A stretch of DNA of 40,885 nt from a virus. Below are positions 1 through 40,885 of this stretch, in pieces (positions within the stretch are counted from its first letter, which is position 1; each line of letters opens with the position of its first letter). The stretch lies in the UHGV virus genome UHGV-0869933, one strand, 5' to 3'. The position numbers and the translations under genes are program-made. The notes under the pieces were generated by a model. That model saw nothing but the letters and a program-made list of their open reading frames with translations. It had not been told where the DNA came from and did not search any database.

Positions 1-88
1 TCTTTAGTCCTTCTGCACCCTGATTATTTCATCAGAAATTAATTATCACTCTGTTGTTATTCTGTACATCCCGGCAGGGTAAGTCTTG
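1..88. repeat. Left copy of an 88-bp perfect inverted repeat (partner at 740-827)
   Basis: Bases 1-88 are the exact reverse complement of 740-827, checked base by base; identity stops at 88/740. The window begins exactly at the repeat end, so the left boundary cannot be assessed. Confidence 0.9.
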
Positions 89-431
89 CTCTGCCACTAC
101 CTCCGGACACCTCCGGCAGCGTCGGGTCCGGCATATCACTCGCCGCTTCACGAGCAGACTTTTGTCGATGGCATTCGGTACAGAGCGTCCAGAGATTCGT
201 CTCCTCATTACCACCACCGAACTGAAGTGCAATTCGGTGATCGAGTTCACTGTCACAGAGGTCAACCACACGACCACAGAGACGGCACTGCCCGGCGTCC
301 CTGAGCCAGATATGACGCTTGAGGGAAACACGTGCACTGCCACTGACACGACGCTGTTCACCCTTCAGAATATTCACCCGTCGGGTATTCAGTGTTTTGA
401 TTCTGCTCTGGAGTGTACGAAGCTCAGCCAT
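57..431 (-). CDS. HNH endonuclease
   Basis: 124 aa with CxxC ... DH ... N ... CxxCH spacing typical of HNH nucleases; last 10 codons lie inside the left inverted repeat; HNH genes commonly sit next to cos/terminase in HK97-like and lambdoid phages. Confidence 0.7.
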   Translation of the reverse strand: MAELRTLQSRIKTLNTRRVNILKGEQRRVSGSARVSLKRHIWLRDAGQCRLCGRVVDLCDSELDHRIALQFGGGNEETNLWTLCTECHRQKSAREAASDMPDPTLPEVSGGSGRARLTLPGCTE

Positions 432-472
432 GTAAAATCCCCGTCATATGGCAATCAGTAAAGGAAATAAAT

Positions 473-673
473 ATGTCATCGAAAAACCGTACCCGCAGAA
501 CCACAACCCGCAATATCCGTTTCCCCAATCACATGATTGAACAGATCAACATCGCCCTTGAGCATAAAGGGTCCGGTAACTTTTCAGCGTGGGTTATTGA
601 AGCCTGCAGGAGAAGGCTGGCAACAGATGCAACGCATCTGCGCCCGGCCAGCATGACAAATAACGAGAAATGA
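473..673 (+). CDS. Small ribbon-helix-helix-like DNA-binding protein (YlcI/DUF3950-like)
   Basis: 66-aa ORF from an internal ATG with AGGA-type RBS about 8 nt upstream; basic N-terminus followed by NIRFPNHMIEQINIALE, an RHH-like signature; divergent from the HNH gene. Confidence 0.5.
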   Translation: MSSKNRTRRTTTRNIRFPNHMIEQINIALEHKGSGNFSAWVIEACRRRLATDATHLRPASMTNNEK

Positions 674-739
674 ACGTTCGGTTACAGGAGCAGGTACCCA
701 CTGTCCTCCAACAATATTTCATCTTCATATCCGACAGAA

Positions 740-827
740 CAAGACTTACCCTGCCGGGATGTACAGAATAACAACAGAGTGATAATTAATTTCTGATGAA
801 ATAATCAGGGTGCAGAAGGACTAAAGA
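740..827. repeat. Right copy of the 88-bp perfect inverted repeat
   Basis: Exact reverse complement of 1-88; overlaps the last 7 codons and stop of the 805-1146 gene. Confidence 0.9.
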
Positions 828-1146
828 TAAACGTTTTCTTCACGCCTTTACACGGCCTGTCCTTCTCAAATCGCCATTTTGCCATCGCCTTTACAACCTG
901 CTCATCAAACAGATGGTGCGGCTCTGAACGAATAAACTCAATTCGGGTGACAGTACCATCAGCACCAATATCAAACCTCACATCAACCCGTCCCTTTATA
1001 TAATTTGCCGCTGCATAGGCCGGATATTGTGGTAATGCCTTAACCAACTGTCGGGGCATATCTGTTTTATGTTGCGTACAGCCCATAACCAGAGAAGACA
1101 ACAAAATAATTAACGGAAGATTTCTTTTCATTTTCATTCCCCGCAC
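805..1146 (-). CDS. Lipoprotein with TonB C-terminal-like domain, at the bor position downstream of Rz
   Basis: N-terminal signal with lipobox-like LVMGC; C-terminal region (YPAYAAANYIKGRVDVRFDIGADGTVTRIEF ... AMAKWRF) resembles TonB_C; start may be the GTG at 1146 or the ATG at 1137. Confidence 0.6.
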   Translation of the reverse strand: MRGMKMKRNLPLIILLSSLVMGCTQHKTDMPRQLVKALPQYPAYAAANYIKGRVDVRFDIGADGTVTRIEFIRSEPHHLFDEQVVKAMAKWRFEKDRPCKGVKKTFIFSPSAP

Positions 1147-1147
1147 A

Positions 1148-1167
1148 GATAAGAATAAGTCTTATTC
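1148..1167. promoter_or_regulatory. Fur-box-like palindrome immediately 5' of the TonB-C lipoprotein gene
   Basis: GATAAGAATAAGTCTTATTC contains a perfect 8-bp inverted repeat (AGAATAAG/CTTATTCT) and resembles the GATAAT-hexamer Fur consensus; function is inferred only. Confidence 0.3.
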
Positions 1168-1469
1168 TAACAATGCCGCCCTGTCGGTCATCAATCCTCT
1201 GCTTAATGGCAACGACAATTATCCGACTTAAATCACAAATCAGACACATGACATAACAGGGCTTGCGAGGTAACACATCGTCCTGTTTCTTCCACCATCG
1301 CACCGGACTGGCGACTATGAGGGGACAACGCCGCGCTCCGTTAACGCGGTAAACCCCGGTGTGTATCGTTTTTGATTATCCCCGCACACTCGCGCAGAGG
1401 AGTCTCCCTGTCGGGCTGCGGTCTCTGTTAATGAGGGAATACAGCGACGATACGGCGCATCAGCAAAAC

Positions 1470-1937
1470 TTAGTTCAGGCACTGAGTGCGGATATAGTCC
1501 TGTGCCCCTTCCAGCTGCTTCTGCATTGTCATCAACCGTTCTCTGAGGATGAAATAATCCCGTTCAGCGGTGTCTGCCAGTCGGGGGCCGGTTGCATTAT
1601 CCACGCCGGAGGTGCCGGTGGCTTCACGCACTGTACCGGAGCAGGTGGCGTTGATCCGCAGGCGCTTACGACCAGCGGCAACATCAGCACGCAGAGTTTC
1701 ATTTTCAGCTCTCGCATCGGCTAATTCCCTCGAGTATCTGGCATCAAGTTCAGCGACATCACGCTGGCGTATCTGCATATCAGTAATTGTCGCGTTCGCC
1801 AGTTTCAGCTCACTGACTTTTTTATCGCGCTGCGCTTTGTAGGTGATGGCGTTATCGCGGTAATGATTCAGCCCCAGACTAAGCACACCACAGGCTACCA
1901 GCAGGACAATAATCACCACACACAGAACACGGTTCAT
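1470..1937 (-). CDS. Rz: Rz i-spanin
   Basis: From [17 protein letters not shown]: N-terminal TM then coiled-coil periplasmic domain closely matching lambda Rz ([16 protein letters not shown] ... TAERDYF ... MQKQLEG); the track ORF extends upstream of the real start. Confidence 0.9.
1532..1717 (-). CDS. Rz1: Rz1 o-spanin lipoprotein, embedded in Rz in the +1 frame
   Basis: [53 protein letters not shown] matches lambda Rz1 (lipobox, proline-rich); classic embedded architecture. Confidence 0.85.
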
Positions 1938-1938
1938 A

Positions 1939-2025
1939 TCACCACCAACGGATTGCCCAGACCAGAACAGCAATGGCCACAATACGAATGGCAAATGCCA
2001 TTGCCCGAATAAGTTCAGCACTCAT
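1939..2025 (-). CDS. Tiny hydrophobic ORF (28 aa), fourth of four between endolysin and Rz
   Basis: My translation: [28 protein letters not shown]; stop lies 1 nt before the Rz ATG; weak RBS; below the track length cut-off. Confidence 0.25.
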
Positions 2026-2036
2026 CTTTTTAAAGT

Positions 2037-2162
2037 TCACGATTTCAGCGCAATGACCAGTTTTGCCAGCCCATACAGCATCGGAGACACAGCAATACCA
2101 ACAGCCACCCACTTAATAGCAAAAGCCAGCGCTCTGCTGATGTCATCAGTCACTGTCACCCC
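2037..2162 (-). CDS. Tiny hydrophobic ORF (about 41 aa, GTG start)
   Basis: VTVTDDISRALAFAIKWVAVGIAVSPMLYGLAKLVIALKS; the GTG start overlaps the upstream stop as GTGA; single predicted TM helix. Confidence 0.3.
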   Translation of the reverse strand, partial: GVTVTDDISRALAFAIKWVAVGIAVSPMLYGLAKLVIALKS

Positions 2163-2287
2163 AGCAGCCCCGACGAAGACAACATCACCCAGGCGAGGGA
2201 CAGAAAAAGAGCAACCAGCATTAGTGAAAATGAAATACCGACAATCACACACAGGACCTTTGCCGGCGTTATGAGTTTGTCTGACAT
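2159..2287 (-). CDS. Tiny hydrophobic ORF (42 aa)
   Basis: MSDKLITPAKVLCVIVGISFSLMLVALFLSLAWVMLSSSGLLG; good RBS (AAGGGG, 6 nt spacing); single TM helix. Confidence 0.4.
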
Positions 2288-2289
2288 AG

Positions 2290-2385
2290 CTACCCCTTAA
2301 TTGCCACAATTAACTGGGATACTACCCATAAAAAAGGGATGCTCCAGACCAGCAAAAATTTCCAGTTTGGTAATTGACTAATCAT
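2290..2385 (-). CDS. Tiny hydrophobic ORF (31 aa)
   Basis: MISQLPNWKFLLVWSIPFLWVVSQLIVAIKG; RBS AGGGAG about 11 nt upstream; stop 2 nt before the next ORF. Confidence 0.35.
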   Translation of the reverse strand: MISQLPNWKFLLVWSIPFLWVVSQLIVAIKG

Positions 2386-2450
2386 GAGTCGCAACTCCCT
2401 AATCAGTTTGCTAAAATCAATCAAGGCAGCCTCCCATAGCTTACTGCCAT

Positions 2451-2490
2451 AAAAACAAAACCCCGCTTGCTGCCAACAAACGGGGTTTTT
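2451..2490 (-). terminator. Intrinsic terminator-like hairpin downstream of the endolysin
   Basis: CCCCG-15 nt loop-CGGGG with flanking A-run and T-run, giving a U-tract on either strand. Confidence 0.6.
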
Positions 2491-2579
2491 ACTTTTATTC
2501 ACTTACATTTTGCCAGTTCGCAGGATTTCGTGTTATCCGTCCGCCTTGGCCAACGTCATTGATTAGCAAAATATTCTGC

Positions 2580-3113
2580 TTATCTGTCGATTCCCCAGCA
2601 CGCCAGCGCGCTCTCCTGGTCACGACGGGATACCTGACCGTAACAGTTATTTGAGCGAATACGGCAGTCTCTGCCACCGTCCTTAATCCACCAGCGAATC
2701 GCCTCACACGCTCCCCTGCGATCACCTGCATTAATTCGTTTATAAAACGTCGACGGAAAACACTTACCGGGGCCAATGTTGTACGGACAGAATGACGCGA
2801 TCCCCGCTTTCTGGGGTTCACTCAATGGCACTCTGATGTTTTTCTCCACCCATGCCAGCGCCTTATCACGCTCAATGGCGTTAACCCGGTCGCATTTTTC
2901 CTTCGACAACTTCATGCCCGGAACGACAGGTTTGCCATCCACCAGGATGGCACCGCGGCAGATGGTCCAGATACCCGCGCCATCACGGTATGCCGTGGTG
3001 TGGTTACCTTCCTTTTCATCCAGAAACTGGTCGAGAATGTCAGGCGCAGGCGCACCAGCGGCAATCAGCGCCAGAACGGCAGCCGACAGGCCGTATCTGA
3101 TTTTTGCGTTCAT
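2580..3113 (-). CDS. R: SAR endolysin (phage lysozyme, P21/P1-Lyz type)
   Basis: 177 aa; N-terminal weakly hydrophobic Gly/Ala-rich signal-anchor-release segment (GLSAAVLALIAAGA); E-x8-D-x5-T catalytic spacing (EGNHTTAYRDGAGIWT) of T4-lysozyme-like SAR endolysins. Confidence 0.9.
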   Translation of the reverse strand: MNAKIRYGLSAAVLALIAAGAPAPDILDQFLDEKEGNHTTAYRDGAGIWTICRGAILVDGKPVVPGMKLSKEKCDRVNAIERDKALAWVEKNIRVPLSEPQKAGIASFCPYNIGPGKCFPSTFYKRINAGDRRGACEAIRWWIKDGGRDCRIRSNNCYGQVSRRDQESALACWGIDR

Positions 3114-3218
3114 GGATATTTATCAGGATTTATCGGTTTCTGAGCCCTGGATATGTTTATCAGTTCCAGCCTGTTGCCTCAGGCTGCTAACAGGTCAATA
3201 CAATCATGAGGATTATTT

Positions 3219-3491
3219 ATGGACAATAACACCATTTCTCTACAGGAGTTGCTCGACAGCATTTCCAGGCTTCGGGAAGACGTGAATACCCTTACCGTCG
3301 CCTTCTCATATCTGGCATTCTCAATTCCAAGGGAACAGATGCAATCAACGCTGGCATCAATCCAGTTTGAATCATGCAATCCCAAATGGTCTCAGGAACA
3401 ACAAGACTCTTTCAGGCGGCTTGCTGTATTACTGGATGAAAAATATGCTGGTAAAATTACCATTTCGGCGGACTCTTCAGAGAACCCGTAA
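3219..3491 (+). CDS. Hypothetical protein, opposite strand inside the lysis cassette
   Basis: 90-aa ORF with GAGGA RBS 6 nt upstream of the ATG; converges on and overlaps the 3' end of the 3457-3801 gene by 35 bp; no family recognised. Confidence 0.4.
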   Translation: MDNNTISLQELLDSISRLREDVNTLTVAFSYLAFSIPREQMQSTLASIQFESCNPKWSQEQQDSFRRLAVLLDEKYAGKITISADSSENP

Positions 3492-3801
3492 TTATTCCCG
3501 GTAGTTTTCCTCTGTAGGTTATCAACACATCCTGCGCCTCTAAAATTACGGGGCGCTTTTCCGGCGACTGCTCATCCCCTTCACATAACCCGGCAGCAAC
3601 ATCCAGGAAGACCTGTCTGATGCTCCTTCTGGCTGCTGCCTCATAAAACTCCAGCGCGGCACCTTCAACACGGTCCAGCGAGATGTCCAGGTCAAAAATT
3701 TCACCGTCAAAGCGTTTTTTGTCCCGTAACGCTAAAGTTACCGTAACTTTATTCTCAAAATTGCGGATCCCTTTCACAATCAGTTCATAGTTTTGAGTCA
3801 T
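3457..3801 (-). CDS. Hypothetical protein between holin and endolysin (position of Qin ydfR)
   Basis: 114-aa ORF starting 5 nt after the holin stop with GGGGAGAG RBS; the YdfR equivalence is by position only. Confidence 0.5.
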   Translation of the reverse strand: MTQNYELIVKGIRNFENKVTVTLALRDKKRFDGEIFDLDISLDRVEGAALEFYEAAARRSIRQVFLDVAAGLCEGDEQSPEKRPVILEAQDVLITYRGKLPGIITGSLKSPPKW

Positions 3802-3805
3802 TGAA

Positions 3806-4021
3806 TTACTCTCCCCGTGCAGCCTTACGACGGTCCTCTCTGATTTTGAAATACAGGTTAGTCAGATATGTCAGCAGCCCAAACAGCAGACTCCCCAGCA
3901 CGCCTATTGCCGCCCACTGAGACGGGGAAACCCTGTCCAGCAACTGCAGGAACCAGTAGCCCGTTCCCACCGCTGACGTGGTGTATGACACACCTGTTGT
4001 GATTTTTTCCATCTGGTACAT
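3806..4021 (-). CDS. S: Pinholin (phage 21 S-like class II holin) with dual-start motif
   Basis: [13 protein letters not shown] ... [50 protein letters not shown] closely matches S21; two Met codons (M1, M4) fit holin/antiholin dual starts; the track ORF is extended upstream. Confidence 0.85.
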
Positions 4022-4171
4022 ACCCCGTCTCCCGTTATCCGGAAGCTGACAACAATAAAAAAAGCCACCAGTTAAGTACTGATGGCTCTGATAACTCATG
4101 CAGGCATCTCAGACGACCCACTGACACTACCGGTGAGTTTAACGATACCTTCCATTTGACTGGCTCACTTT

Positions 4172-6028
4172 TTATGATGATGCTGGTGCATTTATCTCCA
4201 GCACCAGACTTTCTATCTCAACGCCATACGCTGCATTTTTGGTAATATCCGTCAGCGTCAGCGCATTCAGCCCCAGTGTCAGACTGTCTTTTATGACCTG
4301 GAATGCCGGGCCAGCCACTCCATTCAGTTTCGGAGTAACCGTGGCACTGCCGGCGGTGAACACCAGTTCCAGCGTCTGCCAGTCGTTACTGTAATTCCCG
4401 AACTCGCCCAACTTTGTGTTTCCGGCTTTCTTGTGATGCATCAGATTCAGTTTGCCGTCTGTGGTCTGGGTGAAGAACGACATCAGGAACGGGTTACCAG
4501 TCCCGGTCATCGCCACGACGTCAGGTAACGCTACATCGGTATACAGATAAATTCCCAGACCGAACTGGTTGTTGGTCAGTGCGCCTGACAGTCGAAACTT
4601 ACAGCTCAGTCTGCCACCCCGTGTCAGCAGGGAGACTGCGTCATCCACCGGATGCATCAGGGACCAGGTTTTATTGCTCTGCTTGGTAACCTTAAACACA
4701 CCATCTTCCAGCGCAACACTGCCGCCGGTGATGGTCCAGCCCTGCGCAGCAGCCTCTCCGGCTGTCGGCAGCAGGGAGACTGTACGAACGGATGTGTCAC
4801 CATCAGACGGCCCCGATGGCGTGTCGCCGCCGGGCGAGGGTTTAATCTCCGGTGCGGTACCGCTGATGAAGGCGCTGGTTCGACCAACTGCGTTCAGAAT
4901 AGCGGTTGCCAGGCGATCCGAAATAATGCCCCTGCGCGCCCATGAACTGAAATGTGTCGGACGATTTGACGATACCCAATTACCATTACTACGGGATTGC
5001 GCGCCGTAATAACCTGCATCAGCAATATCCGGGTCTTCTGCCGGTAAGTTGGTGGGCGTGTTGTTGCCGTTACCGTCGGTCATGAACGGCACAAAGAAAA
5101 CGTTGTCGCTCTCCCTGTTTTTGTACGCGCCGTAGACGGAGTCATACTGTGTGCCGTATGTGTTTTTCCAGTAATACGTCGTGTCGCCACAAATCCACGG
5201 TACAACTGCAGCACTGCCGCCATGGCACTGCGCGTTAAATCCGGAAAGGTCAGTACGGAACTGCTTCAGCATGGCCGTGAACAGGTCCGGTTGCTGTGCG
5301 TAGGTGGCAGCGCTCATGTCAAATTCGCCCTGCATCCAGCACACCGCCAGCAACACATTTTTCGGGTTCTTCTGTAATGCCGCTTTGGTGCGTGCGATCA
5401 GGTCCTGATATAACGGTTTACCCACACCCCAGCGTGCCGAATCCTGGCTGGCCCCCGTGTCCGCACTGAATGTCCCCTCCGCGCCCTGGGTGAATGCCGA
5501 ACCACCACGACAGCATGGTACCAGCAGGATCCCCGCGTTATTCGGGATATACGGAAGCAGTTTTTTGGCAATATGTAAGCCCTGGCCGACACAGCCGTAC
5601 TGCCCTTTGCTCAGGTCTGCCTTCGGATGATTCAGTGCGCTCATATCCTGAACATCATGCAGGCAGTGGTCTGCCGGAATGATGTCGTTAAATGCGCATG
5701 CTTTACCACCGGGAGTCACTGTGTTGCGACGGGCCAGTTGCTTAATGCGTGGGTGGGGCGCATCGTAAGAATCCGGAAGCGGAAGCCCTTCACCGTAAGC
5801 CATGGCATTGGATTGCCCGGCCAGTACGATGACGTAGTACCACTCCGGCTCAGTTGCACCACTGACGACCACATCACCTTCTGCTGCAATCGCCTGCATC
5901 AGGGTATAAGGGGTTATGGCCACCGGACTACCAAACGGCTGCCAGCCCTCTTTCAGTTTATGTGTCAGCTTTTCCGCAAGATCTGACGGCGACGCCGCCC
6001 TGACAACATCATAGTGTTTAAATGCCAT
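4172..6028 (-). CDS. nanS: Prophage-type sialate O-acetylesterase NanS-p (DUF1737 + SGNH/SASA esterase + C-terminal domain)
   Basis: N-terminal MAFKHYDVVRAASPSDLAEKL (DUF1737-like), GQSNA esterase motif, about 620 aa; sits between the stx-equivalent locus and the holin, as in Stx and related lambdoid phages. Confidence 0.8.
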   Translation of the reverse strand: MAFKHYDVVRAASPSDLAEKLTHKLKEGWQPFGSPVAITPYTLMQAIAAEGDVVVSGATEPEWYYVIVLAGQSNAMAYGEGLPLPDSYDAPHPRIKQLARRNTVTPGGKACAFNDIIPADHCLHDVQDMSALNHPKADLSKGQYGCVGQGLHIAKKLLPYIPNNAGILLVPCCRGGSAFTQGAEGTFSADTGASQDSARWGVGKPLYQDLIARTKAALQKNPKNVLLAVCWMQGEFDMSAATYAQQPDLFTAMLKQFRTDLSGFNAQCHGGSAAVVPWICGDTTYYWKNTYGTQYDSVYGAYKNRESDNVFFVPFMTDGNGNNTPTNLPAEDPDIADAGYYGAQSRSNGNWVSSNRPTHFSSWARRGIISDRLATAILNAVGRTSAFISGTAPEIKPSPGGDTPSGPSDGDTSVRTVSLLPTAGEAAAQGWTITGGSVALEDGVFKVTKQSNKTWSLMHPVDDAVSLLTRGGRLSCKFRLSGALTNNQFGLGIYLYTDVALPDVVAMTGTGNPFLMSFFTQTTDGKLNLMHHKKAGNTKLGEFGNYSNDWQTLELVFTAGSATVTPKLNGVAGPAFQVIKDSLTLGLNALTLTDITKNAAYGVEIESLVLEINAPASS

Positions 6029-6288
6029 GGTTCTTTCCACCATCTGAAAAATGATTCTTTAAAATACCTGACATGTAATACAGAAAAAACACAAAACCAT
6101 ACCTTAAATAAAAACCTCATCATCAAGCAGATATGCATGGATAAACTACAAGACGAGATATAAACCACCCTGCATTTAAATAAACAATAAACAACATCAG
6201 AAAAATAATTCTGCTCTATGGTTTACAATCAAAAATATCATTTATACTTTTCAGAACATCACCAGCAAGGCATAAACAAGGAAACTAA

Positions 6289-6624
6289 ATGAAGTGGATT
6301 GTGATTGATACAGTTATCCAGCCATCATGCGGAATATCTTTTTCAGTCATATGGAGTAAAATAAAATTAATAATCTGGTATCAATCGGATGCTTTCTTAC
6401 CTCCTGAAAGTATATTTACACTGACTCACACAGGCATCATGCTCAATAACAAAGTGCTACCTGTAACCATTTACAACGTAGTACCATTCAATAAAACATT
6501 ATGGAATTTAATCAAAAACAGCCAGGAATGCCCTACAAATACAGATAACGTATTGAATGAATGCTTTAATAACCGTTGCACTCTGCAAATATGTCCTTAT
6601 GGGCTAAAACAACAAAGTCCATAA
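6289..6624 (+). CDS. Hypothetical Cys-containing protein in an AT-rich island at the stx-equivalent locus
   Basis: 111-aa ORF with AAGGAAA RBS 5-6 nt upstream; strongly AT-rich relative to neighbours; opposite strand to the late operon; followed by a strong hairpin at 6660-6680. Confidence 0.4.
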
Positions 6625-6659
6625 GCAGTTTACTCACATCTGACAAAATCAATATAAAC

Positions 6660-6868
6660 AGCCCCTCCGGAGAGGGGCTGGAGAGTGGCGCTATGTGCCA
6701 TTGCATGGTGCCGGGTGCCTCCCGGTGAATTCAGTACCAGCACCTGAATCCGCGATTATCCCATATACCTACTCGCTGATTACCCCTCCGCACAGGGGGA
6801 TTCACCATGCGAAATTTTTTAACAAACTTCCCGCCGGCCAGACAATAATCGCCAGCCTGAATTATGAG
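6660..6868. repeat. Copy A of a diverged roughly 210-bp non-coding element
   Basis: Shares with copy B the hairpin AGCCCCTCCGGAGAGGGGCT, GCATGGTGCC-N-CCTCCCGGT-AATTCAG, GGGGGATTCACCATGCGA and a CCAGACAAT-ATC tail. Confidence 0.7.
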
Positions 6869-7132
6869 CAACGTGGCATTTTACGGGAAAACTGTTTTCT
6901 GCAGTAAAAAGGCCCGCCGGAGCGAGCCTGGAAGGATAGCGGTCATGTGATGCCGGTTTCCCGGTAACTCAGCATCGGTATCTGAGTCAACGTTTTCTCT
7001 ACTGGGTCATTTCCGATACGTTCCGCCTTCCGGCAGACTTTCATCACGTCAGAAAATATAGCACCCTGAGTAACAGGACAGTACTCAGAATTCAGGAAAC
7101 TGTGACACATCCTGCACAGAAAAGCCCCTCCG

Positions 7133-7347
7133 GAGAGGGGCTGAAGTATAGCCTAATTTCTGTCTGTCGCATGGTGCCAGGGGCCTCCCGGTAAATTCAG
7201 CCTGTCTACTGAATTTGCATGTTCTCTGGATCATACACTTTGCCAGATGCCCCGCCGCTGAGGGGGATTCACCATGCGATGTAATTTTTAACAAATTCTC
7301 CGGCAGCCAGACAATCATCAAGCTGTGGAATTGTGAGGTATTTAAAA
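7133..7347. repeat. Copy B of the same diverged element
   Basis: Same block order and orientation as copy A with scattered substitutions and indels; no conserved ORF across the two copies. Confidence 0.7.
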
Positions 7348-7499
7348 ATTTCAACGGGTAACTGATACCCTGCTAATCGCCTGATGCTTTCTTTTTCAGC
7401 AACGGGAAAGCAACAACCACACACCCGCCACCAAAACACCATCAGACAGCACCGACATTATCCGGCTGCTGAAGTCCACCATCACCACCAGAAACAACA

Positions 7500-7557
7500 G
7501 GAGTGCAACCACAGCTGCTTAGAAGGCAATTGCTCTGTCCGGCTGAGCTAACAACGC
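7500..7557 (-). pseudogene. tRNA-like remnant (5' half resembling tRNA-Arg UCU)
   Basis: Minus-strand GCGTTGT-TA-GCTCAGCCGGACAGAGC-A-ATTGC-CTTCTAA-GCAGC has acceptor, D-arm and anticodon loop (anticodon TCT), but no credible T-arm or 3' acceptor follows. Confidence 0.3.
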
Positions 7558-7570
7558 ATGATGCAGATAA

Positions 7571-7647
7571 TGGACCGCCATCGGGGACTTGAACCCCGCG
7601 CAGCCAGCTTCGAAGGCTGGCGCTCTATCCCGATGAGCTAATGGCGG
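7571..7647 (-). tRNA. tRNA-Arg (anticodon UCG)
   Basis: Hand-folded cloverleaf: 7-bp acceptor CCGCCAT/ATGGCGG, D-arm GCTC...GAGC, anticodon loop CTTCGAA, T-arm CGGGG-TTCAAGT-CCCCG, 3' CCA encoded. Confidence 0.8.
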
Positions 7648-7654
7648 TATGTGA

Positions 7655-7730
7655 TGGTGGCCCTTGCTGGATTTGAACCAGCGACCTGGCGATTATGAGT
7701 CGCTCGCTCTCACCACTGAGCTAAAGGGCC
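7655..7730 (-). tRNA. tRNA-Ile2/Met type (anticodon CAU), ileZ-like
   Basis: GGCCCTT-TA-GCTCAGTGGTGAGAGC-G-AGCGA-CTCATAA-TCGCC-AGGTC-GCTGG-TTCAAAT-CCAGC-AAGGGCC-A-CCA; resembles E. coli ileX and the phage ileZ. Confidence 0.8.
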
Positions 7731-7779
7731 GGAAGCAGAATAATAATGGTGCGTAATTAATTCTGCAATCTCATCCGTT

Positions 7780-8829
7780 TCAAACGATTAAATCCTGAAC
7801 TTCCCTGACTGTCTGCTCAAAACGTCCGGTCTCCAGTTCAACGCCAATCGCACGACGCCCGAGCGCCAGTGCAGCTTTTACCGTTGAACCTGAGCCCATA
7901 AAAAAATCTGCAACCAGGTCACCCGGACGACTGCTTGCGCTGATTATCTGCTGCAGCATTTCTGCCGGTTTTTCGCACGGATGTTTCCCGGGATAGAACT
8001 GCACCGGTTTATGTGTCCACACATCCGTGTACGGCACCTGCGCCGTCACACCAAAATACCGCCGCAGATGCTTATATTCACTCTGCAGCTCCACATACTG
8101 CCGGTTCAGTGACGTATACGTATCCACCAGCTGGTGGTGGGGCTTTTCCAGTTCACCGCGCTGATGTTTCTCTTCTGCCACCCGGGCAAACAGCGACTGT
8201 AATTTCAGATAATCGCTTTCGTTCGGTAGCTGCCACTGACTGGCACTGAACCAGTGCGACACCATGTTTTTCTTTCCTGTGGCATCTGCAATCTGTTTTG
8301 CCGTTATCCCCAGGGCCGCGCGCGCATCACGAAAGTAAGAAATCAGCGGGGCCATCACATGCTGTTTCAGTGCACTGCCCTTCGCCGCATACCCGGCATC
8401 TTTCGGACGATACGGCCCCTGATAATGTTCCGCGAACAGAATGCGCTCTGTGGCGGGGAAATACGCCCGCAGGCTTTCCTTGTTGCATCCGTTCCAGCGT
8501 CCGGACGGCTTCGCCCAGATAATATGGTTCAGCACACTGAAGCGTTCACGCATCATGATTTCGATATCAGATGCCAGGCGATGACCACAGAACAGGTAAA
8601 GACTTCCGACAGGTTTCAGCACCCGCCAGAACTGCGCCAGACACTGGTCCAGCCACTTCAGGTAATCATCGTCGCCCTTCCACTGGTTATCCCATCCCTC
8701 AGTCTTCACTTTAAAGTACGGCGGGTCCGTGACTATCAGGTCAACAGAATTTTCGGGTAACGACCGGATAAATTCCAGGCAGTCGGCGTTGATTAACTCA
8801 CAACTGGATATTTTTACAGTATTAAGCAT
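7780..8829 (-). CDS. Orphan DNA methyltransferase (beta-class amino-methyltransferase, N6-adenine or N4-cytosine)
   Basis: 349 aa; DPPY (motif IV) near the N-terminus and FFMGSGST (motif I) near the C-terminus; no restriction endonuclease partner nearby; sits between Q and the tRNAs as in Stx2-type phages. Confidence 0.8.
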   Translation of the reverse strand: MLNTVKISSCELINADCLEFIRSLPENSVDLIVTDPPYFKVKTEGWDNQWKGDDDYLKWLDQCLAQFWRVLKPVGSLYLFCGHRLASDIEIMMRERFSVLNHIIWAKPSGRWNGCNKESLRAYFPATERILFAEHYQGPYRPKDAGYAAKGSALKQHVMAPLISYFRDARAALGITAKQIADATGKKNMVSHWFSASQWQLPNESDYLKLQSLFARVAEEKHQRGELEKPHHQLVDTYTSLNRQYVELQSEYKHLRRYFGVTAQVPYTDVWTHKPVQFYPGKHPCEKPAEMLQQIISASSRPGDLVADFFMGSGSTVKAALALGRRAIGVELETGRFEQTVREVQDLIV

Positions 8830-8960
8830 GGATCATTAAGCCTGTCTCTGATAGGCTCATTCTGCTTTTGCGCAAAGCAGTGGGCCTGAGGTTTGCTTGT
8901 GAACCCAACGCATGAGCAGATGGCTGGTGGGTGCCCCTAACACCCACCAGCCGCCCATTT

Positions 8961-8996
8961 ACCACAAATAAAAAAGCCTTCACTGCGGAAGGCGTC
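8961..8996 (-). terminator. Intrinsic terminator-like hairpin upstream of the methyltransferase
   Basis: GCCTTC-ACTGCG-GAAGGC followed on the minus strand by TTTTTTAT. Confidence 0.5.
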
Positions 8997-9177
8997 TGTA
9001 ACAACCGAACTGATAGTCTGCCAGACCCGCCATAACCAGCTGGGTCAGTATTAACTGGCAGCGTTCGCGTGAAAGGTAAGTATTCTGCGCTATCTCCCCG
9101 ACTGTCGCCGGTTCGGTAACGCTTAATTCATTAAACACCACTCTGGCGGTTTCTGTCATATCCTGCTGTTTTAGCAT
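8980..9177 (-). CDS. Hypothetical small protein (about 65 aa) just downstream of pR'/tR'
   Basis: Internal ATG with AAGGGA RBS; the track ORF's upstream extension would run through the tR' region. Confidence 0.4.
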   Translation of the reverse strand: MLKQQDMTETARVVFNELSVTEPATVGEIAQNTYLSRERCQLILTQLVMAGLADYQFGCYRRLPQ

Positions 9178-9300
9178 GTCTTTTTCCCTTTTCCGGTTAA
9201 CGTGACACACCAATAACTCTTGTCGAAAAAGCCAGCAAGCTGAAAGACAGGTATTCACCGCCACCAGCGCGTTTACTGTACTGACGCGATTTCAGTCATA

Positions 9301-9322
9301 AAAAACCCGCCAGGCGGCGGGG
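9301..9322 (-). terminator. tR'-like intrinsic terminator downstream of the late promoter
   Basis: Minus strand CCCGCC-GCCT-GGCGGG followed by TTTTT, about 45 nt downstream of the predicted -10. Confidence 0.55.
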
Positions 9323-9370
9323 TGTAAAAAATCTTCTAACGTCAGGCATAAAACGCCCATCGTTAGAGCA

Positions 9371-9398
9371 AATTTACCACAGATTCGGGAAAAATCAA
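9371..9398 (-). promoter_or_regulatory. Late promoter pR'-like (-35 TTGATT, 16-nt spacer, -10 TAAATT) with probable qut region
   Basis: Starts 5 nt after the Q stop; the -10 and start region (TAAATTtgctctaacgATGGG) closely resemble lambda pR' as I recall it. Confidence 0.5.
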
Positions 9399-9403
9399 CA
9401 ACA

Positions 9404-10225
9404 CTATCGCGTTACCCTCTTTAACTGCCGCTCCGCCCATGCCTCTTCAATGTCAAACCGAACCACCAACGTATCGTAAAAGCGTTTCACTGATTTTTTC
9501 CACGTATCAAGCGTGATAGCACTCGTCACTTTGCATATGGCATTAAATGCCTCCGTTGATGGCAGCCTTTCACAGCCACGACCACCACAACGCTGGCAAT
9601 CTCTGATAACAGGCATACCACGTTTTACCGACTCTTCACGATGAATGGCGACACCACGCCCACGGCAATCCTTACAGGCGGTGGAAACCTCACCCTTTCC
9701 GCCACACTCCGGACAGGCAACTTTTACCACCTCCCTGACTTTTTTCCATTCTTCCCAGTAAGACGGATACACGCCTTTTGTGCACTTTGCCCACACTGGT
9801 GGCTTACCATCCGGATACTGGATCTTGTTTGTAAAAACCTCGCTTTCAATAAATTTTTTTCCGTGACAGCAGGGGCACTGTTTTTTGCTCGCCGCGCTAC
9901 GGGCATAATCTTCAAACGCATACGAAGCCATAATGCGCATCACTACCGGTTTTATTTCTGCCGGAAGTTTTCTCAACGCCGCCACACGATCGCACCGACT
10001 GAGTGCATAATCTGCCAGTAATTCTGTTGCCCGCGCCCTGTCATTCATACTGATGCCCATTTTCCCCAGGAACGCAGAAAACCCCATCTCAGCCCGATTC
10101 TGTGTCATGCCCTGCGCGGCCATCACATCAGTGATACTCAGCGCATCTTTTGACGTTGAGGCCGATGCATCGGTCAGGCCAGGGGATTTTGGGGAGTAGT
10201 ATTTCGGTAAATCTTCCAGTTTCAT
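9404..10225 (-). CDS. Q: Late antiterminator Q-like protein (zinc-binding)
   Basis: 273 aa with several CxxC pairs; sits between rusA and pR' exactly where lambdoid Q genes lie; family assignment is from context and motifs. Confidence 0.6.
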   Translation of the reverse strand: MKLEDLPKYYSPKSPGLTDASASTSKDALSITDVMAAQGMTQNRAEMGFSAFLGKMGISMNDRARATELLADYALSRCDRVAALRKLPAEIKPVVMRIMASYAFEDYARSAASKKQCPCCHGKKFIESEVFTNKIQYPDGKPPVWAKCTKGVYPSYWEEWKKVREVVKVACPECGGKGEVSTACKDCRGRGVAIHREESVKRGMPVIRDCQRCGGRGCERLPSTEAFNAICKVTSAITLDTWKKSVKRFYDTLVVRFDIEEAWAERQLKRVTR

Positions 10226-10596
10226 TTTTTGACCTGCTCTTCATGCATTATGGGGTAAATCTTCACCCCCAGACGTCCACCAGATACTGGCTGACCACGA
10301 ACGATATTGATTTCATCAAACTGCTCATCGTCCATTAACACTCCCGCATGCGTCAGCGCATCCAGCGGTGCTTTCAGGATATTGTCCAGGTCGCGACGAC
10401 GCTTATCCGGTGGCTCTGCAATCACCTTTATCGCCAGCCTTCCGGACAGGCTTAATTTCAGCCGCTGCTGGCGAACAATAAGCGCCACAGCCCGGCGATA
10501 ACGCTTTCCCTCCTCCGAGATAAAATATGTGCTGCCACGGCGTCGCCAGTAAGTGTTCACCGTCGGCGGGTAAGGTAAAACCAAATCTATGAGCAT
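10222..10596 (-). CDS. rusA: Holliday junction resolvase RusA
   Basis: 124 aa; LPYPPTVNTYWRRRG ... PDKRRRDLDNILKAPLDAL matches the RusA signature; ATGA overlap with Q. Confidence 0.85.
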   Translation of the reverse strand: MLIDLVLPYPPTVNTYWRRRGSTYFISEEGKRYRRAVALIVRQQRLKLSLSGRLAIKVIAEPPDKRRRDLDNILKAPLDALTHAGVLMDDEQFDEINIVRGQPVSGGRLGVKIYPIMHEEQVKK

Positions 10597-10608
10597 CAGT
10601 CACCTCTT

Positions 10609-11655
10609 TTACCCAAGCACGCCAGTTGCAAAGGCGTGATCAAGAAAACGAAAAATTAAATCAACCTGAGAACCATGCTTTTCTTCGAACGCCAGAGGAT
10701 CCGCATGAAGCTCGTTGTGATGCTCCCGACACAGCGGTAGCGTGAAAATATCGTGAGATTTTGTCCCCATTCCGCCCTGACCATGACCAATCAGGTGATG
10801 GGGATCGTCGGCTGGCTTACCACAACACGCACACGGCTGTGTCTTCACCCAGCGTGTGTATTTCTCGTTAACCCAGCGGCGACGTTTAGGTCGTTTCATG
10901 AAAGATTCCGGAGACTCAGGATCAACGGCAATGCTGACCACCGTCTCTTCCTGTGGCGGGTTTTGCTGGTGGGCGTGAGGCAGCGGCGCAAGATTTTTTG
11001 TGCGCTGCTTCAGTATGCTGGTGGCGGTCTGCTCTCCCGGTACGATGTCGCTTTCACGGTACATTGAGCGGATTTTTTCCGCACGCAACCCCAGCGAACG
11101 ACGTAATACCGCTTCCGGTAGCGCGTCCACCACCTGATTGCGGACCGCCCACCAGGATAATTCAGCCAGCGATAATTCCCGTTCCTGCGAGCCATTCATT
11201 GCATGGCGTATGACGTCAATCATCCATGCAGACAGGTTTTGGTGAGCAAGTTGCCCGAGTGATTCGGAGGTCTGGTCGCGCAGCTGGTTGTCGCAGTGCC
11301 AGCACAACACCATTGCGCCGGTACCATAACGGTGAATGACGGTTTCACTGTGGTGATAATCGCCGTGTGGCCACTGGCAGGATTTAACATGGCGCAGTAA
11401 CCAGTCAGACAATGCGCCAGCGCCACCAGCAGCACGAATCACTCGTTCGTCGCTGAAAAATGGCAGTAATGATTTATCCTCCGCCAGCGGCTGGCGAACG
11501 GCAGGAACGACCCCGGACGACAGATTACGCATGCTTTTCGGTTCCGGCTCCACCAGTACCCGGGTATTGTGGAATACTGGCATGGATTCACGGCCCGGCT
11601 TAACGATCACCAGCCCGAGTTCCGGTACCAGAACAGGTCGAAGTAATACCCGCAC
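10609..11655 (-). CDS. DUF968-family nin-region protein (YdfU-like) with C-terminal HNH-like zinc motif
   Basis: 348 aa, same size and position as Qin YdfU; C-terminal CACCGKPADDPHHL ... CREHHNELH. Confidence 0.65.
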   Translation of the reverse strand: MRVLLRPVLVPELGLVIVKPGRESMPVFHNTRVLVEPEPKSMRNLSSGVVPAVRQPLAEDKSLLPFFSDERVIRAAGGAGALSDWLLRHVKSCQWPHGDYHHSETVIHRYGTGAMVLCWHCDNQLRDQTSESLGQLAHQNLSAWMIDVIRHAMNGSQERELSLAELSWWAVRNQVVDALPEAVLRRSLGLRAEKIRSMYRESDIVPGEQTATSILKQRTKNLAPLPHAHQQNPPQEETVVSIAVDPESPESFMKRPKRRRWVNEKYTRWVKTQPCACCGKPADDPHHLIGHGQGGMGTKSHDIFTLPLCREHHNELHADPLAFEEKHGSQVDLIFRFLDHAFATGVLG

Positions 11656-11656
11656 G

Positions 11657-11935
11657 TTACCTCCAGATGCGTTGCTGGAATGTGCGGGACGGACGCGGTG
11701 GGCGTTCAGAGTAAGGAAGCCTGACGGAGATTATCCAGTGACGATAATCGAGGCTGAGGGCTTTCTTAATCTCGTATCCGTGTCTGCGGTAGCACTGAAT
11801 TAGCCATTCAGCTTGTTCTTCAGTACATGGGGGATGCTGGTACCAATCAGATTTGAATGTGCGGGAACGCCGCCCGTGCCTGCTGGCAAAGACAGCTGAA
11901 TTATCAGAATTGTGTGATTTGGTATTGTGCGCCAT
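11657..11935 (-). CDS. Hypothetical nin-region protein (about 92 aa)
   Basis: Starts MAHNTKSH at an internal ATG; the track ORF's upstream extension overlaps the terminator hairpin at 12014-12037. Confidence 0.45.
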   Translation of the reverse strand: MAHNTKSHNSDNSAVFASRHGRRSRTFKSDWYQHPPCTEEQAEWLIQCYRRHGYEIKKALSLDYRHWIISVRLPYSERPPRPSRTFQQRIWR

Positions 11936-12013
11936 CGTCTTTCTCTGCTGGCGCAGCAGGTGCCAGTTGTTCAGGCTGACGTGCGAATTGTAAACCTGAA
12001 TGCCAAGAAAAAA

Positions 12014-12037
12014 CAAAACCCGCCGAAGCGGGTTTTG
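12014..12037 (-). terminator. Terminator hairpin AAAACCCGC-CGAA-GCGGGTTTT (copy 1)
   Basis: Perfect 9-bp stem with T-run on the minus strand; near-identical hairpin at 13362-13381. Confidence 0.55.
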
Positions 12038-12050
12038 TCAGTACTGAATA

Positions 12051-12200
12051 TCAAGCTGCGTGCTTGCCACTACAACTGCAAAGTGGGATCGGGAAAGGCT
12101 TCCCTTTTTTCGCGTGGCGCATTACACCATCTACACACACAGAGTAGCGAAAAATGATCTCACATGGACAGCCACATTTGCGACAGGTACCCATTGCCAT
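12051..12200 (-). CDS. Possible small Cys-rich protein (about 49 aa)
   Basis: MAMGTCRKCGCPCEIIFRYSVCVDGVMRHAKKGKPFPIPLCSCSGKHAA; weak RBS; could be spurious. Confidence 0.25.
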   Translation of the reverse strand: MAMGTCRKCGCPCEIIFRYSVCVDGVMRHAKKGKPFPIPLCSCSGKHAA

Positions 12201-12367
12201 GATTTCGTTTTCCCTGCTCACCTGTGAATCCACACAGGTTGCACTTTGTTGGGAGAACCACTACACTTCGCTTGTCTACAAAAAGTGTTGTGATTGGATT
12301 ATCTCCATACACTACGGAATGTGTTAGCGCACTTTCCGTCCCTAAAAGCCCTGTTAGCGCAGGGCTT

Positions 12368-12844
12368 TTACATATAAAAATCGAACGACATCTGTTGTGT
12401 TCTCACGCCAATTGTTTCCAGTACGATATCCGCAAATGTATCTGCCTGCCATTCTGCATCCTCAATACGAGTAGGTTCTTTAACTGAAAAGTGTAAAACT
12501 GCTTTGTGTCCAAGAAGCAAATGACCTAGCTCGTGGAAGATAACAGCAAGTGCATGCTCTTCCCCAAGGCAAGCATTCACATATATTTTATTGGGAACCG
12601 TAATTGTTAGAGAAGCGGGGTCACAATGTCCGATAGTTAGATCATACGTCAGAGCCTCCCACTCTTTGTCGGTCCTGACGTCAAGAGTAACCCCATAAAT
12701 TGACAGGCTTTCAAAGAACATATCATAACGCTTTCTTTTGCGCTTTGAGGCTGTAAGACCAATAGCATTACAGAAGTTTATAGCTCTGTAGGCTATTTCT
12801 TCTTCTTGCATCGGTGACACCCTGTTACCTCTCATTTGATACAT
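12368..12844 (-). CDS. ImmA/IrrE-family (COG2856-like) zinc metallopeptidase
   Basis: HEXXH in FHELGHLLLGH; about 150 aa; 2 nt downstream of the XRE-HTH gene; alternative start codons in the first 12 codons. Confidence 0.65.
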   Translation of the reverse strand: MYQMRGNRVSPMQEEEIAYRAINFCNAIGLTASKRKRKRYDMFFESLSIYGVTLDVRTDKEWEALTYDLTIGHCDPASLTITVPNKIYVNACLGEEHALAVIFHELGHLLLGHKAVLHFSVKEPTRIEDAEWQADTFADIVLETIGVRTQQMSFDFYM

Positions 12845-12846
12845 AA

Positions 12847-13206
12847 TTACCCCTCATTGTTATTAATCTTTTGCAATAAATCTGCAAAACTCTTTAGCTG
12901 TTCCGGCGTAAACTGCGACTTAGCGAATCCCGCTACAAGCATTTTCTGTTGCTGAGACAAACCGTTTACTGGAACTGAGTCATTCGCAACTGCCGCTAAC
13001 TCCTGTAACCCTTCAATTTCTACACCTTTGGCCTTGAAGTAAGAATCAATCTTCTTAACCCACTTCAGAGGTATTTTTTTGCTACCAGTTTCTAAACCGC
13101 TAAGAAACGCTGGCGTAGTGCCCAGTTCTTGAGACATAGTCAGAAGAGTACTGTCAGTATCGATCCTCGCTTTTCTAACGGCCTTACCGAATTCAGTGAG
13201 TGCCAT
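12847..13206 (-). CDS. XRE-family helix-turn-helix transcriptional regulator
   Basis: 119 aa; N-terminal HTH (TLLTMSQELGTTPAFLSGLETG); own promoter-like region with CTTGC-N5-GCAAG inverted repeat upstream. Confidence 0.65.
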   Translation of the reverse strand: MALTEFGKAVRKARIDTDSTLLTMSQELGTTPAFLSGLETGSKKIPLKWVKKIDSYFKAKGVEIEGLQELAAVANDSVPVNGLSQQQKMLVAGFAKSQFTPEQLKSFADLLQKINNNEG

Positions 13207-13361
13207 GATTTTATCCTCAATTTGTTGATTTAGCAGACTTGCCTAACGCAAGCCTGATGGGCGCTTAAATTCTAATTCCTAAAATTTACCATATACGAAA
13301 GCAAAGTAAACCTTTTTAGTTAAAAAATCTCCTTTAAGGGAATTTTTTTCACAAAAAGAAC

Positions 13362-13381
13362 AAAACCCGCCGAAGCGGGTT
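13362..13381 (-). terminator. Terminator hairpin AACCCGC-CGAA-GCGGGTT (copy 2), downstream of hok
   Basis: Near-identical to the hairpin at 12014-12037; T-rich tail on the minus strand. Confidence 0.5.
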
Positions 13382-13449
13382 AAGTGCGGGTGCGTTGAGG
13401 ATGCCTGACACATCAGAGGTGGCGAGGGATTTCTCCCCCGCCAGGTCTC

Positions 13450-13605
13450 TTACTCCTCAGGTTCGTAAGCTGTGAAGACAGCGACCTCCGTCTGGCCGGT
13501 TCGGATTCGTACCTCGCAGAGGTCTTTCCTCGTTACCAGTGCCGTCACAATGACGGTTAAACAGATGACGATCAGGGCGATTAGCATCGCCTTTTGCTGC
13601 TTCAT
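13450..13605 (-). CDS. hokD: Hok/Gef-family type I toxin (HokD/RelF-like)
   Basis: MKQQKAMLIALIVICLTVIVTALVTRKDLCEVRIRTGQTEVAVFTAYEPEE matches the Qin HokD (RelF) sequence as I recall it; the track ORF carries a mok-like upstream extension. Confidence 0.85.
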   Translation of the reverse strand: MKQQKAMLIALIVICLTVIVTALVTRKDLCEVRIRTGQTEVAVFTAYEPEE

Positions 13606-13886
13606 AGCCTGCTTCTCCTTGCCTTTCGGCACGTAAGAGGCTAACCTACGTGTGTAGAGCATAGATATGGCCTCAGATTAATGTTAAGCGTCTTGCCGGA
13701 CGCGTAATGTTAACTGGGGCTTTTCTCTATCTGCCTTTTGGTGTTCATGCCTGAGACAGATAGCCTCAAGCACCCGCTGCAATTCTACTTAACTCTCCTT
13801 TTCCCGCAAACCGTTTTTATCCCCAGCGGCAAATCGAATACACCACCAGCGCCACCGCCATCGCAATTCCTACCGTTGTTAATGCT

Positions 13887-14240
13887 TCAGGCCAGGTCAT
13901 CGTAAATATCCTCCACGCTTATCAGTCCGTTCCGCTCCAGATAACTCATCGCCTTATCCGGTAATTTGCAGTCTGGCTTCGCTTTCCTCAGTTGCCAGGT
14001 TAACTGCTTTACCAGCATGGTTAACTCATCGACCAGACGCTGATATCCCACTGGTTTGTATTCATGCAATTTACCGGCTGGCTCTGCTGCCAGCGATACC
14101 AGTGCGATTTCCAGAACAGCAATATCCATCTTATATGTGCGGATGATGTCATGGTCGATTGTGCCCGGTATGCACAGTCTCTGTGCTTCAATAGTCTCCT
14201 CTGCGTGAGCTATTAACTGCTCTCTGGTAAAAGTCGTCAT
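13887..14240 (-). CDS. Hypothetical nin-region protein (MTTFT N-terminal family)
   Basis: 117 aa; N-terminus [15 protein letters not shown] paralogous to 14680-15120 and 14244-14405; ATGA coupling to the upstream gene. Confidence 0.5.
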
Positions 14241-14243
14241 GCC

Positions 14244-14405
14244 GTAGCCCCTTCTTGATATTTTTCAAACCAGAACACAACCGGCTCTGCTTCCAGCGAT
14301 GCCAGCGCAATCCGTGCCAGTTCCATTTGTTCACCACGGGTAAGCCCGTTTTCAAGCGGATTTTTAATGAACAATTCAATACGTTCTTTGGTAATAGTGG
14401 TCATG
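14244..14405 (-). CDS. Hypothetical small protein (53 aa, MTTITKE)
   Basis: My translation: [55 protein letters not shown]; shares the ALASLEAE motif; below the track cut-off. Confidence 0.4.
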
Positions 14406-14414
14406 TGTTACTCC

Positions 14415-14678
14415 TTAACCCGCAGTGCTTTCAACTGATGAGGGGAACAAAATCTTTTCATCAAACCCTGCATTCATATCATGGACAGCAACACACCAAT
14501 CCATCGACGAACGATTATCAAGAGCCTCCATGATTTCATCCATGCGGCGCAGGTCATACAGGTAAATGCTTTTATCGCCAATGGTGTAAAAACCAATTTT
14601 TTTCGGTGATGGGCAGCGATCAAGAACGTCCTGTAATTCGTTCAACCATGCCCGTTCTTTTTTTGTTAAAGTTGCCAT
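14415..14678 (-). CDS. Hypothetical protein (87 aa)
   Basis: Internal ATG with strong AAGGAGAG RBS; stop/start arrangement TGAtATG with the upstream gene. Confidence 0.5.
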   Translation of the reverse strand: MATLTKKERAWLNELQDVLDRCPSPKKIGFYTIGDKSIYLYDLRRMDEIMEALDNRSSMDWCVAVHDMNAGFDEKILFPSSVESTAG

Positions 14679-14679
14679 A

Positions 14680-15120
14680 TCACTCTCCTTTCCCATGAAG
14701 CATAGCGGCGCGGCAGGCGTTCCATATTTCGGCAGCAATATCGCGCTCGCTATCGGTTAATTTGTACGTGGAAACATAGCCAGAGAGCATTTCTACGTTT
14801 TCCGGAGTTGCTTCTTCCGGCACTACCGGCGCTGGCAAGGCAGCGTGATAGTAGAGTGGCATAGTTTTGTACAGTGGTTCGCCAGGACTTCCGTCAACCT
14901 GATTCCATTCTTCAACCCAGGCATCAACAACCGCTTTGCTGGTTGATACATGTTCTTCTGAATCTACATTTTGTCCTGATATACAGAACATAACTGCCTC
15001 TGCTTCCAGCGATGCCAGAGCAATTTCATAAGCACGGCGCTCAATATTGTCTCGAACGTCCAAGCTGCCTATGCGCTCTTTGATTTCTTTAATCAGTTCT
15101 TTGTCGGTAAAAGTGGTCAT
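14680..15120 (-). CDS. Hypothetical protein (MTTFT family, 146 aa)
   Basis: Starts MTTFTDKELIKEIKERIGSLD; AAGGAGA RBS; shares the ASLEAEA motif. Confidence 0.5.
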   Translation of the reverse strand: MTTFTDKELIKEIKERIGSLDVRDNIERRAYEIALASLEAEAVMFCISGQNVDSEEHVSTSKAVVDAWVEEWNQVDGSPGEPLYKTMPLYYHAALPAPVVPEEATPENVEMLSGYVSTYKLTDSERDIAAEIWNACRAAMLHGKGE

Positions 15121-15121
15121 A

Positions 15122-15481
15122 TCAATCTCCTTTGGTACCAATGTTTACAGCCTGGCAAGCCTCTTTGAGCACCCAGTCAACAGCGTCTTTCCATGCTCCG
15201 GTTTCGACTGGCGGATTCTCACGCTTTACCTGTTCATAGAAACGCACTGCTTTAATCAATCCTTCTGGTGTCAGTGGCACAGGCGGGACAGTGAATAAGG
15301 CCTGAATCTCATAGCTCGGCCTGTCGTTGCAATCCTCTTTTGTCGGGACATATTTCCAGTCACCAACCCACTGCTTCCCCTGAAAGTCTGTAACGCCTTT
15401 TTTCACGTAGCGATATCGCCATGCCACTGGTTTTGCCTGCCCTGCCTTTTCATGCCCTTCCTGATAATTAATCTCGCTCAT
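15122..15481 (-). CDS. Hypothetical protein (MSEINYQ N-terminal family)
   Basis: 119 aa; ATGA overlap with the upstream small ORF. Confidence 0.5.
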   Translation of the reverse strand: MSEINYQEGHEKAGQAKPVAWRYRYVKKGVTDFQGKQWVGDWKYVPTKEDCNDRPSYEIQALFTVPPVPLTPEGLIKAVRFYEQVKRENPPVETGAWKDAVDWVLKEACQAVNIGTKGD

Positions 15482-15654
15482 TCATCGCCCCACTCATCAC
15501 AATATGCTTCGACCGGTGTTTTCCCTGCTTCATAATCATCACGCCATGCTTCAGCATCAGCGGCACTTCCACCGCGTAACTCTGCATAATCCATTAACAG
15601 TTCATGCCATTCTTCAAAACTGGCGTTATATTTAGTTGAACCAAAATCAGCCAT
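15478..15654 (-). CDS. Hypothetical small acidic protein (58 aa)
   Basis: My translation: MADFGSTKYNASFEEWHELLMDYAELRGGSAADAEAWRDDYEAGKTPVEAYCDEWGDE; below the track cut-off. Confidence 0.35.
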   Translation of the reverse strand: MADFGSTKYNASFEEWHELLMDYAELRGGSAADAEAWRDDYEAGKTPVEAYCDEWGDE

Positions 15655-15829
15655 TTTGTTCTTCCTCTTCGTCTTTTATTTCGTGGTATGAGTAATTGCA
15701 GTAGTTAAAGAAAATATCTTTAGCTTCATCCTGTATTTCATCTGGTGTTGCATCATCATCCACTTCGAATTCATCCTCGAAATCTCCACCGGCTATTCCC
15801 GTTTCAATAATTATTTTGAATTTTCGCAT
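15647..15829 (-). CDS. Hypothetical small acidic protein (60 aa)
   Basis: Track ORF, very acidic, packed within the operon. Confidence 0.4.
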   Translation of the reverse strand: MRKFKIIIETGIAGGDFEDEFEVDDDATPDEIQDEAKDIFFNYCNYSYHEIKDEEEEQNG

Positions 15830-15922
15830 TTCACTACCGCCCTTTCGGACGGCCTCCTGATGTTCTGAGGGTGCAGGAATCCCTCCGGTTAAGGATTAAA
15901 TTTTTAACAGAGCTAAATTTAA

Positions 15923-16279
15923 TTATTCAGTTCTGGATTTTGTCGCCCTGCGTATCCGCGCTTTCGCGTTACGCTCAATCTGAATTAGCTTTTCTATATT
16001 TTTTCGCCTTTCCCGCTCCTCCTGACGCAAGAGCCTTACATCATCTGCCAGTCTGGTTTCTCTTTTCGCCACAGAGAGCATCCAGTCAAATGGCTCCACA
16101 ACTGCACCGCAGATTTTACAGCGGACCTGACGCTCTTTTTCGTCAACCCGGACAGAGGCGTGATGACAATATGGTCTTTCCGATGGCTCATAAAGAAAAT
16201 TAACCTGATTACGAGGGTCATCCTCTTTTACCGGAAATAAAACGATATTGCTTAACTCATCCTCTGGTTTTATTTCCAT
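15923..16279 (-). CDS. Hypothetical zinc-ribbon-like protein (about 118 aa)
   Basis: Internal ATG (MEIKPEDELS) with GGAGAGGAG RBS; C-x2-C pair RCKICG. Confidence 0.45.
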   Translation of the reverse strand: MEIKPEDELSNIVLFPVKEDDPRNQVNFLYEPSERPYCHHASVRVDEKERQVRCKICGAVVEPFDWMLSVAKRETRLADDVRLLRQEERERRKNIEKLIQIERNAKARIRRATKSRTE

Positions 16280-16766
16280 GCTCCTCTCCTTTGATGCGAA
16301 TGCCTGTTGCAATGCTGTTTATGATGCTGTCAGTGCATGGGGTAGAAAGCTGGGCATCTCCAGCAATTTTCATGACCTCAACATCTGCATATCGAATACC
16401 GAGGTGTATCAGACCGGCTATGCCTGACTTAAGCCGAGCATTTTCCATAAATAGAACTTTTGCCCGCTGTTTTTCTGCTTCAAGCTCAACGCGCAGCTTC
16501 CCTACCGTTAGCGCAATATCCTCGTTCTCCTGATCGCGGCTTTTGATGTATTGCAGGTTTCTTTCCCGTTCATCCAGCAGTGCCAGCACGGTTTCTGGTC
16601 CGGTCAGAAATTTGAAGGCGTTGAGCGCATCAATATCCACACCGTAATCTTTAAGTTCCTGTTCACTTAACAAGTCATCATCAGCTGGCAACATTAACAG
16701 GCGTTCCATTGCTGGAATTGCACGTTCCGCCACCTCACGCAGTGCCTGGTAATTAATTTCGCTCAC
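16257..16766 (-). CDS. Hypothetical protein (MSEINYQ family, GTG start)
   Basis: 169 aa; GTG start with AAGGAGG RBS at 6 nt spacing. Confidence 0.5.
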   Translation of the reverse strand: MSEINYQALREVAERAIPAMERLLMLPADDDLLSEQELKDYGVDIDALNAFKFLTGPETVLALLDERERNLQYIKSRDQENEDIALTVGKLRVELEAEKQRAKVLFMENARLKSGIAGLIHLGIRYADVEVMKIAGDAQLSTPCTDSIINSIATGIRIKGEEHGNKTRG

Positions 16767-17269
16767 TGGTTGCCTCCTTTGCGAAGCTGGGCAGCAAAGT
16801 CAACTAACCACTCAGTCATTTCAACCTTCCCTACCAGGTCTGAACCAGGGTACATACAGCAATCACTCTGCGCCGCTTTGAAATCCTTATACTCATATTC
16901 TTGGGCCACCAGATTTTTTGCAGCTTCTATAGCAGCATCCACCCCCTGCGCCCGGACTTCAGCCAGGAAAGCATCAGTGGTTGGTGTTTCAGGTATCTGT
17001 CTCCTCATCCGTTCTATTGCATGATTGAACCCGAAGTCTTCCGCGAGAGATACGTCATCCATATTGTCATTGTCATCTTCAATATCCCGTGATTCTGGAA
17101 TTGCAGACTTTATTCCCGCATTCTCCGCTGCCAGCGCCGCGCACTTGGCCTCAAGAGCGGCAACCACTTCCTGATGGTCTTTGTACTTAACGTATGAGCC
17201 GGAGATGTCATCACCTTCGGTGTTTAGCCATGCGTCATTGCAATTCACTGCGTAGGTTCTGATGCTCAT
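16763..17269 (-). CDS. Hypothetical acidic protein (about 168 aa)
   Basis: Likely start MSIRTYAVNCNDAW directly after the stop of the 61-aa ORF. Confidence 0.45.
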   Translation of the reverse strand: MSIRTYAVNCNDAWLNTEGDDISGSYVKYKDHQEVVAALEAKCAALAAENAGIKSAIPESRDIEDDNDNMDDVSLAEDFGFNHAIERMRRQIPETPTTDAFLAEVRAQGVDAAIEAAKNLVAQEYEYKDFKAAQSDCCMYPGSDLVGKVEMTEWLVDFAAQLRKGGNQ

Positions 17270-17451
17270 GTTGATGCTCTCCCGCCCCTGACAGACGCCA
17301 GGCCAGTCAATAAAGTATCCGCACAATGCCTACCCTCAGACGTGCGCGCAGGATAAATGCCGTTATGACCCGGCAAAATATATGCTACCCATTCATCTTG
17401 CGTTGCCTGTTCCGCCGCCTCGCGCAGTTCTTGATAGTTAATTTTGCTCAC
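17266..17451 (-). CDS. Short ORF with MSKINYQ-family N-terminus, possibly a gene remnant
   Basis: First about 21 aa (MSKINYQELREAAEQATQDEW) are paralogous to the MSEINYQ genes; the remaining 40 aa are low-complexity and unlike the paralogs; GTG start with GGAGG RBS. Confidence 0.3.
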   Translation of the reverse strand: MSKINYQELREAAEQATQDEWVAYILPGHNGIYPARTSEGRHCADTLLTGLASVRGGRAST

Positions 17452-17704
17452 TGGTTGCCTCCGCTTCCCACGTTTTCAGACTTTCACCACAGAACGGGCA
17501 AAATGAAACCCGAACTGGTGATTTAGAAAATTCACCGGAACGCAACATCACAAAATCAGGACCGCGAGTTAAACTCTCATTCCAGATTTTGTATATCAGC
17601 AGACCTTTTCGCATCGTGTATTCAGCATCATGCTCAAGGGACTTTGCCAGTGCTGCACATGGTTCTATCTTGTTGCCATTAACCTGGCATTTTGATTCAC
17701 TCAC
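17438..17704 (-). CDS. Hypothetical zinc-ribbon protein (88 aa)
   Basis: GTG start overlapping the upstream stop (GTGA) with GAGGAGG RBS; C-terminal CPFCGE. Confidence 0.45.
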   Translation of the reverse strand: MSESKCQVNGNKIEPCAALAKSLEHDAEYTMRKGLLIYKIWNESLTRGPDFVMLRSGEFSKSPVRVSFCPFCGESLKTWEAEATSEQN

Positions 17705-18123
17705 CGCACCACCTCCTCAAAATTCCCCTGATAAAACGCCAGTACGCGCTGCATAACTTCGCTCTTCCGGCACTCGCGACAGATTATGTTCTGACGCCTG
17801 TCGTAGCGACGTATTTCTCCGTCAGGTAATAGCCAGATAAGGTCCGGATCAACCACAGATGGTTTCTTCAGCTTTGCCCTTGAGAGTTTTTTGCGGGCGT
17901 TTTGCCAGTCCTTGCGCGCCTGCTCAGACGGGAATACTCCGTAACCGGAATTGTAAACATCACCACTGGCGGCCAACTCCATGCATAAACGACCGACAGA
18001 CGTATGACTGACACCAATTTCATCCGATAACTGCCGAATCGTGCCTCGTCCGTTAAGGCGTACGAATTCCACGATCAGCCCTTTAATTTTTTCCCGCTCT
18101 TCTTGTGTAAAAACTTTTGCCAC
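17701..18123 (-). CDS. Hypothetical HTH-containing protein downstream of the replication initiator
   Basis: 140 aa; GTIRQLSDEIGVSHTSVGRL resembles a helix-turn-helix; occupies the slot after the O-like gene; function not established. Confidence 0.4.
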   Translation of the reverse strand: MAKVFTQEEREKIKGLIVEFVRLNGRGTIRQLSDEIGVSHTSVGRLCMELAASGDVYNSGYGVFPSEQARKDWQNARKKLSRAKLKKPSVVDPDLIWLLPDGEIRRYDRRQNIICRECRKSEVMQRVLAFYQGNFEEVVR

Positions 18124-18163
18124 AAGCCCTCCTGAAAATTACCTCATGACCAGAAATTAACAC

Positions 18164-19141
18164 TTACCCCCTGAAGCCCGGCGGAATTTCAGTGTCCGGT
18201 TCAGAAATGTGATTCACGCAACGCTGCGCAGGCGAACGCCCCAGGCGGATAACCAGTTCATCCCATTTTTCCCGGAGTTTTGCCGGACTCATGATGTTTT
18301 TTACCCAGAACGAATCCCGCTGGAGACGCCCAAACATTTCACAAATTTGTCTGTGAGTTCTGCCATCCAGCATCCGCATTGTGCGAACGTCATTGGCCCA
18401 TGCTGTCCAGTTGGGTTCTTTCGGTCTAGTGATCTCGCCATCATCGCTGGCCGCCTGCTCGTAAAGACTCACGATTCGTCCCCAGATCCACTGTGCGCAC
18501 ACCAAATCTTCCTGACTTCCCCACTGGCGTTTTTTCGCACTGAACACAACCGCGTCAGGGTGTCGGGTTAAAAAATCCTGTTCAGCCGTCTGCGGGTCCG
18601 GTTGCGAAGCGTCCGGACAAGAAGATCTTTTATCTGACGGATCAGGTTTTAATACTGACGGATCGGGGTCAATCATCGGCCCCCTAATCGGCAGTTTTTT
18701 ATCAACAGTTGATCCATCAAAATTTGACGGGTCAACCGTTGAGGGGTCAATATTTGACGGGTCAACTGTTAACGGGTCATTTTTTGCCGGGCTAATTTTT
18801 CTTTTCGGTTTATATGACTCACGCGCCGCCGCCGCAGCTGCTTCGAGTTTTTCCACATTAAGCCGATAGATATTGCTTACATTACGCCCACCGACCTTAC
18901 GCTCTTCCTTCGTCAGCCAGCCCTCTTTCGCCAGTTCTGCAATAGCCGATTTCACTGTGGATTCACTTCTTGCACCGATCTGACGCCGGATAGTTTCAAT
19001 GGCAGGCCATGACACGCCCTCGTCATTGCTGTAGTCTGCAAGACGGGCCATAACCGCCACCCTGGATAAGATCATGCCGGTGAAGGCGCACCCTTCCCAG
19101 ACAAGACCATGAAGCTTGCTGCTCATAAAACCCCCGAACAC
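18164..19141 (-). CDS. Replication initiation protein (O-like) with ori iterons inside the gene
   Basis: 325 aa with an N-terminal winged-HTH-like region; the middle of the gene encodes the repeated peptide DPSNIDPSTVDPSNFDGSTVD, the footprint of DNA iterons. Confidence 0.6.
   Translation of the reverse strand: MFGGFMSSKLHGLVWEGCAFTGMILSRVAVMARLADYSNDEGVSWPAIETIRRQIGARSESTVKSAIAELAKEGWLTKEERKVGGRNVSNIYRLNVEKLEAAAAAARESYKPKRKISPAKNDPLTVDPSNIDPSTVDPSNFDGSTVDKKLPIRGPMIDPDPSVLKPDPSDKRSSCPDASQPDPQTAEQDFLTRHPDAVVFSAKKRQWGSQEDLVCAQWIWGRIVSLYEQAASDDGEITRPKEPNWTAWANDVRTMRMLDGRTHRQICEMFGRLQRDSFWVKNIMSPAKLREKWDELVIRLGRSPAQRCVNHISEPDTEIPPGFRG
18700..18815. repeat. Replication origin-like iterons plus adjacent AT-rich stretch
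   Basis: Three to four imperfect about 20-bp repeats, each with the palindrome TCAAC-N-GTTGA (for example TTGACGGGTCAAC), followed by an AT-rich segment; same layout as ori-lambda inside O. Confidence 0.6.
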
Positions 19142-19148
19142 CGTGCTT

Positions 19149-19574
19149 TTAGTGCATCACCACAGCATTCCCTGCCGGGCCGCCGCGATTCATCTGGTCA
19201 TACAAAACAACCGCTGACGCAACAAAATCATCGACATCCTTCACCAGCCGATCCCTCCGTTCGACGATCTCACGGTAATATTCAGAACTGTGGCTGCGCA
19301 TACGGGCCACCAGCAAAGGCGGCATCGCCTTTTCGATCGCCGGTAACAGAGCCTGCATTTTTTCAACAGCATCAGGGGTGTCTTTCTCTACCCAGCGGAA
19401 AATTTTCTGGGTATTGCGAGCCAGGGCTTCCGGATGGCTGTCGTCATACAGTTCTGGGAACGTCATACCCAACTCAAAATAAGCCTGGGTTATTCCAGCT
19501 GCTGGAACTTTTTCGCCATCAGGACGCGCCCAGGCATTCATCGCCATGCGGATGTGTTCATGCTTGATTTTCAT
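19149..19574 (-). CDS. YdaT-like protein (cII-position gene)
   Basis: 141 aa directly downstream of the Cro-like gene; size and position match the Rac YdaS/YdaT pair; assignment by context. Confidence 0.45.
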   Translation of the reverse strand: MKIKHEHIRMAMNAWARPDGEKVPAAGITQAYFELGMTFPELYDDSHPEALARNTQKIFRWVEKDTPDAVEKMQALLPAIEKAMPPLLVARMRSHSSEYYREIVERRDRLVKDVDDFVASAVVLYDQMNRGGPAGNAVVMH

Positions 19575-19839
19575 GAATCAAGCTCCTAGAAAGTGGTTGT
19601 GTTAACGTTTTGGTATCTTCCAGCTCGGGCCAAATATTCATCCAATCAAAAGGCCTTAGTTGCTGACGTGTAACTTCACCATTACTGGCTCGCTCAATAA
19701 GGACACATAACGATGCCCCTAACACTTGACCTTTACTCAATGCCTTTCTTAGATAACCGATGCTGGTACCACACTCGCATGCAAACATACGCTGTTCATC
19801 TGACGAAAGAGAATTGAGAAATATTCTTAATTCTTCCAT
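19558..19839 (-). CDS. Cro-like HTH regulator (YdaS-like)
   Basis: 93 aa with HTH (CGTSIGYLRKALSKGQ); divergently transcribed from the repressor gene across an operator-rich 100-bp region. Confidence 0.55.
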   Translation of the reverse strand: MEELRIFLNSLSSDEQRMFACECGTSIGYLRKALSKGQVLGASLCVLIERASNGEVTRQQLRPFDWMNIWPELEDTKTLTQPLSRSLIHENQA

Positions 19840-19868
19840 AGCTACTCCTTAGTAAACACAGCAAAGAA

Positions 19869-19946
19869 TACCCACAGGTAAACAAAAGTCAATACCCACA
19901 GGTTGTTTACCTTGCGGTAATCGCATCTATTATTTACCTATGGACA
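19869..19946. promoter_or_regulatory. Right operator/promoter region with three 12-bp operator-like sites
   Basis: TACCCACAGGTA (19869-19880), TACCCACAGGTT (19893-19904), TACCTATGGACA (19935-19946); a -10 TATTAT sits 6 nt before the repressor ATG, implying a leaderless repressor transcript as for lambda cI. Confidence 0.5.
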
Positions 19947-20356
19947 AATATGAATTTAGACGACAGCAACTCATCAAAATTCGTGATGAGAAATGCGATG
20001 GTAAAGCGGTTAACGTGGCCAGAAAGATCGGGCGCGAGCCTTCTTATGTATCAAGAATGTTGTACCCAGAGGGGAAAAGGGAAAAACGGATCGCTGATGA
20101 TATGGTGGAGATTATCGAAGAGTCCTTTGGGTTACCCCGGGGATGGATGGATGGTATCGTTTCATCATCAACGAACACAGCCTCCAGTTATGAAACAAGG
20201 GTTCTAACGCCACGACAACGTATTTTTTTAGATCTCTTAGACGAACTGCCAGAAAGTGAAGCGGATAAATTATTAAAAACTCTTGAAGAGAAAAAACAGT
20301 ATTACAATATGATCTACGAAGAAATCCGTAAAAAGAAAGCACAAAACGCATCATAG
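19940..20356 (+). CDS. Phage repressor (cI-position HTH protein)
   Basis: 138 aa; N-terminal HTH (VARKIGREPSYVSRML); transcribed towards the early-left genes and int; flanked on both sides by related palindromic operators. Confidence 0.65.
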   Translation: MDKYEFRRQQLIKIRDEKCDGKAVNVARKIGREPSYVSRMLYPEGKREKRIADDMVEIIEESFGLPRGWMDGIVSSSTNTASSYETRVLTPRQRIFLDLLDELPESEADKLLKTLEEKKQYYNMIYEEIRKKKAQNAS

Positions 20357-20398
20357 CTCACCAAACAACTAGTCACCAGTTAAGACACCGCAAAAATT

Positions 20399-20435
20399 TA
20401 CCCATGGGTATTTACTTTTTAAATACCTATGGGTA
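20399..20435. promoter_or_regulatory. Left operator/promoter region (two palindromic sites over a pL-like promoter)
   Basis: TACCCATGGGTA (perfect palindrome, 20399-20410) and TACCTATGGGTA (20424-20435) overlap -35 TTTACC and -10 TAAATA of a promoter reading into ydfA. Confidence 0.5.
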
Positions 20436-20621
20436 TCCTTCTTTTCATACCAACCCACCCCGCCCCACAGAATGCAGGGCAATACTTCGAGTTACCAGGC
20501 AGTGGTCAGGGGTTAAGTAGCCAGCCCGAGGCGTAAGAACATGACGGCAGGGTTCAACTTTAATAACTATGCAGCAGGTTTTTGTTCCGCTACCCCGGCG
20601 TTAAGGGGAAATGAGGTCAGC

Positions 20622-20777
20622 ATGGATACTATCGATCTTGGCAACAACGAATCTCTGGTGTACGGCGTGTTTCCCAACCAGGACGGCACGTTCACCGCGA
20701 TGACGTATACCAAAAGCAAAACGTTTAAAACCGAAAATGGTGCCCGTCGCTGGCTGGAAAGAAACTCAGGTGAGTGA
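20622..20777 (+). CDS. ydfA: YdfA-like small protein (51 aa)
   Basis: MDTIDLGNNESLVYGVFPNQDGTFTAMTYTKSKTFKTENGARRWLERNSGE; size and order match the Qin ydfABC-dicF-dicB operon. Confidence 0.6.
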   Translation: MDTIDLGNNESLVYGVFPNQDGTFTAMTYTKSKTFKTENGARRWLERNSGE

Positions 20778-20778
20778 T

Positions 20779-20907
20779 ATGGATTTCGACACAATCATGG
20801 AAAAGGCTTACGAAGAATACTTCGAAGACCTTGCCGAAGGCGAAGAAGCTCTCAGCTTCAGTGAGTTTAAACAGGCGCTTTCCAGCTCGGCAAAATCTAA
20901 CGGCTGA
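20779..20907 (+). CDS. ydfB: YdfB-like small protein (42 aa)
   Basis: My translation: MDFDTIMEKAYEEYFEDLAEGEEALSFSEFKQALSSSAKSNG; starts 1 nt after the ydfA stop. Confidence 0.5.
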   Translation: MDFDTIMEKAYEEYFEDLAEGEEALSFSEFKQALSSSAKSNG

Positions 20908-20936
20908 TAAGCGAAGTAGCACCGCGAGGAATCAGT

Positions 20937-21155
20937 ATGCAGAAACGAGAACCCGTCATAATCGCGCCAGACTATACCGATGATGAACTTTATGAGTGGA
21001 TGCGCCAGAAAATTAATGCAGCGCAGGATCTGAAATGGGCTAATGAAGCCAGGGCTAAGCAGGCTGAAAATCTGTCCGCTCTGGAGCAGGATATCACCAA
21101 TCTGGAAAAAGCAGCGGCATTAAGCATTGCCAGAATGATTACATACCCGCGTTAA
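20937..21155 (+). CDS. ydfC: YdfC-like protein (72 aa)
   Basis: Track ORF of 72 aa in the expected position before dicF. Confidence 0.6.
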   Translation: MQKREPVIIAPDYTDDELYEWMRQKINAAQDLKWANEARAKQAENLSALEQDITNLEKAAALSIARMITYPR

Positions 21156-21496
21156 TAGCTAACCAACGAAGCTAAGGTTGGTAATTAAGGAGTTCTCCAC
21201 GGGTGAGGTGGAGTGCGTGCGCCGGACACGGGTGAGCATCCGGCACTGACAGTTTACTGAAAGGATATTTCCCTGAAAAGTCAGACCATAACGCGAAAGC
21301 GCACGGCGAGGTAGCTGGTTCATAGATAGCCTGTCGTTAAATTTTCGTCGACCGTGCGCTTCCGGTTGTGGCAATCCGCGAAATGGCGCGGCGGTAAGTA
21401 TGGCGGGGTTATTCCTTCCCCCGTTGAGGACACCGGGTTGTCAGGTTGACCATACGCTTAAGTGACAACTCCGCTGCAACGCCCTCTGTTATCAAT

Positions 21497-21555
21497 TTTC
21501 TGGTGACGTTTGGCGGTATCAGTTTTACTCCGTGACTGCTCTGCCGCCCTTTTTA
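21497..21555 (+). ncRNA. dicF: DicF small regulatory RNA
   Basis: TTTCTGGTGACGTTTGGCGGTATCAGTTTTACTCCGTGACTGCTCTGCCGCCCTTTTT matches the E. coli DicF sequence as I recall it; lies immediately upstream of dicB. Confidence 0.8.
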
Positions 21556-21723
21556 AAGTGAATTTTGTGATGCGGTGAATGCGGCTAAGCGCACGCGGAA
21601 CAGTTAAAACCAAAAACAGTGTTATGGGTGGATTCTCTGTATCCGGCGTTAATTGTTAACTGGTTAACGTCACCTGGAGGCACCAGGCACCGCATCACAA
21701 AACTCATTGTTGAGGGCGCGATA

Positions 21724-21912
21724 ATGAAAACGTTATTACCAAACGTTAATACGTCTGAAGGTTGTTTTGAAATTGGTGTCACTATCAGTAATCCTGTATT
21801 TACTGAAGATGCCATTAACAAAAGAAAACACGAACGGGAGTTATTAAATAAAGTATGCATTGTTTCAATGCTGGCCCGTTTACGTCTGATGCCAAAAGGA
21901 TGTGCACAATGA
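21724..21912 (+). CDS. dicB: Cell division inhibitor DicB
   Basis: MKTLLPNVNTSEGCFEIGVTISNPVFTEDAINKRKHERELLNKVCIVSMLARLRLMPKGCAQ, 62 aa, near-identical to K-12 DicB as recalled. Confidence 0.85.
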   Translation: MKTLLPNVNTSEGCFEIGVTISNPVFTEDAINKRKHERELLNKVCIVSMLARLRLMPKGCAQ

Positions 21913-22100
21913 ATCCAGTATTTGCACTTATTCTGACGGTTTTTCTTGTTTCCGGAGAGCCAGTTGATATTGCAGTCAGTGTTCACAGAACAATGCAGGA
22001 ATGTATGGCAGCAGCAACCGAACAGAAAATTCCAGGCAACTGTTATCCGGTCGATAAAGTTATTCACCAGGATAATAACGAAATCCCGGCAGGATTTTAA
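21909..22100 (+). CDS. ydfD: YdfD-like small membrane protein
   Basis: MNPVFALILTVFLVSGEPVDIAVSVHRTM ..., 63 aa; ATGA overlap with dicB. Confidence 0.7.
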   Translation: MNPVFALILTVFLVSGEPVDIAVSVHRTMQECMAAATEQKIPGNCYPVDKVIHQDNNEIPAGF

Positions 22101-22193
22101 AACAGCACCGTAATAAATATCCAGTTTCATTCTTATATGTCAGCAATGGCAGAGATTTGTTCACCCTTAAATCTGTGATGAGGTTTACCAATA

Positions 22194-24635
22194 ATGAGCA
22201 CTGATAAAGAAGAATTTGCACTATATTGCGAAGCAAAAAATGACAAAGTAAGAAAACGCCTGGGAATTAAAGGTGGTTTTTACTGGACTACAGCAAAAAA
22301 ATTATCTGTTGCAATCTCCCGCTGCATTACCGCAATGGATGACAACGATTATGATGAAGACGACTTTAAAAAACCCGTCCGCGTCAATTTGCCCGTTGTT
22401 GACGACCTTCCGCCAGAAGGCGTGTTTGATACTGAATTCTGCAACCGCTATGAAAAAGGCGGGAAAGATGGCATCACAATGACATTTATCGGCCCTTCCC
22501 CCTCTGTTCAGGACAAACCAGCCAGCACTGACAATACCAACATCAACGGCGAAGACATGACTGAGATTGAGGAGAGCATGCTTCTGCCTGTCTCCGGTCA
22601 GGAACTGCCCATTCGTTGGCTTGCTCAACACGGCAGCGAAAAACCAGTAACGCACGTTTCACGCGACGAACTCCAGGCATTACACATTGCACGGGCTGAA
22701 GAACTACCGGCTGTTACTGCCCTGGCTATTTCGCATAAAACCAGTCTGCTCGACTCGCTGGAGATTCGCGACCTCCACAAACTGGTTCGTGACACTGACA
22801 AAGTTTTCCCTAATCCTGGTAATTCAGACCTGGGACTAATAACTGCTTTTTTCGAAGCATACCTGGACGCTGACTACACTGATCGGGGTCTGCTGACAAA
22901 AGAGTGGATGAAAGGAAATCGTGTTTCACGCATCACCCGCACGGCTTCCGGTGCTAATGCTGGCGGTGGGAACAAAACCGATCGCAATCCGAATTTAGTA
23001 CACACCCTCGACACACTGGATGTGGAGATTGCAGCAGCCACACTTCCGATGGATTTTAATATTTATGAAATTCCGGGCAGCGTTTATCGTCGCGCAAAAG
23101 AAGTAGTCCTGAACAAAGAAAGTCCGTTCAAAGAATGGTCCGCAGCACTTCGTGCAACCCCGGGTATTCTGGACTATTCCCGCGCCGCTATTTTTGCACT
23201 TATCCGAAGCGCACACCCTGAATTTTATCACTACCCGGGACGCCTTCAGGGGTATATCAACGCCTATTTGACGGAAACTGATCACGAGAACCCCAGCAAG
23301 GAAACTCTCACAGCTGCCCGGCATACGCCGGAAAAAGATATCCTGGAAGAAATTAACCGCGAGGTGGTTACTGAGCGTGAAACAGAAGAAGAAAAACCAC
23401 AACCATCTGACGCAATGGCAGGTGAACAGGCAACAACTGAAACAATGGAACCGGATACAACTGAACATGGCCAGAACGCGCAGTCGCTGGATGCTCAGTC
23501 GCAGGTGAGTTCCGCTAACCAAGTAAAAGTCACCGCTGACGAAGTAAACAAAATTATGCAGGCAGCCAATATCAGCCAGCCTGACGCCGATAAGTTACTT
23601 GCTGTATCGCGTGGTGAATTTGTTGAGGGGATTAGCGACCCTAATGATCCGAAATGGGTCAAGGGGATCCAGACTCGCGATTCTGTGAACCAGAACCAGC
23701 ATGAATCGGAACGGAACGACCAAAAAGCGGAACAAAACAGCCCAAATGCGTTACAAAACGAGCCAGAAACGAAACAATCCGAACCAGTAGCGCAACAGGA
23801 ACCGGAAAAAGTCAGCACCGCCTGCGGTCAGAGCGGTGGCGGCAACTGCCCTGATTGTGGCGCGGTGATGGGCGACGCAACATACCAGGAAACATTCGAT
23901 GAAGAGAATCAGGTTGAAGTTCAGGAAAATGATCCGGAGAAAATGGAAGGCGCTGAACATCCACACAAGGAGAACACTGGCGGCAATCAGCATCACGATA
24001 GCGATAATGAAACTGGCGAGACGGCAGATCACTCAATTAAGGTGAACGGTCATCAAGAAATCACATCCACCAGCAGGACGTGTGACCATCTAATGATCGA
24101 CCTTGAAACCATGGGAAAAAATCCTGATGCCCCGATCATCTCAATAGGTGCAATATTTTTCGATCCGCAAACCGGAGATGTGGGACCGGAATTTAGTAAG
24201 ACTATCGATCTGGAAACTGCTGGCGGAGTCATTGATCGGGACACCATTAAATGGTGGCTTAAGCAATCACGCGAAGCGCAATCTGCCATTATGACCGATG
24301 AAATCCCGTTAGATGATGCACTGTTACAATTGCGGGAATTTATCGACGAAAACTCCGGTGAATTTTTTGTTCAGGTCTGGGGAAATGGAGCCAACTTCGA
24401 CAACACGATTTTGCGCCGTTCATACGAACGGCAGGGGATCACCTGCCCGTGGCGTTACTACAACGATCGCGATGTACGCACAATCGTTGAGCTGGGGAAA
24501 GCCATAGACTTCGATGCCAGAACGGCTATTCCATTCGAAGGTGAGCGCCATAATGCACTTGATGACGCCCGTTACCAGGCAAAATACGTTTCAGTTATCT
24601 GGCAAAAACTGATCCCGAGTCAGGCTGATTTTTAA
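22194..24635 (+). CDS. Large putative exonuclease with C-terminal DEDDh (DnaQ-like) 3'-5' exonuclease domain
   Basis: 813 aa; C-terminal IDLETMG ... [12 protein letters not shown] ... [13 protein letters not shown] matches DEDD exonuclease motifs; long acidic, low-complexity middle; K-12 has only a fragment (ydfE) here. Confidence 0.65.
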
Positions 24636-24699
24636 TGTTCAACCCCGGTCGTTGCCCACCAGCTATAGTGGCGGCGACCATGATTAGCGAACGACGCCC

Positions 24700-24948
24700 A
24701 TGGCAAGACTTATTCTGCTCACTGAGTGGGCAAAAGAGGAATTCAGTGAACCGGTCCCTACTCCGAGTACGTTAAGTAAATACGCTAAAGCCGGAATGAT
24801 ATTTCCTCTCCCCAAAAAAGTTGGAAGACGCTGGCGAGTGGATCCGCAAGCTCGCTTTGTCGGAATGGTAAACAAGCCGGAGGTGATCGCCACAGATCAC
24901 CCTGCTTTGAAGAGGATACTGGAAGATGGCGCGCCCGCGAAAATATAA
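24700..24948 (+). CDS. xis: Excisionase-like DNA-binding protein
   Basis: 82-aa basic protein immediately upstream of int, overlapping it by 23 bp. Confidence 0.55.
   Translation: MARLILLTEWAKEEFSEPVPTPSTLSKYAKAGMIFPLPKKVGRRWRVDPQARFVGMVNKPEVIATDHPALKRILEDGAPAKI

Positions 24949-40885: not shown

What the first reader, a model, noticed from the sequence alone, without database searches (positions are those of the whole stretch)
805..1167. TonB C-terminal-domain lipoprotein at the bor position, preceded by a Fur-box-like palindrome
Directly downstream of Rz, where lambda carries the bor lipoprotein gene, this phage encodes a lipoprotein whose mature part resembles the C-terminal domain of TonB. 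Just 5' of its start is the sequence GATAAGAATAAGTCTTATTC, which resembles a Fur box. A secreted TonB-C mimic could compete for TonB boxes of outer-membrane receptors, plausibly giving iron-responsive superinfection exclusion against TonB-dependent phages or colicins, or altering iron uptake.
Basis: inference. Interest (0 to 1): 0.6.

Follow-up and report, generated by a model that had tools for sequence, protein, structure and literature searches.

The report
Iron-regulated TonB-domain lipoprotein phage moron
This temperate E. coli phage carries a small add-on gene for an outer-membrane lipoprotein that copies the receptor-binding end of TonB; relatives in other bacteria sit behind strong iron-repressor (Fur) sites, so it may block TonB-dependent phages and toxins when iron is scarce, though this is untested.

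Summary
Window 805-1131 (minus strand) encodes a 108-aa lipoprotein (lipobox LVMGC, Thr at +2). Its mature part matches E. coli TonB residues 153-231 without gaps, and the structural model fits TonB as seen bound to BtuB and FhuA (rmsd 1.0-1.2 Å). All seven functionally important TonB residues are kept.

The gene lies in a ~604-bp, AT-rich cassette (684-1287) that is absent from a closely related phage, so it is a moron between the lysis genes and the terminase. It is on the same strand as Rz and sits beside bor in phage 21, not in place of it.

The "Fur box" (1148-1166) scores 13/19 here, which is borderline. At the same distance from the start codon, relatives in Salmonella, Klebsiella/Raoultella and Serratia carry 14-17/19 Fur boxes. 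These relatives are both prophage-borne and chromosomal. Fur control is therefore ancestral to the family. It is weakened in this allele and lost in the phage-21 allele.

The most likely function is an outer-membrane-tethered TonB decoy that occupies Ton boxes; this is inferred, not shown. Databases call the protein "TonB family protein", and PHROGs mislabels it "Rz-like spanin". I found no functional study.

The parts
805..1131 (-). Gene for the 108-aa TonB C-terminal-domain lipoprotein (stop codon 805-807; ATG at 1131-1129)
   Evidence: ORF list. RefSeq 'TonB family protein' of identical length at this place in L001. Pfam TonB_C E=9e-15. dN/dS=0.11 against the phage-21-type allele.
1078..1131 (-). 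Lipoprotein signal peptide MKRNLPLIILLSSLVMG plus the lipid-modified Cys18 (codon 1080-1078); residues +2/+3 are Thr-Gln, with no Asp, so outer-membrane sorting is predicted
   Evidence: Lipobox rule met. 13 of 15 family members have a lipobox, and none of these has Asp at +2.
820..1062 (-). TonB C-terminal domain (aa 24-104), equivalent to E. coli TonB ~151-231, including the beta3 strand (aa 94-103) that pairs with Ton boxes in TonB
   Evidence: phmmer against PDB gives a gap-free match, E~1e-15. 38% identity over 79 aa, with Y163/F180/G186/F202/W213/Y215/F230 equivalents conserved. AF2 model pLDDT 86.8. Foldseek: 2gsk_B rmsd 1.0 Å, 2grx_C rmsd 1.2 Å.
1148..1168 (.). Fur-box-like element (19-mer 1148-1166, 13/19) containing the perfect 8-1-8 palindrome AGAATAAG-N-CTTATTCT (1152-1168); it occupies -35..-17 relative to the ATG
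   Evidence: Canonical Fur boxes occupy the same position (-34..-16) in Salmonella, Klebsiella and Raoultella homologues. It is altered in only 1 of 20 upstream haplotypes.
1164..1191 (-). Candidate sigma-70 promoter: -35 ATGACC (1191-1186), 16-nt spacer, TG-extended -10 TAGAAT (1169-1164). The palindrome overlaps the -10 element and the expected transcription start
   Evidence: Consensus scan, 9/12 matches with TG; not significant alone (2 found, 2.2 expected in 1.6 kb). TGTYAGAAT is kept in the clade B allele.
1138..1142 (-). Shine-Dalgarno-like GGGGA, 6 nt before ATG 1131
   Evidence: Read from the sequence.
684..1287 (-). The moron cassette (~604 bp; edges uncertain by 3 nt because GTT is shared at both ends): gene, ~156 nt upstream and ~120 nt downstream
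   Evidence: Absent from phage vB_EcoS-783R2, whose sequence joins window 683 directly to 1288. GC 42.7% against 53-55% in the flanking genes. Upstream haplotypes diverge completely beyond about -146.
736..752 (.). Weak second copy of the palindrome (AGAACAAGACTTACCCT, 3 mismatches), 53-69 nt after the stop codon and inside the cassette; meaning unknown
   Evidence: 0.04 matches expected in the whole window.
1470..1940 (-). Context: Rz i-spanin, with the Rz1 o-spanin embedded at 1532-1717. The lysis cassette is complete without the TonB-domain gene
   Evidence: Pfam Phage_lysis E=7.7e-50. Rz1 ORF with lipobox VSAC and a proline-rich tail.

Best explanation
A moron cassette sits between the lysis genes and the packaging genes of a lambdoid (Stx1-phage-like) temperate phage. 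[quoted passage not shown] Shown here: (a) the protein has a lipoprotein signal peptide; (b) a tether of only about 7 residues precedes a complete TonB C-terminal domain; (c) that domain keeps every residue known to matter for TonB function; (d) the gene is under purifying selection; (e) it is a discrete insertion; (f) most branches of its family, prophage-borne and chromosomal, carry a canonical Fur box over the promoter at a fixed distance from the start codon. [quoted passage not shown] There its exposed beta3 edge binds the Ton boxes of TonB-dependent transporters, or of incoming group B colicins, by beta-augmentation. It has no ExbBD-coupled anchor, so it transmits no force. It therefore competes with TonB and blunts TonB-dependent entry of phages (T1/phi80 type), colicins, microcins and sideromycins. 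Ancestrally this happens when Fur derepresses the receptors. In this allele the operator is degenerate, so expression may be only weakly iron-responsive. The gene is also co-directional with the late operon and should be transcribed during lytic growth.
For: Identity: Pfam and TIGRFAM scores above their cut-offs. A gap-free match to solved TonB C-terminal domains. A confident model that superposes on TonB from the BtuB and FhuA complexes at 1.0-1.2 Å. The seven residues named as functionally important (bioRxiv 10.1101/2021.12.08.471779) are conserved family-wide. The domain is basic like TonB, pI 9.8 against 10.7. Lipoprotein. Selection: dN/dS 0.11. Moron. The gene occupies the same post-lysis slot in phages with four different endolysin or terminase types. 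Fur: homologues score 14-17/19 and 14-24 bits, and are the best or nearly the only match in their own 8-10 kb locus. K-12 control promoters score 12-16/19. Mechanistic precedent: the Ton box pairs with TonB beta3 (PMC11658791), and over-expressed periplasmic TonB inhibits TonB-dependent transporter uptake (Howard 2001 via PMC9841981). Phage outer-membrane lipoproteins that act on FhuA from the periplasmic side already exist (Llp, bioRxiv 10.64898/2026.03.26.714494).
Against: There is no experimental or expression data, and I found no paper on this protein. A TonB competitor induced during iron starvation would impair iron uptake just when it is needed. Chromosomal, non-phage homologues in Serratia and Raoultella are harder to explain as anti-phage devices. 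TonB Q160 and R166, which are implicated in Ton-box and FhuA contacts (my recollection, not checked here), are not conserved. The carrier phage's J tip is lambda/VT1-Sakai-like and gives no sign that it uses a TonB-dependent receptor, so self-exclusion is not indicated. The family is absent from PADLOC. In this allele the Fur-like site scores only at the level of the weakest known site, and the phage-21 allele has lost it.
Confidence: 0.45

Rival explanations
1. It is a positive accessory factor for iron acquisition. In this reading, an iron-starvation-induced, outer-membrane-tethered TonB-like domain helps TonB-dependent uptake. It could pre-organise transporters, recruit TonB's own C-terminal domain to the outer membrane, or bind a substrate directly as the TonB homologue FusB does. 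The phage would carry it as a fitness gene for its lysogen.
For: Its Fur regulation resembles that of uptake genes. Chromosomal homologues with strong Fur boxes lie in core-genome neighbourhoods of Serratia and Raoultella. The FusB C-terminal domain, a structural neighbour, binds ferredoxin cargo (7zc8/9hi3). TonB C-terminal domains crystallise as dimers (1u07/1ihr entries).
Against: No energy coupling is possible without the N-terminal anchor. The homologous TonB periplasmic fragment is inhibitory, not stimulatory. No transporter or siderophore gene is linked to it in any locus examined.
Confidence: 0.2
2. It is an envelope or virulence lipoprotein analogous to Bor/Iss. The TonB-like fold would serve only as a scaffold that binds peptidoglycan or another envelope partner and changes serum resistance or outer-membrane stability, without acting on TonB-dependent transporters.
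For: It occupies the same moron hot spot as bor and sits next to it in phage 21. It is an outer-membrane lipoprotein of similar size.
Against: It has no sequence relation to Bor; only TonB families hit. The specific conservation of all TonB function-critical aromatic residues and the beta3 pattern is not expected for a mere scaffold. The Fur box ties it to iron biology.
Confidence: 0.1
3. It is a lysis accessory or spanin-like protein, as the PHROGs label 'Rz-like spanin' (phrog_1267) suggests. It would be made from the late transcript and help disrupt the outer membrane.
For: PHROGs match E=1.7e-42 to a family filed under lysis. It is located just after Rz and is co-directional with the late operon.
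Against: The window already has a complete Rz/Rz1 pair. The protein is a globular TonB domain, not a proline-rich o-spanin. Homologues occur in chromosomes with no phage genes nearby. It has its own Fur-box promoter. A related phage with the same lysis cassette lacks it.
Confidence: 0.03
4. The gene is functional, but the palindrome in this allele is not a Fur operator. It would be either a decayed relic, leaving the gene constitutive or expressed only late, or an operator retuned for another dimeric regulator.
For: It scores only 13/19 and 10.5 bits. All three hexamers read nATAAG instead of GATAAT. The dyad centre (1160) is 3 nt from the centre of the best Fur alignment (1157), and the palindrome-centred alignment gives only 10-11/19. 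Clade B has lost the right half altogether.
Against: It sits where homologues have canonical Fur boxes and keeps perfect dyad symmetry over the -10 element. It scores within the range of real K-12 sites such as tonB and exbB. No second copy lies in the phage's immunity region, so it is not a CI/Cro operator.
Confidence: 0.45

Closest known systems
TonB (E. coli P02929), C-terminal domain residues ~150-239
   Same: Same fold and length, 38% identity without gaps. The YP motif, G186 and all aromatic residues needed for function are kept, and the beta3 edge that pairs with Ton boxes is present. The tonB gene is itself in the Fur regulon; its upstream region served as one of my K-12 control sites.
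   Different: It has no N-terminal transmembrane anchor or ExbBD-coupling motif and no proline-rich spacer. Instead it has a lipoprotein signal and a ~7-residue tether, so it is attached to the opposite membrane and cannot transduce energy. It fails all TonB equivalog cut-offs.
Engineered periplasmic TonB fragments (Howard, Herrmann, Stratilo & Braun 2001, J Bacteriol 183:5885)
   Same: These are free TonB C-terminal portions in the periplasm that compete with native TonB and inhibit FecA/FhuA transport, as summarised in PMC9841981. This is the proposed mode of action.
   Different: Those fragments are laboratory constructs, soluble and over-expressed. This one is natural, lipid-anchored, phage-borne and (in the family) Fur-controlled. 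I could not read the original paper.
Llp (phage T5) and Cor (phi80, N15, HK022) superinfection-exclusion lipoproteins
   Same: They are small phage-encoded lipoproteins of the inner leaflet of the outer membrane that act on a TonB-dependent transporter (FhuA) from the periplasmic side.
   Different: They are unrelated in sequence and fold. Llp works allosterically on one receptor and blocks binding of its own phage. A TonB-domain decoy would act on the shared Ton box of many receptors and only on TonB-dependent steps.
Bor (lambda) / Iss lipoprotein moron
   Same: A lipoprotein moron in the Rz-to-cos interval of lambdoid phages, presumably expressed from its own promoter in lysogens.
   Different: A different family, on the opposite strand in lambda and phage 21, and it co-occurs with this gene rather than alternating with it. 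No Fur box is known for it (my knowledge).
FusB (Pectobacterium TonB homologue)
   Same: A close structural neighbour (7zc8, 9hi3). It shows that a TonB C-terminal domain can acquire an extra binding function.
   Different: FusB is a full-length, inner-membrane-anchored energy transducer.

Membership tests
TonB_C domain family (Pfam PF03544 / TIGR01352) | Profile score above the curated cut-off | tested here: met
   PF03544 55.3 bits against 24.6; TIGR01352 55.2 bits against 27.1.
TonB_C domain family (Pfam PF03544 / TIGR01352) | TonB C-terminal-domain fold: helices packed against a three-stranded sheet with an exposed beta3 edge | tested here: met
   AF2 model pLDDT 86.8, above 96 across the domain. 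Foldseek TM 0.88-0.92 (normalised to target) and rmsd 1.0-1.4 Å to 1u07, 2gsk_B and 2grx_C.
TonB_C domain family (Pfam PF03544 / TIGR01352) | Conservation of the functionally important residues Y163, F180, G186, F202, W213, Y215, F230 | tested here: met
   Window residues Y36, F53, G59, F75, W86, F88 (Y to F) and F103. These columns are invariant or show only aromatic swaps (F/Y), apart from one Met at the F230 column, across the 15 family members.
TonB energy transducer proper (NCBIfam PRK10819 equivalogs) | N-terminal transmembrane anchor coupling to ExbB/ExbD, plus a proline-rich periplasmic spacer | tested here: not met
   The protein is 108 aa. Its N-terminus is a cleavable lipoprotein signal and there is no spacer. 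Equivalog scores are 49-74 bits against cut-offs of 265-448.
Bacterial lipoproteins (PROSITE PS51257-type signal) | Basic n-region, uncharged h-region, and a lipobox ending in Cys within the first ~35 residues | tested here: met
   K2 and R3; IILLSSLVMGC matches the rule. 13 of 15 family members have a lipobox.
Bacterial lipoproteins (PROSITE PS51257-type signal) | Actual acylation and outer-membrane sorting | not testable with these tools
   Only predicted, from the absence of Asp at +2.
Phage moron (Hendrix/Juhala sense) | A discrete extra gene present between two genes that are adjacent in a related phage | tested here: met
   Window 684-1287 is absent from vB_EcoS-783R2, which has identical flanks.
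Phage moron (Hendrix/Juhala sense) | Own promoter and terminator; deviant base composition | tested here: inconclusive
   A TG-extended -10 promoter candidate sits at the right place, but consensus hits are at chance frequency. No intrinsic terminator was found downstream. GC is 42.7% against 53-55% in the flanks.
Fur regulon (Fur-box operator) | A match to the 19-bp Fur box overlapping the promoter, in this window | tested here: inconclusive
   13/19 and 10.5 bits. The K-12 control sites score 12-16/19 and 10.1-17.7 bits. Chance is about 0.04-0.05 for the upstream region.
Fur regulon (Fur-box operator) | The same, in homologues of the gene | tested here: met
   12 of the 15 lineages displayed score 13-17/19 at -65..-10, including this window and one Klebsiella prophage at 13/19. 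In most of these lineages the site is the top hit in its own locus. The exceptions are E. coli clade B and Erwinia.
Fur regulon (Fur-box operator) | Fur binding and iron-dependent repression | not testable with these tools
   Needs EMSA, FURTA or reporter assays.
Spanins (PHROGs label 'Rz-like spanin') | An o-spanin is a short proline-rich outer-membrane lipoprotein paired with or embedded in an i-spanin gene and needed for lysis | tested here: not met
   A separate Rz/Rz1 pair is present. The protein has a globular TonB fold. Chromosomal homologues lie outside phages.
Bor/Iss lipoproteins | Sequence membership | tested here: not met
   The Pfam scan at E<=1 returns only TonB_C and TonB_2. A true bor lies next to the clade B allele.
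Known anti-phage defence systems (PADLOC-DB) | A match to any model | tested here: not met
   No hit for three family members.

The most novel reading that the evidence does not exclude
Small outer-membrane-tethered TonB C-terminal-domain lipoproteins form an unrecognised, Fur-controlled class of 'Ton-box decoys'. They are spread by temperate phages, including classical phage 21 and Stx1 phages, and are also fixed in some enterobacterial chromosomes. When iron starvation forces the cell to display many TonB-dependent receptors, they would give broad tolerance to TonB-dependent phages, group B colicins, microcins and sideromycin antibiotics.
Probability: 0.3. Interest if true: 0.8.

Novelty: new variant of a known kind. 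Interest (0 to 1): 0.6.

Why it matters
If the decoy model is right, lysogeny by common E. coli, Salmonella and Klebsiella prophages would modulate every TonB-dependent process at once. These prophages are frequent: 414 of 5,426 complete E. coli genomes carry this allele's cassette. The affected processes include siderophore and B12 uptake, and killing by T1/phi80-like phages, colicins B/D/Ia/M and microcins. Trojan-horse sideromycin drugs, which enter through TonB-dependent transporters, would be affected as well. The effect would appear under the iron-limited conditions of infection. That would be a receptor-independent, broad-spectrum form of exclusion, different from Llp and Cor. It is relevant to phage therapy, to microcin-based competition in the inflamed gut and to siderophore-antibiotic resistance. 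It would also supply a natural inhibitor for probing the TonB-transporter interaction. The hypothesis is directly testable with standard strains, because phage 21 carries an allele.

Tried and rejected
1. The 93-nt inverted repeat (1-93 against 735-827) first looked like the ends of a mobile or invertible element cutting into the gene's 3' end. The fold-back junction is absent from all 224 fetched loci. Of these, 37 continue into the cos/terminase side instead, and the C-terminal FIFSPSAP is conserved in homologues. I treat the repeat as a window or contig-end artefact.

2. The idea that the 17-bp palindrome is a CI/Cro-type phage operator is rejected. It has no other good copy in the window, and none in the immunity region.

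3. The 'truncated domain' worry arose because Pfam aligned only positions 3-60 of 79. It is rejected because phmmer against PDB and the model cover the whole domain, including beta3.

4. The 'pseudogene / TonB fragment' idea, as some records annotate it, is rejected by dN/dS 0.11 and family-wide conservation.

5. The first AF2 run, on near-identical sequences, gave pLDDT 59.8 and was not used.

6. The search for related loci with the 15-sequence alignment failed because no conserved stretch was found. A 7-sequence alignment worked.

None of those aimed at this protein found a study of it; instead located the Howard et al. 2001 precedent, whose full text is not held.

8. BFVD structure search: no viral match at E<=0.001. 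PADLOC: no hit.

9. I looked for a cor-like gene and a TonB-dependent receptor specificity in the carrier phage's tail region. The tail shows lambda-like J, Lom and Stf, with nothing pointing to FhuA.
Full report
**What is at the coordinates**

The finding spans a minus-strand ORF, 805..1131, plus 36 nt of its 5' flank. RefSeq annotates the identical 108-aa product in E. coli chromosomes as 'TonB family protein' (WP_000828072.1). The preferred start is ATG 1131, which lies 6 nt after a GGGGA Shine-Dalgarno sequence. ATG 1137 and GTG 1146 are in-frame alternatives.

The N-terminus, MKRNLPLIILLSSLVMGC, fits the lipoprotein rule. Residue +2 is Thr. None of the 13 family members with a lipobox has Asp at +2, so outer-membrane sorting is predicted. 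That sorting is an inference from the Lol rule.

**The TonB domain**

- Pfam TonB_C scores 55.3 bits against a cut-off of 24.6.
- TIGR01352 scores 55.2 bits against 27.1.
- phmmer against PDB sequences aligns residues 24-104 without any gap to E. coli TonB ~151-231, E~1e-15 (1u07, 1xx3, 2gsk_B, 2grx_C). Identity is 38% over 79 residues.
- An AlphaFold model built on near-identical sequences was poor (pLDDT 59.8). With a diverse family alignment it reached pLDDT 86.8, above 96 across the domain.
- Foldseek places the model on TonB as seen in the BtuB complex (rmsd 1.0 Å) and the FhuA complex (rmsd 1.2 Å).
- The seven TonB residues reported as functionally important are Y163, F180, G186, F202, W213, Y215 and F230 (bioRxiv 10.1101/2021.12.08.471779). 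Here they are Y36, F53, G59, F75, W86, F88 and F103, and they are conserved across the family.
- Only about seven residues separate the lipidated Cys from the first TonB-homologous residue. The domain would therefore sit against the inner face of the outer membrane (inference).
- The protein lacks TonB's membrane anchor and proline-rich spacer, and it fails all TonB equivalog cut-offs. It is a TonB_C-domain protein, not a TonB.

**It is a real gene and a moron**

dN/dS against the 71%-identical phage-21-type allele is 0.11. Phage vB_EcoS-783R2 has the same HNH, DUF3950 and Rz flanks, but it joins window 683 directly to 1288. The gene therefore lies in a ~604-bp cassette, 684-1287. The cassette has 42.7% GC, against 53-55% in the neighbouring genes. 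Among 70 near-identical loci, the upstream haplotypes diverge completely beyond about -146, which marks the same cassette edge.

The gene order in an E. coli prophage is terL, terS, HNH, DUF3950 (opposite strand), this gene, Rz/Rz1, lysozyme, holin. The gene is on the same strand as Rz, so late-operon read-through should also transcribe it (inference). Lambda's bor is antisense to Rz. In phage 21 and in locus L107, a true bor lies immediately beside the clade B allele. The 'bor position' should therefore be read as 'the same moron hot spot', not as a replacement of bor.

**Distribution**

- 414 of 5,426 complete E. coli genomes contain at least 80% of window 700-1500.
- 218 IMG/VR stretches encode a relative.
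- Only 15 of 50,697 deposited phage genomes do. These include Stx1a phages, JLK-2012, ev017 and classical phage 21.
- Annotations range from 'protein TonB' and 'TonB fragment' to 'partial tonB-like membrane protein encoded within prophage CP-933N'.
- PHROGs files the family (phrog_1267) as 'Rz-like spanin'. This appears to be a positional mislabel, because the window has its own Rz and embedded Rz1.
- A full HMMER scan found small lipoprotein relatives at 32-51% identity. They belong to Salmonella, Klebsiella, Gibbsiella, Rahnella and Erwinia/Pantoea.
- In Salmonella, Klebsiella and an unassigned group of viral contigs (lipobox LNAC), the gene again follows the lysis cassette and precedes the terminase. 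The endolysins differ (GH19-like, T4-type, GH108) and so do the terminases.
- In Serratia grimesii the gene sits between ycgN and dsbB-nhaB. In Raoultella it sits among ordinary chromosomal genes. The family is therefore not exclusively viral.

**The Fur box**

GATAAGAATAAGTCTTATTC is at 1148-1167. It matches GATAATGATAATCATTATC at 13 of 19 positions. As positive controls I took nine Fur-regulated K-12 promoter regions (fepA-fes, fepD-entS, fepB-entC, fhuA, tonB, cirA, fecA, fecI, exbB). Their best matches are 12-16/19. In the whole window, 15 of 81,734 positions reach 13, one reaches 14 and none reaches 15.

A weight matrix built from the controls gives the candidate 10.5 bits. Leave-one-out scores of the controls are 10.1-17.7 bits, and 13 window positions score as high as the candidate. 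Taken alone, the site is borderline.

The site contains a perfect 8-1-8 palindrome (1152-1168). This overlaps a TG-extended -10 candidate, TAGAAT 1169-1164, whose -35 is ATGACC. The palindrome's centre is 3 nt away from the centre of the best Fur alignment.

The comparative result is decisive for the family. Upstream sites in the homologues, measured against their start codons, are:

- Salmonella alleles: AGTATTGATAATTATTATC and AGTATTGATAATCATTATC (15-16/19), at -34..-16.
- Chromosomal Raoultella and Klebsiella alleles: 15-16/19, within -35..-10.
- Klebsiella and Raoultella prophage alleles: 13-14/19, at -37..-19.
- The viral contigs with lipobox LNAC: 16/19, at about -65.
- Serratia: GGTAATGAAAATCATTATC (17/19), at about -64.

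These score 14-24 bits, except one Klebsiella prophage allele at 5.3 bits. They are usually the single best match in their own 8-10 kb locus. The window's element occupies -35..-17, the same slot as in Salmonella and Raoultella.

E. coli clade B (phage 21) keeps only the left part (TGTCAGAATAAGAC) and scores 10-11/19. One Erwinia allele has none. I conclude that Fur control is ancestral to this family and that the element in this window is its diverged descendant. Whether Fur still binds it cannot be decided computationally. The palindrome is not a phage-repressor operator, since no comparable copy exists elsewhere in the window. The only other match is a 3-mismatch copy at 736-752, inside the cassette, which remains unexplained.

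**How it probably works**

In the FhuA-TonB and BtuB-TonB complexes, the transporter's Ton box adds a strand to TonB beta3 (PMC11658791). Over-produced periplasmic TonB inhibits TonB-dependent transport (Howard et al. 2001, as cited in PMC9841981; the original is not held). Phage lipoproteins that act on FhuA from the periplasmic face are established (Llp).

A lipid-anchored TonB C-terminal domain with no energy coupling is therefore most simply a competitor for Ton boxes at the outer membrane. Ancestrally it would be switched on together with the receptors. This mechanism is inferred. The main objections are:

- the cost to iron uptake;
- the existence of chromosomal homologues;
- the non-conservation of Q160 and R166;
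- the lambda/VT1-Sakai-like J tip, which gives no sign that the carrier phage itself uses a TonB-dependent receptor.

The rivals are listed with their tests: an uptake-promoting accessory factor, a Bor-like envelope protein, and a lysis accessory.

**Novelty**

The gene is annotated in databases, but none of the searches aimed at it found a functional study. It is absent from PADLOC and has no structural counterpart in BFVD. The lipoprotein-plus-TonB-domain architecture, its moron status across several phage types and the conserved Fur box appear undescribed. I rate it a new variant of a known kind, namely phage outer-membrane lipoproteins that target TonB-dependent transporters, and moderately to highly interesting.

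Noticed in passing
window 1-93 and 735-827: Window bases 1-88 are the reverse complement of 740-827 (93-nt inverted repeat, 99%). The junction at 88/89 occurs in none of 224 related loci. 37 of them continue into the cos/terminase side instead. This is probably a fold-back artefact at the contig or window end, not a real inverted repeat.
   Followed up: yes
window 805-1131; PHROGs phrog_1267: PHROGs labels this family 'Rz-like spanin' (category lysis). That appears to be a mislabel by gene position, and PHROGs-based annotation would carry it over to phage genomes.
   Followed up: partly
window 736-752: A 3-mismatch copy of the upstream palindrome (AGAACAAGACTTACCCT) lies 53-69 nt downstream of the stop codon, inside the cassette, and coincides with the inner end of the artefactual repeat arm. 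Only 0.04 such matches are expected in the whole window. Unexplained.
   Followed up: partly
L223 (phage 21, OL657228.1) 2501-2827; L107 3227-4327: Classical lambdoid phage 21 carries the 71%-identical clade B allele between bor and cosQ. This allele has lost the right half of the Fur-like palindrome. It offers a ready experimental system.
   Followed up: partly
L011 4992-5318 (Serratia grimesii); L003, L007, L008 (Raoultella/Klebsiella): Chromosomal, non-prophage homologues with the strongest Fur boxes (15-17/19) lie in core-genome neighbourhoods, for example between ycgN and dsbB-nhaB in Serratia. The phage genes may derive from such host genes.
   Followed up: partly
window 31226-34698 and 35042-37073: The central tail fibre gene J is split into two ORFs (789 aa and 368 aa, overlapping by 4 nt), and the neighbouring minor tail genes look fused or fragmented. 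This could be sequencing frameshifts or a decaying prophage. The J C-terminus is 100% identical to that of VT1-Sakai.
   Followed up: no
window 6660-6679, 7123-7142, 7571-7730: Two identical GC-rich hairpins (AGCCCCTCCGGAGAGGGGCT) and a tRNA-Arg(tcg)/tRNA-Met pair lie upstream of the 623-aa ORF (4172-6043) that corresponds by position to the SASA-family esterase annotated in L001. This is the region where Stx phages carry their toxin genes. I did not check whether stx is present.
   Followed up: no
window 57-431 and 473-673: An HNH endonuclease (minus strand) and a DUF3950/YlcI-YnfO protein (plus strand) are divergently arranged next to the cassette. The DUF3950 gene converges on the TonB-domain gene, and no recognisable terminator lies between them.
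   Followed up: no

Follow-up and report, generated by a model that had tools for sequence, protein, structure and literature searches.

Gram-negative lysis is usually told as a matter of holin, endolysin and spanin, and Mu releasin and LambdaSo Lcc6 show that further small membrane proteins can be decisive. The known lysis regulators, among them Mu gp25 releasin (DUF2730), P1 LydB, LydC and LydD, the lambda S107 and S21-71 antiholins, and T4 RI and RIII, are small membrane-associated proteins that are encoded with the lysis genes and modulate either the triggering of the holin or the release of a SAR endolysin. Mu releasin (PMC9239132) and P1 LydC and LydD (PMC9025707) provide precedents for small transmembrane (TM) proteins as lysis cofactors, and in Shewanella prophage LambdaSo the 65 amino acid, single-TM protein Lcc6 is strictly required for lysis by a pinholin and a SAR endolysin (bioRxiv 10.1101/2024.01.23.576932).

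The window, i.e., the whole 40,885-nucleotide stretch of UHGV virus genome UHGV-0869933 that was analysed, contains a lysis cassette in which four small ORFs, designated A to D, separate the endolysin gene from Rz (Table 1). Their products recall Lcc6, which is also a small single-TM protein from a lambda-like phage with a pinholin, a SAR endolysin and Rz/Rz1, and which, having earlier had no assigned function, shows that a fourth kind of small membrane factor may act at the holin step. However, Lcc6 has an N-terminal TM segment followed by a 43 amino acid cytoplasmic tail, is encoded far from the cassette and is essential, whereas the peptides, which were compared with it by description only, are 28-60 amino acids long, mostly have a C-terminal helix, are encoded inside the cassette and, from phage to phage, are clearly dispensable. 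With the other known regulators they share small size, membrane association and a place among the lysis genes, and possibly an effect on holin triggering or SAR-endolysin release, but they have no Pfam, NCBIfam or PDB similarity to them, no relation to a holin dual start, and no sizeable periplasmic or cytoplasmic domain.

Organization of the cassette

Table 1. Features of the lysis cassette, the small-gene module and the upstream regulator, in order of transcription on the minus strand (aa, amino acids).
Feature	Position	Strand	Remarks
Q-type antiterminator (PF03589)	9404-10225	minus	Upstream, on the same strand as the cassette
Phage-21-type class II holin/pinholin (PF04971)	3806-4021	minus	MYQM dual-start motif; start of cassette
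DUF1327 (YdfR-like) gene	3457-3801		Follows the holin/pinholin gene
SAR-like endolysin (PF00959)	2580-3113	minus	Gene directly 5' of the module; rrrQ lysozyme in existing annotation
Terminator-like hairpin	2457-2489	minus	15 pairs; A-tract before, T-tract after; 5' boundary of the small-gene module
Shine-Dalgarno sequence of ORF A	2430-2435	minus	GGGAGG, 5 nt upstream of TTG 2424
ORF A	2290-2424	minus	TTG start; 44 aa, (M)IDFSKLIRELRLMISQLPNWKFLLVWSIPFLWVVSQLIVAIKG; phrog_6632
ORF B	2156-2287	minus	43 aa, MSDKLITPAKVLCVIVGISFSLMLVALFLSLAWVMLSSSGLLG; one predicted TM helix; phrog_4906
ORF C	2037-2159	minus	GTG start overlapping the stop of B; 40 aa, VTVTDDISRALAFAIKWVAVGIAVSPMLYGLAKLVIALKS; one predicted TM helix; phrog_1115
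ORF D	1939-2025	minus	28 aa; one predicted TM helix; short-N-terminus member of phrog_4493
Rz i-spanin (PF03245)	1470-1937	minus	Gene 3' of the module; coupled to ORF D
Rz1 o-spanin (PF06085)	1532-1717		Embedded in Rz

Because the Q-type antiterminator gene lies upstream on the same strand, the cassette is placed in a Q-dependent late operon. We infer from MNAKIRYGLSAAVLALIAAGA at its N-terminus that the endolysin is of the SAR type. A PF04971 holin is already encoded in the cassette, separately from the peptides. From the endolysin stop codon at 2580 to the Rz start at 1937 there are 642 nt on the minus strand, holding a hairpin and the four small ORFs, in agreement with the preliminary description, in which a hairpin and four tandem minus-strand ORFs were said to occupy about 640 bp between these genes. 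Its premise that lambda and phage 21 are without such genes is in line with the Qin and DLP12 prophages of K-12, in whose cassettes the small-gene module is absent and endolysin and Rz adjoin; to our knowledge, lambda and phage 21 also lack small-peptide genes.

The module opens with a conserved intrinsic-terminator-like hairpin followed by a common ribosome-binding leader. The hairpin of the window is predicted to fold with -24.2 kcal/mol (z = -4.95), and none of 200 shuffled sequences folded as well. Homologous hairpins stand 28-37 nt 5' of the first small ORF in about nine-tenths of loci, with compensatory double changes at 7 of 12 stem pairs, and across loci the hairpin moves together with the first small gene, each insert beginning with its own hairpin right after a conserved GTGAATAAA junction. 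A leader homologous to that of ORF A (AAGGCAAGGGAGAAC and then the start codon) is likewise found in other loci. Within the module, the stop codon of A is followed by CT and the ATG of B, with AAGGGG as the Shine-Dalgarno sequence of B; the stop of B overlaps the GTG of C in GGGGTGA; C and D are separated by an 11-nt gap with a weak Shine-Dalgarno sequence; and the stop of D lies 1 nt before the ATG of Rz (TGA-T-ATG). Coupling by GTGA or TGA-N-ATG, noticed earlier for adjacent pairs, is present at the B/C and D/Rz junctions. The module closes with a coupling motif of this sort (GGGGTGA or CGTTGGTGGTGA-N-ATG) that would pass ribosomes to the next gene for outer-membrane disruption.

Four ORFs of 31, 42, 41 and 28 codons had been listed in the preliminary description. 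The number of ORFs stands, but the 31-codon first ORF, read from ATG 2385, is only the 3' part of a 44-codon ORF that begins at TTG 2424. The extra 13 N-terminal residues (IDFSKLIRELRLM) are kept in homologues from six genera, and the position of the start is retained as TTG, ATG or GTG depending on the allele; furthermore, a 70 amino acid reading of A matches phrog_6632 (E 1.3e-12) with the N-terminal extension covered. The A peptide has an N-terminal amphipathic segment followed by one TM helix.

Each ORF encodes a single hydrophobic stretch (best 19-residue Kyte-Doolittle window 1.9-2.9), as expected from the one TM helix per ORF that was predicted at the outset. The tails after this stretch comprise only 0-7 residues (KG, SSSGLLG, ALKS and IRWW) with 0-1 charged residue, and only A and B have a net positive charge ahead of the helix, which suggests an N-in orientation for these two. 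None of the peptides resembles a standard lysis protein. They match no holin family (Pfam and NCBIfam, E <= 1) and have no charged hydrophilic C-terminal tail; as candidate antiholins, they show no sequence relation to the S21-type holin, which has its own MYQM dual start. As candidate i-spanins, they have 28-44 amino acids, end with the helix or shortly after it and possess no periplasmic domain, and Rz is separately present. As for o-spanins, A to D contain no lipobox cysteine, cysteine being absent from A, C and D and the single one of B lying inside its TM helix; Rz1 is separately present.

Conservation and distribution of the small genes

Comparison of related genomes for conservation of the reading frames, which had been proposed as a check, revealed purifying selection in all four. 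The dN/dS ratio is 0.20 for family A (34 alleles; 0.28 for codons 2-14 alone), about 0.35 for B (26 alleles), 0.18 for C (23 alleles; range 0.15-0.21) and 0.07 for D (11 alleles; 37 amino acid form). For every family the ratio is lowest in the proposed frame and variation is concentrated at third codon positions (in C, the variable columns by codon position number 15, 3 and 30); lengths are near-constant, and the proposed frame contains zero stops among the alleles compared. The antisense frame that shares wobble positions has stops in 22 of 34 A alleles and is open in B, C and D, where its dN/dS of 0.15-0.46 is always above that of the sense frame, although for B the margin is modest (sense 0.36, antisense 0.46). 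A plus-strand ORF at 2053-2274 was considered as a gene and is regarded as a by-product of the hydrophobic sense codons. The ORF layout is by itself marginally unusual, as 27 of 1000 dinucleotide shuffles match its same-strand ORF coverage; it is homology and purifying selection, not layout alone, that put the four ORFs clearly beyond chance. To judge from these comparisons, all four ORFs are true coding genes whose products are very small membrane peptides with one helix each, and the original proposal of small membrane protein genes is borne out by conserved families with dN/dS of 0.07-0.35 and constant length and position.

The families are already known in databases as uncharacterised phage proteins, phrog_6632, phrog_4906, phrog_1115 and phrog_4493 all being listed with 'unknown function' in PHROGs; further entries are phrog_3246 (C) and the RefSeq hypothetical protein WP_042004856.1. 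ORF B matches phrog_4906 with E 4.5e-21, is annotated by PGAP as WP_001280935.1, and is the same as ORF53 of Stx phage P13374. ORF C (E 6.4e-25 to phrog_1115) is an N-terminally shortened member of its family, of which the full form has 60 amino acids (MAKYKRILLRLTMKNG...) and matches residues 8-67 of 67 at 2.6e-42; its E. coli and Salmonella homologues have 38-60 amino acids, and the PGAP version has 51 and overlaps B. ORF D, annotated by PGAP as WP_032140280.1, matches phrog_4493 with E 3.8e-6, and the full-length D form matches residues 1-54 of 56 at 1.4e-24. By hhalign, C and D are related with a probability of 96.5% (E 9e-10); they are paralogues, and the four ORFs represent three families (A; B; C and D). 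The same type of comparison found no significant relation between A and D, despite their common ...IRWW end, or between B and C. Compared with the full-length forms, the C and D of the window are without the charged stretch at the N-terminus. At least four diverged alleles belong to this short-N-terminus class (M[SN]xE[LF][IL]R...), among them a divergent 28 amino acid allele of D, MSTDFIRATAFAIRLVAIAVLIWAVRWW.

Most of the annotated records inspected either miss or mis-call the TTG start of A (44 amino acids) and the whole of D; PGAP does not annotate A in the ST131 genome, and the phage records do not annotate D. In phrog_3246 (90 amino acids) and a number of deposited proteins, the call has been extended too far, through the B frame or the hairpin. 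Searches of Pfam, NCBIfam and PADLOC (E <= 1) and of PDB sequences gave no match for any peptide, and an Rfam scan of positions 1-6000 gave none at E <= 1. A literature search found no paper on these peptides, and the searched passages of a comparative paper on Stx phages (PMC8136144) do not mention them.

The module families are common to hundreds of E. coli and Salmonella prophages, Shiga-toxin phages included, and about 1/3 (1747/5426) of complete E. coli genomes carry at least part of the module. Homologues of A with 44-45 amino acids occur in E. coli, Salmonella, Providencia, Citrobacter, Enterobacter and Klebsiella; the family numbers 39 representatives, all small except for one weak match to a 710 amino acid protein (E 5e-5). 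Family B comprises 103 clusters, the named ones all from E. coli, and its full-length members mostly have 43-44 amino acids, with longer or partial calls too. The genes are arranged as A-B-C-D, C-B, A, D, B or A-B; Stx1 and Stx2 phages carry B, alone or with A, and prophages of ST131 and O104:H4 have A-B-C-D. In the IMG/VR scans, placing divergent members first in the alignments yielded diverse loci, the initial scans with B and C having returned only near-identical A-B-C-D loci. Genome contigs scanned with the C alignment gave 40 pattern sites, of which tblastn confirmed none.

Neighbourhoods were counted over 247 non-redundant loci, with neighbours identified by Pfam. The upstream gene encodes a SAR Phage_lysozyme, a GH108, M15 or GH19 protein, or a 138 amino acid endolysin-like protein, so modules stand behind five unrelated endolysin types; elsewhere the upstream gene is ant or a gene for 93 amino acids, each of which itself follows an endolysin. 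Downstream there is Rz (136 loci), a gene for a 60 amino acid lipoprotein (76) or one for a small i-spanin (4), which together account for about 87% of loci. No fidelity of the peptides to any one type of holin, endolysin or spanin was seen in the loci compared. Only about six of the 247 loci have families B, C or D outside a lysis cassette; family A, together with its hairpin, is also seen among myovirus baseplate genes (19 loci) and in the tail clusters of siphoviruses, and at least A therefore does not need a position in a lysis cassette. Overall, these comparisons identify A to D as a portable, recombining accessory module of lysis cassettes in enterobacterial temperate phages.

Possible roles of the peptides

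We tentatively prefer to regard the products of A to D as late-expressed accessory inner-membrane peptides of the lysis cassette, whose most likely function would be to modulate lysis. No sigma-70-like site was detected on the minus strand between 1400 and 4300, in a consensus scan that may miss weak or non-sigma-70 promoters; since the module is downstream of Q on the same strand, behind a terminator and with no detectable promoter of its own, synthesis of the peptides would be confined to the late phase, along with that of Rz/Rz1, from transcripts antiterminated by Q. The peptides would then insert into the cytoplasmic membrane and tune the membrane steps of lysis, either the triggering of the pinholin and the release of the SAR endolysin or the accumulation and function of the spanin, acting as dispensable modulators in the manner of the unrelated small TM proteins LambdaSo Lcc6, Mu releasin and P1 LydB, LydC and LydD. 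Lysis as such does not depend on the peptides, because the Qin and DLP12 cassettes of K-12 do without them, and their lack of fidelity to the type of holin, endolysin or spanin speaks against a dedicated partner protein. An effect on the timing of lysis is plausible, the case being weaker for family A given its baseplate and tail sites.

The peptides may instead be morons unrelated to lysis, involved for example in superinfection exclusion, a block to DNA entry or modulation of host membrane proteins, that have settled at a permissive junction of the late operon; we judge this rather unlikely. HK97 gp15, a small inner-membrane protein that mediates superinfection exclusion, is encoded by a moron in the tail-gene region, and like HK97 gp15, lambda bor and lom the genes studied here are small, mosaic and accessory, stand between late genes and have an intrinsic terminator nearby. 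The module is present or absent between otherwise syntenic late genes, which is one mark of a moron, its gene order varies, each insert brings its own hairpin to the same junction sequence, and family A takes that hairpin along to baseplate and tail clusters. In addition, the endolysin-Rz junction of Stx phages also holds unrelated ant inserts, and this position may thus be a recombination hot spot rather than one chosen for function. However, a classical moron is transcribed in the prophage from a promoter of its own and has a terminator after it, whereas here the consensus scan gave no sigma-70-like site on the coding strand, the hairpin is upstream of the genes, and the last small gene runs straight into the next late gene with no terminator between them. 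Its tight translational coupling to that gene means that expression in the lysogen, typical of morons, is not expected. Furthermore, B, C and D are almost confined to the interval between endolysin and spanin or lipoprotein genes, behind five non-homologous endolysin types, a pattern that a hot spot alone would not readily produce.

If the peptides do belong to lysis, they might act specifically at the outer-membrane step as cofactors or regulators of Rz/Rz1 or of the 60 amino acid lipoprotein that takes their place in other cassettes, preventing the spanin from acting before degradation of the wall, or helping to anchor or mature it. The last small gene is directly 5' of the gene for Rz, the i-spanin or the lipoprotein, and is usually coupled to it; moreover, in Phage_holin_8 and Phage_holin_3_7 cassettes no i-spanin was called, and only small TM peptides and the lipoprotein follow the endolysin. 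Nevertheless, this reading is improbable: peptides whose C-terminal tails have 0-7 residues have essentially no periplasmic domain, there are at least three unrelated downstream partners, family A is found away from any spanin, and no covariation of peptide type with spanin type was seen.

A type I toxin-antitoxin-like arrangement, in which hydrophobic toxic peptides would be controlled by an antisense RNA ending at a bidirectional hairpin, had also been suggested and is very improbable. The peptides do resemble Hok, Ibs, Ldr, TisB and ZorO in size and hydrophobicity, the A- and T-tracts of the hairpin could terminate transcription on both strands, and a promoter-like site at 2281-2310 on the plus strand is directed through ORF A to the hairpin. 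However, the promoter scan gave 2 matches against 3.0 +/- 1.9 expected from shuffles, within chance; the -35 element of the site corresponds, in reverse complement, to the opening codons of B, the -10 element falls within the last codons of A, and the -10 hexamer is, as we read the sequence, not conserved in Stx1a phage L004. Built as it is from the A/B junction, which other arrangements lack or have in a different form, the site cannot exist where A stands alone. Unlike the type I systems, the locus yielded no antisense RNA gene and no Rfam match at E <= 1, and its genes lie four in tandem, co-oriented and translationally coupled with the late operon.

Least credible of all is that the ORFs are non-functional, i.e., chance spacer ORFs or, as was once considered, the decayed remains of a larger membrane-protein gene: the marginal layout statistic and the N-terminally shorter C and D of the window would allow it, but all four families are under purifying selection, they are separate families each with its own start, modules occur singly and reordered, the short-N-terminus class recurs in diverged alleles, and among 5.8 billion and 1.84 billion proteins no long homologue was found, the longest relative in the databases searched having 86 amino acids save for the weak 710 amino acid match to family A.

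Returning to lysis modulation, a more speculative extension, which we consider doubtful, is that the mini-genes behind the hairpin encode interchangeable tail-anchored peptides, translated along with the outer-membrane disruptor, which constitute a portable and hitherto unrecognised fourth class of lysis component in Gram-negative phages and which, like Lcc6, would set the timing or sharpness of envelope failure; in cassettes without Rz they may, together with the lipoprotein phrog_7528 (60 amino acids), form a minimal non-spanin system for outer-membrane disruption. If this were true, the peptides carried by Stx1 and Stx2 phages and by ST131 and O104:H4 prophages would have a say in when toxin and phage are released. 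More generally, an effect on burst timing and on the release of Shiga toxin would follow if lysis is tuned by the peptides, and natural cassettes with zero to four peptides offer a simple genetic system for lysis modulation. Even if the peptides are unrelated to lysis, the module of a hairpin and mini-genes illustrates how very small genes spread among lysis, baseplate and tail operons.

Four small genes in the late region

ORFs A to D are genes for single-helix hydrophobic peptides, co-oriented and tightly packed in the late operon, and linked to lysis cassettes. This operon belongs to a lambdoid prophage, whose late region occupies the minus strand at the left end of the window (see table). 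About 640 bp had been allotted in the preliminary description to the gap between the endolysin gene and Rz; 642 nt separate the endolysin stop from the Rz start, and they hold, as described, a terminator-like hairpin and then four tandem minus-strand ORFs, each with a single strongly hydrophobic segment and with coupled junctions at B/C and D/Rz. Only the 31 codons assigned to A, from an ATG at 2385, had to be revised, to 44 codons from a TTG at 2424, 5 nt after GGGAGG. Homologues from E. coli, Salmonella, Providencia, Citrobacter, Enterobacter, and Klebsiella show almost no variation in the extra N-terminal residues, IDFSKLIRELRLM, whose codons have a dN/dS of 0.28; the start at this position is TTG, ATG, or GTG, depending on the allele.

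Features of the window (positions in nt)
Feature	Position	Strand	Remarks
Inverted repeat	1-93 / 735-827		93 nt, 99% complementary, around 641 nt
HNH endonuclease gene	57-431	-	within inverted-repeat segment
DUF3950 ylcI-like gene	413-673	+	within inverted-repeat segment
TonB-C-like lipoprotein gene	805-1146	-	MKRNLPLIILLSSLVMGC...; downstream of Rz
Rz	1470-1937	-	PF03245
Rz1	1532-1717	-	PF06085; embedded in Rz
ORF D	1939-2025	-	28 aa; TGA 1 base ahead of Rz ATG
ORF C	2037-2159	-	40 aa; GTG start within GGGGTGA, overlapping B stop
Antisense ORF	2053-2274	+	73 aa; across C and B
ORF B	2156-2287	-	43 aa
ORF A	2290-2424	-	
Hairpin	2457-2489	-	15 pairs and T-run
Conserved post-endolysin stretch	2490-2579	-	
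Phage_lysozyme endolysin	2580-3113	-	SAR-like N-terminus
90-aa ORF	3219-3491	+	phrog_2411 (unknown function), E 1e-58
DUF1327/YdfR gene	3457-3801	-	
Phage-21-type holin	3806-4021	-	PF04971
SASA esterase	4172-6043	-	
DNA methylase		-	between Q and SASA esterase
Q antiterminator	9404-10225	-	PF03589

The same ORF coverage was reached in 27 of 1000 dinucleotide shuffles; the pure ORF pattern is thus marginally unusual, and the case for genes rests on comparative evidence. About 500 loci were gathered from IMG/VR, GenBank phages, RefSeq E. coli, and other assemblies, and their distinct alleles were compared, the check on purifying selection that had been suggested. Selection was found in all four frames (dN/dS of 0.20 for A, 0.35 for B, 0.18 for C, and 0.07 for D, over 34, 26, 23, and 11 alleles, respectively), variable columns fall mostly at third codon positions (15/3/30 in C and 8/2/26 in D), and no allele compared has a stop codon in the proposed frame. 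In the five alternative frames dN/dS is higher, and stops interrupt most of them. A single caveat concerns the antisense frame with the same wobble positions, which is open in B, C, and D with a dN/dS of 0.15-0.46; such openness is expected from hydrophobic sense codons, the sense frame does better in every case, and the antisense frame is stopped in 22 of 34 A alleles. The 73-aa antisense ORF is probably a by-product of those codons and not a gene. Decay from a larger membrane-protein gene, an earlier suggestion, is ruled out because database relatives are all small: 22-70 aa for C, at most 73 aa for B, and at most 70 aa for A. When 1.84 billion representatives were searched exhaustively by profile, family A gained only 39 relatives, 24-86 aa in length, and a single long protein that is spurious.

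All four ORFs match PHROG families of unknown function: phrog_6632 for A, phrog_4906 for B, phrog_1115 (with 3246 and 4493) for C, and phrog_4493 for D. By hhalign, C and D are paralogues with a probability of 96.5%, and the family comparison found no relationship of A or B to them. The ORFs are already in databases as hypothetical proteins, and their existence is therefore not new. In the ST131 chromosome, PGAP annotates B, D, and an over-extended form of C and misses A; phage records annotate A, B, and C and miss D, with A sometimes a 70-aa ORF running through the hairpin.

ST131 and other E. coli chromosomes carry a 471-nt core of the module at 100% identity. Of 5426 complete E. coli genomes, 1747 contain at least some of this core, 588 of them 80% or more; parts also occur in 316 phage records, the majority from Stx-converting phages. 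The TonB-C-like gene is also present in strain C7 and is absent from the ST131 prophage having the same A-D block, so that the two prophages are related as mosaics and are not one element. The left arm of the inverted repeat reaches the window edge, so that its true length may exceed 93 nt, and the 641-nt segment could be invertible or recently inverted. The 90-aa ORF lies inside the lysis cassette, opposite in strand, between the DUF1327/YdfR and endolysin genes and overlapping the 3' end of ydfR; PGAP calls it hypothetical.

A module led by a hairpin

Among 505 loci, in counts biased by locus sampling, the arrangements were A-B-C-D (159), C-B (136), A alone (83), D alone (82), B alone (24), A-B (6), C alone (5), and C-B-C-D (4, all in IMG/VR); the double C suggests recombination between A-B-C-D and C-B. 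Between endolysin and Rz, O157:H7 and strain C7 carry C (60 aa) and B, Stx1a phages ant, A, and B, 933W/P13374-type Stx2 phages ant and B (ORF53), Salmonella prophages C, Salmonella phage SPN3UB an unannotated A, and GER2 D. Stand-alone C (60 aa, MAKYKRILLRLTMKNG...) and stand-alone D (50 aa from a leader GTG, or 37 aa from the ATG annotated in GER2) have a charged N-terminal region that C and D of the window lack; several diverged alleles fall in the short N-terminus class (M[SN]xE[LF][IL]R...).

The hairpin ahead of the ORFs is as strong as had been proposed (-24.2 kcal/mol, z = -4.95), and none of 200 shuffles was as stable. In roughly nine loci out of ten a homologous hairpin, GC-rich with an A-tract and a T-tract on its sides, lies 5' of the first small gene (A, C, or D). 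A leader common to these loci, TTTCTG..CCTTGA..AAGGCAAGGGAGAAC, comes next, and then the start codon, 28-37 nt from the hairpin end in family A. Hairpin and leader also accompany copies in baseplate and tail contexts; the hairpin is part of the small-gene module. An alignment of 26 distinct versions has compensatory double changes in 7 of 12 stem pairs (e.g., CCCCG/CGGGG, GCTCCG/CGGAGC, and GGCCCAG/CTGGGCC).

B closes with GGGGTGA, and the GTG within it shares its frame with the gene that follows, C in the window and Rz in Stx phages, where the annotated Rz ATG is 7-12 nt beyond it. D and the A peptides ending in IRWW terminate in CGTTGGTGGTGA-N-ATG, leading straight into the next gene. These shared linkers are likely recombination points at which modules are shuffled. 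Some 90 nt past the endolysin stop, up to GTGAATAAA, are kept between the window prophage and Stx phages (1522-1605 in compared locus L003 and 1020-1105 in L004, an Stx1a phage). Beyond it the inserts differ, each led by its own terminator-like hairpin: hairpin and A in the window, another hairpin and ant in Stx phages. The boundary looks like a fixed recombination junction. The conserved stretch might give rise to a 3'UTR-derived RNA; an Rfam scan gave no match.

Gene neighbourhoods

Neighbours were identified by Pfam at 247 non-redundant loci with flanks. Upstream lay a SAR Phage_lysozyme (116, counting an alternative-frame ORF in the same gene), a GH108 endolysin (38), an M15 peptidase (21), a 93-aa protein preceded by an endolysin (19), ant (19), a 138-aa endolysin-like protein (5), or a GH19 endolysin (4). 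Downstream were Rz (136), a 60-aa lipoprotein of phrog_7528 (76), or a small overlapped i-/o-spanin pair (4), and thus about 87% of loci sit between endolysin and outer-membrane-disruption genes, in cassettes whose holins and endolysins are non-homologous. B, C, and D were in lysis cassettes at all but about six loci. Family A also occurs elsewhere: 19 loci lie between baseplate spike-like and gp25-like genes of SEN34-type myoviruses, and a few copies are in siphovirus tail clusters. IRWW-ending copies with the same upstream hairpin, far from lysis genes, were seen in L099 (Salmonella phage SEN34, 1762-1899), L104 and L105 (both 2501-2638), L234, and L237, between myovirus baseplate genes or next to siphovirus tail-tip genes.

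No Rz-like i-spanin was called in cassettes combining Phage_holin_8 and Phage_holin_3_7 with a GH108 or M15 endolysin. Their phrog_7528 lipoprotein directly follows the small transmembrane peptides, often 1 nt past the RWW stop (L005 and L008, both 2806-2961; L098, 1886-2068; L106, about 2762). It has the lipobox LVGC and a mature part of 30 residues with three Cys, and may be an unrecognised outer-membrane disruptor.

Possible roles in lysis

A promoter scan found no sigma-70-like site on the coding strand, and the module stands behind a terminator and downstream of Q; A-D would therefore be expected to be expressed late, by antitermination, together with Rz/Rz1. The likeliest reading, held tentatively, is that the peptides modulate the steps of lysis that take place at the membrane and are themselves dispensable. 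Small transmembrane lysis proteins are known: the 65-aa Lcc6 of LambdaSo, a pinholin/SAR-endolysin phage, is strictly required at the holin step (bioRxiv 10.1101/2024.01.23.576932), and Mu releasin (PMC9239132) and P1 LydC/LydD (PMC9025707) belong to this kind as well. They offer a precedent for A-D, to which they are unrelated. Against modulation of lysis, the peptides are missing from many cassettes and are not tied to any one type of partner, A also occurs outside lysis cassettes, and ant genes occupy the same junction. A moron function unrelated to lysis, such as superinfection exclusion, is less likely. A role specific to the outer-membrane disruptor is improbable. That they are type I toxins, as had been suggested, or that they are not genes at all, is very improbable in either case.

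The literature searched held no functional description of the peptides, and no similarity to characterised families was found. As far as could be found, there is also no earlier description of the three-family module grammar, the revised TTG start of A, the portable module with the hairpin at its head and the covariation in it, or the almost exclusive placement of B, C, and D after an endolysin and ahead of an outer-membrane disruptor. Should they modulate lysis, the peptides would be a sequence-unrelated addition to the accessory small membrane proteins of phage lysis.

What the first reader, a model, noticed from the sequence alone, without database searches (positions are those of the whole stretch)
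3114..3805. Opposite-strand gene embedded between holin and endolysin
The holin-endolysin interval holds a minus-strand gene (3457-3801) and, convergent with it, a plus-strand 90-aa ORF (3219-3491) with a good GAGGA ribosome-binding site. The two overlap by 35 bp at their 3' ends. A gene transcribed against the late operon inside the lysis cassette is unusual and could act in the lysogen, with its transcript also antisense to late mRNA.
Basis: seen in the sequence. Interest (0 to 1): 0.4.

Follow-up and report, generated by a model that had tools for sequence, protein, structure and literature searches.

The report
Backward-facing accessory gene in phage lysis cassette
The backward-facing 90-codon reading frame between the holin and endolysin genes of this E. 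coli prophage is a real, conserved small gene of the classic add-on ("moron") type. It is common rather than unusual, its function is unknown, and its upstream region belongs to a widely shared control region that I could not find described in Rfam or in the papers I could search.

Summary
The late/lysis operon runs on the minus strand: holin 3806-4021, DUF1327/YdfR 3457-3801, lysozyme 2580-3113. ORF 3219-3491 (+, 90 aa, GAGGA 6 nt upstream) runs against it and overlaps ydfR by 35 bp.

The ORF is a genuine protein gene:
- dN/dS is 0.25.
- The frame is open in every variant, including a Citrobacter copy at about 60% identity. The mirror frame is broken.
- Homologues at 25-40% identity lie in other contexts: tail operon, upstream of terminase, and chromosome.

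It is not unusual. At least 80% of window 3100-3810 (ORF90 plus ydfR) is found in 1116 of 5426 complete E. coli genomes, where it is annotated as hypothetical (WP_000369850.1, phrog_2411). It behaves as a moron. The roughly 294-bp module is absent from, or replaced in, relatives. Its GC is 44% against 53-55% in the flanking genes. It persists where ydfR is deleted.

Its upstream region is a reduced copy of a conserved leader of about 115 nt, made of a -10-like TAnnnT followed by covarying hairpins. That leader precedes at least 24 unrelated small cargo genes in enterobacterial phages, including the annotated morons HK022 gp23 and ES18 gp25. The leader gave no Rfam match.

The protein is a three-helix, acidic protein with no informative fold or family match. 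Expression in the lysogen and any antisense effect are inferred, not shown.

The parts
3219..3491 (+). ORF90: a 90-aa acidic (pI 4.5), three-helix protein gene, the cargo of the opposite-strand cassette. Annotated as WP_000369850.1 'hypothetical protein' and matching phrog_2411.
3208..3212 (+). Shine-Dalgarno GAGGA, 6 nt upstream of the ATG. It is conserved in the E. coli variants, and Citrobacter has AAGGA at the same place.
3117..3165 (+). Block homologous to the promoter part of the conserved cassette leader: TTATCAGG at 3120-3127, CCCTGG at 3145-3150, and a -10-like TATGTT at 3152-3157. The predicted transcription start is about 3164-3166. This is inferred and has not been mapped.
   Evidence: The covariance model built from 83 canonical leaders hits 3117-3219 (+) at 21.7 bits, E about 0.007. 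It was the only hit in the window with E below 0.01; the other scored 12.1 bits, E 0.88. The generic sigma-70 scan found nothing here.
3166..3187 (+). Hairpin near the 5' end of the leader: CAGCCTG (3167-3173), a 6-nt loop, then CAGGCTG (3180-3186). It corresponds to the CAGCC/GGCTG pairing of the canonical leader with the two inner hairpins deleted.
   Evidence: On its own this is weak: fold z-score -0.9 and no compensatory changes among 7 E. coli variants.
3168..3461 (.). Approximate extent of the insertion/replacement module relative to relatives that lack ORF90. GC is 44.2%, against 55% for R and 53% for S.
3457..3491 (.). 35-bp overlap of the convergent 3' ends. The ydfR stop lies inside the module. 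The ORF90 stop lies in sequence that is conserved in all ydfR variants.
3457..3801 (-). YdfR-family (DUF1327) gene, co-directional with the late operon.
   Evidence: Pfam PF07041, E 7e-43. PGAP annotates it as 'YdfR family protein'. K-12 YdfR binds the RNase E N-terminal domain and co-purifies RNA (PMC13232886).
3806..4021 (-). Class II (S21-type) holin. The ORF is open up to 4099, but PGAP starts it at the position equivalent to 4021, and a terminator-like hairpin lies at 4089-4061.
2580..3113 (-). Endolysin (phage lysozyme R). Its start codon lies 6 nt from the leader block.

Best explanation
ORF90 (3219-3491, +) is the protein-coding cargo of a moron: a small, horizontally mobile, self-contained gene cassette inserted backwards into the lambdoid late operon, here between ydfR and the endolysin gene.

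Shown:
- It is a real gene under purifying selection.
- The module is present, absent or replaced at this slot among close relatives.
- Its GC content is lower than that of its neighbours.
- It persists without ydfR and next to different lysis genes.
- Homologues sit backwards in other late-operon positions.

Inferred:
- It is transcribed from its own weak sigma-70-type promoter (-10 TATGTT, 3152-3157).
- The transcript is an mRNA with a short hairpin leader and a strong Shine-Dalgarno sequence.
- Expression happens mainly in the lysogen, when Q-dependent late transcription from the opposite strand is off.
- It yields a 10-kDa acidic three-helix cytoplasmic protein that acts by binding some host or phage partner. 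The most likely role is an accessory one, such as exclusion, anti-defence or host modulation, rather than a lysis function.

Because no terminator follows the stop codon, the transcript probably continues antisense into ydfR and possibly the holin gene. That could be a secondary effect.
For: Coding:
- dN/dS is 0.25, and variable sites fall 15/11/34 by codon position.
- The frame is open in all variants while the mirror frame is broken.
- Distant members at 25-40% identity share the motif ELL..I..LR..VN.L..AF.YL.
- The AF2 model has three helices at pLDDT 81.

Moron behaviour:
- The module is absent in vB_EcoS-611R1 and K-12 Qin, and replaced by an unrelated 86-aa opposite-strand ORF in L004.
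- GC is 44% against 53-55% in the flanks.
- The ORF is intact where ydfR is largely deleted (L093-95).
- It lies next to other holins and endolysins in phiSTEC1575-Stx2k and Citrobacter.
- Homologues lie on the opposite strand between tail genes M and L and upstream of terminase.

Leader:
- The covariance model of 83 canonical leaders hits 3117-3219.
- The canonical leader has an invariant TAnnnT. Conservation restarts 7 nt downstream of it.
- Its hairpins covary, with 8 pairs changed on both sides and 0 of 500 shuffles reaching the observed values. Many pairs are G.U, which only work on the cargo strand.

The same leader precedes HK022 gp23 ('moron gene product') and ES18 gp25 ('possible moron').

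Of the canonical cassettes with both neighbours known, 50 of 66 are antisense to both flanking genes. A terminator-like hairpin follows the cargo in 29 of 82 on the sense strand, against 5 of 82 in the control.

Precedent for lysogen-expressed antisense morons: PMC7067206. Definition of a moron: PMC3594210.
Against: - There is no transcript, transcription-start or protein evidence for this gene in anything I could search.
- The promoter is weak by consensus: no -35 is recognisable, and the generic scan found nothing.
- The covariance-model hit on the window is modest (21.7 bits, rough E about 0.007). It rests on the promoter block, because the covarying hairpins are missing from this copy.
- The remaining hairpin is no more stable than shuffled sequence, with a z-score of -0.9.
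- There is no intrinsic terminator, so the classical moron criterion of 'own terminator' is not met here.
- Only 3 of 50,697 deposited phage records carry the gene. It may therefore sit mostly in defective prophages.
Confidence: 0.72

Rival explanations
1. The main function lies in the RNA. The plus-strand transcript, which is not terminated after ORF90, pairs with late mRNA across ydfR and possibly the holin gene. That would silence leaky lysis-gene expression in the lysogen, or destroy the late transcripts of a superinfecting relative. On this view the protein is secondary.
For: There is a 35-bp convergent overlap and no terminator-like hairpin within 230 nt after the stop. In BTP1, the antisense RNA STnc6030, which lies inside the late operon, is expressed in the lysogen and blocks BTP1 superinfection (PMC7067206).
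Against: The protein frame is under purifying selection. It is conserved down to 25-40% identity in contexts whose opposite-strand partners are unrelated, and pure antisense function would not need that. In Citrobacter the homologue has a terminator 4 nt after its stop, and 29 of 82 related cassettes have one. Antisense read-through is therefore not a conserved feature of the family.
Confidence: 0.12
2. ORF90 and YdfR form a two-gene functional unit. For example, ORF90 might antagonise or regulate YdfR, which in K-12 binds RNase E and RNA. The convergent overlap would couple their expression.
For: ORF90 is usually found next to ydfR in E. coli. ES18 has the same convergent layout, DUF1327 gp24 plus opposite-strand gp25, in its tail operon. 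The gp25 family gives a weak profile match to ORF90 (hhalign P = 2.7e-4, probability 41%). K-12 YdfR binds the RNase E N-terminal domain (PMC13232886).
Against: - ORF90 stays intact where ydfR is deleted.
- In Citrobacter it sits next to a non-DUF1327 gene.
- ydfR is widespread without ORF90, for example in K-12 Qin, Stx phages and 611R1.
- Only 6 of 83 canonical cassettes have a DUF1327 partner.
Confidence: 0.1
3. ORF90 is a lysis-timing regulator, such as an antiholin-like factor or endolysin inhibitor, that acts during lytic growth. That would explain its position inside the lysis cassette.
For: Only its position between holin and endolysin.
Against: - It has no transmembrane segment or signal peptide. 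It is hydrophilic (GRAVY -0.43) and acidic.
- It faces against Q-driven late transcription.
- The slot is empty, or holds unrelated genes, in relatives with the same holin and endolysin.
- Homologues lie in tail operons, near terminase genes and in the chromosome.
- It is found with three different lysis-gene sets.
Confidence: 0.04
4. It is not a gene. The open frame would be a by-product of constraints on the minus strand, either an unrecognised minus-strand ORF at 3179-3385 or structure in the late mRNA.
For: The mirror minus frame shows an equally low dN/dS of 0.17. That is expected whenever one of two mirror frames is coding.
Against: The minus frame has stops at different positions in the window, L089, L090 and Citrobacter, while the plus frame is always open. 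The Shine-Dalgarno sequence and ATG are conserved across genera. Protein-level homologues exist in unrelated DNA contexts.
Confidence: 0.02

Closest known systems
HK022 gp22/gp23 ('srb') moron pair between tail genes I and J (record NC_002166; moron concept from Juhala et al. 2000, as summarised in PMC3594210)
   Same: A small opposite-strand gene inside the late operon. It is convergent with, and overlaps at the 3' end, a small co-directional gene. It is preceded by the same conserved leader (140 bits with model R1). Both genes are annotated 'moron gene product'.
   Different: It lies in the tail operon, not the lysis cassette. Its leader is full length with both covarying hairpins. The cargo is a different family, with only a weak profile similarity between ORF90 and an alignment of phrog_6806-type cargo that includes gp23 (P = 0.0046). 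The partner gp22 was not tested against DUF1327.
ES18 gp24 (DUF1327) / gp25 'possible morons' between tail genes M and L (NC_006949)
   Same: The two-gene layout is identical: a DUF1327 gene co-directional with late genes, plus a convergent opposite-strand small helical-protein gene carrying the conserved leader. The gp25 family gives the best remote profile match to ORF90 (probability 41%).
   Different: It lies in the tail operon. There is no 3' overlap. A putative terminator is annotated after gp25. The leader is full length. Homology of the cargo to ORF90 is not established.
Lambda bor (from my own knowledge: a lysogen-expressed lipoprotein gene next to Rz, transcribed opposite to the late operon)
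   Same: An opposite-strand accessory gene in or at the lysis region of a lambdoid phage, expressed independently of late transcription.
   Different: bor lies after Rz rather than between S and R. It encodes a lipoprotein with a known serum-resistance phenotype, is unrelated in sequence, and I did not check it for the shared leader.
Salmonella prophage antisense loci described by transcriptomics: ST64B STMMW_20121 and BTP1 STnc6030 (PMC7067206)
   Same: Transcription units that lie antisense within late (lytic) gene clusters, have their own promoters and are active in lysogens. STnc6030 shows that such antisense transcripts can confer immunity to superinfection.
   Different: STnc6030 is non-coding, whereas ORF90 is protein-coding. 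Neither ST64B nor BTP1 appeared among the 24 phage records that matched the conserved leader. No expression data exist for ORF90.

Membership tests
Moron (Juhala/Hendrix definition, as given in PMC3594210) | Extra DNA lying between two genes that are adjacent in related phages | tested here: met
   About 294 bp (3168-3461) is absent in vB_EcoS-611R1. In K-12 Qin, ydfR abuts rrrQ directly.
Moron (Juhala/Hendrix definition, as given in PMC3594210) | Base composition different from the surrounding genes | tested here: met
   The module is 44.2% GC and the leader 41%, against R 55.1%, S 53.2% and Rz 53.1%.
Moron (Juhala/Hendrix definition, as given in PMC3594210) | Own promoter | tested here: inconclusive
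   A -10-like TATGTT at 3152-3157 aligns with the invariant TAnnnT of 83 related leaders. However, there is no -35, the consensus scan found nothing, and the transcription start has not been mapped.
Moron (Juhala/Hendrix definition, as given in PMC3594210) | Own terminator | tested here: not met
   No hairpin plus T-run was found within 230 nt after the stop. By contrast, 29 of 82 related cassettes and the Citrobacter homologue do have one.
Moron (Juhala/Hendrix definition, as given in PMC3594210) | Expressed from the repressed prophage | not testable with these tools
   No transcriptome or proteome data were found for this gene.
Conserved-leader opposite-strand cassettes (HK022 gp23 / ES18 gp25 type; defined in this work) | Promoter block TATCAGG...CCCTGG-TAnnnT upstream of the cargo | tested here: met
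   Model R1 hits 3117-3219 (+) at 21.7 bits, E about 0.007. No other hit in the window reached E below 0.01. All E. coli ORF90 variants score 22-27 bits. The E-values are rough.
Conserved-leader opposite-strand cassettes (HK022 gp23 / ES18 gp25 type; defined in this work) | Two covarying leader hairpins (loops GUGGGA and GAUGGCUGAUUA) | tested here: not met
   The window keeps only CAGCCUG-loop-CAGGCUG, which is the outer pairing. Both inner hairpins are missing.
Conserved-leader opposite-strand cassettes (HK022 gp23 / ES18 gp25 type; defined in this work) | Small cargo ORF, antisense to both flanking late genes | tested here: met
   The cargo is 90 aa and is flanked by minus-strand ydfR and R. 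Family statistics: 50 of 66 cassettes are antisense to both neighbours, and cargo are mostly 65-99 aa.
PHROG 2411 | Full-length match to the family profile | tested here: met
   E 1.1e-58, residues 1-90 of 90. The family has no known function.
DUF1327 / YdfR (for the minus-strand gene 3457-3801) | Pfam PF07041 match above the gathering score | tested here: met
   145 bits against a cut-off of 25.
Holin/antiholin or other lysis-cassette proteins (for ORF90) | A membrane segment or a lysis-family domain, and linkage to a particular holin or endolysin | tested here: not met
   It matches no lysis family and is hydrophilic. It occurs with three different lysis-gene sets and also outside lysis cassettes.
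Known anti-phage defence proteins (PADLOC) | Match to a defence-system model | tested here: not met
   There were no hits for ORF90, YdfR, the Citrobacter partner or the alternative ORF86 at E of 0.1 or below.
Known RNA families (Rfam 15) for the leader | Covariance-model match | tested here: not met
   There was no meaningful hit on window 2900-4200 or on a canonical leader in L099, even at E of 10 or below.

The most novel reading that the evidence does not exclude
The conserved region of about 115 nt upstream of ORF90-type genes may be an undescribed expression platform for phage accessory genes. It would consist of a shared promoter plus a structured, possibly pseudoknotted, 5' leader RNA. 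Its elements are UCAGCC, a hairpin with a GUGGGA loop, and a hairpin whose loop GAUGGCUGAUUA pairs with the 5' end. The platform is kept nearly invariant while at least 24 unrelated small protein genes are swapped behind it. The cassette is planted backwards at many positions in the late operons of E. coli and Salmonella temperate phages and related enterobacterial viral contigs. The leader would then be a new cis-regulatory RNA that controls when prophage accessory proteins are made. On this reading, ORF90 in this window is a degenerate member that has lost the regulatory hairpins.
Probability: 0.35. Interest if true: 0.65.

Novelty: new member of a known kind. Interest (0 to 1): 0.4.

Why it matters
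For the finding as stated, the value is mostly corrective. A feature that looked odd is an ordinary lambdoid moron carried by about a fifth of complete E. coli genomes. It is already annotated as a hypothetical protein and has no link to lysis.

It still marks a very common prophage-encoded protein family of unknown function. The family sits where lysogen-expressed exclusion or host-modulating genes typically sit, so it is a reasonable target for a simple knockout or overexpression screen.

The more interesting by-product is the shared leader. If one conserved promoter and structured 5' UTR really drives dozens of unrelated small proteins from inside late operons, it offers three things:
- A sequence handle for finding prophage accessory genes systematically.
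- A candidate new regulatory RNA.
- A concrete way to ask how morons are expressed against, and insulated from, late transcription.

Tried and rejected
- **Homology between ORF90 and the alternative 86-aa ORF in the same slot.** BLASTP found no alignment and hhalign gave a probability of 0.9%, so I rejected it.
- **'ybl58' at 44% identity as a distant homologue.** It is the same gene with two compensating frameshifts.
- **The minus-strand ORF 3179-3385 as the real gene.** Rejected because its stops vary between variants.
- **A canonical sigma-70 promoter or an intrinsic terminator for ORF90.** Neither was found. The candidate TTGCCT-N19-TACAAT would start transcription inside the Shine-Dalgarno sequence, so I dropped it.
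- **First loose DNA pattern for the leader** (CAGCYC-N19-47-GGCTGATWAMC). This set was not analysed as a whole. None of its 120 candidates was followed by an ORF90-family gene, so it was replaced by a more specific pattern. Several of its loci do carry the canonical leader.
- **Short motif CCYGGWTATKKT elsewhere in the window.** The pattern is too short for its other 9 one-mismatch matches to be informative, even though 10 matches exceed the 2.4 expected by chance. The covariance model found no second copy.
- **Strict coupling of the cassette to DUF1327.** Rejected: only 6 of 83 canonical cassettes have such a partner.
- **Literature searches.** Searches for ydfR/DUF1327, ybl58, srb, the protein accessions and the leader sequence gave nothing on ORF90 or on the leader. 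The ES18 genome paper is not held. The HK97/HK022 paper (Juhala et al. 2000) was not looked up.

Full report
**1. What is there**

The first 10 kb of the window is the late region of a lambdoid prophage, read on the minus strand. In order it holds:
- Q antiterminator, 9404-10225
- two tRNAs
- a SASA/NanS-type esterase, 4172-6043
- a class II holin, 3806-4021
- a DUF1327/YdfR gene, 3457-3801
- phage lysozyme, 2580-3113
- Rz/Rz1
- an HNH gene

An E. coli chromosome that is identical over window 3100-3810 carries the same gene order, followed by terminase genes.

The plus-strand ORF 3219-3491 (90 aa) is therefore the only gene here that opposes the late operon. It has GAGGA 6 nt before its ATG and overlaps the 3' end of ydfR by 35 bp.

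**2. Is the plus-strand frame a gene?**

Yes, for four reasons.

- *Substitution pattern.* Among 10 sequences (9 distinct, 85-100% identical), the non-overlapping part gives pS 0.223, pN 0.063 and dN/dS 0.25. Variable sites fall 15/11/34 at codon positions 1/2/3.
- *The mirror frame is excluded.* The mirror antisense frame necessarily shows a similar ratio (0.17). However, it carries stop codons at different places in different variants, whereas the plus frame is open in all of them. That includes a Citrobacter copy at about 60% amino-acid identity, where DNA similarity is barely detectable.
- *Translation signals.* The Shine-Dalgarno sequence and the ATG are conserved across genera.
- *Distant homologues.* A profile search of 1.84 billion representative proteins finds only 19 clusters. 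These include members at 25-40% identity and 81-97 aa that share a clear motif.

RefSeq already annotates the gene as a hypothetical protein (WP_000369850.1), and it matches phrog_2411 end to end. One entry at 44% identity named 'ybl58' is the same gene with two compensating frameshifts.

**3. How common, and in what contexts?**

At least 80% of window 3100-3810, the stretch holding ORF90 and ydfR, is found in 1116 of 5426 complete E. coli genomes. ORF90 itself is in only 3 of 50,697 deposited phage records.

The slot between ydfR and the endolysin gene is variable:
- In vB_EcoS-611R1 the module of about 294 bp (window about 3168-3461) is missing.
- In K-12 Qin, ydfR abuts the endolysin gene.
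- In other prophages the slot holds an unrelated 86-aa opposite-strand ORF.

The module is 44% GC, against 53-55% for the lysis genes.

ORF90 does not depend on its neighbours:
- It is intact where ydfR is mostly deleted.
- It precedes different holins and an M15 peptidase in phiSTEC1575-Stx2k.
- In Citrobacter it lies beside a non-DUF1327 gene, a family-3 holin and a CHAP endolysin.

More distant homologues lie in other places. One is on the opposite strand between tail genes M and L. One is on the opposite strand upstream of the terminase genes. One is in a chromosome between dinI and bssS.

This is the behaviour of a moron, not of a lysis gene.

**4. The upstream region leads further**

The 105 nt between the endolysin start and ORF90 resemble the regions upstream of the Citrobacter, tail-slot and terminase-slot homologues.

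In known phages the element lies upstream of:
- HK022 gp23, annotated 'srb protein; moron gene product'. It is convergent with, and overlaps, gp22, between tail genes I and J.
- ES18 gp25, annotated 'possible moron'. It is convergent with gp24, a DUF1327 protein, between tail genes M and L.
- mEp213 gp72 and HK633 gp65, both downstream of Rz.

Other phages carry it too.

Eighty-three distinct copies align well, and the alignment shows these features:
- A conserved block TGAATATCAGGGTGTT...CCCTGG.
- An invariant T-A-n-n-n-T, which has the pattern of a -10 hexamer.
- Six variable bases after it.
- Conservation restarting exactly where a transcript would begin (UCAGCC).
- Two hairpins, then AAGGA and the ATG.

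On the proposed structure, 93.6% of cells pair and 8 pairs show changes on both sides. No shuffle out of 500 reaches the observed values, and versions with the partners slid by 1-3 columns collapse to 27-43% pairing. The many G.U pairs only work on the cargo strand, so this is a structure of the cargo mRNA leader and not of the late mRNA. The 5' UCAGCC is complementary to GGCUGA in the loop of the second hairpin. That pairing is invariant, so it is unproven.

Rfam 15 has no match, and no held paper contains the sequence.

Behind this leader sit 73 distinct proteins in 24 BLAST-unrelated clusters. Most are 65-99 aa, and the 10 representatives I scanned have no known function.
- 50 of the 66 cassettes with both neighbours known are antisense to both flanking genes.
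- 36 of 83 overlap a convergent ORF at the 3' end.
- Only 6 of 83 have a DUF1327 partner.
- 29 of 82 have a terminator-like hairpin after the cargo, against 5 of 82 on the control strand.

**5. How the window copy relates to that family**

A covariance model built from the 83 leaders hits window 3117-3219 (+). It was the only match in 40.9 kb with E below 0.01, at 21.7 bits and a rough E of about 0.007.

The same model finds every E. coli ORF90 variant (22-27 bits), the leader of the alternative 86-aa ORF (28.7 bits), and HK022 and mEp213, which were not used to build it (140 and 131 bits).

The match in the window rests on the promoter block: TTATCAGG at 3120-3127, CCCTGG at 3145-3150 and TATGTT at 3152-3157. 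Both covarying hairpins are deleted. What remains is CAGCCUG-loop-CAGGCUG (3167-3186), which corresponds to the outer pairing. On its own, that hairpin is no more stable than shuffled sequence (z-score -0.9), and it shows no compensatory change among seven E. coli variants.

I therefore treat the window's leader as a degenerate member. Homology of the promoter block is reasonably supported. A structural role for the RNA in this copy is not.

**6. The protein**

ORF90 is 10.2 kDa, with pI 4.5 and GRAVY -0.43. With a 21-sequence alignment, AlphaFold gives three helices (residues 8-35, 38-52 and 59-76) at pLDDT 81.

**7. Mechanism**

Shown:
- A real gene.
- A mobile module.
- Opposite orientation.
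- A strong ribosome-binding site.
- Homology of its upstream block to a conserved promoter-like region used by annotated morons.

Inferred:
- It is transcribed from about 3164 by host RNA polymerase, chiefly when late transcription is off, that is in the lysogen. This is as described for morons (PMC3594210) and as seen for antisense loci in Salmonella prophages (PMC7067206).
- It makes a small cytoplasmic binding protein with an accessory role.

Because no terminator follows the stop, the transcript probably runs antisense into ydfR and perhaps the holin gene. The BTP1 STnc6030 case shows that such RNAs can matter (PMC7067206). However, terminators in related cassettes argue that this is not the conserved function.

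A specific partnership with YdfR is possible, but most contexts do not support it. YdfR binds RNase E and co-purifies RNA in K-12 (PMC13232886).

**8. Verdict**

The finding is real but ordinary in kind: a moron inside the lysis cassette, common in E. coli and already annotated as hypothetical. The claim that it is unusual is not supported.

It is the shared promoter and structured leader that links this gene to HK022 gp23, ES18 gp25 and dozens of unrelated small cargo genes.

Noticed in passing
window 3117-3218; loci L113-L323, L324 (HK022), L325 (mEp213), L326 (HK633), L327 (ES18): A conserved promoter-plus-leader of about 115 nt, with covarying hairpins, precedes at least 24 unrelated small ORFs. 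The cassettes are mostly inserted antisense in late operons of enterobacterial phages. The element has no match in Rfam 15 or in the held papers.
   Followed up: yes
L004 1128-1388 (+); also phages 2H10 and Perceval: In other E. coli prophages the same ydfR|endolysin slot holds an unrelated 86-aa opposite-strand ORF (WP_001306174.1). It has the same type of leader (28.7 bits with model R1).
   Followed up: partly
L327 (ES18) 1619-2171: ES18 gp24 is a DUF1327 protein convergent with the opposite-strand moron gp25, between tail genes M and L. This is the same two-gene layout as ydfR plus ORF90, but in the tail operon. Only 6 of 83 cassettes have a DUF1327 partner.
   Followed up: partly
window 3457-3475: The module remodels the C-terminus of YdfR. 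It ends ...SPPKW here, against ...TPPESQP in the ORF-less relative, and the frame continues for about 50 more residues in the alternative-ORF relative. The ydfR stop codon lies in the inserted DNA.
   Followed up: partly
window 805-1146 (-): A 113-aa predicted lipoprotein with a TonB C-terminal domain lies just downstream of Rz/Rz1, in the position where lambda carries bor. It is probably another accessory gene.
   Followed up: no
window 6289-6624 (+): An IraM/PmrD-like anti-adapter gene lies on the plus strand, so it also opposes the late operon. It sits between the tRNA genes and the SASA esterase gene. The arrangement shows that opposite-strand accessory genes recur in this late region.
   Followed up: no
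window 413-673 (+) and 57-431 (-): A DUF3950 ORF lies on the opposite strand next to an HNH endonuclease gene, near the terminase end of the late operon.
   Followed up: no
window 4061-4089 (-): A strong terminator-like hairpin with a T-run lies inside the long form of the holin ORF (3806-4099). The real holin start is therefore probably 4021, as in RefSeq. The hairpin may terminate transcripts of the upstream esterase gene unless RNA polymerase is Q-modified.
   Followed up: no
L106 4001-4279: A distant ORF90 homologue (about 29% identity) is chromosomal. It lies between dinI and bssS, on the same strand as its neighbours, in an unidentified enterobacterium.
   Followed up: no
L005 4001-4273: One E. 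coli assembly encodes ORF90 with two compensating frameshifts, and the product is named 'ybl58'. This is probably a sequencing artefact. It mimics a 44%-identity homologue in protein searches.
   Followed up: yes

What the first reader, a model, noticed from the sequence alone, without database searches (positions are those of the whole stretch)
6044..6650. AT-rich, opposite-strand cargo gene at the position where Stx phages carry stxAB
The late region follows the Stx-phage layout (Q, methyltransferase, ileZ/arg tRNAs, cargo, nanS-p, lysis) but holds no toxin genes. The cargo slot instead contains an AT-rich island with a 111-aa ORF on the plus strand (6289-6624). That ORF has a canonical RBS, a plausible upstream promoter and a strong hairpin immediately downstream. 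The protein has an odd hydrophobic N-terminus and a C-terminal four-Cys cluster and matches no family I recognise. This locus is a known hotspot for virulence and fitness morons.
Basis: partly seen in the sequence, partly recalled or inferred. Interest (0 to 1): 0.6.

Follow-up and report, generated by a model that had tools for sequence, protein, structure and literature searches.

The report
Known RpoS-stabilising gene iraL in prophage
The AT-rich "mystery" gene is iraL, an already characterised small protein that blocks the adaptor RssB so that the stress sigma factor RpoS is not degraded; it is carried by about a quarter of complete E. coli genomes, so the finding is real but ordinary.

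Summary
The sequence features are real. There is a 628-bp island of 32.6% GC (6029-6656) and an intact 111-aa ORF (6289-6624, + strand), with an RBS, a promoter and four C-terminal cysteines. It lies between the Q/methylase/tRNA block and nanS-p of a lambdoid prophage. The claim that it matches no family is wrong. The protein is 110/111 identical to IraL of uropathogenic E. coli CFT073, an experimentally characterised RssB anti-adaptor that stabilises RpoS in log phase. It passes the NCBIfam IraM model and has the IraM fold of PDB 8TWD. The 5'-RACE start site published for CFT073 iraL maps to window 6256. The gene occurs in 1446 of 5426 complete E. coli genomes. Every context I sampled has the same arrangement.

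Two corrections follow. The "strong hairpin" is the terminator of a convergent STnc100-family sRNA (6650-6838, minus strand), not a dedicated iraL terminator. The gene also does not sit in the stx slot itself but in the adjacent one. Stx2c phages carry stx2c, the STnc100 module and a 75%-identical iraM-like gene side by side.

One overlooked detail remains. The Cys4 motif is invariant across 31 diverged family representatives, yet it was cut from the crystallised construct.

Verdict: already known, low interest.

The parts
6029..6656 (.). AT-rich iraL island (32.6% GC), bounded on the left by the nanS-p start codon and on the right by the STnc100 terminator hairpin
   Evidence: Composition. 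Boundaries come from alignments with VT1-Sakai and Stx2a phages, which lack the island, and with Stx2c phage 1717, which has a diverged version at the same junctions.
6222..6248 (+). iraL sigma-70 promoter: -35-like TTTACA (6222-6227), 15-nt spacer, -10 TATACT (6243-6248)
   Evidence: Read directly from the sequence. Both hexamers are identical in CFT073, where the paper assigns a sigma-70 promoter (PMC4045071). The consensus scanner missed it because it only allows 16-18 nt spacers.
6256..6288 (+). Transcription start (6256) and 33-nt 5' UTR with the RBS AAGGA at 6278-6282
   Evidence: The published 5'-RACE sequence for CFT073 iraL mRNA matches window 6256-6287 at 31 of 32 nt. The UTR is predicted to be unstructured.
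6289..6624 (+). iraL coding sequence (111 aa plus stop): RssB anti-adaptor with a PmrD-like beta-barrel (1-78) and a Cys4 tail (81-102)
6650..6838 (-). STnc100-family sRNA gene, copy 1, convergent with iraL; its terminator stem is the hairpin 6659-6680
   Evidence: Rfam RF02076 scores 132.5 bits against a gathering score of 47. The terminator-like call is on the minus strand. The module is shared with Stx1 and Stx2 phages.
6903..7078 (-). Degenerate STnc100-like copy, below the gathering score
   Evidence: Rfam gives 30 bits, E=6e-4. The hairpin repeat 6907-6933 is 74% identical to the reference copy at 6657-6683.
7114..7307 (-). STnc100-family sRNA gene, copy 2
   Evidence: Rfam RF02076 scores 138 bits. 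Direct repeats D1-D4 lie about 467 bp from copy 1.
7571..7730 (-). Phage tRNA pair: tRNA-Arg(TCG) 7571-7647 and tRNA with CAT anticodon 7655-7730, annotated tRNA-Ile by PGAP in the 99%-identical NCCP15648 locus
7780..8829 (-). DNA methyltransferase of the late-region leader
   Evidence: PF01555, E=1.9e-44.
9404..10225 (-). Q-type antiterminator, which drives late transcription towards and antisense to iraL
   Evidence: PF03589, E=2e-49.
4172..6028 (-). nanS-p sialate O-acetylesterase; its start codon abuts the island
   Evidence: DUF1737+SASA+DUF6645. PGAP places the start at 6028 in the near-identical locus.

Best explanation
The ORF is iraL, a prophage-borne paralogue of iraM. It is transcribed from its own sigma-70 promoter, starting at window 6256. 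Its orientation is opposite to the Q-dependent late operon, so it is expressed in the lysogen without prophage induction. The 111-aa cytoplasmic protein folds into a PmrD-like beta-barrel and binds the response-regulator-type adaptor RssB. RssB can then no longer hand sigma-S (RpoS) to ClpXP. As a result RpoS is stabilised during exponential growth and the general stress response is pre-armed. This is a lysogenic-conversion function.

Shown in the literature for the 99%-identical CFT073 allele: the transcription start site, roughly a doubling of RpoS half-life in log phase, complementation with the native promoter, and RssB binding by two-hybrid and pulldown.

Shown here: identity with IraL, family membership, fold, conservation of RssB-contact residues and of the promoter, and the conserved prophage context.

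Inferred: that this particular allele is expressed and active in its (unidentified) host strain.
For: NCBIfam NF007393 'anti-adapter protein IraM' scores 162.4 bits against a cutoff of 121, covering residues 1-110. PDB 8TWD (IraM 1-78 bound to RssB) matches at E=2.5e-32. Identity to K-12 IraM is 63%. Identity to CFT073 IraL is 110/111 aa and 334/336 nt, and the upstream 100 nt plus UTR differ at only 3 positions. The published 5'-RACE start matches window 6256.

Functional data for IraL come from PMC4045071. Later papers report that IraL levels rise in CFT073 lacking Fur and that iraL mRNA rises on a shift to 37 C.

The ORF is found in 1446 of 5426 complete E. coli genomes, and all 40 sampled rows are annotated as anti-adapter protein IraM (one, AR_0058, is an IS1-disrupted partial copy). 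The same Q-tRNA-DUF3927-STnc100-iraL-nanS-p-holin order occurs in CFT073, NCCP15648, O104:H4 2009EL-2050, AR_0114 and AR_0058.
Against: No experiment exists on this exact allele or strain, and the source strain could not be identified. The window allele differs from CFT073 by L71 versus F71 and by three SNPs in the promoter spacer, at position -1 and in the UTR (6228, 6255, 6286); their effect is untested. The -35/-10 spacer is only 15 nt. The AT-rich island could be H-NS silenced under some conditions; that possibility is my own inference and was not tested. In two-hybrid assays IraL bound only the RssB N-terminal domain, unlike IraM, so the IraM co-crystal may not describe IraL binding exactly. 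The current Pfam-A copy gave no hit, although the precomputed annotation lists PF11183 (PmrD) for all homologues.
Confidence: 0.92

Rival explanations
1. The gene mainly serves the phage rather than the host. By raising RpoS it would tune lysogen physiology, for example the induction threshold, survival of the lysogen or timing of lysis. Its convergent arrangement with STnc100 and the late transcript would shut it off by transcriptional interference when Q antitermination fires.
For: IraM-like genes of 59-75% identity occupy the same opposite-strand position between Q and nanS-p in several different lambdoid prophage lineages, including Stx2c and Stx2a phages and an E. albertii prophage. That pattern suggests long-term retention by the phage module. 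iraL ends 25 nt from the 3' end of a convergent sRNA and lies antisense to the late operon.
Against: No data link IraL to induction or lysis. Published phenotypes are host RpoS levels. A distant family member sits in a non-prophage chromosomal context. This rival is not exclusive of the main explanation, because the molecular mechanism would be the same.
Confidence: 0.15
2. This copy is a silent or decaying passenger. The ORF is intact but is not expressed, because of promoter SNPs or H-NS silencing of the AT-rich island, and it contributes nothing in this strain.
For: Three SNPs separate it from the characterised CFT073 promoter/UTR. The paper itself notes that some iraL copies carry promoter mutations of unknown effect. 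At least one genome has iraL split by IS1. GC is very low.
Against: The -35 and -10 hexamers, the start-site region and the RBS are intact and identical to CFT073. At least 20 complete genomes are 100% identical across the full 657-bp query (6044-6700), and 798 records have a best match of >=99% identity. The ORF is intact in 39 of the 40 sampled genomes. The only coding differences from CFT073 are one conservative substitution (L71F) and one synonymous change.
Confidence: 0.07
3. It is a PmrD-type connector that acts on a response regulator other than RssB, for example by protecting phospho-PmrA.
Against: Identity to PmrD is only 13-19%. The sequence is 99% IraL, which binds RssB experimentally. 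RssB-contact residues are conserved.
Confidence: 0.03
4. It is a novel secreted or membrane-targeted cysteine-rich effector or toxin-like cargo that stands in for Shiga toxin. This is the reading implied by the first reader.
For: The N-terminal third is moderately hydrophobic, with a Kyte-Doolittle mean of about 0.7-1.1 over 19-residue windows. There is a Cys cluster, and the location is a virulence-moron hotspot.
Against: Residues 2-33 are predicted with high confidence as three beta-strands of a soluble barrel that superposes on crystallised IraM. D7 interrupts the hydrophobic run, there is only one basic residue at the N-terminus, and no cleavage-site-like motif is visible by eye. The partner RssB is cytoplasmic. 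Family membership is unambiguous.
Confidence: 0.01

Closest known systems
IraL of uropathogenic E. coli CFT073 (c1429; Hryckowian et al. 2014, mBio, PMC4045071)
   Same: 110/111 aa and 334/336 nt are identical. The promoter hexamers, mapped start site and RBS are the same. The orientation is the same, as are the neighbours in a lambdoid prophage late region: Q, tRNA-Ile/Arg, DUF3927, STnc100 module, iraL, DUF1737/nanS-p, holin.
   Different: The window has L71 where CFT073 has F71. Three SNPs lie in the promoter spacer, at -1 and in the UTR. The window prophage has a full-length nanS-p and a methylase downstream of Q, whereas the CFT073 potB prophage has a truncated nanS-p and an IS200 there.
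IraM of E. coli K-12 (b1160; crystal structure 8TWD with RssB)
   Same: Same family model, same PmrD-like barrel, same Cys4 tail. Identity is 63%, and 11 of 14 RssB-contact residues are identical.
   Different: The upstream region shows no recognisable similarity in the pairwise alignment. iraM is induced by Mg2+ starvation (PMC3877760; PMC10844676), whereas IraL acts in unstressed log phase. IraM binds both RssB domains, whereas IraL bound only the N-terminal domain in two-hybrid. K-12 iraM lies next to the e14 element, not in a Q-nanS-p interval.
IraM-like gene of Stx2c/Stx2a-converting phages (e.g. phage 1717 gp43, phage 2851)
   Same: Same slot and orientation, between the STnc100-type hairpin and the nanS-p start codon. 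The island is AT-rich, identity is 75% aa, and the Cys4 motif is present.
   Different: It is a distinct subtype, 107 aa long and 65% identical to K-12 IraM. It is co-resident with stx2AB immediately upstream. I know of no functional study of it.
PmrD connector proteins (PDB 4HN7, 2RQX, 2JSO)
   Different: Identity is 13-19%. The partner is PmrA, not RssB. The solved chains are 81-88 residues long, too short to hold the C-terminal Cys4 extension.
stxAB and other late-region morons of lambdoid phages
   Same: Same Q-to-lysis hotspot, and foreign base composition.
   Different: stxAB lies on the late strand and depends on pR'/Q read-through (regulatory features annotated in VT1-Sakai). iraL lies on the opposite strand with its own promoter, in the neighbouring slot on the nanS-p side of the STnc100 module.

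Membership tests
IraM/IraL/RssC anti-adaptor family (NCBIfam NF007393) | Whole-protein score above the curated cutoff of the family HMM | tested here: met
   162.4 bits against a cutoff of 121, E=3.5e-48, residues 1-110 on profile positions 1-113 of 114.
IraM/IraL/RssC anti-adaptor family | PmrD-like antiparallel beta-barrel plus helix for residues 1-78, as in crystallised IraM | tested here: met
IraM/IraL/RssC anti-adaptor family | Conservation of the IraM residues that contact RssB (I4, I6, W22, K26, I42; T13, C14, F18, W30; I61, Y62, H63, I64; P66) | tested here: met
   11 of 14 are identical; the other three are T13S, H63N and I64V (ungapped alignment; residue list).
IraM/IraL/RssC anti-adaptor family | C-terminal C-x(8-12)-C-x(3-5)-C-x4-C motif (defined here from the family alignment, not from the literature) | tested here: met
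   C81, C92, C97 and C102 are present. The motif is found in all 31 cluster representatives.
IraM/IraL/RssC anti-adaptor family | Binds RssB and slows RssB/ClpXP-dependent RpoS degradation | not testable with these tools
   Shown experimentally for the 99%-identical CFT073 protein (PMC4045071), but not for this allele.
IraL subtype (as defined operationally by Hryckowian et al.) | >=95% nucleotide identity over 100% of the CFT073 iraL coding region, and >=96% identity of the promoter/upstream region | tested here: met
   334/336 nt in the CDS. There are 3 differences between -100 and the ATG. The -35 and -10 hexamers and the start-site sequence are conserved.
IraM sensu stricto (K-12 type, Mg2+-starvation-induced) | >=95% identity to K-12 iraM and a homologous promoter region | tested here: not met
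   63% aa identity. The upstream regions show no recognisable similarity in the pairwise alignment. A PhoP-box pattern search gave only chance-level matches in the window: 9 found against 9.3 expected. There is one 1-mismatch site at 6177-6193 in reverse orientation. The PGAP label 'IraM' is therefore a family-level name.
PmrD family (Pfam PF11183) | Significant match to the Pfam PmrD model | tested here: inconclusive
   hmmscan against the current Pfam-A copy gave no family even at E<=10, both for this protein and for K-12 IraM. The precomputed table lists PF11183.15 for the homologues. Fold similarity is clear.
STnc100 sRNA family (Rfam RF02076), for the hairpin-bearing element next to the ORF | Covariance-model score above the gathering threshold over the full model | tested here: met
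   6650-6838(-) scores 132.5 bits and 7114-7307(-) scores 138 bits against a gathering score of 47, covering model positions 1-206.
Shiga-toxin cargo slot of Stx phages | Insertion at the same junction as stxAB, between the tR'/tRNA region and the STnc100-type module, on the late strand | tested here: not met
   In VT1-Sakai and phage 1717, stx lies on the Q side of the module. The iraL/iraM-like island lies on the nanS-p side, on the opposite strand, and coexists with stx2c.

The most novel reading that the evidence does not exclude
They are the most invariant positions of the whole IraM/IraL family across 31 representatives down to 21% identity. The only crystal structure removed this tail and described it as less conserved and flexible. 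The motif could be a structural zinc knuckle or a redox- or metal-sensitive switch that controls the stability or activity of the anti-adaptor. That would add a post-translational input to RpoS control. It might also explain why IraL and IraM differ in how they engage RssB.
Probability: 0.35. Interest if true: 0.4.

Novelty: already known. Interest (0 to 1): 0.13.

Why it matters
As a discovery it does not matter much. iraL was named and characterised in 2014 and is annotated, under the family name IraM, in more than a thousand genomes.

Three things are still useful. First, raw-sequence scans should expect this anti-adaptor island next to nanS-p in lambdoid prophages. Second, the hotspot contains at least two separate cargo slots, separated by an STnc100-family sRNA; some Stx2 phages carry both a toxin and an RpoS-stabiliser, which could bear on stress tolerance of STEC lysogens. 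Third, the invariant Cys4 tail of the family has no assigned function and could be tested cheaply.

Tried and rejected
Pfam-A scans at E<=0.1 and E<=10 returned nothing for this protein or for K-12 IraM. NCBIfam, the PDB sequence search and the genome annotations resolved the identity instead.

The sigma-70 consensus scan did not find the real promoter, because its spacer is 15 nt. Its four hits are at chance level: 4 found against 3.7 expected.

A PhoP-box search, done because K-12 iraM is PhoP-dependent (my recollection of Bougdour et al. 2008, not checked here), was at chance level in the window. I do not claim PhoP control.

I first assumed the window was E. coli NCCP15648, from a 100% match over 6044-6700. 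blastn then showed colinearity only for 89-11978, and no complete genome covers more than 72% of 5000-29999. The source is unknown, and annotation transfer is used only within about 89-11978.

AF2 with a 13-sequence alignment left the tail at pLDDT below 50. With 31 sequences the tail reached only 58-71. Model coordinates are not exposed, so Cys-Cys distances could not be measured.

The signal-peptide or secreted-effector reading was rejected on fold and family grounds. A dedicated iraL terminator was rejected because there is no U-tract after the stem on the + strand and the stem belongs to the STnc100 model.

Full report
OBSERVATION. The + strand carries an intact 111-codon ORF at 6289-6624. 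It lies inside a 628-bp island (6029-6656) of 32.6% GC. The whole window is 50.3% GC and the adjacent nanS-p gene is 55.1%. The island is the lowest-GC 600-nt stretch in the window. An ATG-ORF this long arose in only 5 of 2000 shuffles of the island. An AAGGA Shine-Dalgarno sequence sits 6 nt before the ATG. TATACT (6243-6248) and TTTACA (6222-6227) form a promoter with a short 15-nt spacer. A 9-bp GC-rich hairpin lies at 6659-6680. The protein has cysteines at 14, 81, 92, 97 and 102. The surrounding minus-strand layout is as described. It runs from a Q antiterminator (PF03589) through a DNA methylase (PF01555), two tRNAs and a DUF1737/SASA/DUF6645 esterase (nanS-p) to the holin and lysozyme. 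No toxin ORF is present.

IDENTITY. The statement that the protein matches no family does not hold. NCBIfam NF007393 ('anti-adapter protein IraM') scores 162.4 bits against a curated cutoff of 121. A sequence search of the PDB finds IraM in entry 8TWD at E=2.5e-32. Megablast shows that PGAP annotates the ORF as 'anti-adapter protein IraM' in every listed genome. The protein is 63% identical to K-12 IraM. It is 110/111 identical to the protein encoded at 1343465-1343800 of CFT073, which is c1429, or IraL.

Hryckowian et al. (mBio 2014, PMC4045071) identified IraL in a screen for regulators of sigma-S and mapped its mRNA 5' end by RACE. The published sequence ACATCACCAGCAAGGCATAAACAAGGAAACCA matches window 6256-6287 with one mismatch. 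They showed that deleting iraL halves the sigma-S half-life in log phase in CFT073 and lowers sigma-S in Shigella sonnei. The gene with 100 nt of native upstream sequence raised sigma-S in K-12. IraL bound RssB in two-hybrid and pulldown assays. Their operational criteria for iraL are >=95% identity over the CDS and >=96% over the promoter. The window meets both: 334/336 nt in the CDS, and three SNPs upstream at 6228, 6255 and 6286, none inside the -35 or -10 hexamers.

MECHANISM. The best-supported mechanism is the published one. IraL is made from its own sigma-70 promoter in the uninduced lysogen. It binds RssB and prevents delivery of sigma-S to ClpXP, which raises sigma-S during exponential growth. 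For IraM the structure shows occlusion of the 4-5-5 face of the receiver domain and remodelling of the interdomain linker. For IraL the two-hybrid pattern differs, with binding to the N-terminal domain only, so the details may differ. Expression and activity of this particular allele are inferred, not shown.

THE HAIRPIN. The hairpin is not a dedicated terminator of the ORF. It is one of three repeated copies, at 6657, 6907 and 7120. All three score as intrinsic terminators on the minus strand, where a U-run follows the stem. On the + strand no U-tract follows. Rfam assigns 6650-6838(-) and 7114-7307(-) to the STnc100 sRNA family at 132.5 and 138 bits, against a gathering score of 47. A degenerate third copy lies at 6903-7078. 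STnc100 is a known prophage-associated sRNA related to PasD (bioRxiv 10.64898/2026.05.13.724894). iraL is thus convergent with an sRNA gene whose 3' end lies 25 nt beyond its stop codon. The palindromic stem may still stabilise or partly terminate the iraL mRNA, but that is inference.

POSITION RELATIVE TO STX. Only 6654-6700, the start of the STnc100 module, matches Stx phages at the DNA level. In VT1-Sakai the late-strand order is Q, pR'/tR', stx1A, stx1B, this module, about 225 bp, then nanS-p. In the window the roughly 225 bp between module and nanS-p are replaced by the 628-bp iraL island. The left edge of the island is exactly the nanS-p start codon. A protein-level search then showed that 41 of the 46 matching phage records carry a 60-80%-identical iraM-like gene (73.6% in most listed rows). 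Most of these are Stx2c- or Stx2-converting phages such as 1717, 2851 and the Stx2a_WGPS series. In phage 1717 that gene lies on the opposite strand between stx2cB and nanS-p, at the same two junctions as the window's island. The anti-adaptor slot is therefore adjacent to the toxin slot and compatible with it. It is not the same slot filled with alternative cargo.

Further subtypes occupy the same Q-to-nanS-p interval in other lambdoid prophages. These include a 59%-identical E. coli variant and a 67%-identical E. albertii variant. A distant homologue from Intestinirhabdus alba is chromosomal and not prophage-linked.

DISTRIBUTION. The ORF is found in 1446 of 5426 complete E. coli genomes, with up to three copies per genome. 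1440 genomes cover at least 80% of it, and 905 have a best match of >=99% identity. The same gene order holds in every genome whose context I examined: CFT073, NCCP15648, O104:H4 2009EL-2050, AR_0114 and AR_0058. One copy, in AR_0058, is split by IS1. That criterion is clearly not met: the gene is real.

WHAT IS LEFT THAT IS NOT IN THE LITERATURE I COULD SEARCH. A profile search of 1.84 billion cluster representatives found 94 relatives, 48 of them at E<=1e-10. The named ones come from Salmonella, Citrobacter, Enterobacter, Kosakonia, Dryocola, Intestinirhabdus and Franconibacter. In an alignment of 31 full-length representatives, 21-64% identical to IraL, the invariant positions are M1, P12, W72, C81, C97 and C102. 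C92 and P103 are conserved in 30 of 31 sequences. Every sequence has a C-x(8-12)-C-x(3-5)-C-x4-C motif. The IraM structure paper removed residues 79-107 as proteolytically unstable. It describes the tail as less conserved and flexible and does not mention cysteine or zinc in this context. The intervening residues are indeed variable, but the four cysteines are the best-conserved feature of the family. That points to a zinc knuckle or a redox-sensitive element. AF2 gives the tail only pLDDT 58-71, and I could not inspect coordinates. This remains a hypothesis.

VERDICT. The object is the already characterised gene iraL in its usual prophage setting. Novelty is 'already known' and interest is low. 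The source strain is not in the complete-genome collection. The window is colinear with NCCP15648 only over 89-11978, and no genome covers more than 72% of 5000-29999.

Noticed in passing
window 6650-6838(-), 7114-7307(-), 6903-7078(-): There are two full-length copies and one degenerate copy of the STnc100-family sRNA between the phage tRNAs and iraL, arranged as roughly 467-bp direct repeats. In the near-identical NCCP15648 locus, PGAP places a partial 'hypothetical protein' pseudogene (6695-6820, +) on top of copy 1, which is probably a mis-annotation of the sRNA.
   Followed up: partly
L007:6001-6324 (Stx2-converting phage 1717, NC_011357.1 26252-26575); 41 of 46 phage records: Stx2c- and some Stx2a-converting phages carry an iraM-like gene directly between stx2B and nanS-p, on the opposite strand. 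It is 75% identical to IraL and 65% identical to K-12 IraM. These toxin phages may therefore also stabilise RpoS. I found no functional study of this subtype.
   Followed up: partly
window 6529-6594 (codons 81-102 of the ORF); alignment A6: The C-terminal C-x(8-12)-C-x(3-5)-C-x4-C motif is present in all 31 diverged family representatives (C81, C97 and C102 in 31/31; C92 in 30/31). It lies in the tail that was deleted for the IraM-RssB crystal structure.
   Followed up: partly
The precomputed Pfam table labels all IraM/IraL homologues PF11183 (PmrD). A live hmmscan of this protein and of K-12 IraM against the current Pfam-A copy returns no family even at E<=10. The discrepancy is unresolved.
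   Followed up: partly
L010:4501-5613 (E. coli AR_0058, NZ_CP021689.1): In this genome iraL is split by an IS1A insertion after about codon 59, an example of natural inactivation.
   Followed up: no
window 13600-13775(-) and 21498-21549(+): Rfam hits above gathering score were found for the sok antitoxin RNA (117 bits) and for DicF sRNA (76.7 bits) in the early region of the same prophage.
   Followed up: no
window 805-1131(-): A small ORF, annotated by PGAP as 'TonB family protein' in the 99%-identical NCCP15648 locus, lies between the lysis cassette and the HNH/terminase genes. Its N-terminus looks lipoprotein-like (MKMKRNLPLIILLSSLVMGC). It may be another moron.
   Followed up: no
window 3219-3491(+): A 90-aa ORF on the opposite strand lies inside the lysis cassette and overlaps the 3' end of the YdfR-family gene (3457-3801, -). 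PGAP annotates it as a hypothetical protein in related genomes.
   Followed up: no
window 24926-26056 (+) and 26675-40649 (-): The prophage ends with an integrase-sized ORF (24926-26056). That ORF falls in the stretch matching the NCCP15648 exonuclease/excisionase/integrase region at 96.5% identity. Beyond it, large minus-strand ORFs match phage tail genes of NCCP15648 (tail fibre, Lom, J, minor tail proteins) at only 79-88% identity, which suggests a second, adjacent prophage or remnant. The J-like reading frame is split into two ORFs (31226-32332 and 32329-34698). The junction region, about 26000-27000, is AT-rich (33-37% GC).
   Followed up: no
whole window: No complete E. coli genome in the collection is colinear with the window. 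The best covers 72% of 5000-29999, and NCCP15648 matches only 89-11978 at 99.3%. The prophage is a mosaic and the source strain is not identified.
   Followed up: partly

What the first reader, a model, noticed from the sequence alone, without database searches (positions are those of the whole stretch)
6660..7347. Two diverged copies of an about 210-bp structured non-coding element between the tRNAs and nanS
Copies at 6660-6868 and 7133-7347 share an identical strong hairpin (AGCCCCTCCGGAGAGGGGCT) and several conserved blocks in the same order. Both retain a long-range complementary pair, GCATGGTG ... CACCATGC, about 90-110 nt apart, as well as an internal CCGGG/CCCGG-type hairpin. No ORF is conserved between the copies, so conservation is at the RNA or DNA-structure level. 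They lie on the Q-dependent late transcript upstream of nanS and could be processed RNA elements, terminator or attenuator modules, or decayed repeats of a mobile element.
Basis: seen in the sequence. Interest (0 to 1): 0.6.

Follow-up and report, generated by a model that had tools for sequence, protein, structure and literature searches.

The report
Three tandem STnc100 prophage small RNAs
The two repeats are real, but they are copies of an already described prophage small regulatory RNA (Rfam family STnc100), read from the opposite strand and part of a tandem set of three such genes, so the finding is ordinary.

Summary
The 20-nt hairpin occurs twice (6660-6679, 7123-7142), and GCATGGTG...CACCATGC flanks two 108/109-nt blocks; neither pattern occurs in shuffled sequence. 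Both copies are strong matches, on the minus strand, to Rfam RF02076 (STnc100): 138 and 132.5 bits against a gathering score of 47. A third, diverged copy between them was missed (30 bits in Rfam; 61.7 bits, E 2e-11, with my own core model). Each unit reads as a small gene. Homologues show compensatory changes in 14 of 26 core pairs. Published homologues (EcOnc27/sRNA103, STnc100_4, PasD1/2) are discrete RNAs seen on Northern blots; EcOnc27 and PasD are Hfq-associated. They lie at the same site, between the Q/late promoter region and the lysis genes of lambdoid prophages. The molecular function of the family is still unknown. Most likely these are trans-acting base-pairing sRNAs made in the lysogen, whose terminators Q-modified polymerase reads through. 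Verdict: already known, low interest. Side observation: the dicF-dicB spacer (21560-21705) has the same core fold.

The parts
7117..7277 (-). sRNA copy A, predicted transcript of about 161 nt. Closing helix P1 is 7277..7270 with 7176..7169. Inner hairpins include CCGGGAGGCCCCUGG at 7191..7177. The single-stranded linker is 7168..7143 (GACAGACAGAAAUUAGGCUAUACUUC). The terminator stem-loop is 7142..7123, followed by UUUU at 7122..7119.
   Evidence: Rfam STnc100 7307..7114, 138 bits, E 1.7e-30. Own core model: 97.5 bits. Fold -62.5 kcal/mol, z -3.0. Terminator scan. The 5' end is inferred from the PasD 5' end.
7285..7314 (-). Promoter-like region of copy A: TTGTCT (7314..7309), 18-nt spacer, then extended -10 TGnTAAAAA (7293..7285). 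It ends 7 nt before the predicted +1 at 7277.
   Evidence: Read directly from the sequence. The same motif sits at the same distance from P1 in E. coli, Stx-phage and Klebsiella-phage homologues. The consensus scan did not report it. Function is inferred.
6904..7049 (-). sRNA copy B, diverged, predicted about 146 nt. P1 is ACGUGAUG (7049..7042) with CAUCACAU (6952..6945). It has GGAA- and GAAA-loop hairpins. The linker is GACCGCUAUCCUUCCA. The terminator is 6929..6910, followed by UUUUU at 6909..6905.
   Evidence: Rfam STnc100 7078..6903, 30 bits, E 3e-4, below the gathering score. Own core model: 61.7 bits, E 2e-11. Three P1 pairs are changed on both sides relative to A and C. Fold -50.3 kcal/mol, z -2.9. 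Terminator scan.
7055..7063 (-). Promoter-like extended -10 of copy B, TGCTATATT, ending 6 nt before the predicted +1 at 7049. There is no convincing -35.
   Evidence: Read directly from the sequence. Function is inferred.
6652..6810 (-). sRNA copy C, predicted about 159 nt. This is the type found upstream of nanS in most related phages. P1 is 6810..6803 with 6710..6703. Inner hairpins include CCGGGAGGCACCCGG at 6725..6711. The linker is AAUGGCACAUAGCGCCACUCUCCA. The terminator is 6680..6659, followed by a U-rich tail.
   Evidence: Rfam STnc100 6838..6650, 132.5 bits, E 4.4e-29. Own core model: 122 bits. Fold -69.8 kcal/mol, z -3.2. Terminator scan.
6816..6845 (-). Promoter-like region of copy C: TTGTCT (6845..6840), 18-nt spacer, then TGnTAAAAA (6824..6816). 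It ends 5 nt before the predicted +1 at 6810.
   Evidence: Read directly from the sequence and conserved in homologues. Function is inferred.

Best explanation
The region holds three tandem genes, on the minus strand, for small RNAs of the STnc100 family (Rfam RF02076). This is the family of EcOnc27/sRNA103 in Stx phages and is distantly related to PasD of EPEC.

Anatomy of each unit, in order:
1. A sigma-70-type promoter that relies on an extended -10.
2. A transcript that starts at the first base of the 8-bp closing helix.
3. A 105-109-nt multi-branched core.
4. A 16-27-nt single-stranded linker that differs between the three copies.
5. A GC-rich intrinsic terminator with a U tail.

Proposed mechanism:
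- In the lysogen each unit is transcribed on its own and stops at its own terminator, giving a stable sRNA of about 145-160 nt.
- The sRNA is Hfq-associated and base-pairs with mRNAs in trans. The pairing region is most likely the copy-specific linker next to the terminator, so the three copies would have different targets.
- The shared core is a stabilising or protein-binding scaffold.
- After induction, Q-modified RNA polymerase coming from upstream reads through the three terminators to reach nanS and the lysis genes.

Shown here:
- Family membership of A and C, and homology of B.
- The strand.
- The helices and their covariation.
- The terminators.
- The conserved position of the family in lambdoid late regions.

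Inferred:
- The promoters and 5' ends, from the PasD 5' end and motif conservation.
- Expression and Hfq binding, from published homologues.
- The location of the pairing region and the targets.
- Q read-through, from the established lambda Q mechanism.
For: Family membership
- Rfam cmscan gives 138 and 132.5 bits against a gathering score of 47, full-length, minus strand only. The third copy is sub-threshold but reaches E 2e-11 with my core model.

Structure
- On 25 distinct homologous cores, 97.7% of cells are paired, against 34-47% when the partners are slid.
- 14 of 26 pairs have changes on both sides, and 0 of 500 shuffles reach the observed values.
- RNAalifold on an independent MAFFT alignment recovers P1, P2, P4 and P5, with 15 of 26 pairs compensatory.
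- All three RNAs fold to the same architecture, with z about -3.

Strand
- U tails follow the hairpins only on the minus strand.
- One P4 pair is G-U in 21 of 25 sequences, which would be C-A on the other strand.

Own transcription unit
- The 5' end of PasD2, from RNA-seq coverage and Northern size (PMC8550237 table S6), is the G of GCATGGTG.
- TTGnCT/TTGACT, 17-18 nt, then a (TGn)TAAAAA-like -10 lies just upstream in otherwise different sequences, including Klebsiella phages.

Position
- Members sit between Q or stx and the holin, on the late strand, in Stx2, Stx1, Evi, JLK-2012 and Klebsiella phages. One is present in 72 of 80 nanS-anchored viral loci.

Literature
- Eleven STnc100 copies are transcribed in EDL933, with a Northern blot for STnc100_4 (PMC5331693).
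- EcOnc27/sRNA103, downstream of stx2B, binds Hfq, has been seen on a Northern blot and overlaps STnc100 (PMC12711010, PMC7873438, PMC4104026).
- PasD1/2 are seen on Northern blots in wild-type, hfq-flag and delta-hfq strains, are reported as Hfq-dependent and have RIL-seq targets (PMC8550237).
- PasD and STnc100 are reported as structural homologues (bioRxiv 10.64898/2026.05.13.724894).
Against: - No expression data exist for these particular copies.
- The simple sigma-70 scan found no minus-strand promoter. The -35 elements are weak, and the mirror image of the same AT-rich block scores as a plus-strand promoter.
- No target or molecular function has been validated for any STnc100 member. 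For PasD the proposed seed (UGUGAG) lies in a 3' module that copies A-C lack.
- The U tail of copy C is interrupted (UGUUUAUAUU), so termination may be leaky.
- The covariation alignment was fitted to the model, which favours the structure. Many rows are near-identical and related by descent.
- One EDL933 copy of the C type (STnc100_10, which carries the string tatgggata found in copy C) had high ribosome coverage (PMC5331693).
Confidence: 0.8

Rival explanations
1. The units act mainly in cis as terminator or insulator modules. Three intrinsic terminators between the tRNA/methylase/moron region and nanS plus the lysis cassette keep those genes silent in the lysogen and make them dependent on Q antitermination. 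On this view the RNAs are by-products.
For: There are three minus-strand hairpin-plus-U terminators, one per unit, against an expectation of 2.0 terminator-like sites on both strands in shuffles. The position between Q and the holin is conserved across lambdoid phages. This is compatible with the best explanation as a second role.
Against: A terminator does not need a 108-nt core with covarying helices or a conserved promoter-like motif. Homologues accumulate as discrete RNAs, and EcOnc27 and PasD are Hfq-associated and pair with mRNAs (PMC8550237, PMC4104026).
Confidence: 0.1
2. The cores are structural or processing elements of the long late transcript, for example nuclease entry or stability sites. 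Any small RNAs would be cut out of the Q-dependent mRNA rather than separately transcribed.
For: The same core fold occurs without a promoter or terminator inside the dicBF operon RNA of this window, at 21560-21705, closed by a helix of about 18 bp.
Against: In the array each core is followed by its own terminator and preceded by a promoter-like motif. PasD has a defined 5' end at P1 and is abundant in uninduced cells (PMC8550237). STnc100 copies are expressed in EDL933 cultures without induction (PMC5331693). P1 is only 8 bp here, which is short for RNase III.
Confidence: 0.06
3. The repeats are decaying duplicates or remnants of a mobile or recombination-prone DNA element and have no RNA function.
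For: The family is mosaic. Promoter, core and 3' modules are reshuffled between phages. One viral locus (L139) has the copy-A promoter fused to the copy-C body, which shows recombination between array members.
Against: Helices are kept by compensatory changes even in the diverged copy B. There is a G-U pair specific to one strand. Cores are conserved from E. coli to Klebsiella phages. No flanking inverted repeats or transposase genes were found.
Confidence: 0.02
4. The units encode small proteins.
For: Copy A has an 80-codon stop-free minus-strand frame (89-aa ORF 7354..7085). PGAP annotates a pseudo 'hypothetical protein' on the plus strand, antisense to copy C. One C-type copy in EDL933 had high ribosome coverage (PMC5331693).
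Against: No frame is open in more than one copy, and the indels between copies are mostly not multiples of three. Pfam finds nothing in the ORFs.
Confidence: 0.02

Closest known systems
STnc100 (Rfam RF02076), including EcOnc27/sRNA103 downstream of stx2B in Stx2 phages and the 11 STnc100 copies of E. coli O157:H7 EDL933
   Same: Copies A and C match the full-length model far above the gathering score. They share the helices, the terminator, and the genomic slot between the late promoter or moron genes and the lysis genes. The linker of copy A (CAGAAAUUAGGCUAUAC) resembles the linker of the Stx-phage members (CAGAGAUUAGGCAUAUA).
   Different: Here there are three units head to tail. The EDL933 copies listed in PMC5331693 are all at separate loci. 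The middle unit is too diverged to pass the Rfam threshold. No convergent anti-sRNA partner is present.
PasD1/PasD2 of EPEC E2348/69 (homologue EcOnc13 of EHEC)
   Same: Same promoter-to-P1 arrangement and the same 5' part of the core (GCAUGGUGAAUCC...). Same position after a DUF3927 small ORF and, for PasD2, before the SASA/NanS esterase gene. Reported as structural homologues of STnc100 (bioRxiv 10.64898/2026.05.13.724894).
   Different: PasD scores only 38-41 bits on the STnc100 model and 49 bits on my core model. It lacks the CCGGG...CCCGG hairpin. It has a longer U-rich 3' module with the proposed seed UGUGAG, which is absent from copies A-C.
Convergent Hfq-binding sRNA dyads at the moron site of lambdoid prophages (EcOnc27 with AsxR; EcOnc06 with AgvB; Tree et al. 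2014, PMC4104026)
   Same: Same site, 3' of the late promoter and before the lysis genes. The sense-strand partner is the STnc100-type RNA.
   Different: No AsxR (RF02703) or AgvB (RF02702) match was found in the window. The convergent neighbour here is a protein gene (IraM-like).
The dicF-dicB spacer of Qin-type prophages (this window 21560-21705)
   Same: Same core architecture and shared sequence blocks (GGUGAAU..., UCACCUGGAGGCACCAGGCACC). It is detected by both the Rfam STnc100 model and my core model at E about 1e-7.
   Different: It has no promoter-like motif and no terminator of its own. It is embedded in the operon RNA and closed by a much longer helix. It falls below the Rfam gathering score.
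Tandem sibling sRNA genes such as OmrA/OmrB (from my own knowledge, not tested here)
   Same: Adjacent paralogous sRNA genes that share a conserved part and differ in another part.
   Different: No sequence or structural relation. In OmrA/B the conserved part is the seed, whereas here the conserved part is a structured core and the presumed pairing region varies.

Membership tests
STnc100 (Rfam RF02076) | Score at or above the curated gathering score (47 bits) on the family covariance model | tested here: met
   Copy A 138 bits and copy C 132.5 bits, both full length (model positions 1-206), minus strand. Copy B scores only 30 bits, so B is not a member by this criterion. It is a diverged relative: 61.7 bits, E 2e-11, on my core model.
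STnc100 (Rfam RF02076) | Consensus helices (long-range closing helix, inner hairpins, terminator) present and supported by covariation | tested here: met
   Alignments to the model. 97.7% of cells paired and 14 of 26 pairs changed on both sides. De novo RNAalifold gives 15 of 26. Folds of A, B and C.
STnc100 (Rfam RF02076) | Prophage location in the late region between Q or moron genes and the lysis genes, on the late strand | tested here: met
   Order on the minus strand: Q (PF03589), methylase, tRNAs, DUF3927, the array, nanS, holin. The same slot is used in other phages.
STnc100 (Rfam RF02076) | Discrete, stable transcript of about 160-210 nt | not testable with these tools
   Published only for homologues: STnc100_4 Northern blot (PMC5331693) and EcOnc27 Northern blot and Hfq-CRAC (PMC7873438).
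Hfq-dependent trans-acting base-pairing sRNA | Hfq binding, Hfq-dependent stability and mapped RNA partners | not testable with these tools
   Inferred from EcOnc27 (Hfq-CRAC) and PasD (reported Hfq-dependent stability, RIL-seq). The units have the usual intrinsic terminator with a U tail.
PasD | Sequence similarity to PasD1/2 over its length, including the 3' module with the proposed seed UGUGAG | tested here: not met
   Only the promoter and core 5' part align. The 3' module and seed are absent from A, B and C.
Anti-sRNAs AsxR / AgvB | Match to RF02703 or RF02702; a 51-60-nt RNA convergent with the STnc100-type partner | tested here: not met
   No match at gathering score in the window, nor at E up to 10 in 6000-7800. 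There is no U tail on the plus strand after the shared hairpins.

The most novel reading that the evidence does not exclude
The roughly 108-nt multi-branched core is a portable RNA domain with a function of its own, for example binding a host or phage protein, or directing or blocking a ribonuclease. Lambdoid phages would use it in two ways. One is as the chassis of free-standing sRNAs (STnc100, PasD, and the three-member array here, each with a different linker). The other is as an embedded element of an operon RNA (the dicF-dicB spacer of the same window). The tandem array would then deliver three different pairing regions on one common scaffold.
Probability: 0.2. Interest if true: 0.45.

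Novelty: already known. Interest (0 to 1): 0.15.

Why it matters
It matters little as a discovery. The two copies would be labelled STnc100 by any Rfam-based annotator. The family, its position in lambdoid late regions, and the Hfq binding of the Stx-phage member are all published.

The practical value is annotation. RefSeq/PGAP leaves this 700-bp stretch without any RNA feature and places a pseudo 'hypothetical protein' on it.

Three modest additions come from this work:
- About 7.6% of complete E. coli genomes (412 of 5426) carry a three-gene tandem array.
- The middle member is diverged but keeps its structure, and it escapes the Rfam threshold.
- The array members differ mainly in the linker next to the terminator, which gives a ready-made test of where the pairing region of this still function-less family lies.

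Tried and rejected
- **Species-representative genome scan.** I scanned with the 14-mer CGCATGGTGAATCC. Loci L005-L124 are irrelevant.
- **Sigma-70 scan.** The scan found no minus-strand promoter. It did find plus-strand TTAACA-16-GACAAT in both copies, which is the mirror image of the minus-strand motif. I chose the direction from the PasD 5' end, not from the scan.
- **Convergent anti-sRNA.** I looked for AsxR or AgvB, as in Sakai prophages, and found none.
- **Conserved ORFs.** I looked on both strands and found none.
- **PasD alignment.** MAFFT misaligned the 3' end of PasD. I therefore used a covariance-model alignment and checked it with an unfitted alignment without PasD.
- **RNase III at the dicF-dicB spacer.** I recalled that RNase III makes the 3' side of DicF. 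The paper I read places the mapped RNase III cut on the 5' side of the 190-nt DicF species (bioRxiv 10.1101/2023.04.14.536235). No known processing site can therefore be assigned to the dicF-dicB spacer.
- **Target prediction.** I did not attempt it. Only the 41-kb window is available, and short complementarities there would be at chance level.

Full report
**1. The observation**

- The 20-nt palindromic hairpin AGCCCCTCCGGAGAGGGGCT occurs exactly twice in the 40.9-kb window, at 6660-6679 and 7123-7142, with none in 100 shuffles.
- GCATGGTG followed 85-115 nt later by CACCATGC also occurs exactly twice, at 6703-6810 and 7169-7277, with none in shuffles.
- The repeat finder gives four collinear blocks at 83-93% identity.
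- A global alignment of the two units has 169 identical positions in 253 columns. The indels are mostly not multiples of three, and no reading frame is open in both copies.

The repeat finder also showed a third, weaker copy of the hairpin at 6907-6933.

**2. Identity**

A scan of the whole window against Rfam returned two full-length matches to RF02076, 'Gammaproteobacterial sRNA STnc100'. Both are on the minus strand: 7307..7114 (138 bits) and 6838..6650 (132.5 bits), against a gathering score of 47.
- The CCGGG/CCCGG hairpin is one of the inner hairpins of that consensus.
- The 'identical strong hairpin' is the terminator at the 3' end of each RNA.

With a permissive threshold a third match appears between them, at 7078..6903 (30 bits, E 3e-4). 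A covariance model that I built for the core alone scores the three units at 122, 97.5 and 61.7 bits (E 2e-11 for the middle one). With filters off it finds nothing else in the array. The region is therefore a head-to-tail array of three related units: A (7277..7117), B (7049..6904) and C (6810..6652).

**3. Context**

Everything relevant is on the minus strand of this window. The order is:
- a Q antiterminator gene (10225..9404, PF03589);
- a small ORF and a DNA methyltransferase gene;
- tRNA-Ile(CAU) and tRNA-Arg;
- a 28-codon DUF3927 ORF (7482..7396);
- the three units;
- nanS (6043..4172), a holin gene and a lysozyme gene.

An IraM-like gene on the plus strand (6289-6624; NCBIfam NF007393, 162 bits) lies between unit C and nanS.

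The stretch is 100% identical to prophages in many E. coli chromosomes. Of 5426 complete genomes, 2961 have some match and 412 have at least 80% of the whole array. RefSeq annotates no RNA there, only a pseudo 'hypothetical protein' antisense to unit C.

**4. Anatomy of a unit**

All three predicted RNAs fold into the same shape. They have an 8-bp closing helix, three or four inner hairpins, a single-stranded linker of 16-27 nt, and a GC-rich stem-loop followed by U residues. The folding energies are -62.5, -50.3 and -69.8 kcal/mol, about three standard deviations below shuffles.

The terminator scan finds one minus-strand terminator per unit: 7142..7123, 6929..6910 and 6680..6659.

The linkers differ between the copies:
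- A: GACAGACAGAAAUUAGGCUAUACUUC
- B: GACCGCUAUCCUUCCA
- C: AAUGGCACAUAGCGCCACUCUCCA

**5. Is the structure selected?**

Unit B answers part of this inside the window. Its closing helix is ACGUGAUG/CAUCACAU instead of GCAUGGUG/CACCAUGC. Three pairs are changed on both sides and one is broken. Its inner hairpins are rebuilt with GGAA and GAAA loops.

For a wider test I collected homologues from two sources:
- 80 viral contigs anchored on NanS rather than on the RNA;
- Stx2, Stx1, Evi, JLK-2012 and Klebsiella phages.

On the 25 distinct cores aligned to my model:
- 97.7% of cells form standard pairs, against 34-47% when the partners are slid by 1-3 columns;
- 14 of 26 pairs show changes on both sides;
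- no shuffle out of 500 reaches the observed values.

That alignment is fitted to the structure. I therefore also ran RNAalifold on a plain MAFFT alignment of 13 diverse cores. It recovers the closing helix and the main hairpins on its own, with 15 of 26 pairs compensatory.

One pair is G-U in 21 of 25 sequences. Together with the U tails, this fixes the RNA strand as the minus strand and argues against a DNA-level element.

**6. Own transcription units (inferred)**

PasD2 of EPEC is a published relative. Its 5' end was set from RNA-seq coverage in agreement with its Northern band size (PMC8550237 table S6). That 5' end is the G of GCATGGTG, the first base of the closing helix.

Upstream of that base, a -10-like block sits at a constant distance across the family, in sequences that are otherwise different:
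- units A and C: TTGTCT, 18 nt, TGnTAAAAA;
- unit B: TGCTATATT;
- PasD and several phages: TTGACT, 18 nt, TAAAAA;
- a Klebsiella phage: TTGACT, 18 nt, TAGATT.

The simple promoter scan did not report these, so this step remains an inference.

**7. What is published about the family**

- EDL933 has eleven STnc100 copies that are transcribed, one of them confirmed by Northern blot (PMC5331693).
- The copy 75 nt downstream of stx2B is carried in outer-membrane vesicles (PMC12370729). It overlaps EcOnc27/sRNA103, an Hfq-crosslinked RNA that has been seen on a Northern blot. Overexpressing it raises fimZ and espA transcripts by an unknown route (PMC12711010, PMC7873438).
- Tree et al. described such sRNAs as one partner of convergent pairs at the 'moron' site downstream of the Q-dependent late promoter in eight Sakai prophages (PMC4104026).
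- PasD1/2 are abundant RNAs, reported as Hfq-dependent, with RIL-seq partners (PMC8550237). They were recently reported as structural homologues of STnc100 (bioRxiv 10.64898/2026.05.13.724894).
- No direct target or mechanism has been validated for any STnc100 member.

**8. Most likely mechanism, and rivals**

The most likely reading is three sibling sRNA genes, each made in the lysogen from its own promoter and ended by its own terminator.
- By analogy with EcOnc27 and PasD they are Hfq-associated and pair with mRNAs in trans.
- I place the pairing region in the copy-specific linker next to the terminator, where PasD's proposed seed also lies. This is the weakest step.
- Because the three terminators lie between the Q gene and nanS plus the lysis genes, they should also stop unmodified polymerase and be read through by Q-modified polymerase. 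This follows from the established lambda Q mechanism and was not tested here.

The rivals are less likely:
- **Pure terminator or insulator role.** This does not explain the covarying core.
- **Processing elements of the late mRNA.** Each unit has its own promoter-like motif and terminator, and homologues are expressed without induction.
- **Decayed mobile-element repeats.** Helices are kept by compensatory changes, and cores are conserved from E. coli to Klebsiella phages.
- **Small proteins.** No frame is conserved between copies.

**9. Evolution of the array**

- In the NanS-anchored loci, 72 of 80 have a C-type unit upstream of nanS and 11 have the full A-B-C array.
- One locus (L139) has the promoter of A joined to the body of C. 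This is the product expected from recombination between the identical 5' parts of A and C.
- Across phages, the promoter type, the core variant and the 3' module (linker plus terminator) are combined in different ways. Some members carry a PasD-like 3' module on an STnc100-type core.

**10. Side observation**

My core model gave a fourth hit in the window, at 21570-21695 on the plus strand (43.5 bits, E about 1e-7). It lies between DicF (21498-21549) and the dicB start codon (21725).
- The Rfam STnc100 model also matches there, over its core positions 21-154 only (38.8 bits, E 6e-7, below the gathering score).
- The stretch 21560-21705 folds into the same branched shape, closed by a helix of about 18 bp (-57 kcal/mol, z -4.8).
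- It has no promoter-like motif and no terminator.
- It is present in 4633 of 5426 complete E. coli genomes.
- The published RNase III cut in the dicBF RNA is upstream of DicF, not here, so no role is known for this spacer.

The spacer suggests the core is an old, portable lambdoid RNA module. That is the basis of the 'novel case', to which I give a low probability.

**11. Verdict**

It missed the strand, the unit boundaries, the third copy, and the fact that this is a curated, published sRNA family.
- Novelty: already known.
- Interest: low (0.15).

Noticed in passing
window 21560-21705 (+), between DicF (21498-21549) and the dicB ATG (21725): The dicF-dicB spacer has the same multi-branched core as STnc100/PasD. 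It shares the blocks GGUGAAU and UCACCUGGAGGCACCAGGCACC and is closed by a helix of about 18 bp. Scores: own model 43.5 bits, Rfam STnc100 38.8 bits (sub-threshold, core positions only); fold z -4.8. It has no promoter-like motif or terminator, and it is present in 4633 of 5426 complete E. coli genomes. The published RNase III site of the dicBF RNA is upstream of DicF, so this element has no assigned role.
   Followed up: partly
window 6289-6624 (+): An AT-rich 111-codon gene for an IraM-like anti-adapter (NCBIfam NF007393, 162 bits; PGAP name 'anti-adapter protein IraM'). It sits as a moron on the strand opposite to the late genes, convergent with sRNA copy C and just upstream of nanS.
   Followed up: partly
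window 7396-7482 (-); also L003 1459-1617, L004 1562-1720, L002 2980-3144: A small DUF3927 ORF precedes the first STnc100/PasD-type unit in this window, in both PasD loci of E2348/69, and in phage JLK-2012, where the ORF at that position is annotated tciB (not checked against DUF3927). In this window it is only 28 codons and matches profile positions 18-40 of 53. The ORF and the sRNA appear to travel together.
   Followed up: partly
window 6819-6846 and 7288-7315 (+): A plus-strand promoter-like site, TTAACA-16-GACAAT, is conserved in copies A and C. It is the mirror image of the minus-strand promoter-like block. A divergent or antisense promoter cannot be excluded.
   Followed up: no
L139 2180-2399 (IMG/VR contig IMGVR_UViG_3300029191_000019): A single-copy locus whose unit has the upstream region of copy A fused to the body of copy C. 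This is the product expected from recombination between array members, which would collapse the array.
   Followed up: partly
window 13600-13775 (-): A full-length match to the sok antitoxin RNA family (RF01794, 117 bits). This implies a hok/sok-type toxin-antitoxin locus in the same prophage region.
   Followed up: no
window 6754-6768 (-), inside copy C: Copy C contains UAUGGGAUA. This is the string listed as a Shine-Dalgarno candidate for EDL933 STnc100_10, the copy with the highest ribosome coverage in PMC5331693. It includes a minimal AUG-GGA-UAA start-stop frame. Its significance is unknown.
   Followed up: no
L002, L206, L183, L162 (phages JLK-2012 and Evi, and IMG/VR contigs): Some family members combine an STnc100-type core with a long U-rich PasD-like 3' module and the PasD-type terminator GGCUGCGCAUGGCGYGGCC. 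The two named families therefore grade into each other by module exchange.
   Followed up: partly

What the first reader, a model, noticed from the sequence alone, without database searches (positions are those of the whole stretch)
11936..13440. Self-contained XRE-HTH plus ImmA/IrrE-like metallopeptidase module, flanked by duplicated terminator hairpins, inserted between the nin genes and hok
An XRE-type HTH gene (12847-13206) with its own promoter-like region and a CTTGC-N5-GCAAG operator-like repeat is followed 2 nt later by a HEXXH peptidase of the ImmA/IrrE type (12368-12844), then possibly a 49-aa Cys-rich ORF. The unit is bracketed by two near-identical hairpins (AAAACCCGCCGAAGCGGGTT at 12014-12037 and 13362-13381) and is more AT-rich than its neighbours. 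In the Qin layout this phage otherwise follows, the equivalent interval is occupied by other genes. ImmR/ImmA-type pairs normally control induction of mobile elements, and this phage already has a separate cI/Cro-like switch. The module is therefore cargo: a second damage-responsive switch, an anti-repressor-like device, or a defence or counter-defence unit whose effector is not obvious.
Basis: partly seen in the sequence, partly recalled or inferred. Interest (0 to 1): 0.75.

Follow-up and report, generated by a model that had tools for sequence, protein, structure and literature searches.

The report
Three-part prophage cargo switch cassette
A 1.35-kb self-contained cargo cassette in a lambda-like E. 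coli prophage encodes a repressor, a protease of the repressor-cutting type and, behind a conserved folded RNA, a tiny unannotated zinc-ribbon protein; the same cassette recurs in unrelated prophages of many Proteobacteria, so it is probably a stress-triggered switch whose output is still unknown.

Summary
The HTH gene (12847-13206, minus) and the HEXXH peptidase (12368-12844, minus) are real and 2 nt apart. The peptidase passes Pfam's ImmA/IrrE threshold. The unit is AT-richer than its flanks and lies between two copies of a 27-nt terminator hairpin. Phage Evi has one hairpin copy and no module. O157 PPompW phages carry rem in this slot. Only 48 of 5,426 complete E. coli genomes have the module.

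New findings: the "possible" 49-aa Cys-rich ORF (12051-12200) is a real gene. Homologues follow 119 of 150 related peptidase genes. Codon-position statistics show selection on the protein. It is almost never annotated. A ~150-nt structured RNA precedes it (four helices, strong covariation, no Rfam match). A palindrome, TTAAC(C/T)-N5-GGTT(T/A)A, covers the -35 of the HTH promoter in 87 of 114 related loci.

The cassette occurs in lambdoid, P2-like and Mu-like prophages from Enterobacterales to Neisseria and Burkholderiales.

Best reading, inferred rather than shown: an ImmR/ImmA- or CapH/CapP-like protease-gated repressor switch. Its output is the small protein, with translation gated by the RNA leader.

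A toxin-antitoxin or abortive-infection role is the main rival. I rate it a new variant of a known kind.

The parts
13353..13381 (-). Terminator of the upstream hok/mok unit. It is the upstream copy of the 27-nt repeat (13355-13381) and marks the upstream edge of the insertion.
   Evidence: Repeat family D2. Terminator call. Phage Evi has this single copy joined directly to the left flank.
13307..13323 (-). Candidate operator of the HTH protein: palindrome TTAACTAAAAAGGTTTA overlapping the -35.
   Evidence: AAC[CT]-N5-[AG]GTT or ACC-N5-GGT is found in 87 of 114 distinct upstream regions of related HTH genes (77 of 80 at >=60% HTH identity). Background is 4.1% of 160-nt windows. Median position is -99 from the start codon. 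Coordinates.
13283..13310 (-). Promoter-like region of the cassette: -35 TTTACT (13305-13310) and extended -10 TGGTAAATT (13283-13291).
   Evidence: Read from the sequence. The same arrangement is seen in related loci. The consensus scan does not flag it, so this is inference.
13234..13256 (-). 5'-UTR stem-loop CAGGCUUGC-GUUAG-GCAAGUCUG.
   Evidence: Inverted repeats of different sequence sit at the same position in relatives. The stem holds a G-U pair on the gene strand. Coordinates.
12847..13206 (-). Gene for the 119-aa XRE-like HTH protein, the putative autorepressor. It has an N-terminal HTH and a conserved C-terminal part (QQQxMLVAGFA...).
   Evidence: A homologue lies directly upstream of the peptidase gene in 142 of 150 loci. 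RefSeq protein WP_001219082.1.
12368..12844 (-). Gene for the 158-aa single-domain ImmA/IrrE (M78) zinc peptidase, with HELGH at residues 104-108 and EDAEWQAD at 128-135.
12218..12369 (-). Conserved structured RNA leader with four helices. H1 is 12344-12369. H2 is 12314-12339. H3 is GGAGA (about 12298-12302) paired with UCUCC (12252-12256), with an inner stem 12283-12294 / 12257-12268. H4 is 12221-12238.
   Evidence: RNAalifold on 36 distinct sequences. Pair counts: 92% paired against 84.7% in shuffles; 23 pairs with changes on both sides against 9.9; 0 of 500 shuffles reach the observed values. G-U versus A-C counts place H3 and H4 on the gene strand. Covariance model R1 scores 153.8 bits here and hits only downstream of peptidase genes. 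No Rfam family matches.
12051..12200 (-). Gene for a 49-aa basic Cys4 (zinc-ribbon-like) protein, MAMGTCRKCGCPCEIIFRYSVCVDGVMRHAKKGKPFPIPLCSCSGKHAA. This is the candidate output of the cassette.
   Evidence: Homologues lie downstream of 119 of 150 peptidase genes, always on the same strand. Differences by codon position are 7624/7546/15801. Synonymous changes are 42% in frame against about 9% off frame. AF2 gives an all-beta model, pLDDT 79.
12008..12039 (-). The cassette's own intrinsic terminator, the downstream copy of the 27-nt repeat (12008-12034).
   Evidence: Terminator call: 12-bp stem plus T run. The same hairpin follows the small ORF in cassettes whose peptidase is only 94, 86, 55 or 54% identical.

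Best explanation
What it is. The region is a 1,347-bp autonomous prophage cargo cassette (a 'moron') that recombined in at the hok terminator. It forms one transcription unit on the minus strand. The order is: promoter with a palindromic operator, XRE-like repressor, translationally coupled single-domain ImmA/IrrE-type zinc peptidase, a ~150-nt structured RNA leader, a 49-aa zinc-ribbon protein, and its own terminator.

How it most likely works (inferred, by analogy with ImmR/ImmA, DdrO/IrrE and CapH/CapP):
1. In the lysogen the HTH protein binds TTAAC(C/T)-N5-GGTT(T/A)A over its own -35 and keeps the operon low.
2. A stress signal, either DNA damage or an infecting phage, lets the peptidase cut the repressor in its conserved C-terminal part.
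3. The operon is derepressed.
4. The RNA leader then sets how much small protein is made. Its H3 stem GGAGR:UCUCC is mutually exclusive with pairing of UCUCC to the small gene's Shine-Dalgarno sequence.
5. The small protein is the cassette's only plausible output. Its target is unknown.

Shown: the anatomy, its conservation as a unit, its mobility, the protease family, the RNA structure, and that the small ORF codes for protein.

Inferred: repressor cleavage, the trigger, the leader's switch, and the effector role.
For: Insertion and autonomy:
- One hairpin copy and no module in phage Evi.
- rem occupies the slot in PPompW phages.
- 48 of 5,426 E. coli genomes carry the module.
- The cassette's own terminator is conserved in diverged cassettes.
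- GC is lower inside than in the flanks.

Conservation as a unit, in unrelated prophage contexts:
- Lambdoid nin region (window); beside dinI in a Klebsiella phage.
- Between SRAP/DinI and umuDC, near lambdoid or P2-type tail genes.
- Inside the tail module of Neisseria Mu-like prophages.
- HTH upstream in 142 of 150 loci. Small ORF downstream in 119 of 150, with further small basic ORFs in the rest.
- No conserved divergent or neighbouring effector: 47 clusters among 55 divergent neighbours.

Protease family.

Operator: 87 of 114 loci against 4.1% background.

RNA:
- Structure and covariation; strand assignment.
- Covariance-model hits only downstream of peptidase genes in the 92 sources searched (window, L001, L002 and the loci; 1.04 Mb), and duplicated together with the small ORF in L013.
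- The window's own minimum-energy fold pairs GUUCUCCC with the SD region GGGAAAAC. Fold z-score is -3.66.
- Arm-to-SD duplexes average -10.0 kcal/mol against -7.4 for shuffled arms.

Small ORF coding.

Mechanistic precedent. CapP cleaves CapH in its C-terminal dimerisation helix when stimulated by ssDNA. ImmA cleaves ImmR (bioRxiv 10.1101/2022.04.27.489752; PMC13228613). PprI/IrrE senses ssDNA (PMC10904395).
Against: - No cleavage, trigger or phenotype is shown.
- The peptidase lacks the linker and GAF domains through which IrrE and CapP sense ssDNA, so a different activation route is needed.
- The window's HTH protein is below Pfam cut-offs.
- The promoter is not picked up by the consensus scan.
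- Read-through of H1 is assumed. It rests only on H1 not being called a terminator, having too few T's after the stem.
- The anti-SD pairing is individually significant in only 26% of loci. It is also partly expected, because any SD is complementary to CUCC.
- The small protein has no detectable homology or fold match. Calling it the effector is an argument by elimination.
Confidence: 0.5

Rival explanations
1. Toxin-antitoxin or abortive-infection module, in effect a split relative of RosmerTA / Xre-COG2856 systems. The small basic protein (or the peptidase) is toxic. The HTH protein and the peptidase neutralise or hold it until infection, and the cassette protects the lysogen population against other phages.
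For: - PADLOC gives weak hits of the peptidase to RmrA antitoxin models, E 0.001-0.015, and to capP.
- RosmerTA is an antitoxin with a Zn-peptidase plus a toxin of unknown function (bioRxiv 10.1101/2022.05.11.491447).
- PD-lambda-2 contains an Xre-peptidase fusion and defends against lambda-vir (PMC9519451).
- One source names a homologue 'toxin' (P0009).
- The cassette is prophage cargo sitting next to another addiction module, hok/sok.
- The tight translational gating of the small gene fits a dangerous product.
Against: - The architecture differs. HTH and peptidase are separate proteins, there is no upstream toxin gene, and the small gene is downstream behind an RNA leader.
- No hit reaches a confident PADLOC score.
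- The small protein resembles no known toxin family.
- In some genomes the RNA-plus-small-ORF unit is tandemly duplicated. That is unusual for a toxin without matching antitoxin dosage.
Confidence: 0.22
2. The small gene is an SOS gene in its own right. H4 (CTGT-N8-ACAG, 12221-12238) is a LexA box, and the leader region carries a regulatory RNA, as in tisB/istR-1, symE/symR or dinQ/agrB. On this reading the HTH-peptidase pair is a separate neighbour.
For: - H4 scores 10-18 bits with a LexA matrix. The window's own H4 scores 11.6 bits, the third best site in 40.9 kb. Known sites range from 6.2 to 27.1 bits (the matrix was built from sites recalled from memory).
- Some relatives have a second CTGT-N8-ACAG immediately after it.
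- Neighbours in other genomes are dinI, umuDC and SRAP.
- A conserved TTGCrn-17-TAnACT can be read on the opposite strand.
Against: - No promoter overlaps H4.
- H4 has 25 G-U and 0 A-C pairs on the gene strand, and it shows compensatory CCGU/ACGG and other stem changes around a conserved loop. That is what an RNA hairpin predicts.
- Cassettes of Neisseria and Rheinheimera lack the box but keep the overall architecture.
- H3, which spans the supposed antisense promoter, has 48 G-U against 6 A-C on the gene strand.
- The protein is basic and soluble, not a membrane peptide.
- The small gene is linked to the HTH-peptidase pair in 119 of 150 loci.
Confidence: 0.08
3. Anti-repressor or cross-induction device, one of the first reader's options. 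The peptidase cleaves a repressor other than its own partner, such as the prophage's main repressor, a co-resident prophage's repressor, or a CapH-like regulator of a host defence system.
For: - ImmA-type peptidases act on HTH repressors (bioRxiv 10.1101/2022.04.27.489752).
- The cassette rides in many different prophage types, and the window's prophage already has its own switch.
Against: - The peptidase gene is always paired with, and translationally coupled to, its own HTH gene (2-nt gap; 142 of 150 loci).
- The cassette keeps the same partner and operator in hosts and phages with unrelated main repressors.
- Nothing in the data points to a foreign substrate.
Confidence: 0.07
4. Non-functional remnant of the immunity region of some other mobile element, carried along passively.
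For: - Only 48 of 5,426 complete E. coli genomes and one of 50,697 deposited phage genomes carry this version.
- There is no recognisable effector domain.
Against: - All parts are intact.
- The three genes, the operator, the RNA helices and the terminator are conserved together from Enterobacterales to Neisseria, Moraxella, Pseudomonas and Burkholderiales. Compensatory changes in the RNA and purifying selection on the small ORF are both seen.
- An IS-type transposase (rve) gene flanks the cassette in one Neisseria locus, L012; no integrase or replication gene is part of the conserved unit in any neighbourhood examined.
Confidence: 0.03

Closest known systems
ImmR/ImmA of Bacillus ICEBs1 and phage phi105
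   Same: - An HTH repressor gene next to, and co-transcribed with, a short single-domain HEXXH peptidase of Pfam PF06114.
- Carried on a mobile element.
- Autoregulated promoter.
   Different: - Here the pair does not control excision or lytic genes of its carrier. The prophage has its own switch.
- The genes sit in a movable cargo cassette with a third small gene and an RNA leader.
- Sequence similarity is remote.
- Cleavage has not been tested.
CapH/CapP (regulators of CBASS and other defence operons) and DdrO/IrrE(PprI) of Deinococcus
   Same: - XRE-type repressor with a short C-terminal helical part, plus an M78 peptidase.
- Precedent for DNA-damage or ssDNA-triggered derepression.
   Different: - The peptidase here has 158 residues and lacks the linker and GAF domains that bind ssDNA.
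- There is no adjacent defence operon. Neighbours are not conserved.
- The only regulated cargo is inside the cassette.
RosmerTA (RmrT/RmrA) and PD-lambda-2, defence TA systems with an Xre-Zn-peptidase antitoxin
   Same: - HTH plus M78 peptidase chemistry, associated with a small partner of unknown function.
- Located on a mobile element.
- Weak PADLOC RmrA hits.
   Different: - In those systems HTH and peptidase are fused in one protein and the toxin gene lies upstream.
- Here there are two proteins and the small gene lies downstream behind a structured leader.
- No toxicity or defence data exist for this cassette.
Phage 'morons' (autonomous cargo units between conserved lambdoid genes)
   Same: - Own promoter and own terminator.
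- Inserted between two genes that are adjacent in related phages.
- Deviating base composition.
- A variable slot (empty, rem, or this cassette).
   Different: None in kind. This is a description of how the cassette is carried, not of what it does.
SOS-induced small-gene/RNA loci (tisB/istR-1, symE/symR, dinQ/agrB)
   Same: - A small gene behind a long structured 5' region.
- A CTGT-N8-ACAG element.
- DNA-damage-themed genomic neighbours.
   Different: - The product is a basic zinc-ribbon protein, not a membrane peptide.
- The RNA helices are on the sense strand.
- No promoter overlaps the LexA-like element.

Membership tests
ImmA/IrrE peptidase (Pfam PF06114 Peptidase_M78, COG2856) | Profile match above the curated threshold. 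| tested here: met
   24.6 bits against a cut-off of 22, E 2.4e-5. 23 of 23 homologues match, best E 6.3e-7. phrog_87 'metallo-protease' at 7e-17.
ImmA/IrrE peptidase (Pfam PF06114 Peptidase_M78, COG2856) | HEXXH zinc site plus a downstream glutamate ligand in an E-x-x-A-x-x-F-A-like helix. | tested here: met
   H104, E105, H108, E128, E131, W132, Q133, A134, D135 and F137 are invariant in 23 sequences down to 37% identity.
ImmA/IrrE peptidase (Pfam PF06114 Peptidase_M78, COG2856) | Fold of the IrrE/CapP catalytic domain. | tested here: met
ImmA/IrrE peptidase (Pfam PF06114 Peptidase_M78, COG2856) | Cleaves its cognate HTH repressor. | not testable with these tools
   Needs a cleavage assay with wild type and E105Q.
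IrrE/CapP subtype (ssDNA-sensing) | Linker domain plus C-terminal GAF domain forming the ssDNA groove (and, in CapP, a cysteine-switch loop). | tested here: not met
   The protein is 158 aa and the model shows a single catalytic domain. Domain descriptions are taken from 10.1101/2022.04.27.489752 and PMC13228613.
XRE/Cro-CI-type repressor partner (ImmR, DdrO, CapH) | HTH_3/HTH_31-type domain by profile. | tested here: inconclusive
   The window protein scores HTH_31 15.9 bits (cut-off 27) and HTH_3 13.5 bits (cut-off 23). PADLOC gives HTH_VI 1.1e-6 and capH 0.0097. The Neisseria homologue hits PF12844 HTH_19.
XRE/Cro-CI-type repressor partner (ImmR, DdrO, CapH) | Encoded directly next to the peptidase, co-oriented. 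| tested here: met
   2-nt gap. An HTH homologue lies immediately upstream in 142 of 150 loci.
XRE/Cro-CI-type repressor partner (ImmR, DdrO, CapH) | Palindromic operator at its own promoter. | tested here: met
   The motif is present in 87 of 114 upstream regions against 4.1% background. Binding itself was not tested.
CapH/CapP-regulated defence operon | A known or candidate defence operon adjacent to, and controlled by, the pair. | tested here: not met
   The window neighbours are hok (with its own terminator) and a nin-region gene. Divergent neighbours in 55 loci fall into 47 unrelated clusters. There are no confident PADLOC hits.
RosmerTA / Xre-peptidase-fusion TA | HTH and Zn-peptidase fused in one antitoxin, with the toxin gene upstream in a two-gene operon. 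| tested here: not met
   There are two separate ORFs, nothing upstream within the cassette, and the small gene is downstream.
Phage moron | Own promoter and terminator; inserted between genes that are adjacent in relatives; atypical composition. | tested here: met
SOS-regulated type I toxin-antitoxin locus | LexA box overlapping the toxin promoter; antisense or divergent sRNA; small hydrophobic toxin. | tested here: not met
   The LexA-like score is 11.6 bits but there is no overlapping promoter. The helices are on the sense strand. The protein is basic and Cys-rich with no hydrophobic stretch.
Any Rfam RNA family (for the leader) | Covariance-model match. | tested here: not met
   No match with E <= 1 in 12200-12370 among 4,227 families.

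The most novel reading that the evidence does not exclude
The cassette is an undescribed, widely mobile three-component system of proteobacterial prophages. A protease-gated repressor and a new class of riboregulator jointly gate a new family of 35-60-aa basic beta/zinc-ribbon effectors. The riboregulator has two hairpins that always display the same, rapidly changing and sometimes inverted loop word, followed by an anti-Shine-Dalgarno switch. On this reading it is a new kind of prophage-borne defence or host-manipulation module, not just another ImmR/ImmA pair.
Probability: 0.3. Interest if true: 0.85.

Novelty: new variant of a known kind. Interest (0 to 1): 0.68.

Why it matters
HTH-plus-ImmA/IrrE pairs are usually read either as the induction switch of the element that carries them or as regulators of a neighbouring defence operon. 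Here the pair is neither. It travels as a compact cassette with its own output, a small protein that gene callers almost never annotate, and a structured RNA that is in no RNA database.

If the proposed logic is right, this is a portable 'stress in, small effector out' device. Lambdoid, P2-like and Mu-like prophages have all acquired it independently. That would make it a good entry point for three things:
- finding what small phage proteins do to their hosts;
- learning how GAF-less ImmA peptidases are activated;
- characterising a new translational riboregulator.

It also gives a concrete example of unannotated coding and non-coding content inside a stretch that reference annotation leaves blank (430 bp in RefSeq).

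Tried and rejected
1. **Antisense sRNA.** I read a conserved TTGCrn-17-TAnACT on the plus strand (-35 at 12240-12245, -10 at 12263-12268), with H1 as its terminator. I rejected this as the main reading for two reasons. H3 and H4 have 73 G-U against 6 A-C on the gene strand, and the scan does not call the promoter.
2. **Partner site for the H1/H2 loop word.** There is no second copy of the word or its complement anywhere in 17 cassettes. No protein column predicts the loop class.
3. **Conserved divergent effector.** The Klebsiella phage has a hypothetical gene plus an SppA-like gene divergent from the HTH gene. This is not general: 47 clusters among 55 neighbours.
5. **Rfam.** Nothing matches in the leader.
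6. **LexA box at H4.** Plausible by score but without a promoter. Kept only as a minor rival.
7. **A promoter for the small gene inside the leader.** CTAACA-18-GATAAT at 12327-12298 is not conserved in relatives.
8. **Literature.** No paper in the library mentions the protein accessions.
Full report
**1. The observation**

The window is a lambdoid prophage integrated next to ompW. A 99.9% identical copy of the finding's interval, in the same type of prophage, lies in E. coli B19374.

On the minus strand, a 119-aa ORF (12847-13206) is followed 2 nt after its TAA by a 158-aa ORF (12368-12844) carrying HELGH. The second protein passes Pfam's curated threshold for Peptidase_M78, the IrrE/ImmA family (24.6 bits, cut-off 22). 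It also matches phrog_87 'metallo-protease' at 7e-17.

The first protein is only weakly HTH-like by Pfam (15.9 bits, cut-off 27). It does hit PADLOC's HTH_VI (1e-6) and capH (0.0097) models. RefSeq calls the pair 'helix-turn-helix domain-containing protein' and 'ImmA/IrrE family metallo-endopeptidase'.

A 27-nt direct repeat sits at 12008-12034 and 13355-13381, 1,347 bp apart. Both copies are called intrinsic terminators for the minus strand. GC falls to 0.40-0.44 inside the module against 0.50-0.57 on the ydfU side.

**2. It is an insertion, and the slot is variable**

Phage Evi aligns with the window up to 12034 on one side and from 13355 on the other. The two alignments overlap on one single copy of the hairpin. 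So the window has 1,347 extra bases exactly at that hairpin.

O157 PPompW phages carry rem in the same place, between the small nin-region gene and gef/hok. Of 5,426 complete E. coli genomes, 48 contain the whole interval with both junctions.

The downstream hairpin copy belongs to the cassette. It follows the small ORF in cassettes whose peptidase is only 94, 86, 55 or 54% identical and that sit elsewhere. The upstream copy is the hok terminator.

The unit therefore fits the definition of a phage moron: own promoter, own terminator, odd composition, and a position between genes that are adjacent in relatives. The prophage's own lysogeny switch, of YdaT/YdaS type with a divergent repressor, lies at 19149-20356.

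**3. The third gene is real**

I collected relatives of the peptidase from three sources:
- a protein search (68 clusters, 155-175 aa, from Enterobacterales, Pasteurellaceae, Neisseria, Orbaceae and Burkholderiales);
- one genome per species;
- IMG/VR viral contigs.

In 150 loci with a full-length peptidase gene, a homologue of the 49-aa ORF lies 100-250 nt downstream in 119, always on the same strand. Most of the rest still have a small basic ORF at that place. Pseudomonas, for example, has MTYTDERGTFILRWSRRLKNG..GKPFKIYIK.

The core (V/I)I(F/Y)R..(I/T)T.K.GK.I....GK.F.I is kept even in versions without cysteines.

Among 35 distinct 49-codon versions, differences fall 7624/7546/15801 on codon positions 1, 2 and 3. 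Differing codons are synonymous in 42% of cases in frame, against about 9% in the other two frames.

The protein is essentially unannotated:
- two clusters in a 5.8-billion-protein collection;
- about a dozen credible hits in 1.84 billion representatives;
- one of 50,697 deposited phage genomes, where a wrong overlapping frame was annotated instead.

The AF2 model is a small all-beta fold (pLDDT 79). It has no structural neighbour.

**4. A structured RNA lies between the peptidase gene and the small gene**

The ~170-nt spacer is conserved. Thirty-six distinct Enterobacterales and Rheinheimera versions fold into four helices:
- H1, right after the peptidase stop;
- H2;
- H3, a long helix with outer stem GGAGR:UCUCC and a covarying inner stem;
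- H4, just before the Shine-Dalgarno sequence.

On the named structure, 92% of cells pair, against 84.7 +/- 0.4% in shuffles and 32-50% when partners are slid. Twenty-three pairs show changes on both sides, against 9.9 +/- 1.7 expected. None of 500 shuffles reaches any of the five measures.

G-U versus A-C counts place H3 and H4 on the gene strand (73 against 6). H1 and H2 are uninformative on this point.

A covariance model built from the alignment scores 114-154 bits. In the 92 sources searched (the window, L001, L002 and the loci; 1.04 Mb) it hits only directly downstream of peptidase genes. In Providencia rustigianii it hits twice, once before each of two tandem small ORFs. So the RNA goes with the small gene. 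No Rfam family matches.

The window's own minimum-energy fold (z = -3.66) pairs GUUCUCCC, the 3' arm of H3, with GGGAAAAC at the small gene's ribosome-binding site. That pairing excludes the covariation-supported H3 outer stem. Across loci the arm-to-SD duplex averages -10.0 kcal/mol, against -7.4 for shuffled arms. This is suggestive, not proof.

**5. Promoter and operator**

Upstream of the HTH gene, relatives share a palindrome of the form TTAAC(C/T)-N5-GGTT(T/A)A. Its right half overlaps a -35-like TTTAC(T/A) or TTGA, and an extended -10 follows. In the window the coordinates are: operator 13307-13323, -35 at 13305-13310, and TGGTAAATT at 13283-13291.

A strict version of the motif is present in 87 of 114 distinct upstream regions, and in 77 of 80 where the HTH protein is at least 60% identical. 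Background is 4.1% of windows.

Relatives have inverted repeats there, but of unrelated sequence, and the window's extended stem contains a G-U pair. It looks like an mRNA hairpin rather than the conserved operator.

**6. Contexts**

The same HTH, peptidase, RNA and small-gene order occurs in several unrelated settings:
- in the nin region of this prophage;
- beside dinI in a Klebsiella phage;
- between an SRAP gene with dinI and umuDC, near lambdoid or P2-type tail genes, in Enterobacteriaceae;
- between tail-tube and tape-measure genes of Neisseria Mu-like prophages.

Upstream neighbours are co-directional in 91 of 127 loci. The divergent ones fall into 47 unrelated clusters out of 55. So no external effector is associated with the cassette.

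**7. What it most likely does**

In the three studied systems of this kind, the peptidase cuts the C-terminal dimerisation part of its neighbouring HTH repressor after DNA damage and so derepresses the target genes. These systems are ImmR/ImmA, DdrO/IrrE and CapH/CapP (bioRxiv 10.1101/2022.04.27.489752; PMC13228613; PMC10904395).

By analogy I propose the following. The HTH protein autorepresses the cassette at the palindrome. A damage or infection signal activates the peptidase. The leader RNA gates translation of the small protein, which is the output.

None of these steps is shown here. The peptidase has only the catalytic domain, so the ssDNA-sensing route of CapP and IrrE cannot be assumed.

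**8. Rivals**

- *Toxin-antitoxin or abortive infection.* RosmerTA and PD-lambda-2 use an Xre-Zn-peptidase antitoxin (10.1101/2022.05.11.491447; PMC9519451), and PADLOC gives weak RmrA hits. But the gene order and the fusion state differ.
- *SOS reading.* This rests on H4 matching CTGT-N8-ACAG, at 11.6 bits in the window and up to 18 bits in relatives, and on the damage-themed neighbours. It is weakened by the absence of a promoter at H4 and by RNA-type covariation.
- *Anti-repressor action on a foreign repressor, or a dead remnant.* Both fit the data poorly.

**9. Unexplained**

In 30 of 36 distinct leaders, H1 and H2 carry the same loop word of at least 6 nt, although their stems differ. Nine different words occur. 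Permutation never reproduces this (0 of 2,000).

TTGACG and CGTCAA, and likewise TTGGCG and CGCCAA, are reverse complements found in close relatives, so both loops flip together. Related words occur in the equivalent hairpins of Neisseria, Moraxella, Vibrio and Burkholderiales cassettes.

I found no partner site in the cassette and no protein residue that tracks the word. One strand always reads YUNR. That is the U-turn motif of kissing loops, a point I make from general knowledge and did not test.

**10. Verdict**

The pair itself is an ordinary, already annotated kind of gene pair.

The new elements are the cassette as a whole: a conserved, unannotated small gene, a new structured RNA, a defined operator, and evident mobility among unrelated prophages. 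That is a new variant of a known kind and is worth experimental follow-up.

Noticed in passing
window 12314-12369 (H1 and H2), and the equivalent hairpins in L004-L172: The two adjacent hairpins downstream of the peptidase gene carry the same loop word in 30 of 36 distinct leaders. Nine different words occur, including reverse-complement pairs that flip in both hairpins together. No partner site or correlated protein residue was found.
   Followed up: partly
window 8802-8821: This is the best LexA-box-like site in the window: AACTGGATATTTTTACAGTA, 23.9 bits with a matrix built from 20 remembered E. coli SOS boxes. It lies at the 5' end of the DNA-methyltransferase gene downstream of the Q antiterminator gene.
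   Followed up: no
window 12812-12844: RefSeq/PGAP starts the peptidase gene at Met12 (444 bp). However, residues 1-11 (MYQMRGNRVSP) are conserved in homologues down to about 37% identity, and the long ORF starts 2 nt after the HTH stop. The longer start is probably correct.
   Followed up: partly
L001 (Klebsiella phage ST13-OXA48phi12.4, MK422450) 5109-5297 and record positions 29590-29736: The deposited annotation has a 62-aa GTG ORF (QBQ71937.1) lying over the structured RNA in a non-conserved frame. The conserved 49-aa ORF next to it is not annotated.
   Followed up: yes
L013 (Providencia rustigianii) 6486-6634 and 6833-6981; also L124, L138, L151, L155: L013 has a tandem duplication of the whole RNA-leader-plus-small-ORF unit. 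The Vibrio/Alteromonas-type cassettes also carry two small ORFs of the family.
   Followed up: partly
L004-L009 (Enterobacteriaceae prophage ends) and L001: The cassette's neighbours are repeatedly DNA-damage genes: dinI, an SRAP/YedK-like gene, and umuDC. This may be a shared cargo hot-spot or a functional theme.
   Followed up: no
L033, L048-L053, L165, L171, L172, about 150-480 nt downstream of the peptidase gene: A second family of small basic ORFs occurs in distant cassettes, sometimes in addition to the first family. Its motif is V.V..Y.R.R.G..E.V..H.RS.P, for example MTCNCNCTGLKPVRVRQYDRYRNGQWEIVCTHCRSLPNK.
   Followed up: no
window 13600-13775: The Rfam sok hit (RF01794, 117 bits) is reported on the minus strand. 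That is the same strand as the hok/mok ORF (13450-13662), although Sok is known as an antisense RNA. The model probably covers the sense-strand leader.
   Followed up: no

What the first reader, a model, noticed from the sequence alone, without database searches (positions are those of the whole stretch)
13450..13900. Hok/Gef type I toxin locus next to the inserted module, without relBE
The Hok peptide matches HokD/RelF as I recall it. In K-12 Qin this gene is followed by relE-relB, but here the downstream genes are unrelated small nin ORFs. An antisense Sok-like RNA and the mok overlap are expected around 13600-13700 but cannot be verified by eye. If the antisense partner is missing, the toxin may be regulated differently or silenced.
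Basis: partly seen in the sequence, partly recalled or inferred. Interest (0 to 1): 0.4.

Follow-up and report, generated by a model that had tools for sequence, protein, structure and literature searches.

The report
Complete prophage hok/mok/sok toxin-antitoxin locus

Summary
The Hok peptide is real: CDS 13605..13450 on the minus strand, 51 aa, Pfam HOK_GEF E=1e-23, 100% identical to K-12 HokD.

Every regulatory part of a canonical hok/mok/sok type I toxin-antitoxin locus is also present, between about 13809 and 13362:
- a hok promoter;
- an mRNA leader that matches Rfam RF01794 at full length (117 bits, gathering score 59);
- a 5' tac box that pairs with a 3' fbi box;
- an anti-SD that pairs with the mok SD;
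- a 70-codon mok frame;
- a terminator;
- on the plus strand, a Sok gene (promoter TTGCCT-17-TAACCT, RNA 13654..~13724).

The Sok 5' end coincides exactly with the annotated sokW of phage 933W and sokC of K-12.

K-12 Qin's relB-relE-hokD shares only 13621..13362, so it lacks the leader, the mok start and Sok. The relBE-linked copy is therefore the truncated derivative, and "without relBE" is not an anomaly.

The locus is 93% identical to hokW-sokW of 933W/Sp5, which has been shown experimentally to be a type I TA that aids lysis on prophage induction. At least 2112 of 5426 complete E. coli genomes and about 100 sequenced phages carry it.

Verdict: already known, low interest. The suspicion of a missing antitoxin is refuted in silico.

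The parts
13782..13809 (-). Putative hok promoter: -35 TTGCGG (13809..13804), 16-nt spacer, -10 TAGAAT (13787..13782), 6 nt before the mRNA 5' end at 13775
   Evidence: Read from the sequence. The -10 and the start region are conserved in 933W and Rac-SA53. The site falls below the threshold of the generic promoter scan. Inferred, not shown.
13362..13775 (-). Full-length hok (mok-hok) mRNA, about 414 nt
   Evidence: The 5' end is set by alignment to Rfam RF01794 position 1 and by the conserved GGGUGCUUGAGGC start in 30 or more loci. The 3' end is set by the terminator. MFE -171 kcal/mol, z=-7.06 against shuffles.
13600..13775 (-). hok mRNA leader (the region modelled by Rfam 'sok' RF01794, which is on the hok-sense strand)
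   Evidence: 117.1 bits against a gathering score of 59, E=3.5e-26, model positions 1-157 of 157.
13764..13775 (-). tac (translational activator) box GGGUGCUUGAGG at the mRNA 5' end
   Evidence: Pairs with fbi in the MFE structure; P(unpaired)=0.01.
13716..13722 (-). ucb / anti-SD AAGCCCC
   Evidence: CCCC 13719-13716 pairs with the mok SD in the full-length MFE. It can pair with tac (7 bp plus a bulge) in the 3'-truncated RNA at only +2.1 kcal/mol above the MFE. The AGCCCC motif matches the anti-SD described for R1 (PMC9841398).
13671..13674 (-). mok Shine-Dalgarno GAGG, 8 nt before the mok ATG
   Evidence: Read from the sequence. Same GAGG motif as the R1 mok SD (PMC9841398).
13450..13662 (-). 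mok reading frame, 70 codons, in frame with hok and sharing its stop codon
   Evidence: ORF list. 91% identical to the annotated MokW of 933W, 94% to Rac-SA53 Mok and 72% to K-12 MokC. Matches phrog_251 'MokW-like host killing', E=8e-33. The start codon lies 57-58 nt upstream of hok in all relatives.
13615..13620 (-). hok Shine-Dalgarno AAGGAG, 9 nt before the hok ATG; its complement forms part of the Sok -35 region
   Evidence: Read from the sequence. Invariant in 18 loci. P(unpaired) rises from 0.32 to 0.62 when fbi is removed.
13450..13605 (-). hok toxin CDS, 51 aa, identical to HokD
   Evidence: Pfam HOK_GEF E=1.2e-23. 100% identical to K-12 HokD.
13387..13401 (-). fbi (fold-back inhibitory) box UCCUCAACGCACCCG in the 3' UTR
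   Evidence: Duplex with the 5' end, dG -21.5 kcal/mol. It sits at the same UTR position (+45..65) in all intact relatives. Compensatory changes occur in the Photorhabdus locus and the R1-type locus.
13364..13381 (-). Intrinsic terminator of the hok mRNA (AACCCGCTTCGGCGGGTT followed by a T-run)
   Evidence: Terminator scan. Homology with K-12 hokD ends just after it.
13619..13647 (+). Sok promoter: -35 TTGCCT (13619-13624), 17-nt spacer, -10 TAACCT (13642-13647)
   Evidence: The block is identical to that of 933W sokW. It is conserved across 18 distinct loci. The primer used to make the sokW 'promoter-less' mutant (YO-421) alters exactly this TAACCT, and that mutant unmasks HokW toxicity (PMC8621323, Table 2 and Fig. 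1).
13654..13724 (+). Sok antisense RNA, 71 nt by homology to sokW (the U-run continues to about 13730): a 15-nt single-stranded 5' tail covering the mok start codon, then a long terminator hairpin (13669-13721)
   Evidence: Fold -29.7 kcal/mol, z=-5.26. The annotated sokW of 933W maps to 13654-13724. The annotated 5' end of K-12 sokC maps to 13654. The hairpin is conserved, with 3 compensatory pairs.

Best explanation
Window ~13809..13362 is a complete, canonical hok/mok/sok type I toxin-antitoxin cassette of the HokD/HokW subtype. It sits in the nin-equivalent part of the rightward operon of a lambdoid prophage integrated next to ompW.

Inferred mechanism, taken from the R1 paradigm and from hokW-sokW:
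1. A weak promoter makes a stable ~414-nt mRNA.
2. That mRNA is closed by 5' tac / 3' fbi pairing, with the mok SD held by the anti-SD.
3. Slow 3' trimming removes fbi, and the 5' end refolds (tac/ucb).
4. mok can then be translated, and hok translation is coupled to it.
5. Meanwhile the short-lived 71-nt Sok RNA, made from the opposite strand, pairs with the mok initiation region through its 5' tail. This blocks translation and triggers RNase III decay.
6. When Sok synthesis stops (loss of the element, or prophage induction), the 51-aa Hok peptide is made and damages the inner membrane.

Shown here: all sequence and structure elements are present, conserved and co-varying. Inferred: expression, toxicity, and the biological role (help with lysis on induction and/or prophage retention).
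For: - Toxin: Pfam HOK_GEF E=1e-23; identical to HokD.
- Leader: Rfam RF01794 full length, 117 bits.
- tac/fbi: paired in the MFE, z=-7; conserved in position, with compensatory changes across genera.
- Anti-SD: pairs with the mok SD.
- Open tac/ucb form: within 2.1 kcal/mol of the MFE after truncation.
- mok: 70 codons, 91-94% identical to annotated MokW/Mok.
- Sok: promoter and hairpin conserved in 18 loci; both ends coincide with annotated sokW and sokC.
- Overall identity: 93.3% to 933W hokW-sokW, about 95% to Rac-type phages.
- Experimental support for the homologue: HokW is toxic, sokW neutralises it, sokW disappears on mitomycin C induction, and deleting the locus halves phage release (PMC8621323).
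- R1 mechanism: PMC9841398.
Against: No expression or toxicity data exist for this exact copy. The generic sigma-70 scan did not call either promoter, because both have weak hexamers, as they do in R1. The MFE of the truncated RNA gives a local 5' hairpin rather than the tac/ucb form. Native chromosomal hokA, hokB and hokC loci were reported unable to mediate post-segregational killing (cited in preprint 10.1101/2025.08.07.668861). The Sok 5' tail differs from sokW at 6 of 19 nt, so the hokW results transfer by homology, not by identity.
Confidence: 0.9

Rival explanations
1. The locus is structurally complete but physiologically inert: a decaying passenger that no longer kills, like the K-12 chromosomal hok loci. 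Hok would never be produced at effective levels.
For: Chromosomal hokA, hokB and hokC loci failed to give post-segregational killing or rifampicin activation (cited in preprint 10.1101/2025.08.07.668861). Both promoters have weak consensus matches.
Against: No IS insertion, frameshift or deletion occurs in any element. All paired elements are kept with compensatory changes. The Hok protein is conserved at 100% across many prophages. The 93%-identical hokW-sokW is active in its native prophage (PMC8621323).
Confidence: 0.15
2. One reading: hok here lacks its antisense partner. It would be silenced, or expressed only by read-through from the upstream operon, as hokD/relF is in the K-12 relBEF operon.
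For: Hok is identical to K-12 HokD, whose locus does lack Sok and the leader. The gene is co-oriented with the prophage rightward operon, so read-through transcripts probably also exist.
Against: A full-length Rfam leader is present. The Sok promoter is identical to that of the functional sokW, and the Sok hairpin plus U-run is present. The homology break with K-12 lies exactly at the Sok -35, which shows that K-12 is the truncated copy.
Confidence: 0.03
3. The cassette serves mainly as an anti-phage (abortive infection / exclusion) or prophage-retention module for the lysogen, rather than as a lysis helper for the prophage itself.
For: [quoted passage not shown] The locus has moron-like autonomy, with its own promoter and terminator.
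Against: PADLOC has no Hok model hit. The preprint found no enrichment of hok near defence systems. The only direct data for this subtype point to a role in lysis and phage release (PMC8621323).
Confidence: 0.2

Closest known systems
hokW-mokW-sokW of Stx2 phage 933W / Sakai prophage Sp5
   Same: 93.3% nucleotide identity over about 400 nt. Same 51-aa Hok and 70-aa in-frame Mok architecture. Identical Sok promoter and hairpin, and the same Sok 5' end relative to the mok ATG. Both are carried by a lambdoid prophage.
   Different: Hok differs at 4 C-terminal residues (FTAYEPEE here, FVDYESEK in HokW). The Sok 5' tail differs at 6 of 19 nt. In 933W the cassette lies at the far right end beyond the tail genes, convergent with them. 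Here it lies between the replication genes and Q, co-oriented with the early-right operon.
hokD (relF) of the relBEF operon, cryptic prophage Qin, E. coli K-12
   Same: Identical Hok protein. The same hok SD, 3' UTR, fbi and terminator are present at about 99% identity over 13621..13362. It occupies the same general position in a lambdoid rightward operon, upstream of Q.
   Different: K-12 lacks the hok promoter, tac, ucb, the mok start, the Sok target and the Sok gene, and has relB-relE there instead. This window has all of those elements and no relBE.
hok/sok (parB) of plasmid R1, the mechanistic paradigm
   Same: The same set and order of elements: tac, ucb, mok SD GAGG, mok, hok SD, hok, fbi, and an antisense Sok with a 5' tail and a hairpin (PMC9841398).
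   Different: Hok is only about 44% identical (value for HokW against Hok; PMC8621323). In R1, mok starts 58 nt upstream of hok and is out of frame (start-codon positions in PMC9841398). Here it starts 57 nt upstream and is in frame. The Sok hairpin here is about 17 nt longer (77 nt against 60 nt between equivalent ends). The carrier is a prophage, not a plasmid.
hokC/mokC/sokC (gef) of the E. coli K-12 chromosome
   Same: An in-frame mok shares its stop with hok, and Sok starts 8 nt inside mok. Mok is 72% identical.
   Different: Chromosomal, not on a prophage. The K-12 copy has IS186 20 nt beyond its stop codon and so lacks fbi. SokC is shorter, at 59 nt.

Membership tests
[quoted passage not shown] | Small hydrophobic Hok/Gef toxin (about 50 aa, Pfam PF01848) | tested here: met
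   HOK_GEF E=1.2e-23, profile positions 1-42 of 42. 100% identical to HokD.
[quoted passage not shown] | Structured hok mRNA leader (Rfam RF01794 covariance model) immediately upstream of hok | tested here: met
   117.1 bits against a gathering score of 59, full model, ending at the hok ATG.
[quoted passage not shown] | Cis-encoded antisense Sok RNA gene, with its own promoter, a 5' single-stranded tail and a terminator hairpin, overlapping the mok translation initiation region | tested here: met
   In silico only. The promoter TTGCCT-17-TAACCT is conserved. The fold has z=-5.3. The hairpin shows covariation. Both ends coincide with annotated sokW and sokC. Transcription was not tested.
[quoted passage not shown] | Overlapping mok reading frame with its own SD, starting about 57 nt upstream of hok | tested here: met
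   70-codon ORF 13662..13450 with GAGG 8 nt upstream. 91-94% identical to annotated Mok proteins. The start position is conserved in all relatives, in frame 0 or +1.
[quoted passage not shown] | Long-range tac (5') / fbi (3') pairing that closes the full-length mRNA | tested here: met
   12 bp in the MFE, P(unpaired) 0.01. The position is conserved and the changes are compensatory in 20 distinct loci.
[quoted passage not shown] | Refolding after 3' processing (tac/ucb stem frees the mok SD) | tested here: inconclusive
   tac/ucb complementarity exists, and the enforced structure is only 2.1 kcal/mol above the MFE. The MFE itself gives a different local hairpin.
[quoted passage not shown] | Hok is toxic and Sok neutralises it; killing follows loss of Sok | not testable with these tools
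   Shown for the 93%-identical hokW-sokW (PMC8621323), not for this copy.
relBEF-type hokD (K-12 Qin arrangement) | hokD immediately preceded by relB-relE and lacking its own leader and Sok | tested here: not met
   No relE or relB homologue in the window. The leader and Sok are present. Homology with K-12 breaks at 13621.

The most novel reading that the evidence does not exclude
The Sok 5' recognition tail / mok start (13670-13656) is the fastest-diverging block among otherwise about 95%-identical prophage hokD/hokW cassettes. This may define non-cross-reacting specificity classes. Each of the several co-resident copies in a genome (median 2, up to 8-11 matching places per E. coli genome) would then answer only to its own prophage's Sok, and so would report the induction or loss of that particular prophage. 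The simpler alternative is relaxed constraint: any change in a cis-antisense pair is automatically compensated.
Probability: 0.25. Interest if true: 0.3.

Novelty: already known. Interest (0 to 1): 0.08.

Why it matters
It matters little beyond correct annotation. The result corrects a K-12-centred expectation: the relBE-linked, leaderless hokD of Qin is a rearranged remnant, and the complete mok/hok/sok cassette seen here is the standard prophage form. PGAP annotates only the hokD CDS in these genomes and leaves mok and Sok unmarked, so the coordinates given here add the missing parts. By homology with hokW-sokW, the cassette probably contributes to the timing of lysis on prophage induction.

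Tried and rejected
- **Generic promoter/terminator scan.** It found neither the hok nor the Sok promoter, because both have weak hexamers. It returned one chance-level minus-strand site (13687-13658; 0.8 expected). I did not use it as evidence in either direction.
- **Rfam 'sok' hit strand.** The hit is on the hok-sense strand, so the model describes the hok leader, not the antisense RNA as transcribed. I therefore tested the Sok strand separately.
- **First plasmid reference, L004.** It was IS-disrupted with a truncated hok and was dropped in favour of L007.
- **My recollection that mok must be out of frame with hok.** This holds for R1 (58-nt offset), K-12 mokB and some relatives. It does not hold for mokC or mokW, nor for the plasmid copy L007 used as the R1-type reference, where the offset is 57 nt and mok is in frame. 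The in-frame mok here is therefore not an anomaly.
- **MFE of the 3'-truncated mRNA.** It did not reproduce the textbook tac/ucb structure. Constrained folding shows that structure is nearly isoenergetic.
- **PADLOC.** It has no hit for Hok.
- These failed only because locus L002 had not yet been exported to the scripting machine. The comparison was made with DNA alignment instead.
- The large protein-database searches and the structure prediction were not run, because they were not needed.

Full report
**Observation**

On the minus strand, window 13605..13450 encodes a 51-aa peptide, MKQQKAMLIALIVICLTVIVTALVTRKDLCEVRIRTGQTEVAVFTAYEPEE.
- It matches Pfam HOK_GEF over the whole profile, E=1.2e-23.
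- It is 100% identical to K-12 HokD.
- RefSeq annotates it as hokD in near-identical genomes.

The toxin part of the finding is therefore confirmed.

**Context**

The closest genome is NZ_CM136155.1, 99.7% identical over 10 kb. Its annotation shows the window to be a lambdoid prophage integrated beside ompW.
- The immunity region has a LexA-family repressor gene facing a cro-like gene, with DicF and dicB on the plus strand.
- The rightward operon runs on the minus strand in this order: cro, ydaT, an O-like HTH gene, DUF977, ead/Ea22-like and other small ORFs, hokD, an HTH plus ImmA/IrrE peptidase pair, DUF968, rusA, and the Q antiterminator.
- hok therefore lies in the nin-equivalent region, co-oriented with the operon.
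- The small ORFs just upstream belong to phage families of unknown function (phrog_660, 3323, 1714, 5117).
- No RelE, RelB or Rem homologue exists anywhere in the window.

**Comparison with K-12**

In Qin the gene order is relB-relE-hokD-rem. Aligned with this window, the K-12 region is nearly identical only from window 13621 to about 13362, which is just past the terminator. Position 13621 is 16 nt upstream of the hok ATG, and upstream of it there is no similarity. Rfam finds no sok/hok-leader match anywhere in the 12-kb Qin segment, although it finds one in this window and in three plasmid loci.

K-12's hokD is therefore a truncated cassette captured behind relBE, and the copy here is complete. 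The breakpoint falls at the -35 box of the Sok promoter.

**The sense-strand elements**

Rfam RF01794 matches 13775..13600 on the hok strand at full length, with 117 bits against a gathering score of 59. The model is named 'sok', but it describes the hok-sense leader.
- **5' end.** The mRNA starts with GGGUGCUUGAGGC, a motif found at the equivalent place in more than 30 related loci.
- **Promoter.** TTGCGG-16-TAGAAT precedes the 5' end by the expected distance. This is inferred, because the generic scan did not reach its threshold.
- **Fold of the full-length RNA.** The 414-nt RNA 13775..13362 folds at -171 kcal/mol, z=-7.06. In that fold the first 12 nt (tac) pair with 13400..13388 (fbi) at P(unpaired)=0.01, and the mok SD (GAGG, 13674-13671) pairs with CCCC 13719-13716, the anti-SD or ucb.
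- **Conservation of tac/fbi.** Across 20 distinct relatives, the best partner of the 5' end lies at the same 3'-UTR position, 45-65 nt past the stop codon. The changes are compensatory: GGGCGC/GCGCCC in the Photorhabdus locus and GGCGC/GCGCC in the R1-type locus, against GGGUGC/GCACCC here. The pairing is lost only in the copy of the hokC locus (L022) whose K-12 counterpart has IS186 just past hokC.
- **Effect of removing fbi in silico.** The 5' end refolds and P(unpaired) of the hok SD rises from 0.32 to 0.62. The textbook tac/ucb stem is possible (7 bp plus a bulge) and costs only 2.1 kcal/mol more than the MFE. I rate that step inconclusive rather than shown.
- **Terminator.** An intrinsic terminator lies at 13381-13364.

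**mok**

An ATG at 13662, 8 nt after GAGG, opens a 70-codon frame that runs in frame into hok and shares its stop codon.
- The annotated mokW/hokW of 933W has the same arrangement (70 and 51 aa, same stop), as does mokC/hokC of K-12.
- The translated product is 91% identical to MokW, 94% to Rac-SA53 Mok and 72% to MokC, and it hits phrog_251 'MokW-like host killing'.
- Across relatives the start codon always lies 57 or 58 nt upstream of hok. It is in frame in some loci and +1 in others (mokB). In R1 the start-codon positions given in PMC9841398 imply a 58-nt offset.
- What is conserved is therefore the position, not the peptide. [quoted passage not shown]

**The antisense gene**

On the plus strand, TTGCCT (13619-13624), a 17-nt spacer and TAACCT (13642-13647) precede a G at 13654. 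The candidate RNA folds as a 15-nt free 5' tail, a long hairpin (13669-13721) and a U-run, at -29.7 kcal/mol with z=-5.26. Three independent anchors agree on the ends:
- The 5' end of K-12's annotated sokC aligns to 13654.
- The annotated 71-nt sokW of 933W maps through the alignment to 13654-13724.
- In both references Sok starts 8 nt inside mok, as it does here.

The promoter block is invariant or nearly so across 18 distinct loci. It is identical to that of sokW. In the Sp5 study, the primer that creates the 'promoter-less' sokW alters exactly this TAACCT, and the mutant unmasks HokW toxicity (PMC8621323).

The hairpin is conserved in shape in the R1-type, hokC-type, Photorhabdus, Pantoea and Kluyvera versions despite different sequences and lengths. 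Within the long-hairpin subgroup, three pairs show double compensatory changes.

**How common it is**
- At least 80% of 13330-13910 is present in 2112 of 5426 complete E. coli genomes.
- The K-12-type relE-hokD junction is present in 1165 genomes.
- 102 sequenced phages carry the cassette, including 933W, VT2-Sakai, Min27, Rac-type phages and mEp460.
- A recent survey reports that hok genes are enriched four-fold in prophages (preprint 10.1101/2025.08.07.668861).

**Mechanism and function**

The mechanism in the best explanation is the R1 paradigm (PMC9841398) applied to elements that I verified by sequence, structure prediction and covariation. Expression and toxicity of this copy are inferred.

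For biological role, the best evidence is the 93%-identical hokW-sokW of Sp5 (PMC8621323):
- HokW is toxic and localises to the inner membrane.
- sokW neutralises it, partly through RNase III and Hfq.
- sokW RNA vanishes after mitomycin C treatment, and HokW production after it requires RecA.
- HokW appears about 1 h before the endolysin.
- Deleting the locus delays growth arrest by about 40 min and halves phage release.

Prophage retention and phage exclusion remain possible additional roles.

**Verdict**

This is an ordinary, already-described element. The antitoxin gene is intact, and the relBE-linked K-12 copy is the odd one.

Noticed in passing
window 13656-13670 (both strands): The Sok 5' tail / mok start is the most variable 15-nt block within the regulatory part of the transcript among 12 distinct hokD/hokW-type loci: mean pairwise difference 0.358, against 0.011 and 0.152 in the flanking blocks. 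The Sok tail here differs from the sokW tail at 6 of 19 nt while the hairpin is identical. This could mean orthogonal specificities, or simply relaxed constraint.
   Followed up: partly
window 13817-13900 (-): An unannotated 27-codon hydrophobic ORF ([27 protein letters not shown]) overlaps the stop of the upstream gene and ends just before the hok promoter. It is conserved just upstream of hokW in 933W (77% aa) and in two E. coli/Shigella loci (96%). It may be a small membrane peptide that travels with the cassette.
   Followed up: partly
   Evidence: Pfam Peptidase_M78, phrog_87, and weak PADLOC capH/capP and RmrA hits. In strain E7476 an IS1 sits where the peptidase gene is. In Qin and Rac-SA53, rem follows hok instead. 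The slot downstream of hok is therefore variable.
   Followed up: partly
window 13465-13467 (-), A at 13466: The Hok Tyr47 codon UAC is followed by G, giving UACG, the TadA-type A-to-I editing motif. [quoted passage not shown] The site is intact here.
   Followed up: no
window 6650-6838 and 7114-7307 (-); 7574-7647 and 7658-7730 (-); 21498-21549 (+): Rfam finds two tandem STnc100 sRNA copies (132 and 138 bits), two tRNA genes downstream of the Q/methyltransferase region, and a perfect DicF sRNA in the leftward operon.
   Followed up: no
L024, L029 (genome contigs); H77 (phages): HokD-type sequences (96-100% amino-acid identity over the part matched) sit on 275-bp and 431-bp contigs labelled Acinetobacter idrijaensis and Xanthomonas pisi. 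A 97%-identical cassette occurs in an 'Actinobacillus phage' record. These look like contamination or host mislabelling rather than real host range.
   Followed up: no
L034 (Kluyvera sp. CHPC 1.2972), L013, L050: The relB-relE-hok arrangement is not confined to K-12. It also occurs, with 97-99% identical RelBE, upstream of a Hok that is 70% identical to this one in a Kluyvera genome, and in a degraded form in another E. coli locus.
   Followed up: no
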